A stretch of DNA of 64,000 nt, taken from Gemmatimonadota bacterium. Lineage in GTDB: Bacteria; Gemmatimonadota; Gemmatimonadetes; Gemmatimonadales; GWC2-71-9. Below are positions 1 through 64,000 of this stretch, one piece after another. Numbering within the stretch: position 1 is the first letter of the stretch; each line of letters begins with the position of its first letter. A model generated the notes under the pieces. That model was given only the letters and a program-made list of their open reading frames with translations. It was not told the DNA's origin and ran no database searches. The DNA is taken from the NCBI GenBank assembly GCA_029863245.1, contig JAOTVV010000002.1, positions 192,242 to 256,241 on the forward strand. Direction: 5' to 3'. Both the position numbers and the translations under genes were made by a program.

Positions 1-299
1 TCCAGATCGCCCCCCGATAGCGTCAGGGTGCCGTTTCGGAGCGAGAAGTTATAGGCGAGCCATTCTCCCCCGATTGCCAGGTACACCGTATCTGACGCGA
101 TTCGCCAGCGCACGATCTCGTCACCGAAGCTCGCCGACGAATCGGGTCGGACGATGACCGTGATGGGGCCGTCCGGGGAGTCGGCTTGCCAGGTCCCCGA
201 CAGGTCGGGCAGCTTGGAGGCTGAAGGACCCTGGGCGGCAACGGGATAGGGCGTTGCCAACGCCAGAATCGCAGCGGCGACCAGCCAGGGAGCCTTCAT
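1..299 (-). CDS. hypothetical secreted protein, N-terminal part only (gene runs off the left edge)
   Basis: Absent from the ORF track because there is no stop in the window. My translation from the ATG at 299-297 gives MKAPWLVAAAILALATPYPVAAQGPSASKLPDLSGTWQADSPDG..., a signal-peptide-like N-terminus with GC3 about 75%. Divergent from the next gene. Confidence 0.5.
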   Translation of the reverse strand, partial: MKAPWLVAAAILALATPYPVAAQGPSASKLPDLSGTWQADSPDGPITVIVRPDSSASFGDEIVRWRIASDTVYLAIGGEWLAYNFSLRNGTLTLSGGDL

Positions 300-376
300 C
301 GAAACACCTTTCGCCACAGATGGTTACGCTCGACCCACACGCATGCGACCTAATATACACCCTGAGGAGGAGTTGG

Positions 377-1366
377 ATGCGTCTCACCGTCGTCTTGACC
401 GTCGCCCTCACCGCGCCGGCCCTCGCACAGGACTCGCCGGCCAGCCCCGTCCATACCTACTCCATCGTGGCCATGGATTCGGCGAGCGGCGAAATCGGCG
501 TGGCGGTGCAGTCCCACTGGTTCTCGGTCGGCAGTGTGGTCCCGTGGGCCGAGCCCGGGGTCGGCGCCGTGGCGACCCAGTCGTTCGTGAATCCCTCCTA
601 TGGTCCGCGGGGCCTGTATTTGATGCGGACGGGTACGCCGGCGCCTGAGGCGCTGGCCGCCCTGCTCCGCGCCGATCCGGACAGTCAGGTCCGTCAGGTC
701 GCGATGATCGATGCCGCCGGGCGCGTCGCGGCTCATACGGGATCGCGCGACATCCCTGCGGCCGGCCACTCCCAGGGTCGCCACTATTCGGTGCAGGCCA
801 ACCTCATGCGCAACGTGACGGTGTGGCCCGCAATGGCCCGCGCATTCGAGACGACCACGGGCGATCTGGCGGATCGCCTGTTGGCGGCGCTCGACGCGGG
901 CGAGGCTGCCGGGGGCGACATCCGCGGCAAGCAGTCGGCGGCACTCATGGTGGTGAGCGGCGACCCGACCGACCCGCCCTGGGAGCGGATCTTCGATCTC
1001 CGCGTGGAGGACCATCCGGATCCCCTGGGCGAACTGCGGCGCCTGTTGCGCGTCGCGCGCGCGTACCGGGCCGCAACGGACGGCGATAACTTCGTGGCCG
1101 CCGGCCAGATCGACCAGGCTCTCGAGAGCTACCGCCTGGCGTCCACCATCCTCCCCGACTCGGCGACGAATGGCGAGCTGATCTACTGGGTGGCCGTGAC
1201 CCTGGCCGATCTCGGCCGCGTGGACGAGGCCATCCCGCTGTTCCGTCGGTCCTTCCGCCAAGACGTCGGCTGGGCCGAGCTCCTGCCGCGCCTGCCAGGG
1301 GTTGGTCTGCTTCGGGCCGATCGGGCGACGATCGACCGGATCCTGCGCGAGGGTCGGCGCGAGTGA
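377..1366 (+). CDS. DUF1028 (Ntn-hydrolase-like) family protein with signal peptide and TPR-like C-terminus
   Basis: ORF 254..1366 trimmed to the ATG at 377, which is preceded by GAGGAGGAG. MRLTVVLTVALTAPALAQ is a signal peptide. The TYSIVAMD..GEIGVAVQS motif is typical of DUF1028. The longer start would overlap the divergent gene at 1-299. Confidence 0.75.
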   Translation: MRLTVVLTVALTAPALAQDSPASPVHTYSIVAMDSASGEIGVAVQSHWFSVGSVVPWAEPGVGAVATQSFVNPSYGPRGLYLMRTGTPAPEALAALLRADPDSQVRQVAMIDAAGRVAAHTGSRDIPAAGHSQGRHYSVQANLMRNVTVWPAMARAFETTTGDLADRLLAALDAGEAAGGDIRGKQSAALMVVSGDPTDPPWERIFDLRVEDHPDPLGELRRLLRVARAYRAATDGDNFVAAGQIDQALESYRLASTILPDSATNGELIYWVAVTLADLGRVDEAIPLFRRSFRQDVGWAELLPRLPGVGLLRADRATIDRILREGRRE

Positions 1367-1404
1367 GGGCGGTGGTCCCTTCGCCGCGGCATCCGAACGG
1401 AAAA

Positions 1405-1429
1405 GCGCCCCGGGGAGTCCCCGGGGCGC
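1405..1429. terminator. bidirectional intrinsic terminator between convergent DUF1028 gene and groEL
   Basis: Perfect 11-bp stem GCGCCCCGGGG-agt-CCCCGGGGCGC, flanked by AAAA (1401-1404) and a T-rich GTGTTCTTCC (1431-1440). Confidence 0.6.
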
Positions 1430-1465
1430 CGTGTTCTTCCCGCCAGTGCGTCCTGACGGTGCGGC

Positions 1466-3100
<1,635 letters not shown>

Positions 3101-3119
3101 GCGTGTTACCCCCTTAACG

Positions 3120-3434
3120 TCACTCGACTATGGCGAGGACGTCAGATTCCTTGATGATGAGATACTCGTCGTTGGCGATGCGCACTTCCGTGCCCGCATA
3201 CTTGCTGTACAGCACCTTCTGACCGGTGTGGAGCTCCATGGGAACCCGCTGGCCCTTCTCGATTCGGCCCGGGCCGGCGGCCAGCACCTCGCCTTGGAGC
3301 GGCTTCTCCTTCGCCGTGTCGGGGATGTACAGCCCGCCACGCATGTCCTCTGTCTCCTCGAGGGGCCGGATCAGGACCCGGTCGCCAAGAGGCTTGATGT
3401 TGAGCTTGGCCTTGGATTTCGTCGCGGTGGCCAT
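3120..3434 (-). CDS. groS: co-chaperonin GroES
   Basis: ORF 3120..3497 trimmed to the ATG at 3434 (GGAGG upstream). Sequence reads [18 protein letters not shown]...GEVLAAGPG. The longer start would lie inside the CIRCE operator. Confidence 0.95.
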
Positions 3435-3486
3435 GTGCACGTGCCTCCGATTCGTAAACGGTTGAACTGTAATGCGTTGTTGGCTT

Positions 3487-3513
3487 GTAGCACTCACTAC
3501 CGGAGAGTGCTAA
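3487..3513. promoter_or_regulatory. CIRCE operator (HrcA binding site) of groES-groEL
   Basis: gTAGCACTC-actaccgga-GAGTGCTAA versus the consensus TTAGCACTC-N9-GAGTGCTAA: 17/18 match with exact N9 spacing, 53 nt upstream of the groES start. Confidence 0.85.
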
Positions 3514-3521
3514 TGGCGGGA

Positions 3522-3549
3522 AAGATATGCACCGCGGCCGGGGTGTCAA
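3522..3549 (-). promoter_or_regulatory. sigma70-type promoter of groESL
   Basis: Minus strand reads TTGACA-N16-TATCTT, ending 8 nt before CIRCE. This is the classical promoter-then-CIRCE arrangement. Confidence 0.5.
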
Positions 3550-3796
3550 GTGGCGGAGAGGGTTTCTTGTGGAGTGCAGGACGGTGCCGGCGGGCGTCCC
3601 CCCCCCGTTACGGGCCCTGCTGAGCGGTCACGCCGGCCGGCACGGCGGCGCTCTTCAGCCATAGCTTCATGGGGGGCCGAGTCCTCGCTTCAATCGCTCT
3701 CGAGCTCTACCTCGAGGCCGTGCGCCGTTCGGTTCGGGCACCAACGCGATCTACGGCATCAGGCGACTGGCCGGGTCGACGTCGCTGTGGCGACCC

Positions 3797-4813
3797 TCAG
3801 TGGAGAATCCTCCGCGCCGCCACCCAGCGGTCGCGCCACCATCGCGCCTCGGGGTCACTCGCGTCCAGGCCGGAGAGCCGGACCCCCCCCGACGAGCTAT
3901 GGATGAACTGGCCGTCGCCGACATAGAGGCCCACATGGCTGACCCCGCCACCGCCCTCACTGAACGCGAGAATGTCTCCTAGGTTCAGTGCCGCCACCCT
4001 GCGCTCCACCTGGACCCCCTGGCGGGCCTGATCGCGGCTCATTCGCGGTAGGACGATGCCGTGCTCCCCATAGGCCCACTGGATCAGGCCAGAGCAGTCG
4101 TACCCAGTGGCATCGCTCCCTCCCCAGCGATACGGAGACCCCATCGCCTCGAGCGCCGTGCGGACCACGCTGGCCCCGACTCGAGCGACGTCGTCCGGCA
4201 CGCTTCCGTCCTCGACCGGGCGCACCTCCGGAACCGGACGCGGGGACGGGGGTGGGGGCATCGGCACCCCCCCGCTGCTGCGGGGCGTCCGGGATCGGCG
4301 CAGGCGTCCACCCACGACGACGCGACCCGCCAACGAGAACCCCCGTCTATCCAGAGGATCCAGTCTCCAAAACCCGCTCACCCCGGAGTCCTCGACACGG
4401 TACCGGCCCTCGAGGCCGATGGCGAAGAACGGGAGGATGGGGAACGTGTAGCCAATGCCCGCGCTCCACGACGCATCCGCATTCCCGTCGTCGTGATCGA
4501 TGCCCAGGCCGACACTGCCTAGCCCGTACCATCCGCGGCTCCGCTGCCCCACCGTGAGCACCAGCTCCGCACCGGTTTGCGTGCGGTCAATCGGGGCACC
4601 GCCGTCGTCGAGATAGAACCCGCCGAGACCGAATCCGAGAGGCCCGAACAGAGACCGATCGTAGGCAAACCCGTAGTGGACGCTCGTCTGGTCATGCCAC
4701 CAGGCACCGTAGGAAAGGCTCACGCTTCTTCCCTGCGCGACGAGGGAGGAAGGCCACAGGAGGGCGAGCACGGGTGTCAGCGCGAGGAGGCCGACGAGGC
4801 GGTAGCTGGGCAC
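3797..4813 (-). CDS. outer-membrane beta-barrel / NlpC-P60 peptidoglycan endopeptidase fusion protein
   Basis: Signal peptide, then about 170 aa of alternating aromatic/Gly strands (OmpA/OmpW-like barrel), then a Pro-rich linker. The C-terminal part is NlpC/P60 (YRWGGSDATGYDCSGL ... HVGLYVGDGQFIHS). Confidence 0.8.
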   Translation of the reverse strand: MPSYRLVGLLALTPVLALLWPSSLVAQGRSVSLSYGAWWHDQTSVHYGFAYDRSLFGPLGFGLGGFYLDDGGAPIDRTQTGAELVLTVGQRSRGWYGLGSVGLGIDHDDGNADASWSAGIGYTFPILPFFAIGLEGRYRVEDSGVSGFWRLDPLDRRGFSLAGRVVVGGRLRRSRTPRSSGGVPMPPPPSPRPVPEVRPVEDGSVPDDVARVGASVVRTALEAMGSPYRWGGSDATGYDCSGLIQWAYGEHGIVLPRMSRDQARQGVQVERRVAALNLGDILAFSEGGGGVSHVGLYVGDGQFIHSSSGGVRLSGLDASDPEARWWRDRWVAARRILH

Positions 4814-4878
4814 GATGGCGTAACTTACATAGTAGCAACATCATAGGTGAAGGTCAACGACGCTCGTCACGCCCGTGC

Positions 4879-4907
4879 TTGACGACGCTTCCGAGCCCCG
4901 CTTAACT
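4879..4907 (+). promoter_or_regulatory. putative sigma70-type promoter of queD (near-leaderless)
   Basis: TTGACG-N17-TTAACT. The -10 element ends 8 nt before the queD ATG and there is no Shine-Dalgarno. Confidence 0.35.
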
Positions 4908-4915
4908 ACCTCCCC

Positions 4916-5326
4916 ATGCCAACTCTCACCGTCACGCGTCGGGTACACTTCAATGCGGCGCACCGGCTTCATAACCCGAAGCTCTCCGATGCTGACAATC
5001 GCCGGGTTTTCGGACCGTGCAACAACCCGAACTACCACGGCCACAACTACGAGTTGGACGTCTCGGTTGAAGGCGAGGTGGATCCTACGACGGGATACGT
5101 TGCGGATCTGGGCGAGGTGAAGCGGATCGTAGAGGAGCTGGTCCTCAGCCGCTTCGACCACAAGAACCTGAACCTCGACGTCTCGGAGTTTCGGGAACGC
5201 AATCCGACCACCGAGAACCTGGTAGTCGCGATCTGGGAGATACTCGAAGGGCGTCTCCCCGGGAGGCTCACGCGTCTGATCCTCTGGGAGACGCCCCGCA
5301 ACTACGTGACGTACGAGGGCCGCTAA
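4916..5326 (+). CDS. queD: 6-carboxy-5,6,7,8-tetrahydropterin synthase (6-pyruvoyl-tetrahydropterin synthase family)
   Basis: 136 aa with the PTPS/QueD signature FNAAHRL...GPCNNPNYHGHNY...DHKNLN. Confidence 0.9.
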   Translation: MPTLTVTRRVHFNAAHRLHNPKLSDADNRRVFGPCNNPNYHGHNYELDVSVEGEVDPTTGYVADLGEVKRIVEELVLSRFDHKNLNLDVSEFRERNPTTENLVVAIWEILEGRLPGRLTRLILWETPRNYVTYEGR

Positions 5327-5342
5327 CGCGAATCGGCTGCCG

Positions 5343-5894
5343 CTAGGCGGGCCAGAGCCAGCCGAACATCCCTCCGGTCAGGCCGGCGTACACGAGCGAC
5401 TCGAACAGGAGTTTCCCGGTCGAGTTCCACGGCTTCCCAAACCAGATCGAATCGGGCACCGCCCCAAAGAAGTGCGCCGTCCATGCGGTCGCGCCGGCGA
5501 CCCGGAACACCGCCAGGTAGGGCGCGCCCGGGTCCAGCGTCCGGCTCGCGAGGTAGGCGACCACCACACCGATCACCACGTAGTGGAGTAGCGAAAGCAG
5601 CATCGCCTTCCCCATCCCGGGTCGTCCGGGCGGGAGGATCCGCACGAATCCCACCGGCCCCTCCTCGGTTCTTCGCACAAACTCGGGATCTTTGGCAGCG
5701 GCAGCCCCTTTGGCAAAGGGCAGCTGGTACTCCCCCGGTGGGGCCTTGAGCGCTTTCCGTGCCGCCTCCTCGTCGGGCAGCTCCTTGAACTCGGAGCGGC
5801 GATGCGGCATCACCGTCCACACAATCGCGCTGGCGATCCAGACCGCCACCGCCGAGAGGAGGATCGGCAGCCAGAGGGAGGGTATCGAGATCAT
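5343..5894 (-). CDS. hypothetical integral membrane protein
   Basis: Only the last 183 aa of track ORF 5343..6776 are credible; the rest is antisense to mdh. ATG at 5894 with GGAGAC upstream, 4 hydrophobic segments. Confidence 0.6.
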   Translation of the reverse strand: MISIPSLWLPILLSAVAVWIASAIVWTVMPHRRSEFKELPDEEAARKALKAPPGEYQLPFAKGAAAAKDPEFVRRTEEGPVGFVRILPPGRPGMGKAMLLSLLHYVVIGVVVAYLASRTLDPGAPYLAVFRVAGATAWTAHFFGAVPDSIWFGKPWNSTGKLLFESLVYAGLTGGMFGWLWPA

Positions 5895-5986
5895 GGGGTG
5901 TCTCCGGGAGGTGGGAAGTCGTGCAGGAAAATACGGCCTGGCGCTTGGGGCGCCAGGCCGTATCGATCGGTCCGGGCGGGCGTCGC

Positions 5987-6913
5987 CTACAACTCGACCA
6001 CGCTCATCGTCTCCCGCACCGCGTCGGCCGACTTGACGAGAGCAGCCTTCTCCTCGGCGCTGAGCTCGATCTCGACGATTCGCTCCACACCGCCCGCCCC
6101 GAGCAGGCATGGCACACCCACGAACACGTCTTTCATGCCGAACTCCCCTTCCAGCCATGCCGCACACGGCAGCAGCCGCTTCTTGTCTTTCACGATGGCC
6201 TCGACCATCTGCACGGCGCCTGACGACGGGGCGTAGTAGGCGGAGCCGGTCTTGAGTAGGCTCACGATCTCGCCCCCACCCTTGCGAGTGCGCTCCACGA
6301 TCGGATCGAGCGCGCTCTGCTTGATGAACTGCGTGATGGGGATGCCGGACACCGTCGTGTACGAGATGAGCGGCACCATCGAGTCGCCGTGTCCACCGAG
6401 CACCATGGCCTGAATGTCGTCGACCGACACGCCGATCGCTTGCGCCAGGAACGTGCGGAACCGTGCCGTGTCGAGGATCCCGGCCATGCCCATGACACGC
6501 TCGCGCGGGAACCCGGTCACCTTCTTCGCCACGTAGCACATCACGTCGAGCGGGTTCGACACGACGATGATCATTGCCTTGGGCGCCACTTTCTTGATCT
6601 CGGCGGCAACTGATTGCACGATCCCTGCATTCGTCTTCACGAGGTCGTCGCGGCTCATGCCGGGTTTGCGCGGAATGCCCGCGGTCACGACGAAGAGGTC
6701 GCTGCCCTTGGCCGGACCGTAGTCGTTGGCACCAATGATCCGGGTGTCGAACCCCTCCACCGGACCCGACTGCCACTGGTCGAGCGCCTTTCCCTGCGGA
6801 GTCCCTTCCAGGATGTCGACGAGGACGATCTCACGCGCCAGTTCCTTCTCTGCCAGGCGCTGCGCCGTCGTTGCGCCGACGTGACCCGCTCCCACTACCG
6901 TGATCTTGTTCAT
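5987..6913 (-). CDS. mdh: malate dehydrogenase (LDH-like, NAD-dependent)
   Basis: 308 aa: [17 protein letters not shown]...[15 protein letters not shown]...GGHGD. Confidence 0.95.
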
Positions 6914-7440
6914 GGTTCGTTCCCGTGTTGTGCACTGAGGTTGGCTGACGAATGGGGAGGGTCGGGACGCGCGCGGTCGATCGGAACGGCCATTTGTCGG
7001 ATCGCTTCGTACAGCACGATCCCGGCGGCCGTCGCCAGATTGAGGCTGCGGACGGCCGGACCCATCGGAATGCGGAAGATCTCGTCGGGGTGTTTGTCCA
7101 GAATCCGCCGCGGCATCCCGTCCGTCTCACTGCCGAACACCAGGACGCTGTTCGGCGAAAAGGGAGCGTTCAAATACGATCGCGTCCCGTGCGAAGAGAA
7201 ATATAGGCACCGCTCACGCGAGACGACATGACGGAACCCGCGCCAATGGGGGTGGACCCAGAGATCAACCTCATCCCAGTAGTCCAGGCCGGCGCGCCTG
7301 AGCTGCGCATCGTCGAGGCCGAAGCCCAGGGGCTCGATGAGGTGCAGCGCCGTATCGGTTGCGGCGCACATCCGGGCGATGTTGCCCGTGTTGGGGGGGA
7401 TCCGCGGTTCGATCAACGCGATCGACAGTCCCATCACCAC
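6910..7440 (-). CDS. trmL: tRNA (cytidine/uridine-2'-O-)-methyltransferase, SpoU/TrmL family
   Basis: 176 aa: [14 protein letters not shown]...LVFGSETDG...[16 protein letters not shown]. Its stop overlaps the mdh start by 4 nt. Confidence 0.85.
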
Positions 7441-7470
7441 ACCTCCAGCGGCCCGCTCCGTCGGCGTCGG

Positions 7471-7848
7471 TCAGGCGTCTCGCCACTGTGCGGTCCCGTC
7501 GTCGAACCGCTCGCGTTTCCACACCGGTAGCCGCCGCTTGGCTTCTTCGATCAGGAAGCGACCGGCCTCGAACGCCTGCGCTCGGTGTGGGGCAGCGGCC
7601 ACGATCCCAATACTGGCTTCTCCCGTCGGCACCGCCCCGAGGCGGTGTCGAGCCGCAAAACCCGCCTCCGGCCACCTCGCGCGCGCTTCCTCGATGATAC
7701 GATCGAACTCGGCGACGACCATCGCCTCGTAAGCCGTGTACTCGATGGCGGTCACGGGACCATCATCCGGCCCGCGGCGAACCGTCCCGAGAAATGCAAC
7801 CGCGCCCCCACGCTCCGGCGCCGAGACCTCCGCAAGGAGGGCAGCCAC
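7471..7848 (-). CDS. moaE: molybdopterin synthase catalytic subunit MoaE
   Basis: 125 aa, GTG start: GAVAFLGTVR...IEYTAYEAM...APHRAQAFEAGRFLIEEAK...PVWKRE. The homologous region seems to extend a few codons upstream (no ATG/GTG/TTG there), so the start is uncertain. Confidence 0.85.
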   Translation of the reverse strand: MAALLAEVSAPERGGAVAFLGTVRRGPDDGPVTAIEYTAYEAMVVAEFDRIIEEARARWPEAGFAARHRLGAVPTGEASIGIVAAAPHRAQAFEAGRFLIEEAKRRLPVWKRERFDDGTAQWRDA

Positions 7849-7879
7849 GTCGATCGGCTCCCGGGTAAGGTAGTCCAGA

Positions 7880-8164
7880 TCACCCCCCCGCCAGCGGTGG
7901 CAGCAGCGCCAGCTCGTCTCCGTCGCGAAGTTGTCGGTCCAATTGACTGTGCTCGAGATTGACGGCGGCGAGGGGGGCGGCCGGTAGCAGGTCGCCCTGC
8001 TCCAATCGACTGCGGAGGGTTGCGATCGCCTCTCCCACCGTTGCGGTTTCGGGAAGCGTCAACGTGAGCTGGTCCCGGCCCAGCAGCTCGGCATAGCGCG
8101 CAAACAAGCGGCACTCGATAGTGATCGACGCGCGCGGCGTTCGGGGGTCCGCAATGAGAGACAT
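7880..8164 (-). CDS. moaD: molybdopterin synthase sulfur-carrier subunit MoaD
   Basis: ORF 7880..8251 trimmed to the ATG at 8164. Ubiquitin-like protein of about 94 aa ending ...LALLPPLAGG (C-terminal GG), directly upstream of moaE. Confidence 0.8.
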   Translation of the reverse strand: MSLIADPRTPRASITIECRLFARYAELLGRDQLTLTLPETATVGEAIATLRSRLEQGDLLPAAPLAAVNLEHSQLDRQLRDGDELALLPPLAGG

Positions 8165-8250
8165 GGCTAAGCGGAATATAGCCCGTCCCCGATGCGTCGA
8201 GCAGGCCACCTTTCTTGGAGGCCGACGAATCTTGACACCGCTCGGCATCA
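8165..8250 (-). promoter_or_regulatory. candidate Moco-riboswitch-like leader of moaD-moaE (tentative)
   Basis: The minus-strand leader contains GCCGAGCGG...CGGCCUCCAAGAAAGGUGGCC...CCGCUUAGCC-AUG. The GCCUCC and GAAAGGUG blocks recall the Moco RNA motif, and the 5' GCCGAGCGG can pair with CCGCUUAGC abutting the AUG. There is no SD. Recalled from memory, not modelled. Confidence 0.25.
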
Positions 8251-8317
8251 CAACGAGCTTCCCAGTCCTCGCGGACGCAAATACGCTTCGTCAACCCCAT
8301 CAACAGAAGGACCGGAG

Positions 8318-10024
8318 ATGCTGAGAGCACGCGCTCGCTTTTTCTACGCCGCGGCGGCCGTGACGGTTGGAACTCTTCTGGCTCCTCGAACCGTCATCGC
8401 CCAGTTCACCGAGCCTCCGCCAGCACCGGCCTACGCGCTGACCGGGGTCACCCTGATTCGCCCCGATGGCAGCCGCCTGGCCAGTCAAACGATCGTCGTC
8501 CGGAACGGGTTCATCCAGACAATGGGAGCAGACGTGGCGGTGCCGCCTGATGCCGAGCTACTGGCCGGCGATTCGCTGATGGTCTTCCCAGGGATGATCG
8601 ATGCTCAAGGAGCAGCGAAGGTGGAGTTCCCCGAGGTGGAGATCAACCGTCAGGAAATCGAACCCTGGAATCCGCCCCGGGCCGTTCAGGGATTCATGCC
8701 GCATCGCCGGGTCGCGGATTTCCTCACGGCCACGGGGAAAGACCTCGAGAAGCAGCGCCTCGGGGGCGTCGTCGCGGGTGCCGTCCATCCCGACGGACCT
8801 GTGATGCCCGGTCGCGGCGCCGTGCTGGTCAACCGGAAGGGTGCCGACGTCCCGACTGGTCTGGTACTCAATCCAGAGCTGGGGCCCGTGTTTACGCTGC
8901 AGGGAGCGCGAGGGGCGTATCCGGGCACGCTGTTCGCGGTGGCGGCGTTCATTCGCCAGAGCCTCGAAGACGCCCGCCACCACGGGGCGCATGTGGCAGC
9001 CTACCGGCGCGATCCTCGCGGCGTGGCCGCACCGCCCTGGGATCCCGACTACGAAGTGCTTCGCACGGTGATGACCGGCCAAGTGCCGGTGTTCTTTGCC
9101 GCCGACAAGGCGGAGGACATTCGATTGGTGCTGCGGCTGGCCGAAGAGTACGGCTTTTCGCCCATCATCATGGGCGGAGACGAAGCATGGAAGGTTTCCG
9201 GCCCCCTGAAGCGGCGGAACGTCCCGGTGCTCGTATCCTTGGATTTCCCCGAGCCGAAGCAGTGGAAGCCCGAGAAGAAGAAGCCCGAGGCTGATCAGCC
9301 CGATTCGGTTGCCCCGCAGGCGCCGAAGCCGCTCGATGCCGCGGCCGAACGCGAGAAGCGGGATCTCGAGCAGCTGTACGCCAACCCGGGGAAACTCGCA
9401 GCGGCGGGGGTGCGGTTTGCGCTCACCAGCGGAGGCGGGAAGGCCGACCTGCGGGGAGGTGCGCGCAAAGCGATCGAGTACGGTCTGGGTGAGGCGGACG
9501 CGCTCCGCGCCCTCACCGTCACGCCGGCCGAACTCCTGGGTGCCCCATCCCTGACCCGGATCGAAAGCGGGCTACCGGCGACGTTCGTCGTGGCTGACGG
9601 TCCTCTCTTCGCCGAAGAGACCAAGATCGCGTACACATTCGTCGAAGGAGCACTGGATCGGGGCAAGCCGAGCGCCAAGCCGGGGAGCGGTGAGGCCCCC
9701 GCCGTCGACATGACGGGTACCTGGACGGTCGACATCGACGCGGGCGGCGAGGGCATGGGCGGCAGGATGACGCTCGAGCAGGACGGGGCCGAATTCAGCG
9801 GCACCCTGGTCATCGACATGGGGACCATGCAGATCCAGAGCGGCGCTGTCTCAGGCACGTCTTTCACGTGCACGTGGGTGCTGAGCGTAGGTGGCGAGAC
9901 GATGGAGTTCGACGTCAAGGGGACCGTCGAGGGAGACGAGGCATCAGGAACCGGCGGCGGCCCAATGGGTGACTTCTCATGGAAGGCACGGCGTACCGGC
10001 ACGCCCGAGAGGGGGAACGAATGA
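8318..10024 (+). CDS. secreted amidohydrolase-fold protein with degenerate metal site and a C-terminal beta-rich domain
   Basis: ORF 8192..10024 trimmed to the ATG at 8318 (GGAG upstream), with a signal peptide ...LLAPRTVIAQ. Amidohydrolase-like PGMID motif, but HxH is replaced (PGMIDAQGAAK). Paralogous to the C-terminal half of the next protein. Confidence 0.75.
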   Translation: MLRARARFFYAAAAVTVGTLLAPRTVIAQFTEPPPAPAYALTGVTLIRPDGSRLASQTIVVRNGFIQTMGADVAVPPDAELLAGDSLMVFPGMIDAQGAAKVEFPEVEINRQEIEPWNPPRAVQGFMPHRRVADFLTATGKDLEKQRLGGVVAGAVHPDGPVMPGRGAVLVNRKGADVPTGLVLNPELGPVFTLQGARGAYPGTLFAVAAFIRQSLEDARHHGAHVAAYRRDPRGVAAPPWDPDYEVLRTVMTGQVPVFFAADKAEDIRLVLRLAEEYGFSPIIMGGDEAWKVSGPLKRRNVPVLVSLDFPEPKQWKPEKKKPEADQPDSVAPQAPKPLDAAAEREKRDLEQLYANPGKLAAAGVRFALTSGGGKADLRGGARKAIEYGLGEADALRALTVTPAELLGAPSLTRIESGLPATFVVADGPLFAEETKIAYTFVEGALDRGKPSAKPGSGEAPAVDMTGTWTVDIDAGGEGMGGRMTLEQDGAEFSGTLVIDMGTMQIQSGAVSGTSFTCTWVLSVGGETMEFDVKGTVEGDEASGTGGGPMGDFSWKARRTGTPERGNE

Positions 10025-12699
10025 GCATCGCACGCACGCTCCTCACTGCCGCGCTCATGACGGCGGTCGTGACGCCGTCGGCGTCGGCGCAGTGGAAGGC
10101 GCAGATCGAGCCCGGCGCGGTGGCTGTGCCGCGCGGGGATCTGTTCGTTCGGAACCTCGACGCGGTGTGGACGGCAAATGACACGGTCCATCGCAACGTG
10201 TCGATCCTCATACGGGATGGAGCGATCCGCGCCATCGGGTCCGATCTCCCGGCCCCACGCGGTGTGCCTGTCGTCGATGGCAGCGGTCTGACGGCCATCC
10301 CCGGGCTGGTCGACGAGCATACGCACATCGGCATGCGCTCGACCAACGAGGGATCCGTGCCGATCTCGGCCGAGGTGCGCGTCATCGATGCGCTGGATCC
10401 GGAGGACTTCGGCATCTATCGTGCGCTGTCGGGCGGCGTCACTACCGCGCAGGTGCTGCATGGGAGCGCCAATCCCATCGGTGGCCAGAGCGCGATCATC
10501 AAGATGCGCTGGGGCATGGAGGACGGTCGCAAACTCCTGGTCGAGGGCGCGCCGCAGACGATCAAGTTCGCACTCGGCGAGAACGTCACCCGCAAGAACT
10601 TCGGAGGCCAGGGACAACAGCGCTTCCCCGCCAGCCGAGAGGGCGTCGAAGCGGTCTACGTCGGGGCCTTCTCCAGCGCGCAGGAGTACAAGAAGACCTG
10701 GGACGCATACCGGGCGAACCCCAGGGCATTCCGGGTGCCACCCCGGAGGGACCTGCGGTTGGAGGCGCTCGTCGATGTGATGGACGGCCGGATTCTCGTC
10801 ACGGCACACTCGTATCGCTCAGATGAGATCGTGATGCTGCTGCGCGTGGCCGAGCGGTTCGGGTTCAAGATCAACTCCTTCACGCACGTGCTCGAGGGCT
10901 ACAAGGTCGCCGACGAGATCGCGGCCCACGGCGCAGGAGCAGGCACGTTCAGCGATTGGTGGGCCTACAAGCTCGAGGCCTACGACGCAATCCCGTACAA
11001 CGCGGCCATCATGTACGAGCACGGCGTGAAGACGGCAATCAATTCCGATGACACTGGGAGCAATTTGAGCTCGTTCATGGCCTACGAGTTCAACAAGGCG
11101 GTGAAGTACGGCGGCGTCCCGAAAGAAGACGCCCTGCGCATGCTCACACGGTACCCTGCCGAGATCCTCCGTATCGACGACAAAGTGGGTACCCTCCAGG
11201 TTGGGAAACAGGCCGACATGGTGCTGTTGTCGGGCGACCCGTTCGACGCCTACAGCCGCGTGGAGAAGACGATCGTCGACGGCATCGTGTATTACGATCG
11301 CCTGCGGGAGGCCGAGACTCGGGGGGATCCGGTCCGGCCACCGCCGCAGACACCGGTGGTTCCTGACGCCGTGTCGCCGTCCATCTCTCCGGCTCCCTCG
11401 CAGCCCGACGCGCTGACGACCGAGCGCGGCGCCGCCACGCGGGGACCGAGCGCTGGAATCGACCTGCTGGGTACACCCCGACAGCAGGGTCAGGTGACGG
11501 CTCTCGTGGGAGCTACGGTGCACCCCGCATCACGCCCTCCGATTGAGAGCGGCGTGGTGTTAGTGGCCAGCGGGAGGATCCAGGCCGTCGGGTCAGCGGG
11601 CGAGGTCACCATTCCGGACGGCGCCACCGTGATCAACCTGGCCGGAAAGCACCTGTACCCGGGCATGATCGATCCGATGACCCAGCTGGGGATGGTGGAG
11701 ATCGGGCAGGTGGCGGCGAGTCGCGATGACCGGGAGGTCGGGCGCTACAACCCGCACATTCGCGCACTCACGGGTGTCCATCCGCACAGTGAAGCGATCC
11801 CGGTTGCCCGCGCCAACGGTATCCTGACCGTCCTCACGGCGCCCGCGAGTGGCGTCATCCGAGGCATGGGATCGGTGATTCAGCTCCACGGCGACACACC
11901 CGAACGGATGGCCATCCGGGACAGCGGTGCCCTAGTTGTGGCCTTCCCCAGTCCAAAGGGAGATCCGTGGGACGAGCCCAGCTTGGAGGGTGACAATCTC
12001 GAAGAGTTGGTTACCCTGTTCGAGCGGGCCGTTCTCTATGCCAAGGGTACGGCCACGCACGATGATCCCACGGCCCGCTTCGATCCGAACATCACGAATC
12101 GCCACCGCTTCCTGGTGGCATCCCTCGCGCCGGCCGTGACGGGCAGGATCCCGGTGCTCTTCATGGTGCGACGCGAGCGGGACATTCGATCGCTGCTGCT
12201 ATTCCTCGACAAGTTCCCGGAGATCCAGGCCGTCGTCGTGGGTGGCGATCAAGCGTTCCGGGTTGCCGGTGAGCTTGCCTCTCGCTCGATTCCGGTGATC
12301 GTGGGCTCGGCGCTCTCGCCGACAATGGATCGCGACGATCCGCTTACCGCCGGGTGGGAAAACGCTGCCTTTCTGCACGCCGCCGGTGTGCGAGTAGCGT
12401 TCGCGACGGATGACGTGAGCAACGTCCGCAACCTCCCCTATCACGCTGCCAAAGCCGTGGCCTTCGGTCTGCCTCAAGACGAGGCGCTCCGTGCCGTCAC
12501 ACTGAACCCGGCCGAGATCCTCGGTCTCGGGAGCGAGATGGGCAGCATCGACGTCGGCAAACGGGCGGACCTCATCGTCACCGATGGCGATCCGCTCCAA
12601 ATCGTGACGCAGGTGGAGCGGGCGTTCATTCAGGGGGTCGAGGTCTCGCTCGAGACCAAGCACACCCGGCTCTACGAGGCGTTCCGGAACCGGCACTGA
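10021..12699 (+). CDS. secreted two-domain amidohydrolase family protein
   Basis: ORF 9979..12699 trimmed to the ATG at 10021 (ATGA overlap with the upstream stop), with signal peptide ...VVTPSASAQ. Domain 1 has the canonical PGLVDEHTHIG motif; domain 2 has PGMIDPMTQLG and no HxH. Confidence 0.8.
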   Translation: MSIARTLLTAALMTAVVTPSASAQWKAQIEPGAVAVPRGDLFVRNLDAVWTANDTVHRNVSILIRDGAIRAIGSDLPAPRGVPVVDGSGLTAIPGLVDEHTHIGMRSTNEGSVPISAEVRVIDALDPEDFGIYRALSGGVTTAQVLHGSANPIGGQSAIIKMRWGMEDGRKLLVEGAPQTIKFALGENVTRKNFGGQGQQRFPASREGVEAVYVGAFSSAQEYKKTWDAYRANPRAFRVPPRRDLRLEALVDVMDGRILVTAHSYRSDEIVMLLRVAERFGFKINSFTHVLEGYKVADEIAAHGAGAGTFSDWWAYKLEAYDAIPYNAAIMYEHGVKTAINSDDTGSNLSSFMAYEFNKAVKYGGVPKEDALRMLTRYPAEILRIDDKVGTLQVGKQADMVLLSGDPFDAYSRVEKTIVDGIVYYDRLREAETRGDPVRPPPQTPVVPDAVSPSISPAPSQPDALTTERGAATRGPSAGIDLLGTPRQQGQVTALVGATVHPASRPPIESGVVLVASGRIQAVGSAGEVTIPDGATVINLAGKHLYPGMIDPMTQLGMVEIGQVAASRDDREVGRYNPHIRALTGVHPHSEAIPVARANGILTVLTAPASGVIRGMGSVIQLHGDTPERMAIRDSGALVVAFPSPKGDPWDEPSLEGDNLEELVTLFERAVLYAKGTATHDDPTARFDPNITNRHRFLVASLAPAVTGRIPVLFMVRRERDIRSLLLFLDKFPEIQAVVVGGDQAFRVAGELASRSIPVIVGSALSPTMDRDDPLTAGWENAAFLHAAGVRVAFATDDVSNVRNLPYHAAKAVAFGLPQDEALRAVTLNPAEILGLGSEMGSIDVGKRADLIVTDGDPLQIVTQVERAFIQGVEVSLETKHTRLYEAFRNRH

Positions 12700-12725
12700 A
12701 CAAAACCCGGGGACTCGGACGGCAA

Positions 12726-12757
12726 GCGGGGCGGTCACCTGTCGGCGACCGCCCCGC
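12726..12757. terminator. hairpin between convergent amidohydrolase and HU/IHF genes
   Basis: 11-bp stem GCGGGGCGGTC-N10-GACCGCCCCGC. No clean U-tract on either side. Confidence 0.4.
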
Positions 12758-12804
12758 GCTGTCGGCCCTGCTTGGGCCGGCGTTACCCCGACGTCCGTGC
12801 CCGA

Positions 12805-13134
12805 TCAGCCCCCCACCACCGTCGGCTCCCCATCGTCCTCCGAAGAGGCGACCATGCCGCGCAACTCCTTGGATGGCTTGAACACTGGCACGGGCCGCGC
12901 AGCAACCTCCACCGGATCACCCGTCCTAGGATTCCGCGCCATCCGCGTCTTGCGCCGTCGAATCTTGAAGGTTCCGAACCCGCGGATCTCGATGTTGTTC
13001 TGATCCGAGAGCGAGAGCTTGATAGCCTCGAGGAACGCGTCGACGACCCGCGCGCAGTCCTTCTTGGAGATCATCGGCCCGGCCGTCCGGGCTATGGTGG
13101 CCGTGACCTTCTCGACGAGATCCGCCTTGGTCAT
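12805..13134 (-). CDS. HU/IHF family DNA-binding protein
   Basis: ORF 12805..13188 trimmed to the ATG at 13134. MTKADLVEKV...IEIRGFGTFKIRRRKTRMARNPRTGDPVEV is the HU/IHF arm motif. Acidic C-terminal tail. Confidence 0.85.
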   Translation of the reverse strand: MTKADLVEKVTATIARTAGPMISKKDCARVVDAFLEAIKLSLSDQNNIEIRGFGTFKIRRRKTRMARNPRTGDPVEVAARPVPVFKPSKELRGMVASSEDDGEPTVVGG

Positions 13135-13203
13135 TGGTCCTCTCTCGATGAGCCCCGGGTGGCGGCCGCCATGCCCCGTCGGAAGCACGGCGTTGGGCCG
13201 ACA

Positions 13204-14322
13204 TTAATATCGGCTTAACCGTTGACTGTCAAGAGCTTGGACGAATTCCCTGAAGTGCCCTTGGGCGTCATGAGGGCCCGGAGAGGCCTCCGGATGGTAC
13301 TGCACACCGAACGCTGGCAGCTCGAGGTGTCTAACACCTTCCACCGTGTCATCATTGAGGTTACGGTGAGTCACCTCAAGTGCTTTGGTACCTGACACGA
13401 CCTTACTTGTTCCCCTGACTGCAAATCCGTGATTCTGGCTGGTAATCAGAACTCGCTCAGTCTGGAAGTCGCGAACGGGATGGTTTCCACCCCGATGGCC
13501 ATAGGGAAGCTTGTCGGTCTCGCCGCCGAAGGCCAGTGCGAGCAGTTGGTGACCGAGACAGATGCCGAACGTGGGCAGACCGGTGTCGGCGAGGTGCCTG
13601 ATCTCCGGCAGCACGTACCGGACAGCAGCGGGGTCGCCGGGACCGTTGGAAAGAAAGACCCCATCGGGACCGAGCTCCTGCACGCGGGCGGCTGGCGTGG
13701 TCGCGGGGACCACCGTGACTCGGCATCCGAGTGACGTGAGGATTCGCAGGATGTTGCGCTTCATCCCGAAGTCGTACGCCACCACATGGAACCGGGCCGA
13801 TCCGTCACCGACCTCCCGCTCGTCTGGGACGGTGGCTCGCGAGGCGAGGTCGAGACCTTCCATGCGGGGGCTCGCGTCCAGAGCGCGGCGCGCCTCGTCA
13901 CTCGGTTGCTCACCCAGGGCGACGATGCCACGCATCGCGCCCGCCGACCGGATGTGCCGCGTGAGGCGCCGGGTATCGATTCCCTCGATGATCGGGATCC
14001 CACGTTCGGCGAGCCACGCGTCCAACGCGCCCGTGGCACGCCAACTGGAGTGTTGGCGCGCCAGCTCGCGAACGACCACGGCCGTGACCTGAGGCCTGCC
14101 AGACTCCATGTCCTCGTCGTTCGTCCCGTAGTTGCCGATCATCGTCGCCGTCATGACGACGATCTGTCCCAGGTACGAGGGATCGGTGAAGACCTCCTGG
14201 TACCCGGTCAGGTTGGTGGTGAAGACCACTTCCCCGGGCGTATGGGGAAACGAATGGCGCGCGGTTCCGGGGAACCACGCGCCATCTTCGAGCAGCACGT
14301 AGGCGGGCTGCGTCGTCGCCAC
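13204..14322 (-). CDS. carA: carbamoyl-phosphate synthase small (glutaminase) subunit
   Basis: 372 aa, GTG start. GICLGHQLL catalytic Cys motif and the HGFAV..NLND..EG pattern. Confidence 0.95.
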
Positions 14323-14681
14323 TAGTTCTGGGGCTGCGGCGGTGTCGTCCCCGGGGATTGCTCGGGCTCCACGTTCAAGGGGAGCTGGGTCGGGGGAACG
14401 ATCGGGGCCGGTGCAACCGGCTCACTGTCCAGCACCGACCGGGGCATCGAGGTCCTCGTGCTCATGCCGGCCAGCAGAAGTGACAGACCGAGAAAGATCC
14501 CTCCGAGCCACCACGTCGCCTTTGTGAGAATCGTCGTCGCTTGCCGGCCACCGAGAAACGAATCGCTGGATGCGCCGCCGCCCATAGCCGCAAGGCCCCC
14601 GCCCGTTCCAGCCTGGAGCAGGATGGCCGTCACCATGGCAACGGCGACGAGAATCAGGATGATCAAGAACAGTGTGAACAT
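14322..14681 (-). CDS. secG: preprotein translocase subunit SecG
   Basis: 119 aa: N-terminal [12 protein letters not shown] motif, second TM, Pro-rich tail. Confidence 0.85.
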
Positions 14682-14726
14682 GCTTAGCTCGTATCGGGCC
14701 GCAAGATAGCCGGTTCAGCAGCCAAG

Positions 14727-15475
14727 TCAATCGAGCGGTGTCTGGACCATCGTGCCCCACGTCACCGGGTCCAGTGACGCTCCTCCGACCAAGACCCCGT
14801 CGATCTCCGACTCTCCAACGAGGTCCGCGATGTTGTCGGGCTTCACGCTCCCCCCATAGAGGATGCGCGTCTGACCCGGATCCGCCCCTTCCCTGCCCAT
14901 GAAGTCCCGGATGAACGCATGCACCTCCACCGCATCGGCCGGGGTGGCCGTCTTGCCGGTTCCGATGGCCCACACCGGCTCGTACGCGATCACCACTTTC
15001 GCCAACGCCCGCGCGTCGAGGTCTTCCAGCACGCCCAGATGTCGACCCACCACGGAGAGGGTCACCCCTGCCTCGCGCTGCTCGAGCTTCTCGCCCACGC
15101 AGAGCACGGGCGTGAGACCGTGCGCCAGGAGCGACCGGACCTTGCGGCCGGTCTCGGCATCGGTCTCGCCGAACACATGGCGGCGCTCGGAATGGCCGAC
15201 GAGCGCTGCCGTGGCGCCGGCATCGAGGATCATCGGGGCACTCACCTCACCGGTGAACGCCCCTTTTTCCTCCCAATGGACGTTTTGCGCCCCAACCGCG
15301 AGGTCGCCTCTGCCCCTGGCAGCCTCTGCCACAGCGTGGAGCGCGACCGCCGCCGGGAAGAACCACGCTTCTCGATCGTCGAGTAGCGGGACCCGAGCCA
15401 GAAACGTCTCCATGTAGCCGCGCGCGGCCTCGGGACCCAGGTGCATCTTCCAGTTTGCTGCGAAAATCAGTCGTT

Positions 15476-15479
<4 letters not shown>
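14727..15479 (-). CDS. tpiA: triosephosphate isomerase
   Basis: 250 aa: AANWKMH...VGHSERR...[12 protein letters not shown]...YGGSV. Confidence 0.95.
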
Positions 15480-18514
<3,035 letters not shown>

Positions 18515-18586
18515 GGAACACGTCCCGAGACACCGGTAGATCCCATCGGGATCTCTCTGCCGCCCGCGCCGGACCTACCCAGTATG

Positions 18587-19051
18587 CTACGCTTCATTCC
18601 CCTCTCGCTCGAGGCGATCGACGGCAGCCGTGATCATATCTTCGAGTTGCTCATAGGTCTCGCGGTACACCTCGATATCACTGCCAAAAGGGTCGGCGAC
18701 CTCGGCGCGATCGCCGCTCAGACCGACGTAGTCGCCCAGAAGGGTTGCTCGATTCCTCGCGCCGAGGTCTTCGGCACGGAGGCGATGGTGGCGGGCCATG
18801 GTGAGGATCAAGTCGGACTCCCCGACCCGCTCCCGCGTCAAGAGCCGCGCGCGGTGGCTCGACAGATCGAGATCGTGCTCGAGCCCCACCAGGTACGCGC
18901 CTTCGGAGGCGGGTGTTCCCTCCCACGCTCCCGTCCCGGCCGACGAGACGTCGATGCCGTCCAACCCGCGCCGATCCAACTCCCGTCTGAGAAGCGCTTC
19001 GGCGAGCGGGCTGCGGCAGATGTTGCCGGTGCACACGAAGAGGACGTGCAT
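18587..19051 (-). CDS. low-molecular-weight protein-tyrosine (or arginine) phosphatase
   Basis: 154 aa: VLFVCTGNICRSP (CX5RS P-loop) and the downstream D..DPFG motif. Confidence 0.85.
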   Translation of the reverse strand: MHVLFVCTGNICRSPLAEALLRRELDRRGLDGIDVSSAGTGAWEGTPASEGAYLVGLEHDLDLSSHRARLLTRERVGESDLILTMARHHRLRAEDLGARNRATLLGDYVGLSGDRAEVADPFGSDIEVYRETYEQLEDMITAAVDRLEREGNEA

Positions 19052-19704
19052 TACGGCGCGTAGCTCCCGGCGGCGCTCCGCAGCTCACGGAGCGGTATGG
19101 CACCTTCCCGGATGACGTGGGGGGTCCGCCCCGTGCAATCCAGGACCGTCGAAGGTGGGAGGTTGCCCAGGGTCCCGCCGTCCAGGACCACCAAGGTCCC
19201 GGCGCTCACCGCTTCGGCGAACGCCTCGACGATGGCCCCGGGTCCTGGTGCCGTCGCATGTCCGGGTCGGTTGGCCGAGGTCGAGGTGATCGGATATCCC
19301 AGCTCAGTGATCAGCCGCTGGAGGCCGGCGTGCGACGTCCACCGCACGGCGATCCCGCCCTCCGGCCCACGCAAGGCATCAGGGAGGTGACGCTCGCCGC
19401 CGGATAATACGAGCGTCAGCGGGCCGGGCCAATAGAGATCGGACAAGACGCGGGCTGCCTTCGTGAAGCGGAGCCCCTGCGCCTCTGCCATCGCTCGGCT
19501 GGACACCAACAGGAGGAAAGCCTTGCCGGCACGTCGGCCTTTGAGCTGCGATAGGGCGTTCACGTCCTCGCTCCTCGTTCGGGAGCCCAGGCCATAGACG
19601 GTCTCGGTGGGATAGGCGAGAAGTCCGCCCCGCTCGAGGTGCTCCCCCACGACGAGAACGGCCTCGCCGATCTGGGCCGCCGTGCGAAACGGCACGAGGC
19701 TCAT
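19051..19704 (-). CDS. tsaC: L-threonylcarbamoyladenylate synthase (YrdC/Sua5/TsaC family)
   Basis: 217 aa: LAYPTETVYGLG...WPGPLTLVL...ITSTSANRPG. Confidence 0.85.
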   Translation of the reverse strand: MSLVPFRTAAQIGEAVLVVGEHLERGGLLAYPTETVYGLGSRTRSEDVNALSQLKGRRAGKAFLLLVSSRAMAEAQGLRFTKAARVLSDLYWPGPLTLVLSGGERHLPDALRGPEGGIAVRWTSHAGLQRLITELGYPITSTSANRPGHATAPGPGAIVEAFAEAVSAGTLVVLDGGTLGNLPPSTVLDCTGRTPHVIREGAIPLRELRSAAGSYAP

Positions 19705-20414
19705 GGCGCGACGAGGTACTCCGCAAGGAGAAAGTCCTCCTCGGTGGTGACCTTGAGGTTGCCAACCCGATCGGGGACGATCTCCACCCGTCCACCGGTG
19801 GACTCGATCAGCGCCGCTTCATCCGTGTATGCCGCGCGAGCCGCCGGCTTTACTGAGGCAAATGCCGATTCCAGGACGGTGCGTGGGAACCCCTGGGGTG
19901 TCTGCGCCCGCCAGAGATCCGAGCGATCGACCGTCTCGAGCACCCGCGCCGTTCCCGGCTTGACCCGCTTCAAGGTGTCCCCCACCCTGACAGCCGGGAC
20001 CGCGGCCACTCCCGCCGCCGCGCGCTCGATCACGGCATCGATCGTCTCGACGGTGACGAACGGACGGGCAGCGTCGTGCACGAGCACGATCGCACACGCC
20101 GCGTCCAACACCGACATCGCGGCGTACACCGAATCCGCCCTGGTCCTACCGCCGGCAACGATCCTGAGACGCTCGCCGGCAACGTCGCGCAGCCAGGAAG
20201 GAGGCGCCGCAGCGGCGTCCTCCGGAAGTGCCACCACGATCTCCTTCACTCGCGGGTGCTGGGCAAAAGGCCGGACGGCGCGGAGCAGCATTGGCACACC
20301 CCGAATAGGACGAAACTGTTTGGGGATGCCGGGCCCCATTCGTTCCCCCATCCCGCCGGCAGCGATCAGCACGCCGGTATCAGGCGGCAATGCGCTTCCA
20401 GAGCTCGGACACAT
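19701..20414 (-). CDS. ispD: 2-C-methyl-D-erythritol 4-phosphate cytidylyltransferase
   Basis: 237 aa: VLIAAGGMGERMG..PKQF...VLVHDAARP. An alternative GTG start at 20372 would remove the 35-nt overlap with radA. Confidence 0.9.
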   Translation of the reverse strand: MCPSSGSALPPDTGVLIAAGGMGERMGPGIPKQFRPIRGVPMLLRAVRPFAQHPRVKEIVVALPEDAAAAPPSWLRDVAGERLRIVAGGRTRADSVYAAMSVLDAACAIVLVHDAARPFVTVETIDAVIERAAAGVAAVPAVRVGDTLKRVKPGTARVLETVDRSDLWRAQTPQGFPRTVLESAFASVKPAARAAYTDEAALIESTGGRVEIVPDRVGNLKVTTEEDFLLAEYLVAP

Positions 20415-21726
20415 GGTTGATGGACACGAGGTCGAGCGCGGTGGACGGACGACTGCGGCCGGGGAGAAAAACCTGCCGGAAACCCAAGCGCTCCGCCTCC
20501 GCTATGCGGCGCTCCACACCTCCGACGGGCCGCACTTCGCCACCGAGACCCACCTCACCCACGAACATCGCGTCGGCCGGAAGCGCGATGTCGTGTAGCG
20601 TCGAACTCAACGCTGCCACCACCGCGAGGTCCGAGGCTGTCTCGATGAGGCGCACGCCACCAGTCACGTTGACGAACACGTCGAGGTCGCGGAACACGAG
20701 ACCGGCGCGTCGCTCCAGCACGGCCAACAGCACCGCCAGTCGCCGGTGCTCCAGGCCGGTCGCCACTCGCTGAGGCGTGCCGAACCCGGTCTTGGACGCG
20801 AGCGCCTGAATCTCCACCAACACCGGCCGGGATCCCTCCATCAGGGCCGCCACCGCGGAGCCAGGGGTGTTTGTCTGACGACCCGACAGAAACGCCGCGG
20901 ACGGGTTCTCCACGGGTCGGAGTCCGGCCCCCGTCATCTCGAAGACACCCACCTCGTCAACAGAGCCGAACCGGTTCTTCACCGCGCGAAGAATCCGGAA
21001 ATCCGAGCCGCCGTCATCCTCGAAGTAGAGCACCGTGTCGACGATGTGCTCCAGCGTCTTCGGGCCCGCGATGATCCCCCCGCGCGTCACGTGGCCCACC
21101 AGCACGACCGCCGCTCCGCTCTCCTTGGCGAACCGCATCAGCCGCGCTGCACACTCGCGGACCTGGCCGACATTGCCCGGGGCACCCTCCAAGTCGTCGG
21201 TGTACATGGTCTGGATGGAGTCGACGAATACCACGCGGCTGTGGAGCGACGCGGCGCGACTCAGGATGGCGTCGACACGAACCTCCGGAAGGAGGTAAAC
21301 CGCGCCGGCCTCTTCCCCGATTCGGTCAGCCCGCAGCCGCACCTGCTCTGGCGATTCCTCGCCGGAGACGTACAGCACGGGGACGCCACCCGCCACCAGG
21401 CGCGCCGCGCATTGGAGCAGGAGCGTGGACTTGCCAATTCCGGGCTCGCCACCGACGAGCACGAGCGAGCCGGGTACCAGACCGCCTCCGACCGCGAAGT
21501 CGAACTCGGCGAGGCCCGTCGGCCACCGATGCAGTCTCTCCGAGGCGATGCGGGACAACAAGACGGGTTCGGCACCCGCCCCAAGTCGGTCACCAGATTT
21601 CCGCGCGCGCCGAACCGGCTCTTCAACCAGCGTATTCCACTCGCCGCAGGAGTCACACCTCCCTGCCCACCTCGGATGCTCCGCACCGCACTCCGCGCAG
21701 CGATACACGGAGCGGTTACGCGGCAT
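20380..21726 (-). CDS. radA: DNA repair protein RadA (Sms)
   Basis: ORF 20380..21858 trimmed to the ATG at 21726. YRCAECGAEHPRWAGRCDSCGEWNT zinc finger, GEPGIGKSTLLLQ Walker A, KNRFG, Lon-like C-terminus. Confidence 0.93.
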   Translation of the reverse strand: MPRNRSVYRCAECGAEHPRWAGRCDSCGEWNTLVEEPVRRARKSGDRLGAGAEPVLLSRIASERLHRWPTGLAEFDFAVGGGLVPGSLVLVGGEPGIGKSTLLLQCAARLVAGGVPVLYVSGEESPEQVRLRADRIGEEAGAVYLLPEVRVDAILSRAASLHSRVVFVDSIQTMYTDDLEGAPGNVGQVRECAARLMRFAKESGAAVVLVGHVTRGGIIAGPKTLEHIVDTVLYFEDDGGSDFRILRAVKNRFGSVDEVGVFEMTGAGLRPVENPSAAFLSGRQTNTPGSAVAALMEGSRPVLVEIQALASKTGFGTPQRVATGLEHRRLAVLLAVLERRAGLVFRDLDVFVNVTGGVRLIETASDLAVVAALSSTLHDIALPADAMFVGEVGLGGEVRPVGGVERRIAEAERLGFRQVFLPGRSRPSTALDLVSINHVSELWKRIAA

Positions 21727-23125
21727 CGAATCCTTGGGGAGCGCGCTCGCTGTAGTCGGCGAACCGCGTGCACTCCTTGCGGAACGCGAGGGTGATCGTG
21801 CCCGTCGGACCGTTCCGGTGCTTGGCGAGAATGATCTCTGCCGTGCCCTCGCGGGCATCGGCCTCCTTCTCCATCACCGATCTGTACATCTCCGCCCGGT
21901 AGATGAAGATCACGAGATCGGCATCCTGCTCGATCGCCCCGGAATCGCGGAGATCGGACAACATGGGCCGTCGGTCTTTGCCACGTTGCTCGGGCGCCCG
22001 CGAGAGCTGCGAGAGTGCCACGATCGGCGTCCGCAATTCCCGGGCGAGCGCTTTCAGCGAGCGAGAGATGAAGCTGATTTCGGCCTGACGGTTTTCCGAT
22101 TCTCTGGGAGCGTTCAGGAGCTGCATGTAGTCGATCACGAACATCCCGATGTCGTGTTCCGCCTTCAGACGGCGAGCCTTGGAGCGCAGCTCGAGCAGGT
22201 TCAAGGCGGGCGTGTCGTCGATCCAGATGGGCGCTTGCCCCAGGATGCCGACCGCGTAGGAGAGTTTGGAGAAATCCTCCTCGAGGAGCTTACCACGTCG
22301 GAACCGGTGCAGGTCCACCAGGCTCTCGGACGACAGCATTCGCTCCACCAGTTGATCCTTGGCCATCTCCAACGAGAACATCGCCACCGGGACCTTCGCT
22401 TCGATCGCGGCGTGCGTCGCCATGTTGAGGACCAGCGACGATTTCCCCATGGACGGACGTGCCGCCACGATGATGAGGTCGCTCGGCTGGAACCCGTTCG
22501 TGAGCACGTCCAAATCTTTGAACCCGCTGAGCACACCGTGTACCGATTCCTCTCCGTGATGGCGCGCTTCGATGCGCTCCATCGTGTCCCACACCAGCGT
22601 CTTGAGCCGTACCGCTTCGCGGATCGATCGCTGGAACGAGACATCGAACACGCGTTGTTCGGCCTGGTCGAGGAGGTCATCGACCTCATGCGGTCCCTCG
22701 TACGCCGCCTGTACGATGGAGGTCCCCGCCTCGATCAGCCGACGGCGCAACGCTCGGTCCCTGACGATGCGACAGTGGTACTCGACGTTGGCAGCGGTCG
22801 AGACGACGTCGAGGAGGTCAGCGATGTACTCGACACCACCGGCCGATTCGAGGTCGCCGCGGCGCTGGAGATGGTCGCGCAGGACGATGGGGTCGATGAC
22901 ATCGCCCTTTTCGAGCAACTGCATCATGGCGCGGAAGATCCGTCGGTGTGCATCTCGGTAGAACGCGGTGTCGCCCAGGAGTTGGGCCGCCTTGAGCGCG
23001 GCGTCCTGGTCTATGAGCATCGCCCCGAGGACGGCCTGTTCGGCCTCCTCACTCCAGGGGGTCTGCCGCGCGGCGTGAGCGTCAGCTGGACTGGGCGACG
23101 AGCTGGCGTGCGATACGGACGTCAT
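21716..23125 (-). CDS. dnaB: replicative DNA helicase DnaB
   Basis: ORF 21716..23284 trimmed to the ATG at 23125. AEQAVLGAML..., ARPSMGKSSLVLN Walker A, IDYMQLL, ALSQLSR. Overlaps the udg 3' end by 44 nt. Confidence 0.93.
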   Translation of the reverse strand: MTSVSHASSSPSPADAHAARQTPWSEEAEQAVLGAMLIDQDAALKAAQLLGDTAFYRDAHRRIFRAMMQLLEKGDVIDPIVLRDHLQRRGDLESAGGVEYIADLLDVVSTAANVEYHCRIVRDRALRRRLIEAGTSIVQAAYEGPHEVDDLLDQAEQRVFDVSFQRSIREAVRLKTLVWDTMERIEARHHGEESVHGVLSGFKDLDVLTNGFQPSDLIIVAARPSMGKSSLVLNMATHAAIEAKVPVAMFSLEMAKDQLVERMLSSESLVDLHRFRRGKLLEEDFSKLSYAVGILGQAPIWIDDTPALNLLELRSKARRLKAEHDIGMFVIDYMQLLNAPRESENRQAEISFISRSLKALARELRTPIVALSQLSRAPEQRGKDRRPMLSDLRDSGAIEQDADLVIFIYRAEMYRSVMEKEADAREGTAEIILAKHRNGPTGTITLAFRKECTRFADYSERAPQGFDAA

Positions 23126-23873
23126 CCCACGTGGGCTTCTTCCAATGGGGGTTGCGGAGCAGCGCCGCCGGATGGTAGGTGACCACCAGCGGGATACCTC
23201 GGAAGTCGTGCACCTTCTTGCGCATGGCGCCGAGCGGCTGTCGAATGCCGAGCAGCGTCTCCGCTGCCGTCCCTCCCATAGCAAGTATCACCGCTGGCCG
23301 CAGGAATTCAAGTTGGCGGTACAGGTAGGGAACACATGCCTCGATTTCGCTCGGATTCGGCTTGCGGTTGGCCGGCGGACGGCACTTGACCACGTTGCAG
23401 ATGTACACCTGCTCCCGCGGAAGATCGATTGCGGACAAAATTTCCGTGAGCAGCTCGCCGGCCCGACCCACGAACGGCCGGCCGGTTTCGTCCTCGGTCG
23501 CCCCGGGGCCTTCGCCCACCACCGCGAGCCGCGCGTCCACCGGCCCCTCGCCCGGCACGGCATGGGTCCGGGACTCACACAGGGGGCAGAGTCGGCAGGT
23601 CCGGATGCGCTGCGCCAGTGCATCCAGGTCGAGTTGTGCCAGGGGATCGGCGTTGAACAGATCCCGTGGCGGGGCCGGCACCACCATTCCCCGCTGCGGG
23701 ATCGGCGGGGCATCCCGCAGCCAACGCGGTGGTGGCTGGTCGCTGGGCAGTCCGGCCTGCACGGCACCCACTGGGGGTACGTCCGGCGCTGCCCCGTCGA
23801 AGAACAAGGGCGGATCGGCGAGCTCCATGCGCTGCCGCAGATATCGTGCGAAGAGCGACCGCGGGTCCGTCAC
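23082..23873 (-). CDS. uracil-DNA glycosylase, family 4
   Basis: 263 aa: CRLCPLC...VVGEGPGATED..GRPFVG.AG.LL...NVVKCRPP.NR.P...HPAALLRNP. Confidence 0.88.
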   Translation of the reverse strand: MTDPRSLFARYLRQRMELADPPLFFDGAAPDVPPVGAVQAGLPSDQPPPRWLRDAPPIPQRGMVVPAPPRDLFNADPLAQLDLDALAQRIRTCRLCPLCESRTHAVPGEGPVDARLAVVGEGPGATEDETGRPFVGRAGELLTEILSAIDLPREQVYICNVVKCRPPANRKPNPSEIEACVPYLYRQLEFLRPAVILAMGGTAAETLLGIRQPLGAMRKKVHDFRGIPLVVTYHPAALLRNPHWKKPTWDDVRIARQLVAQSS

Positions 23874-25063
23874 AGCAACCGTTCGACCGCGTCGAGGATG
23901 CGATCTGCTACCTCGGGCTTGGGCAACAGTTCGAGCGGCGTCTCGCCGTGCTCCCCGATCAAGGTCACGCGGTTGGTGTCCACCTCGAAGCCGCTGCCCA
24001 ACTCGTCGGCGCGATTGAGGACGATGAGATCCAGACCCTTCCGATCCCGCTTGCTCCGGGCTCGCTCCGTCGCGGTTCCGGTTTCCAGCGCGAAGCCCAC
24101 GGTGACCGCCCCAGGCTTGCGCCGCGCCGTGGTCAGCTCCAGAACGTCGGGTGTGGGCACGAGATCCAGGTTGAAACCGCCGTCCGAGCGCGACGGCTTG
24201 CCGTCAGCCACGACGCGCGGGGCAAAATCCGCGGGCGCAGCCGCCATGATCAGCACGTCCGCATCCGGCAGCCGCTGTTCCACGGCTTGGAGCAACTCCG
24301 CGGTGGTCGTGATCCGAACCACCTCGGGTCCGTACGGTGGCGGCAGGGTGGTTGGCCCGGCTATGAGAATCACCTCGGCCCCGCGCGCAAAGGCTCTCGC
24401 CGCGAGGCTGTAGCCCATCTTTCCGCTTGACGGATTGGTGAGGACTCGGACCGCATCGAGCGGCTCTCTCGTCGGTCCCGCTGTGACCAGCACCCGCCGA
24501 CCGCTGAGGCGGCTGTCGGCGCCGACGATCAGCCGTTCCACCTCGGCCAGGATGTCCTCCGGCTCCGCCATTCTGCCGGGACGCTCGCTCGGCCCCTCGG
24601 CGAGCGCACCGATCGCCGGCCCGACGACGGCCCAACCACGCTCGCGAACCATTGCCAGACTCCGCTGGGTCGCAGCGTTGGCGTACATCTCGTCGTTCAT
24701 GCTGGGCGCCACGAGCACCGGGGCCCGCGTGGCGAGGAGCACGGCGGTCAGCAGATCGTCTGCAAGACCCTGCGCCGCCCGGGAAAGGAGATTGGCCGTC
24801 GCCGGTGCGACGACGATGACATCCGGTGTGCGGGCGAGATCGATGTGGGCGAGGGCTCGGTCCCGGTCCCAGAGAGAGGTATGGACCGGTCGTCGCGTGA
24901 GCGCTTCGAAGGTGAGCGGCCGCACAAACTCCGTCGCGGCCGCCGTGAGGATGACGTCAACCGCCGCGCCGCACTCCGTCAGCCGCCGGGCGAGGATGCA
25001 TGACTTATAACAGGCGATCCCCCCCGACACGCCGAGGACGACGCGCCGGCCGGCGAGGCTCAC
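23870..25063 (-). CDS. coaBC: bifunctional phosphopantothenoylcysteine decarboxylase / phosphopantothenate-cysteine ligase
   Basis: ORF 23870..25399 trimmed to the GTG at 25063 (GTGA overlap with the rpoZ stop). VVLGVSGGIACYK...PAMN..M...ITAGPTREPLDPVR..N.SSGKMG pattern. Confidence 0.92.
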   Translation of the reverse strand: MSLAGRRVVLGVSGGIACYKSCILARRLTECGAAVDVILTAAATEFVRPLTFEALTRRPVHTSLWDRDRALAHIDLARTPDVIVVAPATANLLSRAAQGLADDLLTAVLLATRAPVLVAPSMNDEMYANAATQRSLAMVRERGWAVVGPAIGALAEGPSERPGRMAEPEDILAEVERLIVGADSRLSGRRVLVTAGPTREPLDAVRVLTNPSSGKMGYSLAARAFARGAEVILIAGPTTLPPPYGPEVVRITTTAELLQAVEQRLPDADVLIMAAAPADFAPRVVADGKPSRSDGGFNLDLVPTPDVLELTTARRKPGAVTVGFALETGTATERARSKRDRKGLDLIVLNRADELGSGFEVDTNRVTLIGEHGETPLELLPKPEVADRILDAVERLL

Positions 25064-25269
25064 GTCTCGTGACGACGGCGCCGAACCAGGCGGAAGTTGA
25101 GCGCTCCCGATACCAGGCTCTCGAGGGCTTGGGTGGTGAGTTTCTTCTCGTCGAGCGACCGATCCCGCGGGAAGTCGTTGACAAAACGTGCGAACTTCGC
25201 CGCAGCCAGCACCCCCAAGTACTTGGTGCCCGCGCGATCGGCCAAGTCTTCCGGCGTGAATACGTACAT
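25060..25269 (-). CDS. rpoZ: DNA-directed RNA polymerase subunit omega
   Basis: 69 aa. TKYLGVLAAAKFARFV matches the omega N-terminal helix motif. Conserved gmk-rpoZ synteny. Confidence 0.8.
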   Translation of the reverse strand: MYVFTPEDLADRAGTKYLGVLAAAKFARFVNDFPRDRSLDEKKLTTQALESLVSGALNFRLVRRRRHET

Positions 25270-25277
25270 CTGCTCCT

Positions 25278-25937
25278 CTAGACCTGACGCGTTCCTGAGT
25301 TCGTGTTCTCTTGACGGTACCGGGCGAGGTCGCGCCGCAACGTCCGGACCCGTGCTTCGACGTCGGGCAGGCGTTGCGCCCGAACCCCACCCCCGTCAAT
25401 GATCTCGGCTATCTCTTCGAGCGCTCGGTCCAACCGCTCGTTCACCACGACGTGATCGAAATTGGGTGCCGCCTGCAACTCCTCGTCGGCCCGAGCCAGC
25501 CGACGCTGCACCTCTTCGGGGGATTCCGAGCCCCGGCCCCTGAGCCGCGCGATCAGCACCTCGGCCGACGGCGGGAGCACGAAGATCGCCACCGCATCGC
25601 GACGGCTCGCGCGCACCTGCCAGGCACCCTGGATCTCGATGTCGAGGAGCACGTGGCGTCCTCGCCCCAGCTCCCGTTCGACTTCAGCGTTGAGCGTGCC
25701 GTACAGGTGACCGCTGTACTCCGCCCACTCGAGAAACTCGCCGGCATCACGCCGCCGGCAGAATTCCTCCCAGGTGTAGAAATAGTAATCTACACCGGGG
25801 CGCTCGTTTTCGCGCGGTGGGCGGGTGGTCGCCGACACGCTGAACCCGACATCCGTCCGCGACGTCACGAGACGCCTGGCGAGCGTCGTCTTACCCGCTC
25901 CCGACGGAGAGCAGAGAATGAGCAGGCTGGGCGTCAC
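25278..25937 (-). CDS. gmk: guanylate kinase
   Basis: 219 aa: SPSGAGKTTL...TTRPPRENE..GVDYYF. Confidence 0.93.
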   Translation of the reverse strand: MTPSLLILCSPSGAGKTTLARRLVTSRTDVGFSVSATTRPPRENERPGVDYYFYTWEEFCRRRDAGEFLEWAEYSGHLYGTLNAEVERELGRGRHVLLDIEIQGAWQVRASRRDAVAIFVLPPSAEVLIARLRGRGSESPEEVQRRLARADEELQAAPNFDHVVVNERLDRALEEIAEIIDGGGVRAQRLPDVEARVRTLRRDLARYRQENTNSGTRQV

Positions 25938-26809
25938 TCCAGATTCTCCACCTGCTCCCGCACCTTCTCGAGCTCGGCCTTGAGGTCAATGGCGGCAGCC
26001 GTGATGACGGCGTCGTTCGCCTTCGAGCCGATGGTATTCACCTCGCGAAGCATCTCCTGCCCGAGAAACGCCAGGCGCCGGCCCACCGCGCTCCGGGAGG
26101 CGAGAGCCTCCCGAAACGCGCCAACGTGGGTCCGCAACCGTACGATCTCTTCGGTGATGTCCATCTTGTCTGCCAAGAACGCGATCTCCTGAGCGAGCCG
26201 GTTTTCGTCCGCGGCACGCCCATCCAACAGCTCGGTGACGGCCTGCCGGAGTCGGTCCCGCTCCGCGACCAGGCGCTCGGGCGCTTGCGCTCCGATGTCG
26301 CCGAGGCGGGACTCGATGGTCGTCAGGCGTTCGTCGAGATCGGTGGCCAGTGACGACCCCTCGCGCTCCCGCGTCTCGACCACCTGAGACGCAACGGCGT
26401 CCAGGAGCGCTAGGAGCGGTGTGGCATCCGTTTCCGCGACCTCGGCCTCGGCGAAGGTGAGCACTTCGGGCTGACGCGCGATGAAGCCCAAGTCGACGTC
26501 ACCCTGAAGCCCGAGCACCCGCTTGAGCTCCTCGAGCGCCGCCAACACGCTCCGAGCGCGATCCAGGTCCAACTGCACGCTCACCGGGCTAACCGGTGAT
26601 GCCGTCCATCGAACCAACAGGGTGGCGTGGCCCCTCTCCATGTGCAGACGGAGACGCTCGCGCAGATCGGCCTCCAGCCGCTGCAGCTCTGACGGCAGCC
26701 GGCACTGCACGCTGAAGTGCCGGTGGTTGACCGTACGCAGCTCCACCATGACCCGTCCACCCGCGAACGGGCCCTCGGCCGTCCCGAATCCGGTCATCGA
26801 TCTGGGCAC
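25934..26809 (-). CDS. yicC: YicC family stress-induced protein (putative endoribonuclease)
   Basis: 291 aa: SMTGFG...ELRTVNHR... and C-terminal REVNTIGSKAND...KAELEKVREQVENLE. Confidence 0.85.
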   Translation of the reverse strand: MPRSMTGFGTAEGPFAGGRVMVELRTVNHRHFSVQCRLPSELQRLEADLRERLRLHMERGHATLLVRWTASPVSPVSVQLDLDRARSVLAALEELKRVLGLQGDVDLGFIARQPEVLTFAEAEVAETDATPLLALLDAVASQVVETREREGSSLATDLDERLTTIESRLGDIGAQAPERLVAERDRLRQAVTELLDGRAADENRLAQEIAFLADKMDITEEIVRLRTHVGAFREALASRSAVGRRLAFLGQEMLREVNTIGSKANDAVITAAAIDLKAELEKVREQVENLE

Positions 26810-26879
26810 GGATTCTCCCCTCTCGTCAGCGTGCGACGGGCACCGGCGTCCGGCGGCCCGTCACCGCAACGAAGCTGAG

Positions 26880-28676
26880 TCAATTTCCGAACGTCCATGA
26901 CACCCCGAAATACTGTGCATTGACCGGATAGGCGAGGCCCGGGACGTATTCCGCGTCCGTGAGACGCGCATTCCTGAGGGCCCAGAACGCGGTGAAATCC
27001 ACCAACTGGAACTCGATCTGGGTCTCCCAGAAGGTCGCTTCGGGGAGTGCGATCACGCTGCCGTCCGCGCGGGCGCCCGCTGTCCCAGCACCCCAGGTCT
27101 CGATCGCCACCTGCGCCTTGAGATCGAACGCGCCGGAGCGGAACGTCCTCCAGTATTTGGAGCGCCAGGTGAGGGCCGCGCGCACATGCTGCGGCGGTTG
27201 CAGCCCGGCCGGCGTCCCCGAGAGGGGATCGGAGTACCAACCCGAGAGCGTCAGCGCCTTCCAGGGCCGGAGCGTCGCCTCGACCCTCAGGTACGTCGTC
27301 TCGCCCGCCGCGCCCAGGGACGGGACGATCGGGAGGTCGGCGTAGGGACGCGGTTGAAACGCGTCCTGCCTGGCAAGCGTCACCGTTCCCGACAGCCAAC
27401 GGGTGTCGAGACCGGCCCGGGCGGCGAGGTCGCGAGTCGGGATGACCGAATCGTCGACGAGCGCCGGCGCTTGCACCGCCTCTCGGAGGGTCGCTTCACC
27501 CGCAAGCGTGACCGGACCGAGGTACACCCCGACCGCCCCGCGAACCCACTGTGAGTGCCGGTCTCCACGATGCCGCCGATACCCACCATCGGCGGCAAGC
27601 ACGATGCCGCGGACCGGCACCCAGCCGATCCGTCCCTCCACGCCGACCGGGGTCCGGGCGTCTGCCACTCGGCCCACTGCATCCACCGTCCAACTGGGAC
27701 GCCGATACCGTACGCCCAGATGCGCCTGCCGGACACCGTGATCGCTCAGCACTGCACCGGAGTCGGCCGACCACACGCTCGAAGCCAGTCCCGTTTCCAC
27801 TCTGAGGCCCAGACCGTCGGGGCGGGTCGCCGCTGAGAGGGTGATCAGCATGTCGGTGCGAGCACCGTTGCGCGTGGGTACGGACGTTCCAGCTCCGGAG
27901 GGAAGACCATCCCGGTCCACATCCTGGCGTCGGATCTGATAGCTCGCCCCCACGCGACCGTCCGGCATCCATGACACTCGAGCCCACACGTCGAATAGGT
28001 CCGCCCCGGCGGCACCGCCGGGGCCGTCGGTGCCGGCATAGTTGGCGGCCAAGTCGAGCTCGATCCCCGAGGCCGTGCGCTTCTGGAACAGCGCCGCATA
28101 CTGGGCCGACTTGAATGCCCCCGATTGCACATGGATCTTCGAACGCACAACGGGCGTCTCGTGTCGCTCCGTCACGAGGTACGCTCGCAGCATCCCGGGA
28201 AGCACTTCGATGTCGACGCGACGAAAGTAGGTCAACGGGAAATCGCCGGGATCCACGAACACGGTGTCGCCCCCAAGCGGCTCCCAGCGCATGCCATCCC
28301 AGAACACCTCTAGCGCCGCGCCACCGCGCCCGCCGTACTGCACGTACTCCGGCTGTCCAATGAACCCGGCGCGGGCCACGTAGACGCCGGGGATCCGGGC
28401 CAGCAGATCGGCGAGGGTGAGTGCACCGGCCCAGAGGAGGGAATCGCGCGTGAACGTGTAGCGACTTCCGGGCGGCAGGGGCCCTGGTGGAACTTCCGGC
28501 TCGAACATTGGGAGCGTGCGCCCGTGCGCGAACGGGTCATGTGGGATCTGGGAGTCGGGTGCCGCTCCAGGAAGGCTGTCCGCGCGCACCCGTGTCGTGT
28601 CCTGCCCTGCCGCGGTCGGTGCCGCAACGAGCGTGATGACGGCGAGCGCCGCCGCGACCCGCCTGGCGGCGGTCAC
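26880..28676 (-). CDS. outer-membrane beta-barrel protein with TonB-dependent-receptor plug-like N-terminal domain
   Basis: ORF 26880..28832 trimmed to the GTG at 28676 (GTGA overlap with the pepA stop). Signal peptide VAAALAVITLVAAPTAAGQD, plug-like LADLLARIPGVYV...GGRGG..EVFWDG, then about 400 aa of beta-strand-like repeats. Confidence 0.65.
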   Translation of the reverse strand: MTAARRVAAALAVITLVAAPTAAGQDTTRVRADSLPGAAPDSQIPHDPFAHGRTLPMFEPEVPPGPLPPGSRYTFTRDSLLWAGALTLADLLARIPGVYVARAGFIGQPEYVQYGGRGGAALEVFWDGMRWEPLGGDTVFVDPGDFPLTYFRRVDIEVLPGMLRAYLVTERHETPVVRSKIHVQSGAFKSAQYAALFQKRTASGIELDLAANYAGTDGPGGAAGADLFDVWARVSWMPDGRVGASYQIRRQDVDRDGLPSGAGTSVPTRNGARTDMLITLSAATRPDGLGLRVETGLASSVWSADSGAVLSDHGVRQAHLGVRYRRPSWTVDAVGRVADARTPVGVEGRIGWVPVRGIVLAADGGYRRHRGDRHSQWVRGAVGVYLGPVTLAGEATLREAVQAPALVDDSVIPTRDLAARAGLDTRWLSGTVTLARQDAFQPRPYADLPIVPSLGAAGETTYLRVEATLRPWKALTLSGWYSDPLSGTPAGLQPPQHVRAALTWRSKYWRTFRSGAFDLKAQVAIETWGAGTAGARADGSVIALPEATFWETQIEFQLVDFTAFWALRNARLTDAEYVPGLAYPVNAQYFGVSWTFGN

Positions 28677-30166
28677 CCCCCTGCGCGCCCCAGCACCAGC
28701 TCGGTGAAGAGCCGAACACCCATCCCGGTGGGCCCTTTCGCCAAATCGGGTCGGTCGGTCTCGGTCCACGCGGTGCCGGCGATATCGAGATGCGCCCACG
28801 GGAACTGATCGACGAACTCGCGCAGGAACCATCCGGCCGTGATGGTGCCGGCCGCCCGACCGCCGACGTTCTTCACGTCAGCGAAGTCCGACTTGATCTG
28901 CTCCCGGTACTCGTCCCACAGCGGAAGCGGCCAACACCGCTCGCCCGCCAAGTCGCCCGCCTGCCGCACCTCGTCGACGAGCTGGTCGTCGTTTCCCATG
29001 AGGCCGGTTGCATGGTGCCCGAGCGCGATCACCACCGACCCGGTCAGCGTCGCCGCATCGACGACGCAGGCCGGTTTGAACTTCCGGGCGTACGACAACG
29101 CGTCACTCAGCAGGAGCCGGCCTTCCGCGTCGGTATTGACGATCTCGATGGTCTTACCGAGGTGGCCGCGCACGATGTCGCCGGGCTTGATGGCGGTCCC
29201 GGAGGGGAGATTCTCGGAGGCTGGAATGATGCCGACCACATTGATCTTCGGCTTGAGGTGACCCAGCGTCTCGAACATGCCGAGCACGGCGGCGGCGCCC
29301 GACATGTCGTACTTCATCTCCTCCATCTTTTCCGGGGGCTTGAGGGAGATCCCGCCGGAGTCAAAGGTGACCCCCTTCCCGACGAAGCAGAGCGGCGCAC
29401 TCCGGGCACCGGCCCCGCGATATTCCAGCGTGATGAGCTGCGGGTCCTGCGCCGTGCCCTGCGCCACCGCAAGCAGCGCCCCCAACTCCCCCTGTGCTAT
29501 GTCCTCCCTGCCCAGGACCGTGACCCGATAACCATAGGCCTTGCCAAGCTTGCGCGCGACGCCCGTGAGGTAGCGCGGGGTGCACACGTTCCCCGGGAGA
29601 GCCTGGAGATTGCGCGCCAGGACATGCCCGTCGGCGATGGCCGCCCCGATCCGTCGGCCCCGCTCCAGATCCGCCCGTTCCTCCCGGCCCGCTACGATCT
29701 CGAGACTGCCGAGCTTCGGCGTGTCGTCTTTCGCCTTGAACGCATCGAACCGCCACGCCCCCTGGGCGATGCCCTCGACGACGACTTGGCCCACGGTCTG
29801 CTGGGCCACGCCCCCACGCGCCTCGGGAATCACGTGGAACGCCATGGCCTCGGCGCGCAGGGCGAGTGCGCGCTTCGCCGCCACAGCCGCCGCGCGCCGG
29901 ATGGCGCCCCGAGTGATTTCTCCGTGGGCGCCCATGCCCACCAACAGCACCCGCGTGGGCCGCTTGGCGGGATAGAGCGTCGCCACCTGGTCGCGCGTGC
30001 CGCTAAAGTCCCCAGTCGCCAAGAGACGGCCGATGGCCCCGCCAGTGTGCGAATCCAGGGACAAGAGGGAGGTCGGGACCTTACGCGATGTCAGCTCGTC
30101 GACGGCAATGGCGAGCAGTGGCAGACTCACGCGCTCGAGTGGAACGACTTTGACAGAGGAATTCAC
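28673..30166 (-). CDS. pepA: leucyl aminopeptidase (M17)
   Basis: ORF 28673..30271. VGKGVTFDSGGISLKP, NTDAEGRL and GAATLTG-type motifs. Start placed at the GTG at 30166 (497 aa, typical M17 length); the ATG at 30271 is possible. Confidence 0.9.
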   Translation of the reverse strand: MNSSVKVVPLERVSLPLLAIAVDELTSRKVPTSLLSLDSHTGGAIGRLLATGDFSGTRDQVATLYPAKRPTRVLLVGMGAHGEITRGAIRRAAAVAAKRALALRAEAMAFHVIPEARGGVAQQTVGQVVVEGIAQGAWRFDAFKAKDDTPKLGSLEIVAGREERADLERGRRIGAAIADGHVLARNLQALPGNVCTPRYLTGVARKLGKAYGYRVTVLGREDIAQGELGALLAVAQGTAQDPQLITLEYRGAGARSAPLCFVGKGVTFDSGGISLKPPEKMEEMKYDMSGAAAVLGMFETLGHLKPKINVVGIIPASENLPSGTAIKPGDIVRGHLGKTIEIVNTDAEGRLLLSDALSYARKFKPACVVDAATLTGSVVIALGHHATGLMGNDDQLVDEVRQAGDLAGERCWPLPLWDEYREQIKSDFADVKNVGGRAAGTITAGWFLREFVDQFPWAHLDIAGTAWTETDRPDLAKGPTGMGVRLFTELVLGRAGG

Positions 30167-30414
30167 GTGCTGTACCGGAGTTGACGTGGATGCGGGTCGG
30201 AAACCGTGGATCGAGCGGCATCGATGCCGCAAGGTGGCCTGAAGGTTAGCCGAAGCCCGAAACGACGGCAAGTTGGGGCTCTTGGACGGCGGAGGCTCTC
30301 GAAGCGCAATCAGCTGACGAGCTGCTCACCGCTGGACATCGACTTGCTGAGTGCGGGCGCGGGAGTGCGGTAGGCCCCGCACTCGGTGACACCGCCGCAG
30401 GCGGTGCGACACGG

Positions 30415-30849
30415 TCAGAGATGCACGCGGCCCTTCGTCACCTCCCAGTTCTCCCAGAATCGGATGTAGTAGTAGCGCGACCGATCTTGCGGCACGCGCC
30501 ACCATGGATGCTCTGCATCGTCGATCGGTCGCAGCACGGTCGCCTCGGCGACCGACGTGCGCTTACCGCAGAATGGGCAGAGTATCGACTCGACGTCGGG
30601 GGCGACCCACCAGATGTACGGTGCCTTGGCGGCCTCCACCCACGCGGCGCAGCCGTGCACCGTGGGGACGTGCTGGATTGGCGACCCGCCGACCATTTGG
30701 GTAAAACCGCAGAACCGGCACTGCCGATAGCGTCGTTCGGTCGGATCGATACGGGGCCCGTAGAATCCGGTCCGCTTGCAGTCCGGGCACGGCTGGGGGT
30801 CGCGCCCTTCCCCGAACGCCTCGAAGCACTCGTTGTCCCAGTCGTCCAT
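30415..30849 (-). CDS. hypothetical Trp/Cys-rich protein with two CxxC pairs (zinc-ribbon-like)
   Basis: ORF 30415..30954. GC3 becomes high only from the ATG at 30849 (MDDWDNECFEAF...). Motifs CPDC-x18-CRFC and C-x21-CPFC, 8 Trp. No family recognised. Confidence 0.5.
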   Translation of the reverse strand: MDDWDNECFEAFGEGRDPQPCPDCKRTGFYGPRIDPTERRYRQCRFCGFTQMVGGSPIQHVPTVHGCAAWVEAAKAPYIWWVAPDVESILCPFCGKRTSVAEATVLRPIDDAEHPWWRVPQDRSRYYYIRFWENWEVTKGRVHL

Positions 30850-31190
30850 CGTGTACGCCACCTGCCCCCCGGAATCCAGTTGCTCGGAGCTCGGTGGTTG
30901 CACGGGACGCTTGCCCTCCCGGGACCAGCTCGTTCTCGATCGTGTGGGACTCATGGCATCTATCGATCCGGCCTGTCGAGACCTGGAGCATATCGAGCCA
31001 CCCCACCCGCTGCTGTGCCTTCCCGCACAAAATGTATTTCAAAACCGCGCTAGGGCCAGCCGGCGCCGTGGTGGCGCCCTGGACCGACCTGTTAGAATAC
31101 GCGTCATCGACAACTTCCCACGCGGCAGCGAACCTCGAAGGCCTCGCAGCGCGTGTCCCGGATTTCGACGAGATGCAGTGAACGGACAAG

Positions 31191-31469
31191 ATGCCGAAGA
31201 AGACCGGGCGCCTCATCGCCCTCGTGGTCGCCCTGGTGGTGCTCGGGGCCGCACTCATCCTGGGTAGCCGCGCCCTGGTGCAGACGGAGTGCGAGCTGTG
31301 TGTGACGTTCAGGGGGGTCACCACCTGCCGCCGCGGGTCCGGATCCGACCAGCGGGAGGCGATTCAGGCCGCCCAAAAGGCCGCGTGCGCCGTAATGGCC
31401 GGGGGCATGAACGAAAGCATCGCCTGCGGCAATACGCCCCCTGCCAACGTGCAGTGCACCGGCAACTGA
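31191..31469 (+). CDS. hypothetical membrane-anchored/secreted six-Cys small protein
   Basis: 92 aa, GC3 about 90%. N-terminal TM/signal RLIALVVALVVLGAALIL, then CELC..C...C...C...C. Confidence 0.5.
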   Translation: MPKKTGRLIALVVALVVLGAALILGSRALVQTECELCVTFRGVTTCRRGSGSDQREAIQAAQKAACAVMAGGMNESIACGNTPPANVQCTGN

Positions 31470-31485
31470 CGACGGAACGGGTCCT

Positions 31486-32568
31486 ATGAGCGCCTTCCTG
31501 CAACGCGGGATCCTCGGCAACTCCGTCGAGTCGTGGACCGTCGCCGTAGCCATCGCCCTCGGCGTCTTCATCGTCCTCAAGATCGCCGTCCGGGGGATCC
31601 ACCGGCGGGTTGCCTCTCTAGTAGCACAGACCACGTCCACGGTCGACGACGTACTGGCCGACGTGTTCGGCCGCACCAAGGGCTTCTTCCTGCTCGGCCT
31701 GGGGGCGTATCTCGGGGCACGCACGCTGGAGTTCCCCGACGAGGTGTGGTCCGCCTTCACCCAATTCATTGTGGTGATCGGGTTGATCCAGGGCGGCCTG
31801 TGGGCCGGTGCCGCGGTGTGGTCGCTACTGGAAACCTACCGCCGCGACCGGCTGGCCGACGACCCGGCGGCGGCGACCACCGTTGGCGCCATGAACTTCC
31901 TGCTGCGAGTCGTGGTCTGGGCCGTGGTGCTGGTGCTGGTGCTCGACAACCTCGGCGTCGACATCACGGCGCTGATCACGGGCCTTGGCATCGGCGGCAT
32001 CGCCATCGCCTTGGCGGTGCAAAACGTCCTCGGCGACCTCTTTGCGTCGTTGTCGATCGTGCTGGACAAGCCGTTCGTCATCGGAGACACGCTGGGGATC
32101 GACGAGCACATCGGCAAAGTCGAGCACGTCGGGCTCAAGACGACGCGCATCCGCAGCCTCTCGGGCGAGCAGCTGATCATCTCGAACGGCGATCTCCTGA
32201 AGAGCCGTATCCGCAACTTCGGGCGGCTGTTCGAACGGAGGATGCTGTTCACGATCGGCGTGACGTATCAGACGCCGCGCCACAAGCTGGAAAGGATCCC
32301 CACCATCCTGCGCGAGATCATCGAGCGCCAGGAGCACATACGGTTCGACCGAGCCCACTTCAAGACCTACGGCGATTCCTCACTCAACTTCGAGACCGTC
32401 TTCTACGTCACGGTGCCGGACTTTCGGGTTGCCATGGATATCCAACAGGCCGTGAACTTCGAGATCTACCGGCGGTTCGAGGAGGAAGGGCTGGAGTTCG
32501 CGTACCCGACCCGCACCCTGTATGTGGTCGGCCAATCGACGCAGAGTCCACCTAACCGGCAGGACTGA
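31486..32568 (+). CDS. mechanosensitive ion channel family protein (MscS-like)
   Basis: 360 aa, 4-5 TM plus the MscS core GLGIGGIAIALAVQNVLGDLFASL...PFVIGD...G.VE.VGLKTTRIR..GE...I.N. Confidence 0.88.
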   Translation: MSAFLQRGILGNSVESWTVAVAIALGVFIVLKIAVRGIHRRVASLVAQTTSTVDDVLADVFGRTKGFFLLGLGAYLGARTLEFPDEVWSAFTQFIVVIGLIQGGLWAGAAVWSLLETYRRDRLADDPAAATTVGAMNFLLRVVVWAVVLVLVLDNLGVDITALITGLGIGGIAIALAVQNVLGDLFASLSIVLDKPFVIGDTLGIDEHIGKVEHVGLKTTRIRSLSGEQLIISNGDLLKSRIRNFGRLFERRMLFTIGVTYQTPRHKLERIPTILREIIERQEHIRFDRAHFKTYGDSSLNFETVFYVTVPDFRVAMDIQQAVNFEIYRRFEEEGLEFAYPTRTLYVVGQSTQSPPNRQD

Positions 32569-32861
32569 TGCCGGCCGATCGGCCTCGGGTGGGCCCGTGG
32601 CTCAGACGATATTCGGAGCGGGAGCAACCGAGTCGCAAGGAGCGGGTTCAGGAGATCGCGCTGGGGGCTGGGGTGGGGACCATCTTCCTCGTGCTTCTCG
32701 TCGCGGTGCTTCTCGTCTTCCTGCGCTCCCCGTTGCCCACGCTTGCCGGCCTCGTGGCGTTGTGGGCGATCGGATTCGTGACCCTCACGTTCAAACGGCG
32801 GCGCGCCGAGCGACGCGAGCGCGCTCTCCGCCGATCCATTGACGAGCACGTCGACCGCTGA
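32568..32861 (+). CDS. hypothetical small membrane protein
   Basis: 97 aa, 2 TM, GC3 about 80%. Start overlaps the MscS stop (TGATG). Confidence 0.5.
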   Translation: MPADRPRVGPWLRRYSEREQPSRKERVQEIALGAGVGTIFLVLLVAVLLVFLRSPLPTLAGLVALWAIGFVTLTFKRRRAERRERALRRSIDEHVDR

Positions 32862-32876
32862 TCGCCGCCGCCCGTT

Positions 32877-33155
32877 CTAGCGCTCCCCAACGACGAGGCG
32901 CTCGACCCACTTCAGCAGCGCCAAGCTCAGGAGCGCGAATCCCAGCACCCCGGCAAATGGGATCACGACGATCGCGACGAATCCGGCCATCAGCTTCCGA
33001 CCGACGGCGGTCGCGGGATCGAGCACGGCAGCGTTGTTCGACACGATCCAGAACGGCACCACCACCTGAAGCCAGGCAATGTTGATCACCAACCACACCC
33101 ACACGTAGGGACGCGGCCAGATCGACTGGTGGCCTGATTCGGATCGACGAGGCAT
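32877..33155 (-). CDS. hypothetical small membrane protein
   Basis: 92 aa, 2-3 TM, GC3 about 80%. Confidence 0.5.
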   Translation of the reverse strand: MPRRSESGHQSIWPRPYVWVWLVINIAWLQVVVPFWIVSNNAAVLDPATAVGRKLMAGFVAIVVIPFAGVLGFALLSLALLKWVERLVVGER

Positions 33156-33275
33156 GCCTGACTCGTTTGGTGGCGCACGAAATGTAGTGGGGAATCGACC
33201 CTGCGGTTGTTCTGTGGTGCCGCGACCGTGCCCGTGATCGCCGCTTGTCGCGCATCGAGATACGAGGGAGGTGCC

Positions 33276-34286
33276 TTAGGGAGCGCGGGAGTGAGCGAGG
33301 CCGGCGGTGAGCTTGCGGAGCTTGGCCCCCTCGGCCTCTGCGCCGAGCCGCTCGTATCCCCTGATCGCCTCCGCCGCGATCTCAATGGCCTCGTCGATAC
33401 GCCCGCTGTCTGCCAGTACCCGCGCGAGGTCACGGCGGGAATTCGCCGCCAGCAAGGGCCGGCCACGCTCCTCGGCGATCGCCGCAACTTCGCGAAGCGT
33501 CGTTTCGGCCTCGCTGGGGTTCCCTGCGGCTGCCAGGGTTCCAGCCCACACGCGACGGTCCTCGGCCTCCCCGACCACATCTCCGATCTTGCGGCGCAGT
33601 TCCATCACCTGCTCGATCTCCCGCCGCGCGACCGCCGCCTCTCCCGCTGCCAGCCTGATCTCGGCCCGCCCGCCCCGTGCCAGCGCCGTAAGCCGTCGGT
33701 CGCCGGAGGCCTGTGCCTCCTCGACCGCACGGTCAGCGCTCTCCAGTCCCTTGGCGAAATCCCCCTGATCGCGGTAGGTGATCGCGAGGTTGTGCAGCGC
33801 CTCTGCGGCACCTGCCTTGAGGCCGGCGCGCTGAAATGCCGCCAGCGCCGACGTGTACGACCCGATCGCCCGTCCGAAGTCCCCCTGCATGTTGGCAATG
33901 ATGCCGAGGTTGTTGGAACACCGTCCGACCGTGGCGTGGTCACCGACCCGTTCCGCCTCGGCGAGGGCGAGGGCCACGAAACGCGCAGCGTCGTCCACCC
34001 GCCCGCGCTCCAGTGCCAACGCACCCGAGACATTGAGCGCACGCATCTCGGTTGCCCGGTCCCCTCGCGCCCGCGCCTCCCGCAACGCCACTTCGATCCA
34101 GCATTCCGCCGTCGCGTTCTCGCCCAGCCGTGCGTAGGCGATCCCCGACAGCAGCGCCAGGCTTGGCGAGCGCTCCGTCTCCTCCGCCGGCTGCGCGCCG
34201 AGCAAAGCCACGACCGCAGCATGCTGTCCAGTCGCCGCGAGCGACTGCGCTTTCCTCAACAACTGAAGTGAGTCACCGGCGCTCAT
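33276..34286 (-). CDS. tetratricopeptide-repeat protein
   Basis: ORF 33276..34394 trimmed to the ATG at 34286 (1 nt after the upstream stop). About 8 TPR-like units (repeated A..L.NLG/A..Y...G....A pattern). Confidence 0.7.
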   Translation of the reverse strand: MSAGDSLQLLRKAQSLAATGQHAAVVALLGAQPAEETERSPSLALLSGIAYARLGENATAECWIEVALREARARGDRATEMRALNVSGALALERGRVDDAARFVALALAEAERVGDHATVGRCSNNLGIIANMQGDFGRAIGSYTSALAAFQRAGLKAGAAEALHNLAITYRDQGDFAKGLESADRAVEEAQASGDRRLTALARGGRAEIRLAAGEAAVARREIEQVMELRRKIGDVVGEAEDRRVWAGTLAAAGNPSEAETTLREVAAIAEERGRPLLAANSRRDLARVLADSGRIDEAIEIAAEAIRGYERLGAEAEGAKLRKLTAGLAHSRAP

Positions 34287-34287
34287 G

Positions 34288-35007
34288 TCAATACGAAACG
34301 GCGTACCCGGAGTACGAGACGGCATATCCCGAGTAACTCGCCTCTCCGAACAGATCCACAATGAACCGCTTCTCCTCCACCGACTGCGTGTCATCGAGAG
34401 TCACCCACGGGTCGAACGGCTTCGGCCGCGTCCAGACGTGCAGGCCTTCTCGCTCGATCGTGTCGTCGAGTAGGTCGATGCGTCCATCCCGATTCAGGTC
34501 GGGATCAGCTCCCGAGTACCAGAGCGTGAGCAGAGCCGGGTCCCGGGGGTTGAAGATGAGTCCGCTGGGTCCGACGTGGACCCGGAGCTCGACCGTATCG
34601 ACCCGCACCGTGATGAGGACCCGATCGCCCGACTCACCGTCCGGCCATGCGACCAGGGATGTCTCGTTCAGCGCGAGATCGAGGAACGGCAACCACGTGT
34701 CGTCGGTTGACCGATAGTTGATCCGCACCGAGGTCGCCGTGCCCTGGGTCGCCCAGAACGAGACTTCGGGACGATCGAGGGGCGGGACGGTGACCGGCGA
34801 GGGGAGAACCACGTCGTCGGGACCGGACACCGCCGTGAACTGCAGCGGCAGCGATGGGTCCCACCGGAGCATGTGAAACGTTGCTCTGTTGCCCCCCTGG
34901 TCCGCAGGATCAAAAGGCGGAGGGATGGGAGGGCCGGTCGAGTCGGCGCAGGCGAGGAGGATCGCGACTCCCGCGCTCAGCGCGACGAGAAGCTTCCGGG
35001 AACGCAT
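34288..35007 (-). CDS. hypothetical lipoprotein with EF-hand/dockerin-like Ca-binding loop and C-terminal (YSGYAVS)x2 repeat
   Basis: ORF 34288..35091 trimmed to the ATG at 35007 (GGAGGT upstream). Lipobox VAILLAC, then the DLNRDGRIDLLD loop. Ends ...EAS-YSGYAVS-YSGYAVS-Y. Confidence 0.65.
   Translation of the reverse strand: MRSRKLLVALSAGVAILLACADSTGPPIPPPFDPADQGGNRATFHMLRWDPSLPLQFTAVSGPDDVVLPSPVTVPPLDRPEVSFWATQGTATSVRINYRSTDDTWLPFLDLALNETSLVAWPDGESGDRVLITVRVDTVELRVHVGPSGLIFNPRDPALLTLWYSGADPDLNRDGRIDLLDDTIEREGLHVWTRPKPFDPWVTLDDTQSVEEKRFIVDLFGEASYSGYAVSYSGYAVSY
34294..34335 (-). repeat. 21-nt tandem duplication inside the lipoprotein 3' end
   Basis: TACTCGGGATATGCCGTCTCG / TACTCCGGGTACGCCGTTTCG: 4 differences, all at synonymous third positions. 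Confidence 0.9.
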
Positions 35008-35212
35008 GATGGCACCTCCGTTTCGTCCTGGGCTTCCAGACGGCGCACACCTTCCGTCTGGACGCAGGGGCCCGACCACGTCACGCCGCATACCACGTAC
35101 CCGCGAGCCGATTCCTCTAACTTATTGTAATATAACATGTTAGCGGACGTGATTCCGGGTTCACCCCTGGGGCGGCCGGGACCACCTGGGTCGTTCCGCA
35201 CCAGAGGCGTGG

Positions 35213-36601
35213 CTAGCCGTCCTGGCCCCCCATCGAGAGCAGTCGGCGAAGCCGCTTGCGCGAGATCCCGAGGCGGCGAGCCGCCTCGCTCCGGTTCCCG
35301 TCGCAGTACTTCAGGGTGGCGTCTGCTACCGCCGACTCGATGGCGTCCAGGGTGGCAGGAAACGGGAACCGGCCCTCGCCCACGACCACCGGTTTTCGCT
35401 CCGGGATCAGCTCATCGATCGCGAGCGTGCCCTCGGGCGACAATAGCAGTGCCCGCTCGACGGCGTTGCGAAGCTCGCGGACGTTGCCGGGCCACCCGTG
35501 CTCCCGCAGCGCCCGTCTCGCGACCTCGTCCAACGGGGGTTCCGGCAGCTCGTGCTGGAGGGCGGCCCGGCGAAGCAGTTCGTTGGCGATCAGAACCACG
35601 TCGTCCCCCCGCTCACGCAGTGGCGGAAGGCGCAGCACCACCACGCTCAGACGGAAATAGAGGTCTTCACGGAATTCCCCGGTGCGGACACGTTCTTCCA
35701 GCCGTTCATTGGTGGCGGCGAGGATCCGAACATTGGCGAAGCGCCACTTCGTGCCCCCAACCCGCCGCACCTGCTTGTCTTCGAAAACGCGCAGCAACTT
35801 GGCCTGTGCATCCACAGGGAGCGTTCCGATCTCGTCGAGGAACAGCGTTCCCCCCTCGGCGAGCTCGAACAACCCAGGCTTGGCCGCGTGTGCGTCGGTG
35901 AACGCCCCGCGCTCGTGCCCGAACAGCTCCGACTCCACGAGCCGCTCCGGAAGCGCGGCGCAGTTGACCGCCACGAACGGTGCCCGCCGGCGGGGCCCTC
36001 CCTCGTGGATGGCGCGCGCGAGCAGTTCCTTCCCTGTCCCCGTGTCACCTACGATGAGGGCGGTCGCCTCGCCGTGCGGTAGCAGTCGCCCCGCTCGGGT
36101 CAGCGTCGCCTTGAGGGCTGTGCTCTCCCCGACGATGGTGCTGAACGCCTCAGGCTTCACGTCGCCAACGCCGTTGTCCCGCTGGCGGCCAGCGCGATGC
36201 CGAGCTACCGCCTCGTCGGTGGCGTTGTGCAGGACTTCCAGATCCTCTGGGAGTGCGAAGTAGTCGGTGGCCCCGCGCCGGACCGTCGCCGCGGCTATCC
36301 GGCGGCCCGGGTCGGCGCCGACGGCAAGCACGGGAATTGGCGGCGGGACGGCATGGCGATCGAGCCAATCGAGCGCGGCCATTTCGTCCCCGCCTGCCGC
36401 GAGTACGACTGCGGCAACCTCGGGCGGAACAAGCCCGACATCGTCGGGACCCACCACCCGCAAGTCCACGCCCAGATCCCGGCTCAGCTGCCCCCAGAAC
36501 TCCCCGAACGAAGTCGACAGCTGGACAACGAGCAGCGTGACCGACCCAACACGCGGAGTCAGGGGCTCGTACTGAACACGGTCTGGGGCGGATCGCCCCA
36601 T
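35213..36601 (-). CDS. sigma54-dependent transcriptional activator (bEBP) with degenerate receiver domain
   Basis: Only the last 462 aa of track ORF 35213..37627 are used, from the ATG at 36601. AAA+ core GDTGTGKELLA, GAFTDA loop, LFLDEIG. C-terminal Fis-type HTH (NRSEAARRLGISRKRLRRLL). The N-terminal receiver-like fold lacks the acidic pocket, Asp and Lys. Confidence 0.9.
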   Translation of the reverse strand: MGRSAPDRVQYEPLTPRVGSVTLLVVQLSTSFGEFWGQLSRDLGVDLRVVGPDDVGLVPPEVAAVVLAAGGDEMAALDWLDRHAVPPPIPVLAVGADPGRRIAAATVRRGATDYFALPEDLEVLHNATDEAVARHRAGRQRDNGVGDVKPEAFSTIVGESTALKATLTRAGRLLPHGEATALIVGDTGTGKELLARAIHEGGPRRRAPFVAVNCAALPERLVESELFGHERGAFTDAHAAKPGLFELAEGGTLFLDEIGTLPVDAQAKLLRVFEDKQVRRVGGTKWRFANVRILAATNERLEERVRTGEFREDLYFRLSVVVLRLPPLRERGDDVVLIANELLRRAALQHELPEPPLDEVARRALREHGWPGNVRELRNAVERALLLSPEGTLAIDELIPERKPVVVGEGRFPFPATLDAIESAVADATLKYCDGNRSEAARRLGISRKRLRRLLSMGGQDG

Positions 36602-36817
36602 TTGCGTGCGATCACTCACGCACGGCTCCAGGTTGGTGCCATTTGAACCAAGGAGTACGAAACGTACCACCTGACGTCGGCCCGTCAATACTCCGTAACG
36701 CTCTGCCGTAAAAATGTTTACACCGACGAATGTCAGGGGTCTCATGTTTGCGACATTACGGGTCGCAGCGCAGAAGCCACGAAGTGACGCCCAATCCCAT
36801 CGGTCCCGGAGGACTCC

Positions 36818-38140
36818 ATGGCGCTCGCCGTTTCGCCAGGCGCGAAATTGTCGACCCTGGCGAAAGCCGCCGGCCGCAGCAACGGCGCCATGCTGGCCCG
36901 ACGGCGAGTGTATTGGGAAACGGGCCCGATCGAAGAGCGCCCGGGAGACGCGTTCGGTGACACCGCGCGGGCCATCGCCGAGGCCGTATCGGCCAAGGAT
37001 GGGTACACACGCGCGCACTCGCGTCGCGTTGCCCGCTATGCCGCGGCATTGGCCAGCGAGCTGGGAGTGGGGAGTCGCAGCGTCAGGGAGATCGGGTTCT
37101 GTGGGCTCCTGCACGACGTGGGAAAGATCGGCATCCCAGACACTGTGCTGTGCAAGATGGGACCCTTGTGCGATCAGGAGCTGCGCCGAATCAGGCGACA
37201 CCCCGTCATTGGCGAGCGCATCCTCGGGCCGCTGCTGCGCACCCATCCGCGGATCCTCGCGGCGGTTCGCTGGCACCATGAACGGTTTGACGGCAGTGGC
37301 TTTCCCGACGGCCTTGGCGGCGAGGAGATTCCACTCGAGGCGCGGATCGTGGCGGTCGCCGACGCATACGACGCCATGACGTCCGAACGGCCGTACCGCC
37401 CTGCGCTCCCCGTGCGGCGCGCCGTACTCGAGCTGCGTCGCTGCAGCGGCAGTCAGTTCGACCCGACGTGCGTGGCGGCGTTTTTGAGACTGCTCGAGAG
37501 GATTCGTCGTACCGGGTGTCAGGCACGGCGACGGGCTGCCCGTCGCTGGCGGGTCGTTGCCCGGCGCGGAGAACGGCCGGGGGCACGTCGACCGGCGGCA
37601 GGCACCACTGTACGCCGACACTCCCACCGGGTACGCGTCGCCGGCAAGGCAACCTCTCCGGAAATCGGCTCATCCTATCGACCGCCGGCAGCATCTGAGA
37701 GAAAGGTGCGCCCCCGAGCGCCTCCCCCGGGACGGAGGAATCAGCACGACCCTTCCATCAGCCAAGGGGACCGCCATGCGGGCCGTGTATGCGTGCGGGT
37801 GCATTTTCTCCGGCACCGATTGCGAGACCGGCGCCGTGGAAATCACCATGCAGTTCTGTCCGATCCACGAGGCGCACCAGACCTGCATCGCCCAGCGCCC
37901 AGACCCGGCACCGCACGTCCGTCGGTGCTGGTCGCCTACCGGAGGGCCCGGAATCAGTCCTCAACTCGCAGCGGCGGCGTCCGAAGCCCGAAGGTCGCCG
38001 GACCTCCAGCCAACGTCGTTCTGAGTTCAGACGACCTCTTAGATGTACTGGCTTATCGTATTATACAGCAAGGGTTTACAAAGACCACCTCAAGTATTGA
38101 CTGGGCTCCGGAAGCTTGGCCGATGCCAGGGGTAGCCTGA
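36818..38140 (+). CDS. HD-GYP domain protein (cyclic-di-GMP phosphodiesterase family) with an unconserved ~200-aa Arg/Pro-rich tail
   Basis: ATG at 36818 with GGAGGA upstream. The domain spans about 36940-37500 (YTRAHSRRV...LLHDVGKIGIPD...HHERFDGSGFPDGL...DAMTSERPYR). After about 37500 the frame looks non-coding (GC3 about 61%), but the first in-frame stop is at 38140. Confidence 0.75.
   Translation: MALAVSPGAKLSTLAKAAGRSNGAMLARRRVYWETGPIEERPGDAFGDTARAIAEAVSAKDGYTRAHSRRVARYAAALASELGVGSRSVREIGFCGLLHDVGKIGIPDTVLCKMGPLCDQELRRIRRHPVIGERILGPLLRTHPRILAAVRWHHERFDGSGFPDGLGGEEIPLEARIVAVADAYDAMTSERPYRPALPVRRAVLELRRCSGSQFDPTCVAAFLRLLERIRRTGCQARRRAARRWRVVARRGERPGARRPAAGTTVRRHSHRVRVAGKATSPEIGSSYRPPAASERKVRPRAPPPGRRNQHDPSISQGDRHAGRVCVRVHFLRHRLRDRRRGNHHAVLSDPRGAPDLHRPAPRPGTARPSVLVAYRRARNQSSTRSGGVRSPKVAGPPANVVLSSDDLLDVLAYRIIQQGFTKTTSSIDWAPEAWPMPGVA
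37776..38024 (+). CDS. candidate Cys/His-rich small protein (alternative frame inside the HD-GYP tail)
   Basis: ATG at 37776 preceded by AAGGGGA. MRAVYACGCIFSGTDCETGAVEITMQFCPIHEAHQTCIAQ...; the first 40 codons have GC3 about 87%. Same frame as track ORF 37557..38024. Confidence 0.35.
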   Translation: MRAVYACGCIFSGTDCETGAVEITMQFCPIHEAHQTCIAQRPDPAPHVRRCWSPTGGPGISPQLAAAASEARRSPDLQPTSF

Positions 38141-38203
38141 CCGGGTGCCTGGCCTGTGGCCCGCCCCACGGAGCATGCCGGCGCCTGCGGTATGAAAACG
38201 GAA

Positions 38204-38232
38204 GAGCCCTGCACGTCATCAGTGCAGGGCTC
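38204..38232 (-). terminator. intrinsic terminator downstream of tRNA-Leu
   Basis: 11-bp stem GAGCCCTGCAC-N7-GTGCAGGGCTC, followed on the minus strand by TTCCGTTTTC. It also sits 64 nt after the HD-GYP ORF stop on the plus strand. Confidence 0.6.
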
Positions 38233-38237
38233 CTGAG

Positions 38238-38321
38238 TGCCCGAGGACGGAGTCGAACCGTCACCCCGTTGCCGGGACGGGATTTTGAGTCCCGCGCGTC
38301 TACCAGTTCCACCACTCGGGC
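38238..38321 (-). tRNA. tRNA-Leu (anticodon CAA)
   Basis: Folded by hand. Acceptor GCCCGAG/CTCGGGC, 3-bp D stem, anticodon stem CGGGA/TCCCG with loop CUCAAAA, long variable arm (CCCG/CGGG), T arm GACGG-TTCGACT-CCGTC, discriminator A. No encoded CCA. Confidence 0.95.
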
Positions 38322-38370
38322 TGTAGCGCAAATATAGCGGGACTGGGTCGTGGCTGCGGAAACCGGAACC

Positions 38371-38856
38371 TTACATCCCCGGCCCTCCCGGCCCCCGCCC
38401 TTGCCCTCCACGCACGCGCTCGATCTGCATCTGCAGCCGGCGCCACGCGAGGGTCAACTGCGCGCGCTGTACCGGACTGAGGAAACTGGCGAATTCGCGT
38501 TGCTCGGTTCGCGCGCGTTCCACGCGCTCGGTCTCCAAAGCGAGCAGGTCGTCGATCAGCTTGGCCACGCTGTCGGCATTGGCCGCCATACCGGGACGCA
38601 TCTGCCCCTCGAGCGCAAACCACAGGTTCCGTTCACGGAGGGCCAGCGTGGTTCGGGCCTCGAACGATTGGCGCGTTATGTCCTCCAGCCGGCGATACTG
38701 CTCGTCGGTGAGGCCGGCCTGCGCCCGGTAGTTGGCCATGAACCGCTCCACGACTTGCTGCTGCAGCACCTGGCGCCGAACTTGGGGGTTCTGGGCCGCC
38801 AGCGGTCCGACCTGCACCGCGAGCAGCGTCGCCAATACGATCGCTCCGCGCATCAT
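38371..38856 (-). CDS. periplasmic LTXXQ-motif protein (Spy/CpxP-like)
   Basis: Last 161 aa of ORF 38371..39123, from the ATG at 38856 (ATGA overlap with the anti-sigma stop, GGAGGG upstream). Signal peptide, LTDEQ and LSPVQ motifs, helical, Gly-rich tail. Confidence 0.7.
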   Translation of the reverse strand: MMRGAIVLATLLAVQVGPLAAQNPQVRRQVLQQQVVERFMANYRAQAGLTDEQYRRLEDITRQSFEARTTLALRERNLWFALEGQMRPGMAANADSVAKLIDDLLALETERVERARTEQREFASFLSPVQRAQLTLAWRRLQMQIERVRGGQGRGPGGPGM

Positions 38857-39275
38857 CCCTCCATGCTCTTCAACAACTGAGTCAGCTCGTTCTCGTCCAG
38901 GTCGTCCAGCCCAACGGGGACCAGATCCGACACCGGAGCATCCATCCGGAGCGAATCCAGCACCTCGCTCAACTCGGCCACCGCAAGTTCTTGGATCTCC
39001 ACTGGAACGGCGCCAGCTTGCCTCCCGTCCGACGGCCGGGCGAGTTCCCGGATCCCGAACCCGACGGCGAGCACCACCGCGGCAGCCGCCGCAAGCTGCA
39101 CCAGCCTCGCGCGCTGCCACCACTGGCGCCGCACCGGCCTGGCCCTGAGACGAGCCGTCACCGCCGCGGCAACGTGCTCGGCGTCGATGCGGTCGGCCGC
39201 CTCTGCCCCGAGTCGCGGGGCGAGCTGCTCCAGCATCTGCTCGCGTTCGTCCATCATCGTCGTCCTCCGGCTCAC
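38853..39275 (-). CDS. putative anti-sigma factor (single-pass membrane protein)
   Basis: 140 aa, immediately downstream of and overlapping the ECF sigma stop. One TM (LVQLAAAAAVVLAVGFGI). Start is either the GTG at 39275 or the ATG at 39257 (GGAGGA upstream). Call rests on context only. Confidence 0.55.
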   Translation of the reverse strand: MSRRTTMMDEREQMLEQLAPRLGAEAADRIDAEHVAAAVTARLRARPVRRQWWQRARLVQLAAAAAVVLAVGFGIRELARPSDGRQAGAVPVEIQELAVAELSEVLDSLRMDAPVSDLVPVGLDDLDENELTQLLKSMEG

Positions 39276-39820
39276 TCCAGGGCGACTTTCAGCCGCCTGA
39301 CCGCGTGATGGTAGTGCACCCGCGCCGCTCCCACCGACGTCCCCAGCGCCGCAGCGATATCTGCGTACTCGGCACCGTGCTGCGCCCGCATGAGAAACAC
39401 GTTCCGCTGCATCGTCGGAAGCTGGGATACCGCCTCGCCGAGCCGCTCCAGTAGCTCCCGACCCACAACCTGCTCATGCGGACCATGCCGTACATCCGGA
39501 ACATCCCGGTCTTCGATCGACAACACCTTTGCACGTGTTCGCCGGCGGCCAAGATCCTTCAATGCGTTCGATCCGATAGCGAACAGCCACGTGCGGAAAC
39601 TGGACTTCCCCCGAAAACTCTCGATTCGGTCAAACGCTCGAAAGAACGTCTCCTGCACGACATCATCCAGATCCTCTTCGGCGCCGGCTGCAGCAAGGAA
39701 CCGGGCAAGCGGCCGGGTGTGGCGGGCGACCAGCGCTGCGGCCGCCGCTTGGTCTCCCCCTCGCCACGCCGCTACCAGGTCGGCGTCAGAATCACCTCGA
39801 GCATCCACGGCCGCCGTCAC
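39272..39820 (-). CDS. ECF-type RNA polymerase sigma factor
   Basis: 182 aa. Region 2 is DDVVQETFFRAFDRIESFRG.S.FRTWLFAI; region 4 is LPTMQRNVFLMR...YADIAAALGTSVGAARVHYHHAVRRL. Confidence 0.9.
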   Translation of the reverse strand: MTAAVDARGDSDADLVAAWRGGDQAAAAALVARHTRPLARFLAAAGAEEDLDDVVQETFFRAFDRIESFRGKSSFRTWLFAIGSNALKDLGRRRTRAKVLSIEDRDVPDVRHGPHEQVVGRELLERLGEAVSQLPTMQRNVFLMRAQHGAEYADIAAALGTSVGAARVHYHHAVRRLKVALE

Positions 39821-39952
39821 ACCTCGTTTGACGAATCGGTGACGAGGAAGTTAATACGGGACGAGCAGCTCTCTCGTGTAGCTGAACCGTCGCCAACCGA
39901 CACCGTTCGCGCGACAGCGGCGCGGGATTCGGCCAACAAGGAACTCTCAGCG

Positions 39953-39980
39953 TTGACAAACCCGAACCGCGCTCTAGGTT
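39953..39980 (+). promoter_or_regulatory. putative sigma70-type promoter of the TetR gene / paa-like operon
   Basis: TTGACA-N16-TAGGTT, 26 nt upstream of the TetR ATG. Confidence 0.45.
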
Positions 39981-39985
39981 TTATC

Positions 39986-40001
39986 TCGAACGAACGTTCG
40001 A
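39986..40001. promoter_or_regulatory. palindromic operator candidate (TetR autoregulation)
   Basis: TCGAACG-AA-CGTTCGA (contains the perfect 10-mer CGAACGTTCG), between the -10 element and the ATG at 40006. Confidence 0.45.
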
Positions 40002-40005
40002 AAAG

Positions 40006-40605
40006 ATGATGACCTACGACGAGCGCCTCGAGCACCTCTTGGCCACCGCGGCCAACATCTTCGCCGCCCATGGCTTCCATTCCACGACCATGCGAGACCT
40101 CTCGCGGGCCACCGGAATGAGCCTGGCCGGCATGTATTACTACGTGGAAGGCAAGGACGAGCTGCTGTTCCTCATCCAGGAACGGTGTTTCACAGAGGTC
40201 CTGACTGGCGCGCGGGCGGCGATCGCGGCGGAGACGGACCCGCTGGAGCGCTTGCGGCGGTTCATCCGCCACCATGTCGGGTTCTTTACGGCGCACATGG
40301 CGGAGATGAAAGTGCTGTCGCATGAGGCGGAGAGCTTGAGCGGTGAGCGGTGGGAGACAGTCAATCGGCTCAAGCGCACCTACGTCGACCTGCTGCTGTC
40401 GGTGTTGGACAGCGCCCGTCCCGAGGCCGACTCGTCGATCGATGCTCGCGTGGCCGCGTTTGCGCTGTTTGGCATGATGAACTGGATCTACACTTGGTAC
40501 GATACGGAGGGACCGGTCCCTCCGGACCGGCTCGCCGATCAGTTGGCCGAGTTGTTCATGCTCGGGCTCGTGCCCTCGACCGTGCCGGCCGCCCAACAGG
40601 GATGA
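40006..40605 (+). CDS. TetR/AcrR family transcriptional regulator
   Basis: 199 aa. N-terminal HTH: AANIFAAHGFHSTTMRDLSRATGMSLAGMYYYV.GKDELL. Confidence 0.9.
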   Translation: MMTYDERLEHLLATAANIFAAHGFHSTTMRDLSRATGMSLAGMYYYVEGKDELLFLIQERCFTEVLTGARAAIAAETDPLERLRRFIRHHVGFFTAHMAEMKVLSHEAESLSGERWETVNRLKRTYVDLLLSVLDSARPEADSSIDARVAAFALFGMMNWIYTWYDTEGPVPPDRLADQLAELFMLGLVPSTVPAAQQG

Positions 40606-40639
40606 CGGACATGACGGCGATGACCGCAAGGAGTGGAAT

Positions 40640-41581
40640 GTGACCCCCAAGCCGCTCGACCCCGCGGAGCAGGCTCTCATCGCCCGGATCAACGACGGGC
40701 TCATGATCGAGACCGTAGCAGACATGACCCCGGGATACAAGAAGGCGCTCCTGACGCAGCTGACCGTTCAGGGCGATACGGAGCTGATGAGCGCCCCCGC
40801 CTACTACTTAGCGGCCAGGGATGCCCCCACCATCAACAGCCGGATCGCGGTCACGGCCATCGTGCATGATGAGTTGGGCCACGCGAACATCGCCTATCGC
40901 ATCATGGAAGATCTGGGCGCCGACAAGCGTCAGCTCGTGTACGGTCGACAGCCCCACGAGTTCAAGCACCCGTACGGATTCGACCAACCACTGGAGAACT
41001 GGGCGGAGATGGTCGTAGCCAATGGCTTCTTCGACCGGGCGGGGATCACGCTCCTCTCCGACGTGCACCAAAACACGAGCTACGGCCCACTCAAACGCGC
41101 CCTCGTGAAGGTGGATCGTGAGGAGGTGCTGCACCTTCGCCACGGCGAGTCGTGGATGAAGAGGCTGGCCAAAGCCGGCGGCGAGGCACGAGACGCCCTG
41201 CAACGCACCGTGGATTGGATGTTCCCGATGACGCTCGAGTGGTTTGGCCTCCCCGACGATCTCAAGCGCCACAGCGGGCAGCTGGCGTATCGTCTCAAGG
41301 GTCTCACCAACGATCAGCTGCGGCAGACCTGGATGGCGGCCACGGTGCCATTGTGCGAGGGGATTGGTGTCGAGGTCCCGGCACACTTCGATGAGGCGAC
41401 CGACGCGTACGTCATCGACTTCCCCTTCCCCTGCCAGTACGACCCGAACGCCAAGCGCTGGCTGTTCGACGAGCCGCTCACGTGGGATCAGGTGTTCGAC
41501 CGCTGGAAGGCCCGTGGCCCGATGAACGAGCGCTATGTCGAGATGATCCAAGGCACCTTTGGGAGCGTCGTTGCCAACTGA
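40640..41581 (+). CDS. paaA: 1,2-phenylacetyl-CoA epoxidase subunit A-like di-iron oxygenase
   Basis: 313 aa, GTG start. Ferritin-like E..H motifs (HDELGHANIAY; DREEVLHLRHGESW). Followed by paaB/paaC/paaD homologues. Confidence 0.8.
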   Translation: MTPKPLDPAEQALIARINDGLMIETVADMTPGYKKALLTQLTVQGDTELMSAPAYYLAARDAPTINSRIAVTAIVHDELGHANIAYRIMEDLGADKRQLVYGRQPHEFKHPYGFDQPLENWAEMVVANGFFDRAGITLLSDVHQNTSYGPLKRALVKVDREEVLHLRHGESWMKRLAKAGGEARDALQRTVDWMFPMTLEWFGLPDDLKRHSGQLAYRLKGLTNDQLRQTWMAATVPLCEGIGVEVPAHFDEATDAYVIDFPFPCQYDPNAKRWLFDEPLTWDQVFDRWKARGPMNERYVEMIQGTFGSVVAN

Positions 41582-41882
41582 TCGACAGGTCTGGGATGCG
41601 CTCGGCGGAGTGACGGATCCGGAGTTCCCGCTGAGCATCGTCGATCTGGGCATGGTGTACGGGGTGCAGGTCGAGGCCACCCGGACCCGGGTGACCATGA
41701 CCTTCACCTCGATCGGATGCCCGGCCATTGACATGCTGGTTGCCGATGTGCGAGAGGCCGTCGGAGCGCTGCCGGGCGTCGATGAGGTCGACGTAGAAAT
41801 CGTCTGGGATCCACCGTGGACCCGAGACCGGATCAGCGACCGCGGGCGGCGGGTGCTGGCCATGTACGGCGTCGTCGGATGA
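41559..41882 (+). CDS. paaD: DUF59/MIP18-family protein = N-terminal domain of PaaD
   Basis: 107 aa: V.DPEFPLSIVDLGMVY.V......V.MTFTS.GCPA...L. Stops before the Zn-ribbon that full-length PaaD carries. Start (TTG at 41559 or 41571) is uncertain. Confidence 0.7.
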   Translation: MGASLPTDRQVWDALGGVTDPEFPLSIVDLGMVYGVQVEATRTRVTMTFTSIGCPAIDMLVADVREAVGALPGVDEVDVEIVWDPPWTRDRISDRGRRVLAMYGVVG

Positions 41883-41895
41883 GCGGAGGAGATGC

Positions 41896-42111
41896 ATGAG
41901 CTCAGGAAGGGTGTATGAGGTGTTTGCGCGAAAGAACCACGATGAGGAGCTGAAGCACGTCGGGAGCGTCAACGCCACCGACGACGACCTCGCCAAAGCA
42001 TACGCGTGGACCCTCTACGACGAGGAGCGCTGGGTCGAGATGTGTGTCGTGCCGCGAAGCGCCATCGTATCGATCACGAACGAGGGACCGCTCCCCGTAT
42101 GGGGGAACTAG
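41896..42111 (+). CDS. paaB: 1,2-phenylacetyl-CoA epoxidase subunit B
   Basis: 71 aa. VYEVFARKNHDEELKHVGSVNA...A...A...Y.ER.W.EM.VVP...I is PaaB-like. Confidence 0.8.
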   Translation: MSSGRVYEVFARKNHDEELKHVGSVNATDDDLAKAYAWTLYDEERWVEMCVVPRSAIVSITNEGPLPVWGN

Positions 42112-42165
42112 GGTGAACGACGGTCAGGCGACATCCCAGAGGCGAACGAGGATTCACGAGAGCAC

Positions 42166-42987
42166 ATGAGCATCGCGACGACACCCGCATTCGAGTCCAC
42201 CGAGGGCATGAGCGAGCCCTGCGCGCGGGGTCTCCGCCAGATCCTGCTGGCCTGCGCCGACACCAAACTCCTGCTTGGCTACCACTACGGTGAGTGGACC
42301 TTCGGGACGCCCGAACTGGAAGCGGCCGTGGCCAGTTGCTCGCTGGCGCAAGGGGAATTGGGCCACGTGCGGTTGCTGCACGCCCTGTTGAGCAAGCATT
42401 TCGGCGACGATCCCGACGCGCTCATGGACAAACGAGCGGCCACGGACTTCGCCAACGTCGGCTTTCTGGATCGGACCGTGGTCGACTGGGCCGGGTTCGT
42501 GGCGATGAACTACGTGGTGGACCTCGCGGTCACGCGGGTGCTCCACTCTATGCAGGGCTCCACGTTCAAGCCGATCCACATGAGCGTCGACAAGATGCTC
42601 GACGAGGAGCGCTACCACCTGCATCATGGACGCGGCTGGTTCCGCACGCTGGCGACACGAGGTGGTGAGACGAAGACTGCCCTGGAGCGTCAGGCAGAAC
42701 TGGCCCTACGGTCGGTCGCGGAGTGGCTCGGACCGGCCGACGACCACGACGATCGCGCCCTGGTGTCGGCGGGGGTGAAGCGCGCCGACAATCAGACCAT
42801 CTACCGCGCGCTGTGTGACGACGTCGAGCGCCTGGCTGCGGCAGTGGGAACTCGGGTGCAGGCCCCTGCCCCGACCAATTTCTCGGGATGGACTTCGGCA
42901 AACCGGCGCATTGGCGGCGGCGGTCCGGACGAGGAGATTCTCTTCCACCTACGCGGCACCAAGAACGAGGTATTCAAGCTGAACTGA
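42166..42987 (+). CDS. paaC: 1,2-phenylacetyl-CoA epoxidase subunit C-like protein
   Basis: 273 aa. ADTKLLLGYHYGEWTFG.PELE..VA..SLAQ.ELGH.RLL is the PaaC pattern. Confidence 0.75.
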   Translation: MSIATTPAFESTEGMSEPCARGLRQILLACADTKLLLGYHYGEWTFGTPELEAAVASCSLAQGELGHVRLLHALLSKHFGDDPDALMDKRAATDFANVGFLDRTVVDWAGFVAMNYVVDLAVTRVLHSMQGSTFKPIHMSVDKMLDEERYHLHHGRGWFRTLATRGGETKTALERQAELALRSVAEWLGPADDHDDRALVSAGVKRADNQTIYRALCDDVERLAAAVGTRVQAPAPTNFSGWTSANRRIGGGGPDEEILFHLRGTKNEVFKLN

Positions 42988-43172
42988 TGGCCGAGCCCCT
43001 AGTGCCCTGCCCATTCTGCAGATCCACCGAGACCGAGAAGCGATCGGATTTCGGGACGTCCCTCATGGTACGGCTCCATTACTGCCGGGATTGCCACTCC
43101 CATTTCGAGGCCATCAAGTGGGGTGACCGTGCGGCGAAGCTCGATCTGCCGCAGTTCCTCGAGGAGCGGTGA
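42987..43172 (+). CDS. stand-alone PaaD-type zinc-ribbon protein
   Basis: Last 61 aa of ORF 42888..43172, from the ATG at 42987 overlapping the paaC stop (TGATG). VPCPFCRSTETEKRSDFGTSLMVRLHYCRDCHSHFEAIKW resembles the C-terminal CPxC...SEFGST...YxCxxCxxPFxxFK ribbon of PaaD (from memory). Confidence 0.6.
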   Translation: MAEPLVPCPFCRSTETEKRSDFGTSLMVRLHYCRDCHSHFEAIKWGDRAAKLDLPQFLEER

Positions 43173-43248
43173 CGGCACCCACCCACTTGGCGGCCCCGAG
43201 ACGAACCCTGCACCGTCAGCACCTTTCATTCACGGAGGACCGACACCG

Positions 43249-44058
43249 ATGACCGATTGGGCAGCCCCGACCAAGAAGACGCTTGTGGAGTATCGAGTGG
43301 AGGACGGGATCGCCATCCTGACCCTCAACGATCCCCCAGCGAATACCTACACGTACAACATGATGCAGCAGCTGGACCGGGCCATTGTCACGGCGCGCAT
43401 GGACGATGACGCCCACGTGATCGTCCTCCGCGGTCAGGGCGAGAAGTTCTTCTCCGCCGGGGCCAACATCCAGATGCTGAACGAGGTCACTCCCCGGTTC
43501 AAATACTTCTTCTGTCTCCACGCCAACGAGACACTCAATCGTTTGGAGCACACCCCGAAGCTGGTGATCGGGGCTCTCAACGGCCACACCGTGGGCGGTG
43601 GTCTCGAGATCGCCCTCGCGTGCGACATCCGCGTTGCCGCCAAAGATGCCGGAAAGATCGGCTTGCCCGAAGTGAACCTGGGCGTTTTGCCCGGGACCGG
43701 TGGCACCCAGCGTCTATCTCGCATCCTCGGCAAGTCGCAGTCGATTGAGATGATGGCGACGGGAACCCTCTTTTCGTTCGAAGAGGCCAAGCAGTGGGGC
43801 CTCGTGAACCGGATCTTTCCCAAAGCGACGTTCTGGGATGAGTTCATGAAGTACGCGCGCCAGTTCGTGCCGCCCAACAAGGCCGCGAAGGCCGTCGGCG
43901 CTATCAAGCGCGCGGTCTGCTCCGGGTGCGAGGTCCCCTTCGAGAGCGGTCTGGCCATCGAGCGCGAGTTGCAGCAGCAGCTCTTCCAGAGTCAGGACGC
44001 CAAAGAGGGGCTCGCCGCGTACGTCGAGAAGCGTACCCCCAACTTCACGGGCGCGTAG
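43249..44058 (+). CDS. enoyl-CoA hydratase/isomerase family protein (crotonase 1)
   Basis: ORF 43123..44058 trimmed to the ATG at 43249 (GGAGGA upstream). ILTLNDPPAN...FFSAGANI...NGHTVGGGLEIALACDIRV. Confidence 0.88.
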   Translation: MTDWAAPTKKTLVEYRVEDGIAILTLNDPPANTYTYNMMQQLDRAIVTARMDDDAHVIVLRGQGEKFFSAGANIQMLNEVTPRFKYFFCLHANETLNRLEHTPKLVIGALNGHTVGGGLEIALACDIRVAAKDAGKIGLPEVNLGVLPGTGGTQRLSRILGKSQSIEMMATGTLFSFEEAKQWGLVNRIFPKATFWDEFMKYARQFVPPNKAAKAVGAIKRAVCSGCEVPFESGLAIERELQQQLFQSQDAKEGLAAYVEKRTPNFTGA

Positions 44059-45492
44059 GTGCAGACGCGACTGTTCATCGGGAACGAATGGCGGGAGGCC
44101 ACCTCGGGCGCGACGCTCGAGGTGGTCAATCCGGCCACCGAGGAGCTCCTCGCTACGGTCCACGCCGCCGGTGAAGCCGACGTGGATGCCGCGGTCACGG
44201 CGGCGCGCGCCTGCTTCGAGTCGGATCCTTGGCGAGCCTTCTCGGGCCGTAAACGCGGCGCCTTGCTCCACCGCGCAGCCCAGCTTCTTCACGAGCGCGG
44301 CGACGAGCTGGCCGAGATGGAGACACGGCAGAACGGCAAGCCGCTGTTCGAGTCAAAGATCGATGTGGCGTCCACGGTGGAGACACTGACCTACTACGCG
44401 GGGTGGGCCGACAAGCTGGCCGGTGACGTGCTGCCTGTCGATGGGCCGGACTTCGTCTTCACCCAGCGGGAGCCGATCGGCGTGGTCGGCGCGATCGTCC
44501 CGTGGAACTTCCCGCTCAACTTGGCGAGCTGGAAGGTCGCACCCGCGCTCGCCGTGGGGTGCACGGTGGTGCTCAAACCCGCACCCGAGACGCCGCTCAC
44601 GGCGCTGGCACTCGCCGAGATTATGCTGGAAGCGGGGTTCCCCCCCGGGGCGATCAACGTGATCCCCGGGGATGGTCCCACCACCGGGGCAGCGCTGGTG
44701 CGCCATCCCGGCGTCGACAAGATCGCGTTCACGGGCTCCACCCCGGTGGGGCGGCAAGTCATGCGGGATGCTGCCGGCACGCTGAAGCGGGTGACCCTGG
44801 AGCTCGGTGGCAAGAGTCCGAACATCGTGTTTGCGGATGCCGACTTGAAGGCCGCCGTGCGCGGGGCGCAGACCGGCATCTTCTACGGCAAGGGCGAGGT
44901 GTGCGCTGCGGGGTCCCGCCTCTTGGTCGAGCGCTCGGTGCACGACCACGTCGTCGAGGAGCTCGTCGCGCGGGCAGCGAAGCTCGCCCCCGGCGACCCA
45001 TTCGACAAGGACACGCGCATCGGTGCGCTGGCGTCGAGGCGGCAATTCGACAAAGTGATGTCGTACGTCGAGGCGGGGAAACGTGAGGCGAAGCTCGTGA
45101 CCGGCGGGACGGCGACCAAGGTGAATGGCAAGGGTTATTTCGTCGAGGCGACCGTTTTCGACGACGCAGAGCCAGGAATGAAGATCGTGGAGGAAGAGAT
45201 CTTCGGTCCGGTGCTCGCCGTGTTGACGTTCGACGACGTAGACGAGGCCGTGCAGCTCGCCAACAGGACGATCTACGGATTGGCGGCAGGCGTCTGGACG
45301 AAAGACATCAAAAAGGCCTTCACCGTGGCCCGCGCCGTGCGCGCCGGCACGGTTTGGGTCAACAGCTACAACCTGTACGACTCGGCCGCCCCGTTCGGCG
45401 GATTCAAGGGAAGTGGCTTTGGCCGCGACCTGGGCCGTGAGGCGCTGGACGGCTACACGGACGTCAAGACGGTGTGGGTCGGCCTGCGGTGA
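44059..45492 (+). CDS. NAD(P)-dependent aldehyde dehydrogenase
   Basis: 477 aa, GTG start directly after the upstream TAG. VPWNFPL, FTGST.VG, ELGGKSP, EVCAAGSR (catalytic Cys), EEIFGPV. Confidence 0.93.
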   Translation: MQTRLFIGNEWREATSGATLEVVNPATEELLATVHAAGEADVDAAVTAARACFESDPWRAFSGRKRGALLHRAAQLLHERGDELAEMETRQNGKPLFESKIDVASTVETLTYYAGWADKLAGDVLPVDGPDFVFTQREPIGVVGAIVPWNFPLNLASWKVAPALAVGCTVVLKPAPETPLTALALAEIMLEAGFPPGAINVIPGDGPTTGAALVRHPGVDKIAFTGSTPVGRQVMRDAAGTLKRVTLELGGKSPNIVFADADLKAAVRGAQTGIFYGKGEVCAAGSRLLVERSVHDHVVEELVARAAKLAPGDPFDKDTRIGALASRRQFDKVMSYVEAGKREAKLVTGGTATKVNGKGYFVEATVFDDAEPGMKIVEEEIFGPVLAVLTFDDVDEAVQLANRTIYGLAAGVWTKDIKKAFTVARAVRAGTVWVNSYNLYDSAAPFGGFKGSGFGRDLGREALDGYTDVKTVWVGLR

Positions 45493-46307
45493 CCGGCCGA
45501 TCGACCGACGGGGGCGATCTCGAGAACGTCCTCGTCGAGGTGAAGAATGGCATCGGCACGATCACGCTCAATCGTCCCGAGAAGCTGAACGCGTTCGCTG
45601 GCCGCATGCGCGACGACGCTGCGTTGGCCGTGGAGCAGCTGGCCTCCGATCCCGCCGTGCGTGTCCTGGTGCTCACGGGCGCCGGGCGGGCCTTCTCGGC
45701 GGGTGCCGATGTCGCCTACATGCGCGACCTCCTCGCCAACGACGACACCGACGGCTTCACCGCCCTCGTGGAGTCCGGCAGAGCAGTCGTGACCCGGATC
45801 CGCGCCACGCCCAAACCCGTGATCGCCAGCGTCAACGGTCCCGCGGCAGGAGGAGGTGCAAACCTCGCTCTGGCCTGCGACATCCGGGTCGCCTCGGATC
45901 GAGCGTCCATCGGACAGACCTTCAATCGCATCGGCCTTCATCCCGATTGGGGCGGGACCTATTTCCTGCCGCGACTGGTAGGGCAATCCAAGGCATTGGA
46001 ACTCATCTTCACGGGGGAGATGGTGGGGGCGACCGAGGCCTTGCGTATCGGACTGTTCGATCGTGTGGTCCCTCACGACGAGCTGGCGTCGGCCACGACG
46101 ACTCTGGCCGCGTTGCTCGCGGCCAAGCCACCGCTGGCCCTGGCCCTGGCAAAACGCGCCATCTACCAGAGCCTCGATGGAACCATGGACGAAGTGTTGG
46201 ACCGAGAACTCGCCCACCAGCTCGAATGCTTCTCGTCCGACGACACGCGCGAGGGTCTTCGCGCCTTCCTGGAGAAGCGCGAGCCCCGGTTTCGGGGAAC
46301 GCAATGA
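45489..46307 (+). CDS. enoyl-CoA hydratase/isomerase family protein (crotonase 2)
   Basis: ORF 45474..46307. The GTG at 45489 gives a GTGA overlap with the ALDH stop. ITLNRPEKLNAF...LTGAGRAFSAGADV...NGPAAGGGANLALACDIRV. Confidence 0.88.
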   Translation: MTGRSTDGGDLENVLVEVKNGIGTITLNRPEKLNAFAGRMRDDAALAVEQLASDPAVRVLVLTGAGRAFSAGADVAYMRDLLANDDTDGFTALVESGRAVVTRIRATPKPVIASVNGPAAGGGANLALACDIRVASDRASIGQTFNRIGLHPDWGGTYFLPRLVGQSKALELIFTGEMVGATEALRIGLFDRVVPHDELASATTTLAALLAAKPPLALALAKRAIYQSLDGTMDEVLDRELAHQLECFSSDDTREGLRAFLEKREPRFRGTQ

Positions 46308-46975
46308 CCTTAGTCGTCGCCCATCGGGGTGCTTCGGCGTACGAAGTCGAGAACTCGCTGTCGGCCTTTCGGTTGGCCCACGCCATGGGCGCCGAAGGGA
46401 TCGAGCTGGATGTGCACGTGACGGCCGACGGCGTCCCGATCGTTCACCACGATCCGGTGGTAGACGGTCATCCCATCTGGCACACACCCTGGCCCGCACT
46501 CGAGGAGCATACGCTCTCAAACGGGGAATCGATGCCCACCCTGGCCGAGGCGCTGGAAGCGATCGATCCGTCGCTCCAGGTGTTTGTCGAGGTGAAATCA
46601 CTGTCGCCGCGGGATGACGTGAATCTCCTCTCGGTCATCGACCGTGGTCCGGCCCCATCCCAATACCAGGTGCACGCGTTCGATCACCGCATCGTCCGTC
46701 GGCTGCGCGCGCACCGGCCCACGCTCGAGGCTGGCGTGCTGTCCGCATCCTACCCCGTCAGGCCACTGGCCGCCGCACTGGAGGCGGGCGCCGCGGTGCT
46801 CTGGCAGGAAGAGACGCTGGTCGATGGAGACCTGATCGACCTCGCGCATGCAGAGCAGATCCAGGTCTTCGCCTGGACCGTGGACGACCGTGCCCGCATG
46901 CAGGTGCTCTCGAGCCTGGGGATCGACGCGCTCTGCACCAATCGCCCGGATGTGGCTCGGGAGGTGCTCGGGTGA
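46304..46975 (+). CDS. glycerophosphodiester phosphodiesterase family protein
   Basis: Last 223 aa of track ORF 45413..46975, from the ATG at 46304 (ATGA overlap). VVAHRGAS..EVENSLSAFRLA...GAEGIELDVH.T.DG.PIV.HD. Confidence 0.85.
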   Translation: MTLVVAHRGASAYEVENSLSAFRLAHAMGAEGIELDVHVTADGVPIVHHDPVVDGHPIWHTPWPALEEHTLSNGESMPTLAEALEAIDPSLQVFVEVKSLSPRDDVNLLSVIDRGPAPSQYQVHAFDHRIVRRLRAHRPTLEAGVLSASYPVRPLAAALEAGAAVLWQEETLVDGDLIDLAHAEQIQVFAWTVDDRARMQVLSSLGIDALCTNRPDVAREVLG

Positions 46976-47832
46976 CCCGGGTGTGCGTGATCGGCGCCGG
47001 CACCATGGGCCACGGCATCGCACAGATGGCCGCACTCGCGGGCTACGACACGGCCCTCACCGACGCCCGCGCCGAGGCGCTGCCGCAGGCCAAAGAGCGT
47101 ATCGACGCAAACCTCGAAGGGGGCATTGCACGCGGCAAGCTCTCCCGCGAGGCGGCGGATGCGGCCCGACAGCACCTGGCATTCAGCGAGCACTTGCGGG
47201 ATGCCGCCGCGGGAGCCGACCTGGTCATCGAAGCCATCGTCGAAGACCTCGACGCCAAGCGGAGCCTGATCGGCGAGGTCGACACACTGGTGTCGCCGCA
47301 GTGTGTCCTTGCCACCAACACGTCGTCGCTGTCGGTCGCACGCATCGCTGCTGCGTCTTCCGCGCCCGAACGCGTGATCGGCATGCACTTCTTCAACCCC
47401 GTGCACATCATGAGACTGGTCGAGCTGGTAGTCCACGACGGCACCAGCGCGCCGACGGTGGCCATTGCGCGGACCGTCGCCGAACGTCTGGGCAAGGTGC
47501 CCATCGTGGCCAAGGATCGGCCCGGGTTTGCGTCATCACGGCTCGGTGTGGTGCTCGGGCTTGAGGCCATGCGCATGGTGGAAGAGGGGGTCGCATCACC
47601 GGAAGACATCGACACCGCCATGGAGCTTGGCTACGGACACCCGATGGGGCCGCTCAAGGTGAGTGATCTGGTGGGGCTCGACGTACGGCTCGCGATAGCG
47701 GATTATCTACACCGCGAACTCAAAGGTCCATGGTATGCTCCGCCCGACATCCTGCGACGGAAAGTCGCAGCGGGGGAGCTGGGGAAGAAATCAGGGAGGG
47801 GGTTCTACGAATGGCCGACCAAGTCGTCGTAG
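46972..47832 (+). CDS. 3-hydroxyacyl-CoA (3-hydroxybutyryl/3-hydroxyadipyl-CoA) dehydrogenase
   Basis: 286 aa, GTGA overlap. VIGAGTMGHGIAQ...EAIVEDL..K......NTSSLS...GMHFFNP......DRPGF...R. PaaH/Hbd-like. Confidence 0.93.
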   Translation: MTRVCVIGAGTMGHGIAQMAALAGYDTALTDARAEALPQAKERIDANLEGGIARGKLSREAADAARQHLAFSEHLRDAAAGADLVIEAIVEDLDAKRSLIGEVDTLVSPQCVLATNTSSLSVARIAAASSAPERVIGMHFFNPVHIMRLVELVVHDGTSAPTVAIARTVAERLGKVPIVAKDRPGFASSRLGVVLGLEAMRMVEEGVASPEDIDTAMELGYGHPMGPLKVSDLVGLDVRLAIADYLHRELKGPWYAPPDILRRKVAAGELGKKSGRGFYEWPTKSS

Positions 47833-48590
47833 TCGACATCCAAGGGCGCGTCGCGACCGTCACCATCAATCGGCCCGACAAGCTCAACGCGCTGAACGCC
47901 CAGGTTCGTCATGACTTCGTGGCGGCCCTGGAAGACCTCGCGCGGAACGAAGCGGTCCGGGTGGTCATCGTCACGGGCTCCGGTGACAAGGCGTTCGTCG
48001 CCGGAGCGGACATCAAGGAATTCGCCGGTCGCACAGGCTACGATCAGTTCCGCGTCACCAAGAGCTTCGGGATCTTCGAAGCGCCGGAACGGTGTCCCAA
48101 GCCCGTGATCGCCGCGGTCAACGGTTTTGCACTCGGCGGCGGGTGCGAGCTGGCCATGGCGTGCGACGTCCGGATCGCGTCCCACACGGCGAAGCTCGGG
48201 CAGCCCGAGATCAACCTGGGCATTCTGCCGGGCGGTGGCGGCACGCAACGGCTTCCACGCCTGGTGGGTCTCGGCACGGCCTACAAGCTCCTCTACACTG
48301 GCGAGCTGGTGGGTGCTGAGGAGGCGCTCAGGATCGGTCTGGTGGACGAGGTTGTTCCGCACGAACGCCTCATGACGCGCGTGCAGGAGCTGGCCGGACA
48401 GATGGCTGAGAAGAGCCCTGCGGCGCTCCAGTTCATCAAAGAGGCTGTGCGGGCCAGCGTCCGGATGCCGCTCGACGAGGGCGTGCGGCTCGAGACTGCG
48501 CTGTTCGGCTTGGCGTTCTCCACCCACGACAAGGAAGAGGGCGTCCACGCCTTTCTCGAAAAGCGCAAAGCCGACTTCAAGGGCACGTGA
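47811..48590 (+). CDS. enoyl-CoA hydratase (crotonase 3, short-chain type)
   Basis: ORF 47730..48590 trimmed to the ATG at 47811. ATVTINRPDKLNAL...TGSGDKAFVAGADI...NGFALGGGCELAMACDVRI. Confidence 0.9.
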   Translation: MADQVVVVDIQGRVATVTINRPDKLNALNAQVRHDFVAALEDLARNEAVRVVIVTGSGDKAFVAGADIKEFAGRTGYDQFRVTKSFGIFEAPERCPKPVIAAVNGFALGGGCELAMACDVRIASHTAKLGQPEINLGILPGGGGTQRLPRLVGLGTAYKLLYTGELVGAEEALRIGLVDEVVPHERLMTRVQELAGQMAEKSPAALQFIKEAVRASVRMPLDEGVRLETALFGLAFSTHDKEEGVHAFLEKRKADFKGT

Positions 48591-49471
48591 GCGCGGAGGC
48601 CAATGCGGTGAGTGCCACGGCGCTCCCCGGGGTGACAGACTTGCACGTCCACATCCAGCCGTGGAGCCAGCTGAAGCCCGAGGTGGCCGCCGCGATGCGG
48701 CGCGGCAAGGAAGACCACTGGGAGCGCCTGCTCTCCTTGATGGAGGACCCCACGGCACTCCTCGAGGTCCTCGACACGAGCGGCATTTGGCGTGTCGGGC
48801 TCGTCAACTATCCCAGCCAAGACCTGATGGGATTTACCGACGACACAAACCTGTTTGCGGCGCAGTACGCATCGGCGGCACCCCAACGGCTCCTTCCCTA
48901 CGGAGGCGTTCATCCGCGGTTCACGACCGACCCTGAAGGGCAGGTGGAGGAGTTGCTGCGGCTGGGGATCCGTTGCCTCAAGATCCACCCACCGCACCAA
49001 GTCTTCCCCGCCAACGCCTACACTATGGGACTCGAGGCACTGGGGAAGATCTATCGCCGGTGTGAGGAGCGGGGTCTTCCGGTCATGATCCACACCGGCA
49101 CCAGCATCTTTCCCGGTGCGCGCAGCAAGTATGGCCGGCCCATGGAACTCGACGACGTCGCGATCGATTTCCCCGATCTCACCATCCTCATGGCCCACGG
49201 CGGACGGCCATTGTGGATGGACGAGGCCTTTTTCATTCTGCGGCGGCATCGGAACGTGTATCTGGAGCTGTCGGGCATTCCGCCAAAGAAGCTCCTGGAG
49301 TACTTCCCCCGTCTCGAAGAGATCGGCGATCGGGTCGTGTGGGGTACGGATTGGCCGAGTCCCGGGGTGAACGATCTCCGGCAGAACCTCGACCAGTTCA
49401 GGGCGTTGCCGCTGCCCGCTGCGCTCAAAGACAGCATCACGCGGACCACTCCCCTCCGGCTGTTCCCGTGA
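48587..49471 (+). CDS. amidohydrolase-2 (TIM-barrel metal-dependent hydrolase/decarboxylase) family protein
   Basis: 294 aa, GTGA overlap. DLHVHIQP...IKIHPPHQ...VMIHTG...LMAHGG...WGTDWP. Confidence 0.8.
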   Translation: MSAEANAVSATALPGVTDLHVHIQPWSQLKPEVAAAMRRGKEDHWERLLSLMEDPTALLEVLDTSGIWRVGLVNYPSQDLMGFTDDTNLFAAQYASAAPQRLLPYGGVHPRFTTDPEGQVEELLRLGIRCLKIHPPHQVFPANAYTMGLEALGKIYRRCEERGLPVMIHTGTSIFPGARSKYGRPMELDDVAIDFPDLTILMAHGGRPLWMDEAFFILRRHRNVYLELSGIPPKKLLEYFPRLEEIGDRVVWGTDWPSPGVNDLRQNLDQFRALPLPAALKDSITRTTPLRLFP

Positions 49472-50898
49472 AGTCCATCCGCTGGCTGCCGCTGGTCATC
49501 GGTCCCGCGCTGTGTGTCGGTGCCGTGGTCGTCCCTGCCCCCACCGGCATCACCGAGCCGGCGTGGCGCGTCGCCGGCGCAGCGAGCTGGATGGCCGTGT
49601 GGTGGCTCACCGCCGTTGTGCCGCTCGAGGCGACGTCGTTGCTCCCGATCGTGCTCCTCCCCGTCTTGCGTATCTCACCCGTGGGAGACGTGACACCCGC
49701 ATACGCCGACCCGATCATCTTCTTGTTCATGGGGGGCTTCTTCCTCGCAGCGACCCTGGAGCGGTGGGGACTGCACAAGCGGTTTGCGCTGGCCACGGTG
49801 CGCGCCATCGGGACCAGCGCCCCGAAGGTGGTGCTCGCGTTCATGATCGCGTCCGGCGTGGCGAGCATGTGGATCTCGAACACGGCCACCGCGGTCATGA
49901 TGTTGCCGATTGCCATGGCGGTAGTCGGAGCGAAGGGACAGGACTCCCCGCACGACGGATTCCCCACGGCGCTCCTGCTCGGCATTGCATACGGCGCGTC
50001 AATCGGAGGCGTCGCTACGCTGATCGGCACACCGCCCAATGCGATTTTTGCCGGCGCGGCCCGCGAGCTCCTGGGCATCGACGTGGGCTTCGCGGAGTGG
50101 ATGGCCATCGGTGTCCCCATCGCCATCCCGATGATGCTCGGGTGCTGGCTGCTGCTCGTGTGGATGTTCCAGGTGCGCGGCACGATTCCGGGGTTGGCAG
50201 CCGAAGTCGACCGCGAGCACGCCGACCTCGGTCCCATGCGAGGCGGCGAGCGCTTCGTGTTGTTCGTCTTCTTCTTCACGGCTGCCGCATGGATCCTGCG
50301 CTCGCCCAAGCTCATTGGCTCGGTACACATACCAGGCCTCGCCGACCTGGTCCCCGGGATCTCCGACGCCTCCATCGCGATCGGCGCAGCACTGGTGTTG
50401 TTCGTGGTGCCGCTCTGGCGCCAGCGGTTTGCCACCGCACTCGATTGGCAGACCGCGCGGCGCATCCCGTGGGGCGTGCTGCTGCTGTTCGGCGGCGGCC
50501 TCGCGCTCGCCCGGGCGTTCGAGGTATCGGGCCTCACGGAATGGCTCGGTGGCCAACTGGTCGGGCTGCGCGGTGTCCCCTTCCCAATTGTCATTGGCAC
50601 CACGGCCCTGCTGTTCGTCTTTCTCACCGAGCTCACCAGCAACACGGCCACGGCGGCGATCGGCATGCCGCTCATGGCGGGGGTGGCCGAGGGACTCGGC
50701 GTGGCGGCGCTTCCGCTCTTGACCACGGCCGCCCTGGCGGCCTCCATGGCGTTCATGCTGCCGGTAGCGACACCGCCCAATGCGATCGTGTTTGGCTCGG
50801 GTGCCGTGTCGCCGCGCGAGATGGCGCGGGCTGGACTACGGCTCAACTTTCTCTCGGTGACTATTATTACCGTGGTCCTGTGGCTGCGACTGGCGTGA
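49468..50898 (+). CDS. DASS/SLC13 family di-/tricarboxylate (anion):cation symporter
   Basis: ORF 49213..50898 trimmed to the GTG at 49468 (GTGA overlap). About 12 TM, with two hairpin motifs: SNTAT (twice) and GTPPNAI / ATPPNAIVFGSG. Confidence 0.85.
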   Translation: MKSIRWLPLVIGPALCVGAVVVPAPTGITEPAWRVAGAASWMAVWWLTAVVPLEATSLLPIVLLPVLRISPVGDVTPAYADPIIFLFMGGFFLAATLERWGLHKRFALATVRAIGTSAPKVVLAFMIASGVASMWISNTATAVMMLPIAMAVVGAKGQDSPHDGFPTALLLGIAYGASIGGVATLIGTPPNAIFAGAARELLGIDVGFAEWMAIGVPIAIPMMLGCWLLLVWMFQVRGTIPGLAAEVDREHADLGPMRGGERFVLFVFFFTAAAWILRSPKLIGSVHIPGLADLVPGISDASIAIGAALVLFVVPLWRQRFATALDWQTARRIPWGVLLLFGGGLALARAFEVSGLTEWLGGQLVGLRGVPFPIVIGTTALLFVFLTELTSNTATAAIGMPLMAGVAEGLGVAALPLLTTAALAASMAFMLPVATPPNAIVFGSGAVSPREMARAGLRLNFLSVTIITVVLWLRLA

Positions 50899-50932
50899 CA
50901 GCCCTGAGCATGAACCGTGTGGAGCACCGGAG

Positions 50933-51310
50933 ATGACAGCAGATCGCCTGTTGGTTGCGCTGGGAAGTGTGTCCGCGCTCTCGAGCGTGGCTGCCGGGGC
51001 GTTCGGTGCCCACGCGCTGCGGACCCGCCTCTCGGCCGATCTCCTCGAAGTTTTCGAAACGGCGGCGCGCTATCAGATGTATCACGCCCTGGCGATCTTC
51101 GTGGTGGTGTACGCCCACGGTCGGTGGGCCGGCGGCACGCTGGCAGCGGGGTGGCTCTTCGTCGCCGGAACGGTCATCTTCTCGGGGAGCCTGTATGCGT
51201 TGGCGTTGACCGGCACTCGGTGGCTCGGTGCCGTGACCCCGGTGGGCGGCGTGTGCTTCCTCGCCGGATGGACGGTGTTGGCGTGGTCGGTGCTCACTGC
51301 GCGACCCTGA
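50933..51310 (+). CDS. DUF423 (YgdD-like) membrane protein
   Basis: 125 aa, 4 TM: AAGAFGAHAL...A.RYQMYHALA...GSLY.LAL. Confidence 0.8.
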   Translation: MTADRLLVALGSVSALSSVAAGAFGAHALRTRLSADLLEVFETAARYQMYHALAIFVVVYAHGRWAGGTLAAGWLFVAGTVIFSGSLYALALTGTRWLGAVTPVGGVCFLAGWTVLAWSVLTARP

Positions 51311-51454
51311 ATACCTGCGCTCCCCCCCAAATGCTACGGCCGTGTTGACGGTGACTGTGGAGGGGTGGGGTCACGACGGTCGAGGAGCCGGCCAACAGCT
51401 TCAGAGTGTTCAGCCTCGGCCTGGGTGTGGACGGGACACGCGGGATGTGACAGC

Positions 51455-52294
51455 ATGCGTATGACGGTCTACTTGAACGGCGCCTACCTGCCCAAGGAAG
51501 AGGCGCACCTTTCCCCCGACGATCGCGGATTCCTGTTTGCGGACGGCATCTACGAGGTCGTGCGGAGCTACGGCGGGACCCTATTCGGCCTGGAACCGCA
51601 CCTCGACCGGATGGCCGACGGCCTCGCGGCCCTGCGCATTACCGGGGTCGACGTCGCCGAGCTGGCCACGGTCTGCCATGAGTTGCTCAAGCGGAATGAG
51701 CTCGACCGCAGCGACGCGCTCGTCTATCTGCAGATTACGCGAGGGGCGGCACCGCGTACGCACTTCTTCCCCGATCCACCGACCTCGCCCACTGTATACG
51801 CCACCACGATGCGGTTTCAGCCCAAGGGGGACCCCGCGTTGGGCGTGAAGGTGATTACCGCACCGGACCAGCGGTGGACGCGCTGCGACATCAAGTCGGT
51901 CGCGCTCTTGCCCAACTGCCTCGCCGCACAGACAGCGCGAGAGGCCGGAGTCTCCGAGGCGCTCCTGGTCCGCGACGGCGTCGTCCTCGAGGGAACGCAC
52001 ACCAGCTTCCTTGCCGTGATCGACGGCGTGGTGAGAACGGCCCCACTCTCCAACTACATCTTGCCCAGCATTACGCGGCAAGCAGCGCTGGATCTGTGCG
52101 AGCGCCACGGCATTCCGGCACTTCCCGCTCCGGTGTTCCTGCACGACCTCGCGGCAGCAGACGAGCTGTTCCTCGCCGGAACCACCATGGAGATCATGCC
52201 CATCGTCGAGGTGGACGGCCACCCCGTTGGCAGCGGAAACCCAGGCCCCGTGGCGGCGCGCCTCCTCGCGTTGTTCAGGAAACTCACCGGGTGA
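51455..52294 (+). CDS. class IV aminotransferase (D-amino-acid / branched-chain type)
   Basis: ORF 51365..52294 trimmed to the ATG at 51455. DRGFLFADGIYEVVRSY, catalytic Lys in CDIKSVALLPN, EGTHTSF, ITR. Confidence 0.88.
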   Translation: MRMTVYLNGAYLPKEEAHLSPDDRGFLFADGIYEVVRSYGGTLFGLEPHLDRMADGLAALRITGVDVAELATVCHELLKRNELDRSDALVYLQITRGAAPRTHFFPDPPTSPTVYATTMRFQPKGDPALGVKVITAPDQRWTRCDIKSVALLPNCLAAQTAREAGVSEALLVRDGVVLEGTHTSFLAVIDGVVRTAPLSNYILPSITRQAALDLCERHGIPALPAPVFLHDLAAADELFLAGTTMEIMPIVEVDGHPVGSGNPGPVAARLLALFRKLTG

Positions 52295-52333
52295 CTGGAA
52301 CCCGTTTGCTCGTCGTGTCGTAGTGGCAACTGC

Positions 52334-52813
52334 ATGAGTCGTCTCGAGCGCTGCGAACGCTGCGGTCATTCGCTCGACCTTCTTCGGAAGCCGCTCCGGC
52401 GCCTCCGGTGGAGCCGTTACTGGTGGGAAGGAGCGAAGAGCCTGCTCACCGGTCCGCTCTGGGTGTGTTCTCAGTGCGGCGCCATGTACTCCACTGAGGG
52501 CGACTTGGTTGCCGCTGGAGCCATCGAGACGGATGCCGAACGTCGACTCGACGTGTATCGCAAGGACATGGCCTACCTGCGGGACAGTTTCGGAGGGCTG
52601 ATCATTGCCGCCGAGTTGGTCGCGCTCTGGCTGGGGCTGGGGCCGTCAGGGGCAGATATCCTGCAGGTGGTGATCGCGGGATCCGTGGGCGCCGTCTCGT
52701 TCGTGCCGTTCACCTACTTCGGACAGAAGGCCAGGACCGCCAAGCGGGATCTCAAGCGGCTCAGGCAGGCTCGGCGCTCGGGCGAGATCCTCCGCTCAGG
52801 AACGACGCCGTAG
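52334..52813 (+). CDS. hypothetical zinc-ribbon membrane protein
   Basis: 159 aa. CERCG-x33-CSQCG, then two TM segments and a basic tail. Confidence 0.5.
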
Positions 52814-52845
52814 CCGGTCCCGTCACGAATTCGGTAGCTAGAGAA

Positions 52846-52872
52846 AGAGCGGCGGAATCGATCCGCCGCTCT
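52846..52872. terminator. bidirectional intrinsic terminator (hypothetical gene / rpmA)
   Basis: 11-bp stem AGAGCGGCGGA-atcga-TCCGCCGCTCT, with TTTCTCT after it on the minus strand and TCGCGTATT on the plus strand. Confidence 0.65.
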
Positions 52873-52907
52873 TCGCGTATTGGAGAGGCACGTCGGAGCC
52901 CGACGCC

Positions 52908-53177
52908 TCAGGACGCGGCCGCCTCCAGTGGATACACGCTCACGCGCATACGCCGCTTGTCCTGGTGCTCGAACTTCACCACGCCATCGACCACGCTGAA
53001 CAGGGTATCGTCCCTCCCGCGGCGCACGTTGCGACCCGGATGGACCTTGGTACCGCGCTGGCGGATCAGGATATTCCCTGCCCGCACGTGCTCGCCACCG
53101 AAGCGCTTCACGCCGAGGTACTTGGGCTGCGAGTCCCGGCCATTGCGGCTCGATCCGACGCCCTTCTTATGAGCCAT
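52908..53177 (-). CDS. rpmA: 50S ribosomal protein L27
   Basis: 89 aa: [25 protein letters not shown]. Confidence 0.97.
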
Positions 53178-53183
53178 GGTCGC

Positions 53184-53498
53184 TCACCCCTTCACATCCG
53201 TGATCCGAATCTCCGTGAAATCCTGCCGATGCCCGGTCTTCTTCCGGTAGTTCTTCCGCCGCTTGAACCGGAACACGATGATCTTCTTGTCTCGGGCATG
53301 GCGGACGATCTCGCCCACCACCTTGGCACCCTTCACGACGGGCGCGCCGGCCTTCACCGTATCGTCACGTGAGGAGAGCAGCACTTCGTCGAACGTGACC
53401 TTGTCTCCAGGTTCTCCCTGGAGCCGCGGCACCCGCAGCATCGCGCCCTTTTCGGCCCGAAACTGCTGGCCGGCAGCCTTGAAAATCGCGTAGGTCAT
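53184..53498 (-). CDS. rplU: 50S ribosomal protein L21
   Basis: 104 aa: MYAIF..GG.Q pattern (MTYAIFKAAGQQF), ...FRFKRRKNYRKK.GHRQ. Confidence 0.95.
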   Translation of the reverse strand: MTYAIFKAAGQQFRAEKGAMLRVPRLQGEPGDKVTFDEVLLSSRDDTVKAGAPVVKGAKVVGEIVRHARDKKIIVFRFKRRKNYRKKTGHRQDFTEIRITDVKG

Positions 53499-53625
53499 AG
53501 ACGACGAAGGTTATATGAGCGTTGAAGTTGGGTCAAGTGGCCCGCGACCCTCCCAAATCCTCCACATCCCGACCCCACCAGACCCTACACCCTGCACGCC
53601 GCACCGTGCTCGCTGCTCGCGCCGT

Positions 53626-55155
53626 TCAGGCCACCGCATAATGCTGCGTGACGTCCCGTCCCGCCGGCTGCGCCATCAACCGGAACTGGTCGACCTGGAT
53701 GATCGGATCGTCCCGCAGCTCCAAATCCATGCCGGTTTCCTTGATCCGCTGCTTCAAGAACAAGGGCTCCACTTCCATCAGGTACAGCGCCACCTCCGGA
53801 TGGACACGCACCGTGAGCCGCGTCTCCTTCCGCTCGGCCGCAACCCGCCGCAGCGCCCGTTCCAGCCGCCGCACGACCACGCCGGGGCGGAACACCCGCC
53901 CCACACCATCACACGCCGGGCACGGACCCGCCATCGTGTCAAACAGCGACGGCCGAACCCGCTGCCGCGTCATCTCCACCAGGCCAAGCTCCGACAGGTG
54001 AAAAGCCCTGGTCCGCGCCCGGTCGCGAGCGAGGTGCGATCGCAACTCGTGCATCACCTTGTCGCGGTTCTCCGCCACGTCCATGTCGATGAAGTCGATA
54101 ACGATGATGCCGCCGAGGTCGCGGAGCCGGACCTGCCGCGCGATCTCGCGAGTCGCCTCCATGTTGGTGCGGAGAATCGTCTTCTCCGGGTCCTTCTGCC
54201 CCGTGTACCGCCCGGTGTTCACATCGATCGAGACCAGCGCCTCGGTGGGCTCGATGATCACGTACCCACCGGTCGGCAGGTCGACGCGCCGGTCGAACAG
54301 GCTCTGGATCTCGGTCTCGATATCGAACTCGTCGAACAGCGGCTCGGACCCCTTGGCCAAGCTCAGGCGATCGATCAGCTCCGGCTCCACATTCCGCAGA
54401 TACCCCTTGATCTCCTTCAGGAGCTCCTTGGAATCCACGATCACCCGATCGACTTTGTCACTGAAGACGTCACGAATGATGCCGCTGGTGAGCGACGTTT
54501 CCCGATAGACGGGCGCGGGAGCTTTCAGCCGAACGAAGTGCGCTTTCCGCTTGATCTTCTTCCACTGATCCAACAGGGACTTCAGTTCGACCTTGACCTT
54601 CTTGTCCGTCAGGTCTTCGGCGACGGTGCGTACGATGACGCCGCCGGAGTCCTTCGGGAGCAGCCCACCGACCATCTCGCGCAGGCGCTGCCGCTCCTCC
54701 CGTGCACCGATCTTGCGGCTGACCCCGATCTTGGAGGCATACGGCATGTAGACCAGGAACCGGCCAGCCAGGGAGATCTGCCGGGTGACACGTGGGCCCT
54801 TGGTTCCGATGGGCTCCTTGGTCACCTGTACCAGCAGGGACTCGCCCCGCTTCATATGATCCTGGATGTTGGGGAGCCGGCGCCCGTTGCGGCGCGGGCG
54901 GCCGTTCTCGTCCTCGTCGTCCTCGTCCGGTTCGATCAGGTCGGAGGCATGGAGGAACGCGGACTTGCCCGTCCCGATGTCCACGAACGCCGCCTGCATT
55001 CCCGGCAGGACGGCCTCGACCTTCCCTAGATAGATGTTTCCGACCGTGCGCCGGATGTCCGGACGGTCATGAAGGACTTCGACGAGGCGATCGTCCTCCA
55101 GAATGGCCACGCGCGTTTCGCGCGGGCCGGCATTGATGAGAATTTCGCGTTTCAA
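53626..55155 (-). CDS. rng: ribonuclease G / E family endoribonuclease
   Basis: 509 aa. N-terminal S1 domain (GNIYLGKVEAVLPGMQAAFVDIG), DNase-I-like IVIDFIDM, and the Zn-link CPACDGVG. Confidence 0.92.
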   Translation of the reverse strand: MKREILINAGPRETRVAILEDDRLVEVLHDRPDIRRTVGNIYLGKVEAVLPGMQAAFVDIGTGKSAFLHASDLIEPDEDDEDENGRPRRNGRRLPNIQDHMKRGESLLVQVTKEPIGTKGPRVTRQISLAGRFLVYMPYASKIGVSRKIGAREERQRLREMVGGLLPKDSGGVIVRTVAEDLTDKKVKVELKSLLDQWKKIKRKAHFVRLKAPAPVYRETSLTSGIIRDVFSDKVDRVIVDSKELLKEIKGYLRNVEPELIDRLSLAKGSEPLFDEFDIETEIQSLFDRRVDLPTGGYVIIEPTEALVSIDVNTGRYTGQKDPEKTILRTNMEATREIARQVRLRDLGGIIVIDFIDMDVAENRDKVMHELRSHLARDRARTRAFHLSELGLVEMTRQRVRPSLFDTMAGPCPACDGVGRVFRPGVVVRRLERALRRVAAERKETRLTVRVHPEVALYLMEVEPLFLKQRIKETGMDLELRDDPIIQVDQFRLMAQPAGRDVTQHYAVA

Positions 55156-55416
55156 ATGTTCCTACCTCGACCCGCGTGCCGAGGCCGTCGCGCGTCGTTC
55201 GCGCGGCGGCCGCCGTCACCCCGGGCCAATCAACAGTGTGAAGCCGACCATGACACCGATTCGTGCCAGGTCGGTCTATGGCTGTACTCCGAAAAGGACG
55301 CGTCCAGTTGCGCGCGCGAACCACTGGGAGGCTCGACCCTCCGGTGGCACCCGTCGCCCCATTGGGCGCGTCATTCACCTGACAGAGGTGAAGCACGTTG
55401 CGAAGCATGTTCTGGA

Positions 55417-55445
55417 ACTTTAAGCAATATAGAGAGTTACGTCAA
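55417..55445 (-). promoter_or_regulatory. putative promoter of rng with ~255-nt leader
   Basis: Minus strand reads TTGACG-N17-TAAAGT inside the only AT-rich patch of the 335-nt intergenic region. Confidence 0.35.
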
Positions 55446-55490
55446 CTGGTCGAGGATGGGTCCGGCCGGGGTGTTGGCTAGCCAGAGCCA

Positions 55491-55808
55491 CTAGGTCCCG
55501 GGCTTCGGGGCTGCATTCACGTACTGGATCCTGAGCTGGGTGAGCACCGATTCGAGCAGGTCCTGTTCCTCCTTCGAGAGGTTGCCCTTGGTCTTCCGCT
55601 CCAGCATGCCCAGAGTGTCGATCAGGTGTCGCGCGGTCTCCAGTCCCACCCGGCGGCGCTCCGCCAACTCGTCAGCGGAGACCGGCGCCTGTTCTCCCGC
55701 CCCACCGGACGGATCGGGGTTCTCACCTGGGTGCACTTGCGCCAGGGCCGTGGCGGCGCCGGCGGCGAGGCTCGCCACCAGGCTGCTGAAATCGGTGCTC
55801 GGCTTCAT
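55491..55808 (-). CDS. DUF1844 domain protein
   Basis: 105 aa. FSSLVASLA...A...L....L..A...IDTLGMLE.KTKGNL..EE..LLE..L..LR..YV pattern. Confidence 0.7.
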   Translation of the reverse strand: MKPSTDFSSLVASLAAGAATALAQVHPGENPDPSGGAGEQAPVSADELAERRRVGLETARHLIDTLGMLERKTKGNLSKEEQDLLESVLTQLRIQYVNAAPKPGT

Positions 55809-55818
55809 CGCTCCGCCC

Positions 55819-57051
55819 CTATCCCGTCACCGCCACCACATCGCCAAGCAACTCGCGCGCAATCACGATCCGCTGGATCTCGCTGGTCCCCTCGCCGATC
55901 TCCCCGACCTTGGCGTCGCGCATCATTCGCTCCACCGGATACTCGGTCGTGTATCCGTACCCCCCATGCAGCTGCACCGCCTTGATGGTGGCCCGCGTGG
56001 CCAGCTCCGACGCGAACAGCTTGGCCATGGCCGCCGCCTTCTTGTACGGCTTGCCGTTCTGCCGCAGCCATCCCGCGTAGTACACGAGGTGCCGCGCGGC
56101 CTCGATCTCGGTAGCCATGTCCGCCAGCGCGAAGTGCACCGCCTGAAACGATGCGATCGGTCGCCCGAATTGCTGCCGCTCGGCCGTGTACTTGAGGCAC
56201 TCGTCCAGCGCCCCTTGGGCTAGCCCGAGCGAGAGTGCGCCCACCCCGATACGTCCGTCGTCCAGTGTCTTGAGGAAGTTCACGAATCCCATCCCCGGTT
56301 CTCCGAGGACGTTCTCTTTCGGAACGATCGCTTCTTGGAGGATCAGCTCGCGGGTGTCCGAGGCTCTCCATCCGAGCTTGTCCTCTTTCTTTGCGGCTTT
56401 CACCCCCGGCGTCTTCGGCAGGTCCGGTGCGTGACCGATACCCACCGCGGTGCACGTATCCACGTCCACCGTGTCCTTGGTGACGATGAACGATGTGATG
56501 CCTCTGCCACTCCGCGCCGATGTGGGATCCGTGCGGGCCGTGACCACAAAGATCTCTCCCACGCCGGCATGCGTGATGAAGATCTTCGAGCCGGTGAGCA
56601 CGTAGTGGTCTCCCTTTTCGACGGCCACCGTCTGCGTCCCACCGGCGTCAGACCCGGCACCGGGCTCCGTCAACCCAAACCCGCCCAAGACGCGACCGCT
56701 GGCCAGCAGCGGCACGAACCGCTGCTTCTGCTCCTCCGTGCCGAAGTTCACGATCGGCGACGTTCCCAGCGTGGTGTGGGCCGACACGGTGATGGAGTGG
56801 CTGGCGTCGACCCGAGCGAGCTCCTCGACCACGATGACGTACGACAGGTAGTCCATGCCCGCCCCCTCCAGCTCGACCGGCCACGGCGCTCCCATGAACC
56901 CCAGCTCGCCCATCTGCTTCACGGTCGCCCAGGGGAACCGCGCTTCGCGATCGAGGTCACGCGCCACGGGGCGGATCTCACGTTCCGCAAAACCGCGGGC
57001 GATCTCTCGGACCTGGTGTTGCTGGTCGGTCAGATAGGGGATATCGATCAT
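55819..57051 (-). CDS. acyl-CoA dehydrogenase
   Basis: 410 aa: [10 protein letters not shown]...GSKIFIT...QFG.PI..FQ......DM......A...Y...GGYGY..EYP.ER..RDAK...I.EGT.EIQ. Confidence 0.93.
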
Positions 57052-57075
57052 GCAATGTCAGCCGACCGGACCGGC

Positions 57076-57612
57076 CTACTCCATTCCCTTCGGCTGTGAG
57101 AAGATCGCGGTCCAGATCATGGCGTCGCGCGCCGTCTTGGGTGTGAGGCGGTACAGGTGTCGCGCCCGCCTCGCGGACGGGTCCGCGACCGGCACGTCGG
57201 GGTACCGCTCGTGGAATGTCTTGTGGCTCGCCTCACCCGTCGCTTCCAGCGTCTCGAGTGATGCTGCCTCTTCGGTGAACACCTCCGCTTCCGGAGCCCC
57301 GAACTCGTACGGCTCGGGTTCCGGTTCCGGGACTCGCGTGACATCGGGCAGTTCCCCCTTCAATACGTCTCGGAGGAGGTCGGCAAGCGTCTCGGGCTGC
57401 CGCTGCGCTGTCGGTGGCGGCCGTTGCGTCGGGACTCGGGATCGAGTCGTCGGCGCGCCTGCGGCCGCGGTCGGCCGCGGCTGCGCCCGGACCTGGGGAC
57501 TCTTCTGCTGCGGACGCTGCTGCGGGCGCTGCGTCTTCTTCTTCTTCCCGGTCCCGAGCAGCCAAATCAGGATGAAGCCGACGAAGATGGCGAACTGGAC
57601 GAGATCTTCCAC
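57076..57612 (-). CDS. hypothetical membrane-anchored protein (third gene of the nfeD-floA operon)
   Basis: 178 aa, non-ATG start. One N-terminal TM, a KKKK stop-transfer, a long Pro/Gln/Arg-rich linker, and a conserved-looking C-terminus LTPKTARDAMIWTAIFSQPKG. Confidence 0.5.
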   Translation of the reverse strand: MEDLVQFAIFVGFILIWLLGTGKKKKTQRPQQRPQQKSPQVRAQPRPTAAAGAPTTRSRVPTQRPPPTAQRQPETLADLLRDVLKGELPDVTRVPEPEPEPYEFGAPEAEVFTEEAASLETLEATGEASHKTFHERYPDVPVADPSARRARHLYRLTPKTARDAMIWTAIFSQPKGME

Positions 57613-57615
57613 GGA

Positions 57616-58620
57616 CTAGTTCCCCGCCGGTTCCCCACCCTTGGTCTCACCCTTGGCGATACTGTTCCGCATCCCGGTGTCGCTCTCGATATTCTTGTAC
57701 CGCACGAAGTCCATCACGCCCAGCTGTCCCTTGCGGAACGCCTCGGCGATGGCGAGCGGCACTTGGGCCTCGGCCTCGACAACGCGGGCCCGCATCTCCT
57801 GCACCTTGGCCGTCATTTCCTGCTCCAGCGCGACGGCCATCGCGCGGCGCTCCTCCGCCTTGGCCTGGGCGATCCGCTTGTCGGCTTCCGCCTGGTCGGT
57901 CTGCAGCTCGGCGCCGATGTTCTTGCCCACGTCCACGTCGGCGATGTCGATGGACAGGATCTCGAATGCCGTACCGCTGTCGAGTCCCTTCGCCAACACG
58001 GTCTTCGAGATGTTGTCGGGATTCTCCAGCACCGCCTTGTGGGAGGTCGACGAGCCGATGGTCGAGACGATACCCTCACCGACACGCGCGAGGATGGTCT
58101 CCTCCCCTGCGCCACCGACCAGCCGCTCGATGTTGGCCCGCACGGTGACCCGCGCCAATGCGATGAGCTGAATGCCGTCCTTGGCCATCGCGGCGACCCG
58201 CGGGGTCTGAATCACCTTCGGCGTCACTGACACCTGGACCGCTTCGAACACATCCCGTCCCGCGAGATCGATGGCGGCCGCGCGCTGGAACCCCAGGTCG
58301 ATCCCGGCCTTGTCGGCCGAGATGAGCGCTTTGACGACCCGATCCACGTTGCCGCCGGCGAGGTAGTGCGCCTCGAGCGCGTCCACCTTGAGCACCAATC
58401 CCGCCATGGTGGCAGCGATGAGGGGCCGGACGACCGCCGCGGGATTCACCTTTCGGAGGCGCATACCCACCAGCGTGCCCAGTCCGATCCGCACGGTCGC
58501 CGCGGCCGCCTCGATCCACAGCCGGACGGGAATGAAATTGAGGAGGAGCATCAACAGCATCGCGCCGACGATGACGCTGATGATCACGATCCAAGAACCG
58601 AGCTGTGCAATTTCTGGCAT
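57616..58620 (-). CDS. floA: flotillin-like protein FloA (SPFH domain, UPF0365/YqfA)
   Basis: 334 aa: N-terminal membrane hairpin, ...[35 protein letters not shown]...V.PKVI. Confidence 0.9.
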
Positions 58621-58637
58621 GGTCTATTCCTATTCCG

Positions 58638-59966
58638 TTACGCGCCGGCGCCGCCGTCCAGCGGCTCGACGACGTGGCGATAGCTCTCGGTCCGAATGAT
58701 GCGCACCGGCGTGCCCTTGGACACGAAGCCGACGTCAGAGACCACGTCGAGCCGCTCGGCCCCCACCCTGATGGTACCGGCCGGTCGCAGATCGGTGATG
58801 GCGACACCCTGGTGTCCCACGAGGTCCTCACGGAGGGAGCCGGCAATGTCGCCGGCCGCCCTCGACGTCGCCGCCTGGAGGAAGATCCCCCGGGTCCCGC
58901 GACGGGCCGGCAGCTGCCGCACGAGGAGATACACAGCAGCCACGATGATGAGCGCAGCGGCAAACAGCACCCCGCTGGCCCGCGTCACGTCGGCCCAGGT
59001 CGGCAGGTTCCCGATGAGGGCGAGGAACACCGACGACCCGATGCAGAGCATGGCGATCACGCCGGCAATCCCGAATCCCGGCACGACGAACACCTCGATG
59101 CCCAGGGCGATCAGTCCGGCGCCGAGCAGGATCAACTCCTCCCAGCCGGCGAGCCCGACGATCAGATGGCTGCCGAAAAACGCGGCGAGCGAAGCCACGC
59201 CCACCGCGCCGGCGATGCCGAACGACGGCGTCTTGATCTCGATCAAGATGCCCAACGTGCCGATAGAGAGCAGCAGCGGCGCCACGAACGGATTGGACAG
59301 GAAGCGCACCAGCTGCTCGGCCCAGTTGATCCCGACGGTGACCACCTCAGCTCCCGCGAGCCCGAGCCGATCCAGCAGTCCGTCGAGGTTCTCCACCTCG
59401 GCAGCAGCCAACCCCAGATCGACCGCCTCCAGTGCCGTGAGCGTGAGCAGTTTCCCTTCGGCGATAACGCCCGGGATGGCCACTTCTTCGTCCACCATCG
59501 CTTCCGCGATCCGAGGATCGAGTCCACGGCGCTCGGCGAGCGCACGCATCTCACTCCGCATCGCGCTCACAATCTTCTCCGGTGCCTTCTCGCCCGCCCC
59601 TGTGACGGGTGTCGCCGCCCCGATGGACGACGCCGGGACCATGTAGATGGAATCGGTGGCGAGCGCGATGATCGCCCCCGCGCTCCACGCATGCGTGTTC
59701 ACCAACGTGTAGATGGGAACCGTGCTCTCCGTTGCGGACTTGACGATCTGCTGCGCCGCGTCGATCCGGCCGCCGGGCGTATCGATGTCGAGAATGACCG
59801 CCGCCGCCCCTGCTTCGGCCGCCTCCGCAATGCCGCGAGCCACGTACGGGGCCAGCCCCAACTCGATCACGCCCGTCACCGGTATTCGGTACACAACGCC
59901 CTGCGCACCGGCCACGGCCGGAGCGGCGACGAGCAACGCGAGCATTGCGATAGACCTGCGGTTCAC
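58638..59966 (-). CDS. nfeD: NfeD family membrane-bound ClpP-class serine protease
   Basis: ORF 58638..59996. Start placed at the GTG at 59966 (GGGGGA upstream). ILDIDTPGGRIDAA...AWSAGAIIALA, 4-5 TM, and a C-terminal OB-fold (G.A.TDLRP.G...V.G...DVVS.G.F...G..V....). Confidence 0.88.
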   Translation of the reverse strand: MNRRSIAMLALLVAAPAVAGAQGVVYRIPVTGVIELGLAPYVARGIAEAAEAGAAAVILDIDTPGGRIDAAQQIVKSATESTVPIYTLVNTHAWSAGAIIALATDSIYMVPASSIGAATPVTGAGEKAPEKIVSAMRSEMRALAERRGLDPRIAEAMVDEEVAIPGVIAEGKLLTLTALEAVDLGLAAAEVENLDGLLDRLGLAGAEVVTVGINWAEQLVRFLSNPFVAPLLLSIGTLGILIEIKTPSFGIAGAVGVASLAAFFGSHLIVGLAGWEELILLGAGLIALGIEVFVVPGFGIAGVIAMLCIGSSVFLALIGNLPTWADVTRASGVLFAAALIIVAAVYLLVRQLPARRGTRGIFLQAATSRAAGDIAGSLREDLVGHQGVAITDLRPAGTIRVGAERLDVVSDVGFVSKGTPVRIIRTESYRHVVEPLDGGAGA

Positions 59967-60094
59967 GATGTCCCCCAGGGTGGGTCCACTCTTCAAGTTA
60001 GGAGACAGCGCAGGGTTGCGGTAGCTCGGCGTGATCGGGATGGCTGGTCGAGCGAGCTGATCGTGTGACGTCGACCGGAGGAGCGCAGTATTGA

Positions 60095-60200
60095 AAGGTA
60101 GAAAAGACGCTGCGGCTGCTGAGCCCGGGCTTGCGTGGTCCCGCTCGTCCCCTCCCGACGAGGTTCCTTGTCTGGCGACAAGACGCTCAGCAGACCGCAG
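60095..60200 (-). other. candidate structured RNA element (three-way junction + U-tract) in the nfeD leader
   Basis: Minus strand: P1 CTGCGGtCTGCTGAGC (60200-60185) pairs with GCTCAGCAGCCGCAG (60124-60110). It encloses hairpins CTTGTC-gcca-GACAAG and CTCGTC-N7-GACGAG, and is followed by CGTCTTTTCTACCTTTC. Confidence 0.3.
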
Positions 60201-60219
60201 TGTTTGCTACCCCTCCAAG

Positions 60220-60235
60220 TGAAAGTTGCGTGCCA
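60220..60235 (-). promoter_or_regulatory. sigma54-like promoter (-24/-12) upstream of nfeD-floA
   Basis: Minus strand reads TGGCACG-caac-TTTCA versus the consensus TGGCACG-N4-TTGCW: 11/12 match with exact spacing. The single mismatch is the normally conserved -13 G. Confidence 0.35.
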
Positions 60236-60349
60236 CCGTTTCAGCAGACCCAAGTTGTTATTTGACAACGACTTGAGTTGACATGACGATCCGCCACACG
60301 CCGCATTTTGCCCTGTGTCTGGTACGTCGAGTCTCCGGAAGAGGACAGA

Positions 60350-61666
60350 TCAATGCACACCCTCGCCCGTGCCGGGTCTCGGGCCGCGAAGTGCCTGACC
60401 GCTCCCGCAGCGATCGCACCCGGTACAGCCGCGCACCGTCTCGCCGAGGTATCTGAGGAGCACGCGACGACGGCACCCGCGGGTGGTGAGGTACCGGCGC
60501 ATGGCGGCAAGGCCGAGCCGCCTCGCCTCGCCCAGGCGCCTCGCGGCCGGCTCGCCGACGTCGAGGCCCGCCAGCTTCGATGCAAGGGTGAGGTCACCGT
60601 TCGTCCACAGCACCTCGCATCGGGACGGTAACCCGTCTCGGCCGGCGCGGCCCGCTTCCTGGAAATACGACTCTGGCCGAGGCGGCACGCCGAGGTGGAG
60701 CACCAGTCGCACGTCCGGCTTGTCGATCCCCATGCCGAACGCGCTCGTCGCCACCATGACCCGGCAGCGCCCATCCAGGAACCGCGCGAGCAGCTCGCGT
60801 CGAGCGCGGCCTGGGAGGCCGGCGTGATAGGGAAGCGCCGAAAGCCCCCATTGTCGCAGCACGGTGGCCACGCCGTCGGTCCGGTCGTGCGTGGGGACGT
60901 ACACGATGGCCGTCCCGTTCACGTGGACGAGCAGCGACGCCGCCTCCCGCACCCGGTCCCGCTCGCGCCGGAACCGGCGTGCTGCCAGGAACAGATTCGG
61001 GCGATCGTGGGAACGGACCACGCGCACCGGCGTGCGGAGTCCGAGCACCCGTAGGATGTCTTGCCGGGTCGCGGGCGTCGCCGTTCCGGTCACGGCGATG
61101 GTGCGCGGTTCCCCGAGGAGGCGACGATACCGACCGATGGCCCGGTAGTGCGGCCTGAAGTCGTGGCCCCACTCGCTGATGCAGTGCGCCTCGTCCACCG
61201 CCAGGAGCGCGATCCGGAGCTGCGCCACGTCCGCGGACAGGGACGGCAGGCGCTCCGGCGCCACGTACAGGAGCCGCACTCTTCCCTCGATGACGGCGTC
61301 CCTCACGGCGTGCCGGCGTCGCGGCGTTTGCGTGCTGCTCAGGTAGGCAGCGGGTACGTCTCGCTGCCGCAACGCGCGCACTTGATCCTGCATGAGGGAG
61401 ATCAGCGGCGACACTACCAGGGTGAGCCCCGGCAAGAGCAGGCCAGGCACCTGATAACAGATCGACTTCCCGCCCCCGGTAGGAAGCACCGCCAGGCAAT
61501 CTCGGCCCTGGAGCGCGGCGAGCACCGCCTTCCGCTGGTAGTAGCGAAAATCGGCGTAGCCCCAATAGCGGCGGAGCACCTCGTGGGCGTCGGCGAGGGT
61601 CGGGATGCTCATCGCCGCCGCGGGACGCACAGGGAGCGCGGAATGCAGCGGAGGAGGAGCGGACAC
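60350..61666 (-). CDS. recQ: RecQ-family ATP-dependent DNA helicase (short form: helicase core + Zn-binding subdomain, no RQC-WH/HRDC)
   Basis: 438 aa: F..YQ......L.GRD.L.V.PTGGGKS.CYQ.P, DEAHCISEWGHDFRP.Y, ATATP, and C-terminal CRR..LL.YLGE....C.GCD.C. An alternative ATG lies at 61612. Confidence 0.88.
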   Translation of the reverse strand: MSAPPPLHSALPVRPAAAMSIPTLADAHEVLRRYWGYADFRYYQRKAVLAALQGRDCLAVLPTGGGKSICYQVPGLLLPGLTLVVSPLISLMQDQVRALRQRDVPAAYLSSTQTPRRRHAVRDAVIEGRVRLLYVAPERLPSLSADVAQLRIALLAVDEAHCISEWGHDFRPHYRAIGRYRRLLGEPRTIAVTGTATPATRQDILRVLGLRTPVRVVRSHDRPNLFLAARRFRRERDRVREAASLLVHVNGTAIVYVPTHDRTDGVATVLRQWGLSALPYHAGLPGRARRELLARFLDGRCRVMVATSAFGMGIDKPDVRLVLHLGVPPRPESYFQEAGRAGRDGLPSRCEVLWTNGDLTLASKLAGLDVGEPAARRLGEARRLGLAAMRRYLTTRGCRRRVLLRYLGETVRGCTGCDRCGSGQALRGPRPGTGEGVH

Positions 61667-61880
61667 GCAAGATCAGCATGATCGGAGGTTGTGGAGGAGA
61701 ATGGGGCGCCACCCCGGCGGAACGAGACTCTAAATCACTACGTGATTGGGCGAAAATGCGCCTCAGCCGTCGTCCGAGACTCCGCGCGCGCGTGTGACGG
61801 TGTAAGGAAACACGTCCTGCGCGTCGTCGCCGAGATTCGGGAAGAACAGATACCGTTCCAGCCGGCCCTTGGAGCGTGCC

Positions 61881-62216
61881 GCACGCCGCCAGGAGCGACG
61901 CGAACCTGACATGAAGCGCGCCACTCGACGCCTCGAGCGAGCCATTCGAAGCTTGAATCGCGCCATTCCGAGCTTCGAGTGAGGCGCTCGAACCCTGGCG
62001 CCCGTCGTCTGGAAGCTCGGATGAACCGTTCCAAGCTTCGATCGGTCCGTTCGAAGTCCCGGACCGCGCTTCGGAAGTTTCGCGTGAGCCGGACCACGCT
62101 TCGAGCGACGCGGTCGACGCTTGAAATGAGGCAGGCGAAGCTTGGAGCGGGTCGTTCGAAGCGTGAAATGCGGCATTCCAAGCTTCGAGTGAGGCGCTCG
62201 AAACGGGCCCTCGGGG
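61881..62216. repeat. degenerate 21-nt tandem repeat array (~14-16 units) with palindromic AAGCTT-centred cores
   Basis: Minus-strand unit consensus is GSC TCR CTC GAA GCT TSG AAY. AAGCTT occurs at 61949, 62033, 62138 and 62180 (spacings 84, 105 and 42, all multiples of 21). The 28-mer at 61965-61992 recurs at 62175-62202 with 1 mismatch, 210 nt away. Confidence 0.75.
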
Positions 62217-62368
62217 GCCGAACCTCAGCGCCGGCTGGGACTTACGGCCGCGGCTACTCATGAATGGCCGCCGCGAGGAGGAAGCGCGCCCACACGCGCC
62301 CGCAAGAGTCGCTGCACCGCCGTAATCCGAGTCTTCTGTCAGGTTTGACACTGAGCGCAAAGGAGAAG

Positions 62369-62397
62369 CCCCGAACGCCGCGTGACGCTCGGGGCTG
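62369..62397. repeat. 29-bp direct repeat, copy 1 (hairpin)
   Basis: CCCCGAACGCCGCGTGACGCTCGGGGCTG, identical to 62840-62868. Forms the stem AGCCCCGA/TCGGGGCT. On the minus strand it is followed by CTTCTCCTTTG. Confidence 0.85.
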
Positions 62398-62406
62398 CTG
62401 AAGGTC

Positions 62407-62736
62407 GTGTTGAAGGATTGGCTGCTACCCAGCGCACCCAAAGTCAGCCATCACCGCTTGTGCAAGATCGATGAGTTGTGGTGGTGGTGCGAGGAGTGGG
62501 TTCGACCGTTTCAGGAGTACACGCGCATTGCGTTGTTCAACGTGACGGGATTACAGCCGCACAAATCGGAGCAGTGGCGCGTCCTACGCTGTCAGGATTG
62601 CGGGCACCTGGAGTGGTTCGTGGTGGGATTGTTGGAGAATAAGCGGCCCCGTCACACCGAGGCGGGGCCGCTGCGTCGGGGGCTCTCCTTATGGATGCTA
62701 TTATGGAGCCTCGTCCTGACGCACTGGCCAAGGTAG
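62407..62736 (+). CDS. hypothetical Trp/Cys-rich small protein with hydrophobic tail (low-GC cassette)
   Basis: 109 aa, GTG/TTG start. GC3 about 80% although the local GC is about 56%. CKIDELWWWCEEW...LRCQDCGHLEWF, with C-terminal LSLWMLLWSLVLTHW. An internal 9-bp-stem hairpin lies at 62641-62672. Confidence 0.4.
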   Translation: MLKDWLLPSAPKVSHHRLCKIDELWWWCEEWVRPFQEYTRIALFNVTGLQPHKSEQWRVLRCQDCGHLEWFVVGLLENKRPRHTEAGPLRRGLSLWMLLWSLVLTHWPR

Positions 62737-62839
62737 GACATACCGTCAGCCGGTGCAAGCGGGACCAGAACGCTCTGTCTATCGCGGCGGTGCTCGCTAC
62801 CCCGTGAACAACAACAACCCGGCGCGGGGCACGAGAAAA

Positions 62840-62868
62840 CCCCGAACGCCGCGTGACGCTCGGGGCTG
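62840..62868. repeat. 29-bp direct repeat, copy 2 = intrinsic terminator of the alpha/beta-hydrolase gene
   Basis: Same 29-mer as 62369-62397. On the minus strand the hairpin is followed by TTTTCTCGTG, 55 nt after the stop at 62923. Confidence 0.8.
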
Positions 62869-62922
62869 GCCAGGGCAGCCGGTTTGTCCGGCTAGACGCT
62901 TGGGCCGATCAGGGAGATCACC

Positions 62923-64000
62923 TCAGTATTGCCACCTCCAAGGGATACCGACCCGCTCCACGGGTGGCCGGCCGGTCGGGTCCTTCTCTGCCGTGGCGGT
63001 TAGAGTCTTCTGCGCCTTGGATGTGGCCTTGCCCGGTTGGTGCATGTGATAAGTGAACACGTCAGGCCATTCTTCGTCGATCGAGTGCGGATTCCGCTTT
63101 TCGGTTACAAAGACCTCGATGTCCGGTTCACGTGTAATTGCCTGTCCCGGGGTAAGGATGTTCTGTTGGTGCGTCAGCATTGCGAGCATGTACTTGGTGA
63201 CGAGGCGATGTATCTCATACGAAGGGATGAGATCGGGTCCGCATATGAGGTCCAGGTAGAAGGCCACCAAGTCGTCATCGATGATCCCATGATCGCGCAA
63301 CACCTGAACGCTCTCGCAGATGTTGGCGAAAGACAGATGGATGGACCTGTTCACGTCTACACGGTAGCTGGGATGTCCTAGAAACGCCGCATGTTGCCGA
63401 GCTTGCCAGCTCCCTGCCGTGCTCCATTCCTGCCCCATGCCCATCGCCGGAACCTTCACTCGGGCCAGCTCCTGGAAGTGAAGCAGTTGGTTCGAGCCGT
63501 CCAGCGGAATGATCATCTTGATGCGGGCGTCCGGGAAGCTCGGTGCACAGGTCCAGGATGGGATCGGCTCGAAAATTGGGTCAATGAGATCACACACCAA
63601 GTCGTCGCCAGCCGCCAGGACCATCGACGCGTACCCCCCGAGAGACCACCCGGAAGCGACGATCATGCTCTGGTCAATGACTCCGCTGAGTAGGTCCAGC
63701 GCGACCACTGCGTCCAGTGCTGCGGATACGTCCCTCGGACGGTTGAAGCTGGCGACCGCCAGATGATCGAATGGCTCGTTGGGGTTGGCAGTCGTGCCAT
63801 CGCCAAAGTGAGTCACCACAGCAACGACGAACCCGTGCTGGGCAAGGCTCGTGCCCACATACGTGTGGTCGTAAGCCGCTGCTCCCCATCCGGGCGAGAA
63901 CATCACCAGGGGGAACGCACCGTTCGAGGCCGGCGTAGGCTCTTGGTAGGCCCCGTAGAGGCCGTACAGCTCAAAGTCGCCGGATGTTGCGACCGGGAGA
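62923..64000 (-). CDS. alpha/beta hydrolase (PAF-acetylhydrolase / lipase-like), N-terminus beyond the right edge
   Basis: Track ORF 62923..63906, but the frame stays open to 64000 (...GDFELYGLYGAYQEPTPASNGAFPLVMFSPGWG...). Nucleophile elbow GWSLGG. Gene GC is about 52-55%. Confidence 0.75.
   Translation of the reverse strand, partial: LPVATSGDFELYGLYGAYQEPTPASNGAFPLVMFSPGWGAAAYDHTYVGTSLAQHGFVVAVVTHFGDGTTANPNEPFDHLAVASFNRPRDVSAALDAVVALDLLSGVIDQSMIVASGWSLGGYASMVLAAGDDLVCDLIDPIFEPIPSWTCAPSFPDARIKMIIPLDGSNQLLHFQELARVKVPAMGMGQEWSTAGSWQARQHAAFLGHPSYRVDVNRSIHLSFANICESVQVLRDHGIIDDDLVAFYLDLICGPDLIPSYEIHRLVTKYMLAMLTHQQNILTPGQAITREPDIEVFVTEKRNPHSIDEEWPDVFTYHMHQPGKATSKAQKTLTATAEKDPTGRPPVERVGIPWRWQY

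Follow-up and report, generated by a model that had tools for sequence, protein, structure and literature searches.

The five genes at positions 40640 to 43172 of the window, by which we mean the whole 64-kb stretch of Gemmatimonadota DNA that was analyzed, form a sister version, conserved and widespread but unstudied, of the operon for the phenylacetyl-CoA ring epoxidase; they are not a one-off rearrangement. The two domains of PaaD are encoded by separate genes interleaved with those of the oxygenase subunits, in the order A-DUF59-B-C-ribbon. On balance, we consider it probable that the cluster is one member of a phylogenetically distinct sister family of this operon and that its enzyme works along the lines proposed below.

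The five-gene core and its neighbors

All five open reading frames of the core lie on the + strand and have a coding-like composition (GC3, 0.79 to 0.84). They are, in order:

40640..41581, +, PaaA-like catalytic di-iron oxygenase subunit, 313 aa (Pfam PaaA_PaaC, 200 bits)
41559 (or 41571)..41882, +, DUF59 protein corresponding to the N-terminal half of PaaD, 107 or 103 aa (Pfam FeS_assembly_P/DUF59, 83.5 bits)
41896..42111, +, PaaB-like small subunit, 71 aa (Pfam PaaB, 36.7 bits; cut-off, 27)
42166..42987, +, PaaC-like subunit, 273 aa (Pfam PaaA_PaaC, 112 bits)
42987..43172, +, stand-alone four-Cys zinc ribbon corresponding to the C-terminal half of PaaD, 61 aa (Pfam Zn_ribbon_PaaD, 49 bits)

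These five identities had been proposed by a sequence-only reading of the region, and HMM searches against Pfam and NCBIfam bore them out at the level of the protein family. The subunit-specific NCBIfam equivalog scores were reached by none of the oxygenase subunits: the PaaA-like protein scored 122.7 bits against TIGR02156 (cut-off, 280), the PaaB-like protein 34.1 bits against TIGR02157 (cut-off, 85.45), and the PaaC-like protein 84.3 bits against TIGR02158 (cut-off, 133.35), even though the top NCBIfam match of the last is PaaC and its top PDB match is E. coli PaaC. The PaaD equivalog score was likewise low (80 bits; cut-off, 108), and the PaaA-like protein is 30% identical to E. coli PaaA. 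Since all of these scores lie below their cut-offs, the substrate is unproven, and the label "phenylacetyl-CoA epoxidase" is not secured by sequence.

The genes that precede and follow the core are:

40006..40605, +, TetR-family regulator (Pfam TetR_N, TetR_C_24), directly upstream of A in most related loci extending that far
43249..44058, +, enoyl-CoA hydratase/isomerase, ECH1 (Pfam ECH_1), following the ribbon in most related loci
44059..45492, +, aldehyde dehydrogenase (Pfam Aldedh, 611 bits)
45474..46307, +, enoyl-CoA hydratase family, the window's closest match to PaaG, the ring-epoxide isomerase (TIGR02280 top, 233 bits; cut-off, 345)
46304..46975, +, GDPD-like protein, role unassigned, conserved in the Gemmatimonadota cluster (weak NCBIfam glycerophosphodiester phosphodiesterase match; synteny)
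46972..47832, +, short PaaH-like 3-hydroxyacyl-CoA dehydrogenase (NCBIfam; 42% identity to the N-terminal part of E. coli PaaH)
47811..48590, +, enoyl-CoA hydratase, the window's closest match to PaaF (NCBIfam; 43% identity to E. coli PaaF)
48587..49471, +, Amidohydro_2 family protein, conserved last gene of the cluster (Pfam Amidohydro_2, 120 bits; synteny)

The TetR-family gene probably encodes a PaaR-like repressor of the cluster. ECH1, whose ATG at 43249 is preceded by a GGAGGA ribosome-binding site, is 43% identical to an enoyl-CoA hydratase of a Thermus plasmid cluster described below. The aldehyde dehydrogenase is 46.5% identical to the one beside the Haloferax paa cluster and 43.6% identical to that of Thermus, and it may correspond, as a free-standing enzyme, to the dehydrogenase half of PaaZ. 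The product of 45474..46307 shares 40% identity with E. coli PaaG, and the Amidohydro_2 protein shares 28 to 29% identity with amidohydrolases beside haloarchaeal paa clusters. Together, the closest matches to PaaG, PaaF, and PaaH and the downstream aldehyde dehydrogenase supply a pathway context that favors the preferred reading, although only indirectly as regards epoxidation of phenylacetyl-CoA.

The sequence-only reading had also stated that no PaaE follows the cluster and had proposed a search for paaE, paaK, paaJ, and paaI. With E. coli PaaE, PaaK, PaaJ, PaaI, PaaX, and PaaY as tblastn queries, no match at E <= 1e-3 was found anywhere in the 64 kb, and no reductase or ferredoxin was seen by Pfam annotation among the other window genes. 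The absence of PaaE extends beyond this window, as no PaaE-like match lay within ~7 kb of 47 related GTDB loci. About 50 other genes of the window, annotated with Pfam and NCBIfam, are mostly housekeeping genes.

Distribution, phylogeny, and ligand positions

Three independent ENA contigs, from separate assemblies of the same organism, carry identical proteins in the same order. Beyond this organism, the order A-DUF59-B-C-ribbon is fixed in 47 GTDB genomes, mostly Gemmatimonadota. The same order was found in three distant metagenome loci, on Haloterrigena turkmenica plasmid pHTUR01, and on a Thermus thermophilus plasmid; KSB1 and a locus with a ribbon that groups with proteins of Candidatus Acetothermia are among the places where it recurs. 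DUF59 directly follows A and the ribbon directly follows C in every interleaved locus examined whose sequence spans both genes, and these adjacencies persist where other genes have been inserted on one side of B or the other. A sequencing or assembly artifact, that is, a frameshift or misjoin producing an apparent split, has nothing more than general possibility in its favor; it was rejected as having a negligible probability, given the three independent contigs, the ~1.1 kb of real genes between the halves, and the dozens of genomes in which this layout is conserved.

The clusters on the Thermus plasmids (e.g., pHB5018c) and on pHTUR01 share with the window the order A-DUF59-B-C-ribbon-ECH, a C subunit with the ligand pattern KEHDEH, and membership in the same clade, whereas they belong to other phyla and have other neighboring genes. 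Their proteins are generically named ("Phenylacetic acid catabolic protein," "metal-sulfur cluster assembly factor"), and the ribbon gene is missing from the annotation tables of both plasmids; in Thermus, its place is overlapped by a gene annotated as an enoyl-CoA hydratase. Literature searches found no experimental work on these clusters.

To place the A and C subunits, a small neighbor-joining tree was built (40 sequences; Poisson distance; bootstrap out of 200). The interleaved A subunits formed a clade with a bootstrap of 200/200 and the interleaved C subunits one with 159/200, and the window proteins fell inside both. Canonical and haloarchaeal sequences grouped together on the other side (A, 200/200; C, 194/200). 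Di-iron ligand positions were then compared with reference to E42, E72, H75, D126, E155, and H158 of E. coli PaaA. The window PaaA-like protein retains all six (EEHDEH), as do 47/47 clade members. The PaaC-like protein retains five of the six (K-E-H-D-E-H); KEHDEH is present in the C subunit of 55/58 interleaved clusters, and the Lys at the sixth position is termed invariant in the clade. The haloarchaeal C subunit is EEHDEH in 3/3 clusters, and the ligand columns of canonical bacterial PaaC are degenerate in 4/4 (E. coli, Rhodococcus, Ralstonia, and Paracoccus), where most of the positions have been lost, E. coli PaaC reading CLQDAH. The retention of five ligands plus Lys by the supposedly structural PaaC of the interleaved clade appears to be new.

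These results bear directly on the claim, made from the sequence of this one genome, that the cluster is a rearranged paaABCDE. A lineage-specific rearrangement and fission of the canonical operon, with loss of paaE, is compatible with every part having a counterpart in E. coli paaABCD and with a break that falls exactly at the PaaD linker. We nevertheless regard it as highly improbable: the order is fixed across 47 genomes and recurs in Thermus, Haloterrigena, KSB1, and the locus with the Acetothermia-type ribbon, the A and C subunits lie in a clade apart from their canonical counterparts (bootstrap, 200 and 159 of 200), and the C subunit retains ligands that are gone from canonical bacterial PaaC. 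The claim of a rearrangement in this genome was therefore abandoned in favor of the conserved sister operon.

The divided PaaD and the supply of electrons

The division of PaaD into two open reading frames, another claim of the sequence-only reading, stood up to closer inspection, since neither product matches the PaaD model TIGR02159 (146 positions) beyond the half that corresponds to it and the break coincides with the linker between the domains. The DUF59 protein covers positions 1 to 88 of the model and aligns with residues 10 to 109 of E. coli PaaD, the GCPA motif included. It passes the threshold of FeS_assembly_P (PF01883; 83.5 bits; gathering cut-off, 23.5) and falls short of that of the haloarchaeal PaaD model NF041868 (paad_haloarch, 114.3 bits; cut-off, 180). 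Its start codon is a TTG at 41559 or 41571, giving an overlap of 23 or 11 nt with the end of paaA. The ribbon covers positions 103 to 144 of TIGR02159 and passes the threshold of Zn_ribbon_PaaD (PF23451; 49.0 bits; gathering cut-off, 27; E = 4.7e-13), so that a lack of relation to the PaaD ribbon, which had been named as a possible refutation, was not what the searches returned. In an alignment, DUF59 followed by the ribbon is colinear with E. coli PaaD. The halves are separated by the ~1.1 kb of paaB and paaC, and the ribbon start overlaps the paaC stop in a TGATG (AAC TGA TGG), with TGA and ATG sharing one base; both features had been read correctly from the sequence.

Among 29 homologues compared, the ribbon family has 18 invariant residues, including C8, C11, C33, and C36 in two knuckles (CPxC...CxxC), and the protein carries an extra conserved LDLPxFL tail. 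The 18 invariant residues, together with the identical gene set in three ENA assemblies, exclude chance. The stand-alone ribbon family comprises 631 clusters at 50% identity, and nearly all of the best 150 are 41 to 133 aa long. Names are attached to almost none of the distant clusters; elsewhere, the small ribbon is labeled "PaaE" in haloarchaea and "hypothetical" or "transposase-like" in metagenome and MAG annotations. Because annotation of the ribbon is inconsistent or missing, name-based counts of PaaD and PaaE are wrong for these lineages.

The lack of PaaE at every locus, the four invariant Cys in CPxC...CxxC knuckles, the RefSeq name PaaE for the haloarchaeal ribbon, and the placement of the ribbon gene always after a C subunit with a near-complete metal site could suggest that the ribbon is a rubredoxin-like iron electron carrier, partly replacing PaaE and feeding the C or A subunit. 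This is improbable in our estimation, as canonical PaaD contains this ribbon too, even where PaaE is encoded in the operon, and a reductase would still be required. No rubredoxin HMM of Pfam or NCBIfam matched the ribbon, and a sequence search of the PDB gave zinc-ribbon matches only, none of them significant. The AlphaFold model is three-stranded (pLDDT, 78.6), and a Foldseek comparison with known folds returned no match at E <= 0.001, the nearest being the ordinary zinc ribbons of NrdR, Dof, VdcD, and ELOF1. In the preferred reading, the ribbon would have a maturation or assembly role or be a small subunit.

A split of PaaD per se is already catalogued: for Haloferax, Haloarcula, and Halogeometricum, RefSeq and NCBIfam list a PaaD that consists of DUF59 alone and, under the name "PaaE," a ribbon of 55 aa. 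These haloarchaeal clusters (NF041867-NF041869; Haloferax mediterranei pHM500, Haloarcula sinaiiensis, and Halogeometricum borinquense) resemble the window in having a DUF59-only PaaD and a ~55-aa ribbon, no flavin/FeS reductase gene, a C subunit that retains di-iron ligands, and a stand-alone aldehyde dehydrogenase and an amidohydrolase nearby. They differ in their order, A-B-C-DUF59-ribbon, which leaves the halves adjacent, in a PaaC with all six ligands, in A and C subunits that group with canonical bacterial PaaA and PaaC, and in carrying PaaK and PaaI within the cluster. The window proteins remain below the cut-offs of the haloarchaeal models, the ribbon scoring 38.3 bits against NF041869 (paae_haloarch; cut-off, 100). 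The DUF59 protein also shares its fold and GCP motif with SufT/MIP18-type Fe-S maturation factors (NCBIfam SufT, 95.8 bits; SUF_assoc, 93.1 bits); unlike those, its gene stands in an oxygenase operon beside paaA, it scores best against PaaD-type models, and it is paired with a PaaD-type ribbon.

Substrate, mechanism, and implications for PaaD

Compared with the PaaABC(D)E systems of E. coli and Pseudomonas, the window has homologous A, B, and C subunits, an A subunit with all six di-iron ligands, both PaaD domains, a regulator (TetR or other), and PaaG-, PaaF-, and PaaH-like genes downstream. It differs in its gene order (A-DUF59-B-C-ribbon versus A-B-C-D-E), in having PaaD as two proteins, and in containing no PaaE, PaaK, PaaI, or PaaJ; relative to E. 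coli, its C subunit also reads KEHDEH instead of CLQDAH, its A and C subunits form a separate clade, and its scores lie below the equivalog cut-offs. BoxAB, the benzoyl-CoA epoxidase, is also a di-iron oxygenase that epoxidizes the ring of an aromatic CoA thioester. In contrast to the window system, however, BoxB is a single large oxygenase working with the reductase BoxA, which is absent here, and the PaaC-like protein matches BoxB weakly (24 bits, far below the cut-off of 499).

The cluster might instead encode a paralogous Paa-type oxygenase acting on another CoA thioester, with the split PaaD parts in the same accessory role. The subequivalog scores and the mere 30% identity to E. coli PaaA would fit such an enzyme, as would the absence of PaaK from the 47 Gemmatimonadota-type loci and the presence of conserved GDPD-like and Amidohydro_2 genes that are lacking from the E. 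coli paa set. Thermus thermophilus HB8 carries a canonical paaABCD cluster, and in plasmid annotations of other T. thermophilus strains the interleaved C is labeled "paaC_2"; an interleaved copy beside a canonical one makes a different substrate possible. The Haloterrigena cluster, in addition, lies amid UbiD decarboxylases, a CoA-transferase, and an acyl-CoA synthetase. Against this, a PaaK-like ligase gene is directly upstream of A in one locus (L056), a PaaY-like gene lies within the Thermus plasmid cluster, and the genes downstream in the window are those expected after ring epoxidation of phenylacetyl-CoA. We therefore view another substrate as a serious but unlikely alternative.

In the mechanism that we propose, the PaaA-like protein would be the di-iron catalytic subunit that epoxidizes the ring of an aryl-acetyl-CoA, most likely phenylacetyl-CoA, within a heteromeric core built by the PaaB-like and PaaC-like proteins. 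The two PaaD domains would be made as separate small proteins, with translation of DUF59 coupled to that of A and translation of the ribbon coupled to that of C, in each case the large subunit encoded just before. They may help to mature or assemble the oxygenase core or belong to it as small subunits; a PaaE reductase would not be their target. Electrons would come from a reductase or ferredoxin encoded elsewhere, and the ring-opened product would be processed by the downstream hydratase/isomerase, aldehyde dehydrogenase, and hydroxyacyl-CoA dehydrogenase. The suggested pairing of DUF59 with A and of the ribbon with C has gene adjacency as its only basis, and the haloarchaeal DUF59, which follows C and not A, speaks against reading partners from adjacency.

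Because ligands are more easily lost than regained, the tree is polarized toward split PaaD as the ancestral state, so that the separate-gene PaaD is probably older and the fused bacterial PaaD derived. A more far-reaching and decidedly tentative proposal is that the interleaved clade represents a functionally distinct, ancestral-like epoxidase, with a metal site in C, DUF59/A and ribbon/C as partners, and no dedicated PaaE. Canonical bacterial PaaABCDE would then be a later form, in which the two halves had been relocated and fused, the site in C had decayed, and PaaE had been recruited. If this were true, PaaD would act on the oxygenase core rather than on the reductase.

PaaD is, to our knowledge, the sole component of the phenylacetate epoxidase without an assigned function; one guess has been that it loads metal into PaaE or PaaA. 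It is required in vivo and dispensable in vitro (review, PMC4498308). In reviews and in a 2026 survey, PaaD is handled as a single DUF59 protein, and literature searches found neither a split PaaD nor the interleaved operon described. The more than 50 loci that hold both PaaD halves with no PaaE encoded nearby argue that the target of PaaD is the oxygenase core. The near-complete metal site in C, in turn, calls into question the E. coli-based view of PaaC as purely structural. The cluster thus represents a variant form of a known enzyme system and opens the role of PaaD to experiment, the fixed A-DUF59 and C-ribbon adjacencies providing specific pairings that can be tested.

Gene content of the cluster

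The core of the cluster consists of five close-packed ORFs, all on the + strand, preceded by a TetR-family gene:

40006-40605, +, TetR-family gene
40640-41581, +, PaaA-like protein, 313 aa (Pfam PaaA_PaaC, 200 bits)
41559 or 41571-41882, +, DUF59 protein, 107 or 103 aa (Pfam FeS_assembly_P/DUF59, 83.5 bits)
41896-42111, +, PaaB-like protein, 71 aa (Pfam PaaB, 36.7 bits, cut-off 27)
42166-42987, +, PaaC-like protein, 273 aa (Pfam PaaA_PaaC, 112 bits)
42987-43172, +, ribbon protein, 61 aa (Pfam Zn_ribbon_PaaD, 49 bits, cut-off 27)

The third-position GC of these ORFs was high, as expected of real genes in sequence of 66% GC. Their closest homologues came from Gemmatimonadota metagenome-assembled genomes, and the scores of the Paa proteins against the subunit-specific NCBIfam equivalogs all fell well below the cut-offs. 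TIGR02159, the NCBIfam model of PaaD (146 positions), was matched at positions 1-88 by the DUF59 protein and at 103-144 by the ribbon; placed end to end, the two aligned colinearly with E. coli PaaD, the break falling in the linker. The DUF59 start overlaps the 3' end of paaA, and the paaC stop and ribbon start have one base in common (AAC TGA TGG). The sequence-only reading had assigned the five ORFs as A-like, DUF59, paaB, paaC and ribbon, placed PaaD in two ORFs and noted the TGATG overlap. Because of the Pfam and NCBIfam matches, the coverage of the two PaaD halves, the colinear alignment and the start/stop overlaps, that observation is correct in every detail. The PaaB-like protein also matched TIGR04031 (Htur_1727 family rSAM-partnered candidate RiPP) at 38.2 bits, below the cut-off of 57.2 and slightly above its PaaB equivalog score.

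Seven genes and a transporter follow on the same strand:

43249-44058, +, enoyl-CoA hydratase family gene
44059-45492, +, aldehyde dehydrogenase
45474-46307, +, second hydratase-family gene, the best PaaG match in the window
46304-46975, +, GDPD-like gene
46972-47832, +, short PaaH-like 3-hydroxyacyl-CoA dehydrogenase
47811-48590, +, best PaaF match
48587-49471, +, Amidohydro_2 protein
after the Amidohydro_2 gene, +, DASS transporter

A tblastn search of the 64 kb, with translations of the E. coli K-12 paa genes as queries, found no PaaE, PaaK, PaaJ, PaaI, PaaX or PaaY, which bears out the earlier claim that no PaaE follows the cluster. Most other genes in the 64 kb have housekeeping functions, among them GroEL/ES, glycolysis, DnaB, RadA, ribosomal proteins and RNase E/G. 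A tRNA-Leu(CAA) lies at 38237-38321 (minus strand); adjoining it at 38371-39820 on the minus strand, between the TetR gene and an HD-domain gene, are an ECF-type sigma factor gene (39272-39820) and two small downstream ORFs.

Conservation of the interleaved order

The same proteins were found in the same order on three separate ENA contigs. A scan with a ribbon profile, sampling one genome per GTDB species, identified 47 loci, mostly from Gemmatimonadota, with a few bins labelled KSB1, Acidimicrobiia, Cytophagia or unclassified. Their ORFs were labelled by phmmer with two query sets, one from the window and the other the Paa proteins of E. coli. Where the contig was long enough, the order was TetR, A, DUF59, B, C, ribbon, enoyl-CoA hydratase, aldehyde dehydrogenase, (thiolase), PaaG-like, GDPD-like, 3-hydroxyacyl-CoA dehydrogenase, PaaF-like and Amidohydro_2, and by these labels no PaaE-like or PaaK-like gene lay within ~7 kb. 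The bracketed thiolase is a PaaJ-like gene present between the aldehyde dehydrogenase and PaaG-like genes in about 25 related loci (L008-L011, L016, L020 and others); the window and its nearest relatives (e.g., L005) lack it, and in the window the aldehyde dehydrogenase end (45492) overlaps the next start (45474). The GDPD-like and Amidohydro_2 genes (46304-46975 and 48587-49471) are fixed in the Gemmatimonadota cluster, and the E. coli paa set includes nothing corresponding to either; the Amidohydro_2 protein shares 28-29% identity (E 1e-21 to 1e-24) with amidohydrolases adjoining haloarchaeal paa clusters.

When 1.84 billion representative proteins were searched with the ribbon profile, 631 clusters passed E <= 0.001; among the best 150 of these, nearly all were stand-alone proteins of 41-133 aa, and a single long protein carried the ribbon at its C terminus. 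For three of the more remote ribbons the contig was examined, and each lay directly after a PaaC-like gene in a cluster ordered A, DUF59, ..., B, C, ribbon. In the first, whose ribbon clusters with Candidatus Acetothermia proteins, a restriction-modification gene stands between DUF59 and B; in the second, an extra 128-aa ORF occupies that place; in the third, an ORF of 70 aa separates B from C, and a PaaK-type ligase immediately precedes A. The same interleaved order was present on two plasmids, Haloterrigena turkmenica pHTUR01 and one from Thermus thermophilus. Across every interleaved locus with sequence covering both genes, the adjacency of A to DUF59 and of C to the ribbon was kept. The sequence-only reading had taken the cluster for a rearranged paa operon. 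Conservation of the order on the three contigs, in the 47 loci, in distant metagenomes and in the Haloterrigena and Thermus clusters contradicts a local rearrangement of paaABCDE; the cluster is a member of a sister family of the Paa epoxidase that is widespread but unstudied.

Some annotations miss or truncate the ribbon. Its ORFs at 6947-7150 of L059 (Thermus pHB5018c) and 6989-7165 of L058 (Haloterrigena pHTUR01) are unlisted in both plasmid annotation tables; on pHB5018c an enoyl-CoA hydratase call, apparently over-extended at its 5' end, overlaps the ribbon in another frame, and one JGI annotation of the window organism calls it only as a 35-aa fragment (P0022).

Split PaaD, clade structure and metal ligands

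The split of PaaD has already been catalogued, and the window is not its first sighting. NCBIfam holds two haloarchaeal models, NF041868 for a DUF59-only PaaD and NF041869 for a 56-position ribbon named PaaE; the window DUF59 and ribbon proteins match them, both below the cut-offs. RefSeq plasmids of Haloferax mediterranei (pHM500), Haloarcula sinaiiensis and Halogeometricum borinquense carry paaA, paaB, paaC, paaD and a 55-aa "paaE". Their paaD (~140-147 aa) is DUF59 only, so that, as in the window, the PaaD halves are separate proteins; however, the two halves are adjacent there and apart in the window, and PaaK, a PaaI-type thioesterase and an aldehyde dehydrogenase lie alongside. Canonical clusters of Rhodococcus, Ralstonia and Paracoccus differ: their PaaD is fused (153-184 aa), and a true PaaE of ~360 aa comes next. 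Both a 2015 review and a 2026 survey describe PaaD as one DUF59 protein whose role is unknown, and a full-text literature search found no paper describing the split PaaD or the interleaved operon. Of the earlier interpretation, the split PaaD and missing PaaE stand and the rearrangement event does not.

A and C sequences, 40 in all, were placed in a neighbour-joining tree in which the two paralogues root each other. Interleaved-type A proteins formed one group in 200/200 bootstraps and interleaved C proteins in 159/200, with the canonical bacterial and haloarchaeal proteins as sister groups (A, 200/200; C, 194/200). The ligand columns of E. coli PaaA (E42, E72, H75, D126, E155 and H158) were then mapped onto the alignment. 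All A proteins read EEHDEH. Interleaved C proteins read KEHDEH in 55 of 58 cases, KDHDEH in two and a first-position gap in one; the window PaaC-like protein (42166-42987) keeps five of six di-iron ligand positions, with an invariant Lys for the first Glu. The three haloarchaeal PaaC proteins keep all six (EEHDEH), and canonical bacterial PaaC has lost most (E. coli CLQDAH, Rhodococcus ALQALH, Ralstonia ALQAMH, Paracoccus ALQDVH). The surrounding sequence aligns convincingly, e.g., ADTK with GDTE and QxELGH with QDELGH. A third PaaA_PaaC-family protein (250 aa, annotated 'Phenylacetic acid catabolic protein', ligand columns EKHGEH) follows paaE in the canonical cluster of Paracoccus denitrificans plasmid 1 (L063, 6385-7137).

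In the sampled taxa, a fused PaaD, an in-cluster PaaE and a degenerate C site go together, as do a split PaaD, no in-cluster PaaE and a ligand-bearing C. Metal ligands are more easily lost than regained. Because of this, and because the haloarchaeal branch and the sister clade both have the split, parsimony on this small sample favours separate PaaD genes as the earlier arrangement, fusion having happened once, on the canonical bacterial branch.

Predicted roles and substrate

The conserved operon encodes an A subunit with a complete di-iron site, a B subunit, a C subunit whose metal site is nearly complete, and each of the two PaaD domains as a protein of its own; the genes that follow would suit the processing of a ring-epoxidised CoA ester, and a reductase is not encoded nearby. 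The complex is predicted to epoxidise phenylacetyl-CoA or a closely related compound. A would be the target of DUF59, whose synthesis comes right after that of A; proteins of the DUF59/SufT type are usually guessed to deliver metal. The ribbon, probably coupled to C in translation, would bind C as a small zinc-stabilised subunit, and a ferredoxin or reductase from another locus would supply the electrons. The Haloterrigena cluster has a possible donor in a small 2Fe-2S ferredoxin gene lying divergently upstream (L058, 3482-3766, minus strand); neither the window nor the Gemmatimonadota loci showed a counterpart.

In the AlphaFold model (pLDDT 78.6) the protein folds as a three-stranded ribbon. 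Its nearest solved folds are the ordinary zinc ribbons of NrdR, Dof and VdcD (a decarboxylase small subunit), none significant, and a PDB sequence search returned no solved structure of the ribbon itself. Residues 45-61 (43120-43169) form a C-terminal tail, W-G-D-x4-L-D-L-P-x-F-L, which most of the Gemmatimonadota homologues share, as do some distant ones (DLPAFL, DLPNFL). E. coli PaaD, in contrast, ends right after its ribbon and lacks the LDLPxFL tail, which may be a docking peptide.

The substrate, probably phenylacetyl-CoA or something close to it, is the least certain part of this scheme: every equivalog score is well short of its cut-off. Just one of the loci examined has a ligase adjoining the cluster. 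A canonical paaABCD cluster is present in Thermus thermophilus HB8, and plasmid annotations of other strains of the species name the interleaved C subunit paaC_2. For the family as a whole, the useful new points are that the C subunit bears ligands and that each small gene has a fixed partner.

Follow-up and report, generated by a model that had tools for sequence, protein, structure and literature searches.

A TetR-headed operon in a Gemmatimonadota bacterium joins a PaaABC-type oxygenase to a conserved cassette, probably for the degradation of an aromatic acyl-CoA

Results

Gene content and organization of the locus

The window, i.e. the whole 64,000-nucleotide stretch of Gemmatimonadota DNA that was analyzed, carries a run of eight plus-strand genes at 43249-50898, located behind a divergent PaaA-DUF59-PaaB-PaaC-Zn-ribbon block. 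These are, in order, ECH1, ALDH, ECH2, GDPD, HCDH (3-hydroxyacyl-CoA dehydrogenase), ECH3, amidohydrolase_2 and a DASS transporter. Every domain that an earlier note on this DNA had named here was matched by Pfam, in the same order. The features considered are as follows:

39953..39980, + strand, promoter-like TTGACA-N16-TAGGTT ahead of tetR (read directly; missed by a generic promoter scan)
39987..40000, no strand, putative TetR operator, palindrome CGAACG-N2-CGTTCG (sequence match)
40006..40605, + strand, TetR-family regulator heading the operon (Pfam TetR_N and TetR_C_24)
40640..43172, + strand, oxygenase block: PaaA-like, DUF59, PaaB-like (71 aa), PaaC-like and Zn ribbon (domain searches)
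43249..44058, + strand, ECH1, ECH_1 domain (199 bits)
44059..45492, + strand, ALDH, Aldedh domain (611 bits)
45489..46307, + strand, ECH2, ECH_1 domain (Pfam)
46304..46975, + strand, GDPD (Pfam GDPD, 111.7 bits against a gathering score of 23.6)
46972..47832, + strand, HCDH, 3HCDH_N and 3HCDH domains (Pfam)
47811..48590, + strand, ECH3, ECH_1 domain (Pfam)
48587..49471, + strand, amidohydrolase_2 (PF04909, Amidohydro_2; 120 bits against a gathering score of 26.4)
49468..50898, + strand, DASS transporter, Na_sulph_symp/CitMHS (Pfam)
50933..51310, + strand, DUF423 membrane protein (Pfam DUF423)
51365..52294, + strand, D-amino-acid transaminase-like class IV aminotransferase, a neighbour and no operon member

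With refined starts, the junctions among the eight genes comprise five 4-nt overlaps (GTGA/ATGA), one direct abutment of TAG and GTG, and one 22-nt overlap. The arrangement was found again in many Gemmatimonadales genomes at 51-98% protein identity and is thus no chance juxtaposition. At the operon head, the TTGAC(A/C)...TAGGTT pair is also seen upstream of tetR in most related loci. The CGAACG-N2-CGTTCG match is the only one within the 64-kb window, and a palindrome of this form lies directly upstream of tetR in all 16 related loci examined (PaaABC-type, BoxB-type and one reduced). TetR orthologues (50-96% identity) head PaaABC-type and BoxB-type operons alike. An internal promoter or terminator separating the eight genes from paaABC, which had been named earlier as a point to be checked, was not seen above chance in a signal scan of the operon. 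These features suggest that one TetR promoter and putative operator serve the whole operon as a single regulatory unit.

Downstream of the DASS gene, the 50917 frame was rejected as the next ORF in favor of the DUF423 gene, which follows the operon in the closest relatives only and whose product is probably outside the pathway. The gap between the operon and the aminotransferase gene differs among relatives. An acyl-CoA dehydrogenase gene is found on the opposite strand, 5 kb downstream of the operon.

Oxygenase block, crotonases and dehydrogenases

The PaaA-like protein shares 59% identity with a Thermus plasmid homologue, 57% with one from haloarchaea and 30% with E. coli PaaA, and it reaches 123 bits against the PaaA model, for which the cut-off is 280. 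The haloarchaeal DUF59 and Zn-ribbon proteins are named PaaD and PaaE by NCBIfam. Neither a reductase for the oxygenase nor PaaE was found in the present genome.

Like the lower half of the E. coli/Pseudomonas Paa pathway (PaaG, PaaZ, PaaJ, PaaF, PaaH), the eight genes lie behind a PaaABC-type diiron oxygenase, and three of their products resemble Paa enzymes. ECH2 lacks both crotonase Glu residues in the alignment and keeps the Asp of the PaaG PD-x-GGT motif; it groups with E. coli PaaG in the tree (97/91), to which it is 40% identical, and among NCBIfam models it scores best with PaaG TIGR02280, at 233 bits where the cut-off is 345. It is accordingly predicted to be a PaaG-type isomerase. 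ECH3, a predicted hydratase of the PaaF/crotonase type, keeps both catalytic Glu residues, groups with E. coli PaaF (93/95; 43% identity) and is missing from 4 of 13 related loci. HCDH is a short, PaaH-like form: it corresponds, at 42% identity, to the first two thirds of E. coli PaaH and has no C-terminal third. The earlier suggestion that two of the crotonases and the dehydrogenase fit PaaF, PaaG and PaaH is thus supported, in that ECH2, ECH3 and HCDH agree with E. coli PaaG, PaaF and PaaH in catalytic residues and tree position. In NCBIfam, however, the scores with the models of PaaG, PaaF, PaaH and the alternative oxepin hydrolase all fall under the curated cut-offs.

By NCBIfam, the best-scoring models for ECH3 and HCDH are those of a short-chain enoyl-CoA hydratase and a 3-hydroxybutyryl-CoA dehydrogenase. 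This, along with the acyl-CoA dehydrogenase 5 kb away on the opposite strand, would be expected if the eight genes served ordinary short-chain fatty-acid or butyrate beta-oxidation and the oxygenase genes were neighbours by chance. We consider this very improbable, as conventional beta-oxidation clusters are present elsewhere in the genome (C41 and C33), ECH2 carries the PaaG signature in place of the hydratase glutamates, and the operon contains an ALDH and no acyl-CoA dehydrogenase. Moreover, ECH1 and ALDH accompany diiron oxygenases in three phyla, and the genes follow the oxygenase genes in translational coupling, with a single putative operator.

ECH1 and ALDH stand in the place of PaaZ. 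ECH1 is a single-domain protein of 269 aa with both catalytic Glu residues and the GGGLE and PEV motifs in the alignment; its best PDB match is 2ppy, and its mean identity across relatives is 80.5%. In the tree, it forms a clade (98/96) with the ECH found beside this type of oxygenase in Thermus and in haloarchaea; the clade spans three phyla and is specific to the oxygenase type. These properties make ECH1 a candidate hydrolytic ring-opening enzyme. The ALDH is ALDH1/2-like, with StyD/BADH (phenylacetaldehyde and betaine-aldehyde dehydrogenases) as best NCBIfam models, all under cut-off, and 533 bits against PDB 4qf6. Its identity is 49% with the ALDH of the haloarchaeal cluster, 44% with that of the Thermus cluster and 26% with the PaaZ N-domain, and it reaches 123 bits against the PaaZ model TIGR02278 (cut-off 563). 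A relationship to PacL, with which the earlier note proposed comparison, is not supported. We regard the ALDH as a candidate dehydrogenase of the ring-opened semialdehyde.

As Pfam detected no MaoC domain in the operon, there is no fused PaaZ here, which sets the locus apart from Paa. The proposal that the PaaZ functions are split holds insofar as an (S)-type crotonase that keeps the two catalytic Glu residues and an ALDH are present as separate proteins, as in known split variants (PacL-type ALDH with Aromatoleum ECH-Aa; Paraburkholderia H281DRAFT_04594, NF046063). It is not supported at the level of the family: against NF046063 ("alternative oxepin-CoA hydrolase", cut-off 300 bits), ECH1 and ECH2 score 134.7 and 179.6 bits, respectively, both below the cut-off, and, unlike in those variants, ECH1 belongs to its own clade, tied to the divergent oxygenase type, and the ALDH is distant from the PaaZ ALDH domain.

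GDPD and amidohydrolase_2 as parts of a conserved cassette, and the variable DASS gene

The GDPD is a short, cytosolic member of PF03009 with PDB matches 2pz0 and 1v8e. It scores above the gathering threshold, and H7, R8, E34, D36, H38, H49, E96 and K98 (HRG, E-x-D-x-H, HD, E-x-K) are invariant in 11 orthologues, so that the catalytic His pair and the metal/phosphate ligands are kept; it looks like an active phosphodiesterase. In amidohydrolase_2, the invariant residues D18, H20, H22, H169, H204 and D255 include the HxH, His, His, Asp ligand set of PF04909, and the fold matches agree, given a structure model of moderate confidence (pLDDT 72). The nearest structure is BB4693 (3irs, uncharacterised), with the LigI lactonase and aromatic decarboxylases ranking next. 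The protein shares the TIM-barrel and metal ligands of BB4693 and the LigI/gamma-resorcylate decarboxylase/LigY group, members of which act on aromatic-derived lactones, carboxylates or C-C bonds, but at only about 20% identity it is too distant for a reaction to be transferred. Most likely, it handles side products or serves salvage, in the manner of a lactonase or C-C hydrolase; it would then be an analogue, and no homologue, of the lactonase of Box clusters. Its mean identity among relatives (81%) is exceeded by PaaA alone. The DASS protein reaches 264 bits against TIGR00785 (cut-off 198.6), has two SNT motifs (SNTAT, SNTATA) that align to NaCT, and has NaCT, NaDC and VcINDY as closest structures, as would fit a DASS/INDY-type sodium-coupled di/tricarboxylate transporter. 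It occurs in 10 of 13 PaaABC-type loci and in none of the BoxB-type, Thermus or haloarchaeal ones, and is a late-added, variable dicarboxylate transporter.

GDPD and amidohydrolase_2, on the other hand, are not the passengers that they had been taken for but fixed cassette members. As cassette members, the two are conserved in 12 of 13 loci; GDPD is present in 12 of 13 PaaABC-type loci as well as in BoxB-type and reduced loci. Genome-neighbourhood comparison showed that both genes recur in a BoxB-type cassette that occupies the same locus and has the same putative operator in front, and that the pair is also left where the rest was deleted. In three genomes (G024, G026, G033), the cassette (ECH1 71-77% and amidohydrolase_2 65-74% identity) surrounds a short BoxB-like oxygenase, and the flanks match those of the PaaABC-type locus, with an ECF sigma gene upstream in all three, rpmA-rplU-RNase G downstream in G024 and G033, and then an ACAD in G024. 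The two oxygenase types never occur together in 41 relatives (10 genomes against 15). Amidohydrolase_2 is present in 24 of the 25 genomes with either type and in 0 of 6 with a canonical paa cluster alone, being absent from every relative with only that cluster or without the cassette. TetR, GDPD, amidohydrolase_2 and the pathway genes thus constitute a cassette that is inherited vertically and occupies one syntenic locus, into which a PaaABC-type or a short BoxB-like oxygenase is plugged, depending on the lineage. This link between PaaABC-type and BoxB-type operons is new here.

Two reduced loci allow for another explanation, namely that GDPD and amidohydrolase_2 are an autonomous two-gene module whose task lies outside aromatic CoA catabolism and are merely co-transcribed. 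The syntenic locus of G034 reads TetR-GDPD-(HCDH remnant)-amidohydrolase_2 and that of G030 retains ECH-GDPD-amidohydrolase_2, neither with an oxygenase at the locus and that of G034 also without beta-oxidation genes. A CoA-thioester pathway offers no evident step for GDPD chemistry, and Longimicrobiales do without either gene. However, in the full cassette HCDH and ECH3 separate the two genes, with translational coupling. Amidohydrolase_2 adjoins the same oxygenase type, without GDPD, in Halalkalicoccus, Haladaptatus and the Thermus plasmid cluster, and its absence from canonical-paa-only and cassette-less relatives also ties it to the cassette. The deletion in G034 is, moreover, recent (the rest of the genus keeps the full cassette, and an HCDH remnant persists), so intact genes need not mean selection. 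We hence judge an independent module unlikely.

Thiolase, CoA ligase and possible substrates

The thiolase had been listed as missing from the window. Indeed, no PaaJ/PcaF-type thiolase gene lies between ALDH and ECH2, but this is not a trait of the pathway: 11 of 13 related loci carry one at this position, and in the present lineage it has been lost from there. The operon thiolase of relatives is PaaJ-like (56% to E. coli PaaJ), with 3-oxoadipyl-CoA thiolase as best NCBIfam model. A PcaF-like thiolase is encoded elsewhere in the genome, on contig C56. In this genus, the C56 type is present in those genomes that lack the thiolase in the operon; G004 has the operon copy and no C56 type.

The doubt raised earlier about phenylacetate as the substrate is justified because no PaaK was found, with TIGR02155 giving 0 matches at E<=0.001 in the 94%-complete draft genome; a search for CoA ligases of PaaK or benzoate type found none in this genome. 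Ligases encoded in the Thermus and Haladaptatus pallidirubidus clusters score above the cut-off of the benzoate-CoA ligase family model, that of the Haloterrigena cluster is just under it, and none is a PaaK. Since Thermus and haloarchaeal versions are thus accompanied by benzoate-CoA-ligase-family genes, phenylacetyl-CoA is no more likely as the substrate than a benzoyl-CoA-like compound.

In a genuine phenylacetate pathway, PaaABC(D) would epoxidise phenylacetyl-CoA, with ECH2 as PaaG, ECH1 and ALDH for PaaZ, ECH3 as PaaF and HCDH as PaaH. Phenylacetyl-CoA would then be made without PaaK, for example from phenylpyruvate via 2-oxoacid:ferredoxin oxidoreductase, and five POR-family loci are indeed present in the genome. 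The homology of the oxygenase subunits to PaaA/B/C/D, the PaaG signature of ECH2 and the PaaD and PaaE names given to the haloarchaeal proteins agree with this, and replacement of PaaZ by a separate ECH and ALDH is documented (PMC9007349). Haloarchaeal clusters also hold a MaoC/PaaZ-C domain protein, a gamma-carbonic-anhydrase-like (PaaY-like) protein and a thioesterase; MaoC-type proteins, however, occur in Box regulons too (PMC6449761). Considering the lack of a PaaK, the benzoate-type ligases, the low PaaA score and the use of the same-locus cassette by a BoxB-like oxygenase in sister lineages, we find a phenylacetate pathway doubtful.

Proposed pathway and comparison with Box

We consider it probable that the eight genes make up the lower half, for ring opening and beta-oxidation, of an operon of soil Gemmatimonadota that is under TetR control and whose products break down an aromatic acyl-CoA by way of a ring epoxide. 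The steps below are proposed on the basis of protein family, catalytic residues and the order of the genes. The PaaA-DUF59-PaaB-PaaC-Zn ribbon diiron oxygenase would epoxidise the ring of the CoA thioester. ECH2 would catalyze the epoxide/oxepin shift and, later, the shift of the 3,4- to the 2,3-enoyl double bond. The two-Glu crotonase ECH1, co-inherited with the oxygenase type, would open the ring hydrolytically, and ALDH would oxidize the resulting CoA-semialdehyde. In the present genome, the thiolase would be supplied from contig C56. Several observations count against this assignment. The GDPD and amidohydrolase_2 pair kept in G030 and G034 without the pathway could have an independent job, the ALDH falls in a generic ALDH1/2-like group, the Paa-model matches are under cut-offs, and neither a reductase nor a CoA ligase of the PaaK or benzoate type was found in the genome. 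In Longimicrobiales, the oxygenase core lies among housekeeping genes, unlinked to a lower operon of five genes that lacks GDPD and a PaaG-type ECH, and no amidohydrolase_2 was found in these genomes.

Compared with Paa, then, GDPD, amidohydrolase_2 and DASS are embedded additions. The Box pathway (BoxAB epoxidase, BoxC, BoxD) shares with the proposed one a CoA-thioester epoxide, ring hydrolysis by a two-Glu crotonase fold, a semialdehyde dehydrogenase, an isomerase, a hydratase, a dehydrogenase and a 3-oxoadipyl-CoA thiolase. It also shares a cluster hydrolase from a lactonase-containing family, although the Box lactonase is an alpha/beta hydrolase. Out-of-phylum clusters add the benzoate-CoA-ligase-family genes and, in Haloterrigena, a NuoF-like/FdhA pair. 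Unlike Box, the operon lacks BoxA and a two-domain BoxC of 550 aa, its ALDH is of a type other than BoxD/PaaN, and the oxygenase in the window is PaaABC-like rather than BoxB. Among the PDB matches listed, BoxC (2w3p) is not found for ECH1 (best 60 of 82), nor is BoxD (2vro) for ALDH (best 60 of 95).

We tentatively suggest, as a possibility that falls short of an even chance, that the cassette is a Box-like rather than a Paa-like lower pathway. PaaABC-type and short BoxB-type oxygenases would then be able to replace each other in epoxidising one benzoyl-CoA-like substrate, and ECH1 would correspond to BoxC in a minimal form with a single domain. Amidohydrolase_2 would be a new, non-homologous lactonase or C-C hydrolase of the pathway, with GDPD in a role not yet described. 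If so, the "PaaA/PaaC" genes of Gemmatimonadota, Thermus and haloarchaea, at present proposed as markers of phenylacetate catabolism, would mark another aromatic pathway.

Gene organization and regulation

The window genome is a 3.68-Mb draft (94% complete) whose nearest public relatives are metagenome-assembled genomes of Gemmatimonadales. All domains named in the earlier note were recovered by Pfam, in the order that it gave.

Genes of the operon (Pfam assignments with refined starts) and the regulatory gene upstream of them
40006-40605: TetR gene, upstream of the operon genes
43249-44058, +: first crotonase (ECH1)
44059-45492, +: aldehyde dehydrogenase (ALDH)
45489-46307, +: second crotonase (ECH2)
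46304-46975, +: short cytosolic GDPD-family phosphodiesterase (GDPD)
46972-47832, +: 3-hydroxyacyl-CoA dehydrogenase (HCDH)
47811-48590, +: third crotonase (ECH3)
48587-49471, +: Amidohydrolase_2 protein (Amido2)
49468-50898, +: DASS transporter

Five of the junctions between these genes are GTGA/ATGA overlaps, one is an abutting TAG-GTG and one is a 22-nt overlap preceded by the Shine-Dalgarno sequence GGAGGGGG. ECH1 is preceded on its 5' side by a divergent oxygenase block, composed of a PaaA-like protein, DUF59, a 71-aa PaaB-like protein, a PaaC-like protein and a Zn ribbon, while DASS is followed by a DUF423 membrane protein and a D-amino-acid-transaminase-like gene. The latter two were considered as pathway members and dropped, as their distance to the operon varies among the relatives. 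For the class IV aminotransferase, membership is also disfavoured by its profile: the best models for this gene (51365-52294 of the window) are those of D-amino-acid transaminase, both just under their cut-offs (PRK06680, 266 bits against 320; TIGR01121, 246 against 277).

A generic promoter and terminator scan of 39.5-53 kb gave no signal exceeding the shuffled expectation. Read from the sequence, a TTGACA-N16-TAGGTT pair lies directly 5' of tetR and is followed, at 39987-40000, by the perfect palindrome CGAACGAACGTTCG. This palindrome has no other match within the 64-kb window, and the 76-nt gap 5' of ECH1 contains no second copy, which argues for the operon being a single unit, presumably controlled by TetR. 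A palindrome of the form CGAACG-N2-CGTTCG was found at the equivalent site in all 16 related loci examined. PfmR/TTHB023 of Thermus HB8 was rejected as a homologous regulator, as it belongs to another acyl-CoA operon; the window TetR also gave no BLASTP match to the TetR of the Thermus cluster at E <= 0.001.

One cassette with two oxygenases

The TetR gene, the lower-pathway genes, GDPD and Amido2 form a cassette that occurs with two types of oxygenase, namely the PaaABC type seen in the window and a short BoxB-like protein (~376 aa; 173-198 bits against TIGR03225). Of 41 relatives, 15 carry the BoxB-like gene and 10 the PaaABC type, and none of the 41 carries both. Of the 25 genomes possessing one or the other oxygenase, 24 contain Amido2, and these counts take in the unpublished genome G021, which is one of the 15 with the BoxB-like gene and the sole one lacking an Amido2 match. 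No Amido2 was found in the six relatives with only a canonical paa cluster or in the seven with neither oxygenase nor paa cluster, and three other relatives (G009, G030 and G034) also have it.

In the relatives G024, G026 and G033, the gene order is TetR-ECH1-ALDH-thiolase-ECH2-[BoxB-like]-GDPD-HCDH-(ECH3)-Amido2, with identities to the window proteins of 71-77% for ECH1, 63-69% for ALDH, 65-74% for Amido2 and 42-47% for GDPD. The flanks match those of the window as well: an ECF sigma operon lies on the 5' side in all three, and rpmA-rplU-RNase G lies 3' of the cassette in G024 and G033, followed in G024 by an acyl-CoA dehydrogenase. The BoxB-type loci carry the same operator 5' of tetR. In two further loci (L048 and L051), the PaaABC block is placed between ECH1 and ALDH and not ahead of ECH1. 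Taken together, the shared order, identities, flanks and operator, and the shifted positions of the oxygenase, show that the cassette is the stable unit, inherited vertically, and that the oxygenase, with three insertion points, is the part exchanged. The direction of the replacement is only suggested by the distribution of the two types, and the trees of ECH1 and Amido2 do not resolve the order of the swap. It should be noted that the locus search, performed with a 6-sequence alignment, covers Gemmatimonadota-like loci only, at an identity of at least 70%.

The operon is a variant of known CoA-dependent epoxide pathways. The novelty lies in the finding that the PaaABC and BoxB versions represent a single cassette, sited at a single locus, whose oxygenase has been swapped, and in the linkage of Amido2 to the oxygenase type of the window in three phyla. 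The acceptance of two oxygenases by one conserved nine-gene cassette, with one conserved operator and three insertion points, can be regarded as a natural swap experiment and suggests that the PaaABC-type and BoxB-like oxygenases are functionally equivalent. Gemmatimonadota are abundant in soil and little studied, and their metagenome-assembled genomes very commonly contain an operon of this type, with thousands of near-identical homologues of PaaA and of the amidohydrolase.

GDPD, Amido2 and DASS

The view that GDPD and Amido2 are passengers, as put forward in the earlier note, does not hold. Among 13 loci, chosen as species representatives with the lower half in cis, each of the two is present in 12, while DASS is present in 10. 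Amido2, with a mean identity of 81%, is second in conservation among the operon proteins only to PaaA (85%), and GDPD is the least conserved (57%). The catalytic set of GDPD (H7, R8, E34, D36, H38, H49, E96, K98) is invariant in 11 orthologues, Amido2 retains the HxH/His/His/Asp ligands, and DASS scores above the cut-off of its curated model, contains the two SNT motifs and has its closest matches in NaCT, NaDC and VcINDY.

For distant PaaA representatives, the neighbourhoods were taken from annotated plasmids and GTDB genomes. Here, Amido2 orthologues of 42-44% identity directly adjoin PaaA of the same type, in divergent orientation, in Halalkalicoccus sp. FCH27 and Haladaptatus pallidirubidus, and lie at 15-24 kb or less from it in three other haloarchaeal plasmids, while the Thermus plasmid cluster contains a homologue of 33% identity (E 2e-32). 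When four clusters from Thermus and haloarchaea were re-scanned with the window proteins, no counterpart of GDPD or of DASS was found. The three genes are not of equal standing in the operon. Amido2 and GDPD are conserved candidates for new enzymes, to which the textbook versions of the Paa and Box pathways assign no step.

The nearest solved structure to Amido2 is the uncharacterised BB4693. Its AlphaFold model, of moderate confidence (pLDDT 72), gives matches of similar quality to the LigI lactonase, to the gamma-resorcylate, LigW and 2,3-dihydroxybenzoate decarboxylases and to LigY, a C-C hydrolase, and the matches in an ESM Atlas search are confined to the protein's own family. By analogy with the lactonase of Box clusters, we favour, as an inference only, a role in which Amido2 would hydrolyse a lactone or another cyclic by-product arising from the reactive semialdehyde or hydroxyacyl intermediates.

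The cultured Gemmatimonadota member Gemmatirosa kalamazoonensis carries a 59%-identical Amido2 on plasmid 2 (L151:6206-7027). The gene does not belong to a cassette of the Paa or BoxB type, and the only related neighbour, 3 kb on its 5' side, is an ECH2-like gene of 34% identity. As this Amido2 lies outside the operon context, the species was rejected as a ready culture model.

Reduced and minimal versions

At the syntenic locus of G034, only TetR-GDPD-(60-aa HCDH remnant)-Amido2 is found (L161; G034:C4:106258-108772), and at that of G030, ECH-GDPD-Amido2 (L162; G030:C210:16898-19307). Both loci adjoin the same ECF sigma gene and lack the beta-oxidation genes. No oxygenase is present at either, such that Amido2 and GDPD persist here without the pathway.

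A minimal version is seen in five genomes reached via Longimicrobiales loci, which possess the PaaA-DUF59-PaaB-PaaC core, amid housekeeping genes in the one genome inspected. In all five, ECH1 orthologues (65-67%) are located away from this core, and no Amido2 match was found. In the three operons inspected, ECH1 heads an unlinked ECH1-ALDH-thiolase-HCDH-ECH(PaaF-like) row, with neither GDPD nor a PaaG-type ECH. Amido2 and GDPD are thus dispensable for the minimal route, which is at odds with their persistence without it in G034 and G030. A rival explanation is that GDPD and Amido2 form an independent module, in favour of which are both their retention in G034 and G030 with no oxygenase at the locus and the Longimicrobiales route that manages without them.

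In L096, L097, L099 and ~20 other Longimicrobiales-type loci, a second DUF59 copy, 36-45% identical to that of the window, lies ~100-200 nt 5' of PaaA. In these loci, the oxygenase core has no lower half within 10 kb, and the neighbours checked at L096 and L078 are housekeeping genes (PFK, MOSC, gyrA, glutathione synthetase).

Enzymes of the lower pathway

When aligned with E. coli PaaF and PaaG, ECH1 and ECH3 retain both crotonase glutamates (GGGxE, PE), and ECH2 has lost both and has the PaaG-type aspartate in 'HPDWGGT', a pattern shared with E. coli PaaG and with the PaaG-like genes that other Gemmatimonadota carry in canonical paa clusters. In a maximum-likelihood tree of 26 sequences, ECH2 groups with E. 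coli PaaG (support 97/91) and ECH3 with E. coli PaaF (93/95), while ECH1 stands apart, in a clade (98/96) that it shares with the crotonase adjoining the same oxygenase type in Thermus thermophilus and haloarchaeal plasmids. The pairwise identities (ECH2-PaaG 40%, ECH3-PaaF 43%, ECH1-Thermus ECH 43%) agree with these placements, and HCDH is 42% identical to PaaH. The Paa-like roles assigned in the earlier note are thus borne out by the residues and the tree. All curated NCBIfam models, including 'alternative oxepin-CoA hydrolase', scored under their own cut-offs, and these putative roles are functional analogies rather than family memberships.

ALDH is a generic ALDH1/2-like enzyme (533 bits against PDB 4qf6). 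Among the named NCBIfam models, those for phenylacetaldehyde and betaine-aldehyde dehydrogenases score best, all under cut-off, and it is 26% identical to the aldehyde dehydrogenase domain of PaaZ. Of the sequences compared, those nearest to it are the cluster ALDHs from haloarchaea (49%) and Thermus (44%). A separate crotonase and ALDH standing in for PaaZ have been documented (PMC9007349), and ECH1 and ALDH resemble these replacements in their arrangement.

The thiolase, earlier held to be missing, is not a gap in the pathway, as in 11 of the 13 loci the space between ALDH and ECH2 is occupied by a thiolase of 400 aa. It has Pfam Thiolase_N/C domains, is 56% identical to E. coli PaaJ and has 3-oxoadipyl-CoA thiolase as its best NCBIfam model (548 bits, cut-off 605). 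In the window, G008, G005, G006, G016 and locus L049, ALDH and ECH2 overlap or are at most ~26 nt apart, leaving no space for a gene. In the window genome, a PcaF-like thiolase is encoded on another contig (C56), 54% identical to the operon thiolase of the relatives and 59% to that of the Thermus cluster, located between a class I/II aminotransferase and a family III CoA-transferase. Thiolases of the C56 type occur in seven genomes of the genus (83-96% identity), which are close kin, so that this count is not a statistic, and it looks like the paralogue displaced the operon copy. In G004, which has kept the operon thiolase, a C56-type thiolase and the CoA-transferase are both absent.

The aminotransferase-thiolase-CoA-transferase row lies at C56:16959-21288 of the window genome (G000), equal to locus L135:7960-12289. 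The best model for the transferase is succinyl-CoA:mesaconate or succinate-glutarate CoA-transferase, under cut-off. The thiolase-transferase pairing recurs, side by side, in six further members of the genus (G001, G002, G003, G005, G007 and G008), while G006 has the thiolase with no CoA-transferase match.

Candidate substrates

The doubt raised in the earlier note over phenylacetate was upheld. Phenylacetyl-CoA agrees with the homology of the oxygenase subunits to PaaA/B/C/D, with the PaaG-type isomerase in the operon and with the PaaY-like and MaoC-type genes of haloarchaeal clusters; we nonetheless consider it a rather unlikely substrate. A benzoyl-CoA-like substrate, to which we give somewhat less than an even chance, is consistent with the BoxB-like oxygenase being interchangeable with PaaABC in the same cassette and with PaaK not being found in the window genome. 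The ligases of the Thermus and Haladaptatus pallidirubidus clusters pass the benzoate-CoA ligase family model (591 and 392 bits, respectively, against 375), and that of Haloterrigena reaches 371 against the same cut-off. A NuoF-like/FdhA pair beside the Haloterrigena cluster also favours this substrate; such a pair is part of Box regulons, which also include a lactonase acting on a 3-hydroxyadipyl lactone and, optionally, genes of the MaoC type (PMC6449761). The remaining probability falls to other aromatic CoA esters.

The window genome contains no ligase of the PaaK or benzoate-CoA type and no PaaE-type reductase, and the substrate is perhaps activated by a 2-oxoacid oxidoreductase or by the CoA-transferase encoded on C56. 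The TetR/operator pair could disclose the substrate. PaaA/PaaC homologues have been proposed as proof of phenylacetate degradation (PMC13186573), and the operon warns against taking them as such.

On plasmid pHTUR01 of Haloterrigena turkmenica (L139:24239-28894), the NuoF-like Fe-S protein and the formate dehydrogenase alpha subunit adjoin the PaaABC-type cluster, and the same pair has been described in Betaproteobacteria, beside Box genes. Recurrent members of the haloarchaeal clusters are two UbiD-family decarboxylases and an MBL-fold hydrolase. On plasmid pHB5018c of Thermus thermophilus, an unannotated small Zn-ribbon ORF (L137:14722-14838, - strand), 49% identical to the window Zn ribbon, overlaps, in another frame, the start annotated for the crotonase gene located after the PaaC-like one.

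Follow-up and report, generated by a model that had tools for sequence, protein, structure and literature searches.

Sigma-54-dependent small RNAs (sRNAs) are known mainly from Proteobacteria. The Qrr RNAs of Vibrio (LuxO/sigma-54) and CrcZ and CrcY of Pseudomonas (CbrB/sigma-54) depend on bacterial enhancer-binding proteins (bEBPs) and are sometimes encoded in tandem; Qrr acts in trans by base pairing and CrcZ by sequestering a protein. The bacterial Y RNAs YrlA and YrlB are encoded in the rsr-yrlBA-rtcBA operon under RtcR/sigma-54 control; in these a long stem of the 5′ and 3′ ends closes a multi-helix domain, an architecture typical of protein-bound RNAs. For the poorly studied phylum Gemmatimonadota we are aware of no small RNA that has been described, and our literature searches found none. 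Sigma-54-dependent sRNAs of Enterobacteriaceae include GlmY and GlmZ, which are activated by GlrR and have IHF sites (PMC3045617, PMC3162934).

We analyzed a 64,000-nt stretch of a Gemmatimonadota contig (the window), for which an original prediction had proposed a sigma-54-type promoter, a three-way-junction RNA and a U-tract upstream of nfeD-floA. Between recQ and nfeD, on the minus strand, lie a promoter motif, a folded RNA and a U-rich tail, all at the coordinates first given. The gap appears to hold a conserved and previously undescribed gene for a folded RNA of ~115 bases, which we regard as a solid candidate for a new small RNA.

The recQ-nfeD gap and its neighbours

The genes that bear on the locus are as follows.

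35213-36601, minus strand: bEBP (Sigma54_activat 1.9e-63, AAA_lid_14, HTH_8)
57616-58620, minus strand: floA, flotillin-like FloA (PF12127, E = 2.7e-157)
58638-59966, minus strand: nfeD (NfeD1b_N, NfeD_membrane and NfeD domains)
60350-61666, minus strand: RecQ-like helicase by Pfam (stop at 60350), the upstream neighbour, outside the module

Pfam confirmed NfeD, FloA and a RecQ-type helicase around the gap, in which gene callers placed no genes. The likely start of nfeD is a GTG at 59966 preceded by the Shine-Dalgarno sequence GGGGGA; gene callers picked an ATG at 59945. Measured to this GTG, the U-rich tail lies about 127 nt upstream, close to the ~130 nt originally given. By NfeD homology the window belongs to Gemmatimonadota, a MAG contig being the best match (96% identity). 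The bEBP named in the original prediction is real, with Sigma54_activat, AAA_lid and HTH_8 domains and the loop sequence GAFTDA, and because it is encoded here we conclude that the organism uses sigma-54. There is no rpoN within the 64,000-nt window and no bEBP adjacent to the RNA locus.

A folded RNA supported by covariation

The folded RNA, defined by folding, consensus structure, covariation and a covariance model, and its flanks comprise the following parts.

60110-60200, minus strand: folded RNA, predicted four-way junction
60200-60185 with 60124-60110, minus strand: closing helix P1, 16 bp, GC-rich, U60194 bulged
60182-60167, minus strand: hairpin 1 (H1), loop GCCA
60162-60144, minus strand: hairpin 2 (H2), loop GGGAGGG
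60143-60126, minus strand: hairpin 3 (H3), short, CGGG/CCCG
60162-60135, minus strand: invariant 28-nt core, CUCGUCGGGAGGGGACGAGCGGGACCAC
60201-60209, minus strand: short A-rich 5′ tail, UAGCAAACA, and predicted transcription start (~60209, ±2)
60093-60109, minus strand: U-rich tail, CGUCUUUUCUACCUUUC, forming with P1 an intrinsic-terminator-like 3′ end

The element folds at −65.2 kcal/mol (z = −5.4 relative to shuffled sequences) and the predicted transcript at −53.3 kcal/mol (z = −3.5), and the MFE and centroid folds are concordant. P1 occupies the coordinates originally assigned to it, with U60194 (or C60193) rather than an A as the bulged base. Both hairpins first proposed were recovered, and their loops, GCCA and the 7-nt GGGAGGG, fall where they had been placed in minus-strand coordinates; H3 had been overlooked, and the predicted junction is four-way, not three-way.

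When the helices were tested for covariation, many compensatory changes were found in P1 and H1. In the alignment of 29 copies, which was fitted to the covariance model itself, 97.9% of cells are paired (compared to 36-43% with the 3′ partners slid), double changes occur in 17 pairs (P1, 13/16; H1, 3/6; H2, 1/6), and none of 500 shuffles attain the observed covariation values. The RNA part of the original prediction is thereby upheld. Both strands of the element fold. Because G·U cells exceed A·C cells in the alignment (34 vs 11), the covariance model scores the sense strand three to five times higher than the antisense strand (~80-128 bits vs 19-40), and the promoter motif and U-rich tail lie on the nfeD strand, we assign the RNA to that strand. 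We regard both the RNA structure and its strand as established.

The 16-bp GC-rich P1 is followed by CGUCUUUUCU, giving the stem and U-tract of an intrinsic terminator, and the U-tract (60109-60093) comes directly after the closing helix, as had been claimed. P1 encloses three hairpins in place of the short loop (3-8 nt) of a simple terminator hairpin, and would make an atypical terminator whose stem encloses a multi-branch junction. A consensus terminator scan missed P1 and the tail and called only hairpin 2, on the wrong strand. About 20 of the 26 distinct copies have the U-rich tail, which is weak or absent at loci L085, L089, L090, L096, L097b and L103; in these approximately six copies the RNA would therefore be a 5′ leader. 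The 5′ tail is A-rich in most relatives too.

Distribution of the RNA family

Seven of the 80 nfeD loci from GTDB species representatives have the element upstream of nfeD. Two covariance models, one of them broader, found no divergent versions upstream of the other 73 nfeD loci and no second copy elsewhere in the window, where the element is single-copy. A metagenome scan with the pattern TCGGGAGGGGANNNNCGGGACCAC yielded 26 contigs, all carrying the full element and one carrying two tandem copies. Source sediments include JGI 3300022209, 3300022204 and 3300022307. After removal of duplicates, related Gemmatimonadota genomes and metagenomes contribute 26 distinct copies, and the complete copies score 79-128 bits. 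As the metagenome pattern fixes the H2 loop and the start of H3, invariance of H2/H3 in those copies is forced by their selection; for the 28-nt core, only the 7 copies recovered by NfeD homology give unbiased evidence of invariance. It is conservation across relatives, and not the single sequence alone, that places the element beyond chance.

Rfam 15 at the gathering threshold gave no match on the element in a search of the whole window, and nothing on the orphan and tandem loci. At E ≤ 10, the sole match on 59950-60400 was a chance hit to snoTBR17 on the other strand. These searches bear out the original statement that no known RNA family is recognizable. ARAGORN found 0 tRNA or tmRNA genes in 59900-60400, which places the element outside the tRNA-like (YrlA-type) class. 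Searches of the literature found no earlier description of the core sequence or of an nfeD-linked sigma-54 RNA motif.

Promoter-like blocks upstream of the RNA

Upstream of P1, a −24/−12 motif and, in an alignment of 23 loci, three further blocks were found.

60220-60235, minus strand: −24/−12 element TGGCACGcaacTTTCA = TGGCACGCAACTTTCA (GG at 60234-60233, −12 C at 60221)
60250-60276, minus strand: A/T-rich box TCAAGT, then TAA-CAAC-TTG
60309-60325, minus strand: dyad 2, GTACC...GGGCA (relatives GTGnC-N~10-GGTCA)
60330-60347, minus strand: dyad 1, TGTCC-N8-AGACT (relatives TGTCC-N8-GrACA)

The −24/−12 element is the sole match in the window with at most one mismatch to TGGCACG-N4-TTGCW, and so is indeed the best match there, as originally claimed. 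Matches with at most two mismatches number 9, with 8.85 expected by chance, and the promoter match alone, best in the window yet not statistically remarkable, proves little. Across relatives, TGG-N8-TT-N-C is found in fixed register upstream of 23 of the 26 distinct copies, 18-32 nt from P1, and these 23 nfeD-linked loci, when aligned on the RNA element, show TGG and TT-N-C without variation and at fixed spacing. This common register supports the sigma-54-type promoter of the original prediction. The predicted start (~60209) follows from the usual distance of 12 nt from the −12 C.

Most loci read TGGCAC-N5-TT(C/T)C, and one clade reads TGGTGY-N5-TTGC; in this clade a weaker −24 is coupled to a consensus −12 (TTGC), such that the two halves appear to compensate. 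Position −13 is the weakest point of the sigma-54 assignment, being T or C, not the near-universal G, in 19 of the 23 loci (including the window) and G in 4. In 106 fetched loci (~0.7 Mb) we identified 27 matches to TGGCAY-N5-TTYC, 23 of them directly upstream of the RNA, some of these 23 on duplicate contigs. A second TGGCAC-N5-TTTC, at 35010, is the complement of a Shine-Dalgarno/start region and was discarded as a chance match. A simple promoter scan found no sigma-70 site.

RNAalifold predicts zero consensus pairs in the 85 nt upstream of P1, and we therefore consider this segment to be conserved as DNA, not as RNA. For the same reason we dropped the TAAGT...ACTTA dyad and TGGCAC as possible RNA helices. 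A sigma-A-type promoter at the TAAGT box was also rejected, as the loci share no −35-like hexamer 17 nt upstream of it.

The two dyads together span roughly −100 to −140 relative to the predicted start. Dyad 1, at about −120 to −138, is a candidate bEBP enhancer site: its TGTCC, which at least 80% of the 23 loci keep (two have CGTCC and one TGTCT), lies ~112 nt upstream of TGG in most loci and farther in a few, and persists in loci without recQ upstream. Dyad 2, at about −100, is a candidate for a second pair of enhancer half-sites. Elsewhere in the window the enhancer-like dyad occurs at chance level only, and a pattern with rigid spacing gave no match over the loci. At the A/T-rich block, 18 of 23 loci have YAR-N4-TTR; in relatives, TTAC within YAR-N4-TTR is usually 15 nt upstream of TGG (14-17) and is preceded by an A/T-rich TAAGT box. 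The site at 60250-60276 resembles the IHF core CAA-N4-TTR, and its position and this loose consensus suggest a putative IHF site. Dyads, IHF-like site and −24/−12 element are laid out in what we take to be the textbook arrangement of an enhancer-dependent (NtrC/NifA-type) promoter. The conservation and specificity of these promoter-like blocks we consider established.

Relation to nfeD-floA

A separate promoter-like element lies between the RNA and nfeD.

59994-60023, minus strand: TACCGC-N17-TAACTTG, a conserved box and the putative promoter of nfeD itself

Of 19 RNA-linked loci, 15 have a CTAMCTT box 30-45 nt ahead of the nfeD start and the other 4 have variants; in several loci TTTCGC or TACCGC is found 17 nt upstream of CTA(A/C)CTT(G). 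The RNA-less loci L003, L005 and L008 also have the box, with TTTCGC (L003, L005) or TTACGC (L008) 17 nt upstream. L010 and L022 have a related TACCTTT box (ATACCTTT/GTACCTTT) 7-8 nt from the ATG, a position that would suit the −10-type element of a leaderless mRNA. The box motif is enriched in the window (5 observed, 1.8 expected). We predict that nfeD-floA has its own housekeeping-type promoter, and the locus gives a hint that Gemmatimonadota housekeeping promoters resemble the Bacteroidetes type.

Of the 80 Gemmatimonadota-type nfeD loci, 73 lack the RNA, and TGGCAY-N5-TT-N-C is absent from the 500 nt upstream of nfeD in all 70 RNA-less loci scanned; the promoter therefore belongs to the RNA and not to nfeD. 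Each of the 23 sigma-54-type copies directly precedes nfeD-floA and shares its orientation, with at least five kinds of upstream neighbour (recQ; recQ and an inserted gene; a ChaC-like cluster; a thioesterase-like gene; a 779-aa membrane protein) and a spacer from RNA to nfeD of 73 to >770 nt. This constant position suggests some coupling, possibly read-through of the terminator, which is plausible because the RNA is always co-oriented upstream of nfeD-floA and about six copies have no U-rich tail. Pairing with the nfeD-floA mRNA was considered, and whole-molecule duplex folding was uninformative; a search of nfeD-floA for loop complements (7-mers of H2 and H3, 6-mers of H1) found no site conserved for non-coding reasons.

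Orphan and tandem copies

Three distinct orphan copies (L087 = L088, L096 and L103) have no nfeD on their short contigs and are located beside an IS4-type transposase or between an HNH-like ORF and a convergent argH. The orphans lack the GG of the −24 element, with TAGTGA in place of TGGCAC, and have in common TGCAACC-N17-CATCTA, ~105 nt ahead of P1, as well as ~60 nt of 5′ extension. At L097, the second tandem copy is without a clear promoter or U-tail. These copies show the RNA core in apparent use independently of nfeD and of sigma-54.

A probable enhancer-dependent small-RNA gene

We propose that the 255-bp segment 60347-60093 (minus strand) is probably a self-contained, enhancer-dependent sigma-54 small-RNA gene. 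The original prediction had left two options, a sigma-54-dependent small RNA and a terminator/antiterminator leader; the evidence favours the former, as the promoter travels with the RNA, nfeD has its own box and the RNA also occurs away from nfeD, and the leader is the weaker option.

In our model, the two dyads (about −100 to −140) would serve as bEBP sites, DNA bending at the CAA-N4-TTR site would come from an IHF-like protein, and sigma-54 RNA polymerase at TGGCAC-N5-TTTC would initiate near 60209. The transcript would fold into a four-way junction whose closing helix P1 doubles as the terminator, with the 16-bp helix and U-rich tail ending transcription near 60095 to give an RNA of ~115 nt. 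The transcription start and end and the identities of the DNA-binding proteins in this model are predictions. Incomplete termination may add a sigma-54-dependent input to nfeD-floA as a secondary effect beside the operon's own promoter.

The mature RNA, we infer, is most likely trans-acting, with the invariant core (the H2 loop GGGAGGG and the GGGACCAC segment of H3) as its active part, which would bind a protein or pair through its loops with C/U-rich targets. With its 5′ and 3′ ends paired so as to close a junction that carries an invariant core, it appears closer to protein-bound RNAs than to seed-pairing sRNAs; the A-rich 5′ tail and U-tail of most copies would also fit an Hfq-type RNA. 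The H2 loop is Shine-Dalgarno-like and could pair with CCUCC-type sequences. Judged from the sequences alone, a G-quadruplex was rejected because the fourth G-tract is not conserved, and a CsrA sponge because there is just one GGA hairpin. A bolder version, which we think distinctly unlikely, sees in the RNA a new class of structured regulatory RNA and no ordinary base-pairing sRNA. The invariant core of the four-way junction would bind a specific protein, the anti-Shine-Dalgarno sequence of the ribosome or a small ligand, the closing helix would also be a signal-sensitive terminator, and an enhancer-dependent sigma-54 signal would thereby feed directly into the NfeD/flotillin membrane-microdomain operon.

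The constant placement of the RNA could alternatively mean that it is a cis-acting leader, with the sigma-54 promoter serving nfeD-floA and the RNA a 5′-UTR attenuator of conditional (riboswitch-like or protein-mediated) read-through. The 23 sigma-54-type copies do stay co-oriented and immediately upstream of the operon despite varying upstream neighbours, transcripts at L085, L089 and L090, which have no U-tract, must continue downstream, and a ligand or protein could bind in a pocket formed by the invariant core. However, the promoter-like box between terminator and start codon is found in RNA-less relatives as well, RNA-less nfeD loci lack the sigma-54 motif, the spacer to nfeD varies (73 to >770 nt), and the orphans have no nfeD nearby on the contigs available. 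Inspection also revealed no alternative fold or antiterminator pairing, as a riboswitch or attenuator would need, and ligand gating is unlikely for a helix as stable as the GC-rich, 16-bp P1. We therefore consider the leader unlikely, though it is the chief competitor of the small-RNA gene.

The orphans bear on the promoter assignment too: they keep the RNA with TAGTGA for TGGCAC and with TGCAACC-N17-CATCTA ~105 nt upstream of P1. Together with the deviation of −13 from the sigma-54 consensus and the resemblance of GGAAC-N16-GGTCA to an ECF-type promoter, this would fit a real RNA whose start lies farther upstream, at a housekeeping- or ECF-type promoter (GGAAC...GGTCA or TAAGT). We find such a start very unlikely, and give equally little weight to the corresponding role of TGGCAC-N5-TTTC as a site for another protein or part of a longer 5′ domain: the invariant GG and C stand at canonical sigma-54 spacing, with a variable spacer, 18-32 nt before P1, the −24 and −12 halves seem to compensate in strength between clades, no −35 hexamer is conserved upstream of TAAGT, and the 85 nt upstream lack the structure expected of a transcribed, conserved 5′ domain. 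That both strands fold well, that A-rich 5′ and U-rich 3′ flanks have a terminator-like symmetry, and that recQ has no other obvious terminator might instead point to an element that acts at the DNA level or purely as a terminator (a bidirectional terminator, an insulator after recQ, a cruciform or a repeat) whose RNA product has no function. This is highly improbable, given that the 28-nt invariant core and conserved inner hairpins are superfluous for a terminator, the excess of G·U over A·C points to one RNA strand, and the element persists beside a divergent or different upstream gene, occurs once in the window and has its own conserved promoter architecture. We give almost no credence to a small protein-coding gene, the 91-codon ORF at 59993-60268 (minus strand) that overlaps the element: it appears in a mechanical ORF list, and the nfeD frame stays open across the element both here and at L001, but most other loci have this frame closed, any frame is broken by the indels of 1-4 nt (P1 bulge, H3 loop) that separate close relatives, substitutions in the helices are compensatory and not synonymous, and gene callers call nothing in the gap.

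The sigma-54 small-RNA gene that we prefer would be a complete, comparatively supported module of activator sites, bending site, −24/−12 element, structured RNA and terminator that is testable as a unit. It may link the membrane-organizing NfeD and FloA to enhancer-dependent signalling. The natural −12 variants (TTCC/TTTC vs TTGC, paired with TGGCAC vs TGGTGY) offer material for the study of sigma-54 recognition outside Proteobacteria.

Comparison with known systems

The RNA has no detectable relationship to GlmY/GlmZ, Qrr, CrcZ or any Rfam family. Like a terminating riboswitch or attenuator leader, it has an invariant core and a helix followed by a U-tract and is upstream of and co-oriented with an operon; unlike such leaders, its terminator stem is the 16-bp closing helix, no antiterminator is seen by inspection, the operon has its own promoter box, and the element also occurs without the operon. 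With the bacterial Y RNAs it shares paired ends closing a multi-helix domain and, as predicted here, a sigma-54-dependent context, but it contains no T-loop or tRNA-like sequence, ARAGORN and Rfam searches were empty, and neither rsr nor rtcB is nearby. The two copies at L097 recall the tandem copies of Qrr and CrcZ/CrcY; those RNAs, however, are linear hairpin arrays with repeated single-stranded motifs, whereas here one invariant core is set in a predicted four-way junction and there is no match to an Rfam family.

GlmY and GlmZ belong to another phylum and consist of three consecutive stem-loops, in contrast to the junction closed by a terminator helix described here, which has no sequence or structure similarity to them, no Rfam match and no RapZ or glmS context. 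The layout of the gene is nonetheless alike, in that both are stand-alone genes with a −24/−12 promoter, activator sites, an IHF-type site in between and an intrinsic terminator, the corresponding sites at this locus being predicted (PMC3045617, PMC3162934). The link of sigma-54 to the cell envelope seen for GlmY/GlmZ would also fit an RNA gene next to nfeD-floA (PMC3045617, PMC3162934).

Gene models around the bEBP and recQ

The bEBP (bacterial enhancer-binding protein) gene lies within a mechanically called 804-codon ORF (35213-37627, minus strand) that runs over part of an HD-domain (HD_5) gene encoded on the other strand (36818-38140, plus strand), and for this reason we prefer the 463-codon version, which is probably the correct one. 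Its σ54 contact loop reads GAFTDA in place of GAFTGA. The region between its stop codon and the next minus-strand gene contains:

35117-35143: A/T-rich dyad CTAAC-N17-GTTAG

In form, this dyad resembles the TAAGT...ACTTA box that precedes the σ54 motif. The true start of the next minus-strand gene is probably the ATG at 35008, preceded by GGAGGTG; TGGCACCTCCGTTTC at 35010, near the dyad, was rejected as a candidate, being simply the complement of that gene's ribosome-binding region. A 615-codon ORF (60594-62441, minus strand) overlaps the RecQ-like gene in a different frame and has no match in Pfam; like many long antisense ORFs in this high-GC window, it is in all likelihood spurious. One further element was noted:

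62630-62760 (minus strand): TTGCAC-N17-TACCTTG, followed about 50 nt on by a strong hairpin

The hairpin, with arms GCGGCCCCG...CGGGGCCGC followed by UUAUUCUCC, has a fold z of −3.2, and the element may represent either another short transcript or a leader that precedes the recQ region. The sole Rfam match at the gathering threshold in the whole window is a tRNA (38238-38321, minus strand).

Tandem and orphan copies of the RNA

Among the relatives that carry the RNA found upstream of nfeD-floA, one contig contains it twice, the second copy having neither a clear promoter nor a clear U-tail:

L097 3597-3713 and 3853-3968: tandem duplicate of the RNA

Three orphan copies (L087/L088, L096 and L103) are located away from nfeD. 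Upstream, all three have TGCAACC-N17-CATCTA as their conserved motif, which differs from that of the other copies, and their RNA is extended at the 5′ end by about 60 nt that include GGCGAAAC and CCGUAGUG. One of them is directly followed by a repeat that adjoins an IS4-type transposase:

L087 2290-2370: long purine-rich/pyrimidine-rich inverted repeat

The many microRNA-model matches returned for L087 by the Rfam search are spurious products of this repeat. Two contigs from related assemblies are anomalous: in L094, foreign sequence and a stretch of Ns lie within hairpin 3 of the RNA, and in L092 nfeD homology starts just 48 nt downstream of the RNA. As these are probably assembly artefacts, both were left out of spacing-dependent counts.

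Motifs upstream of nfeD

In four RNA-less loci (L003, L005, L008 and L012), the region about 150-250 nt upstream of nfeD contains a pair of CCGGTCAA/GGTCAA repeats separated by about 25 nt, with a conserved TATATACTTTGAC 3′ of the pair. The GGTCA word is common to these repeats and to the enhancer-like block of RNA-carrying loci, and may mark a regulator site for nfeD-floA common to both. Most loci also have a recurrent short motif, (C)CGCAA(Y), between terminator and nfeD (60014-60021 in the window). It lies 3′ of the terminator by 40-55 nt in many loci and, in the window, by about 90 nt; its spacing to the nfeD promoter box is not constant among loci. This box is part of a promoter-like pair, present also in RNA-less L003, L005 and L008:

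59994-60023 (minus strand): TTTCGC/TACCGC-N17-TA(A/C)CTTG upstream of nfeD

A related TACCTTT box in RNA-less L010 and L022 is only 7-8 nt from the nfeD ATG, which suggests that the nfeD mRNA is leaderless there. The nfeD box resembles the Bacteroidetes −7 element TAnnTTTG, and this likeness would suggest that housekeeping promoters of Gemmatimonadota are of the Bacteroidetes type.
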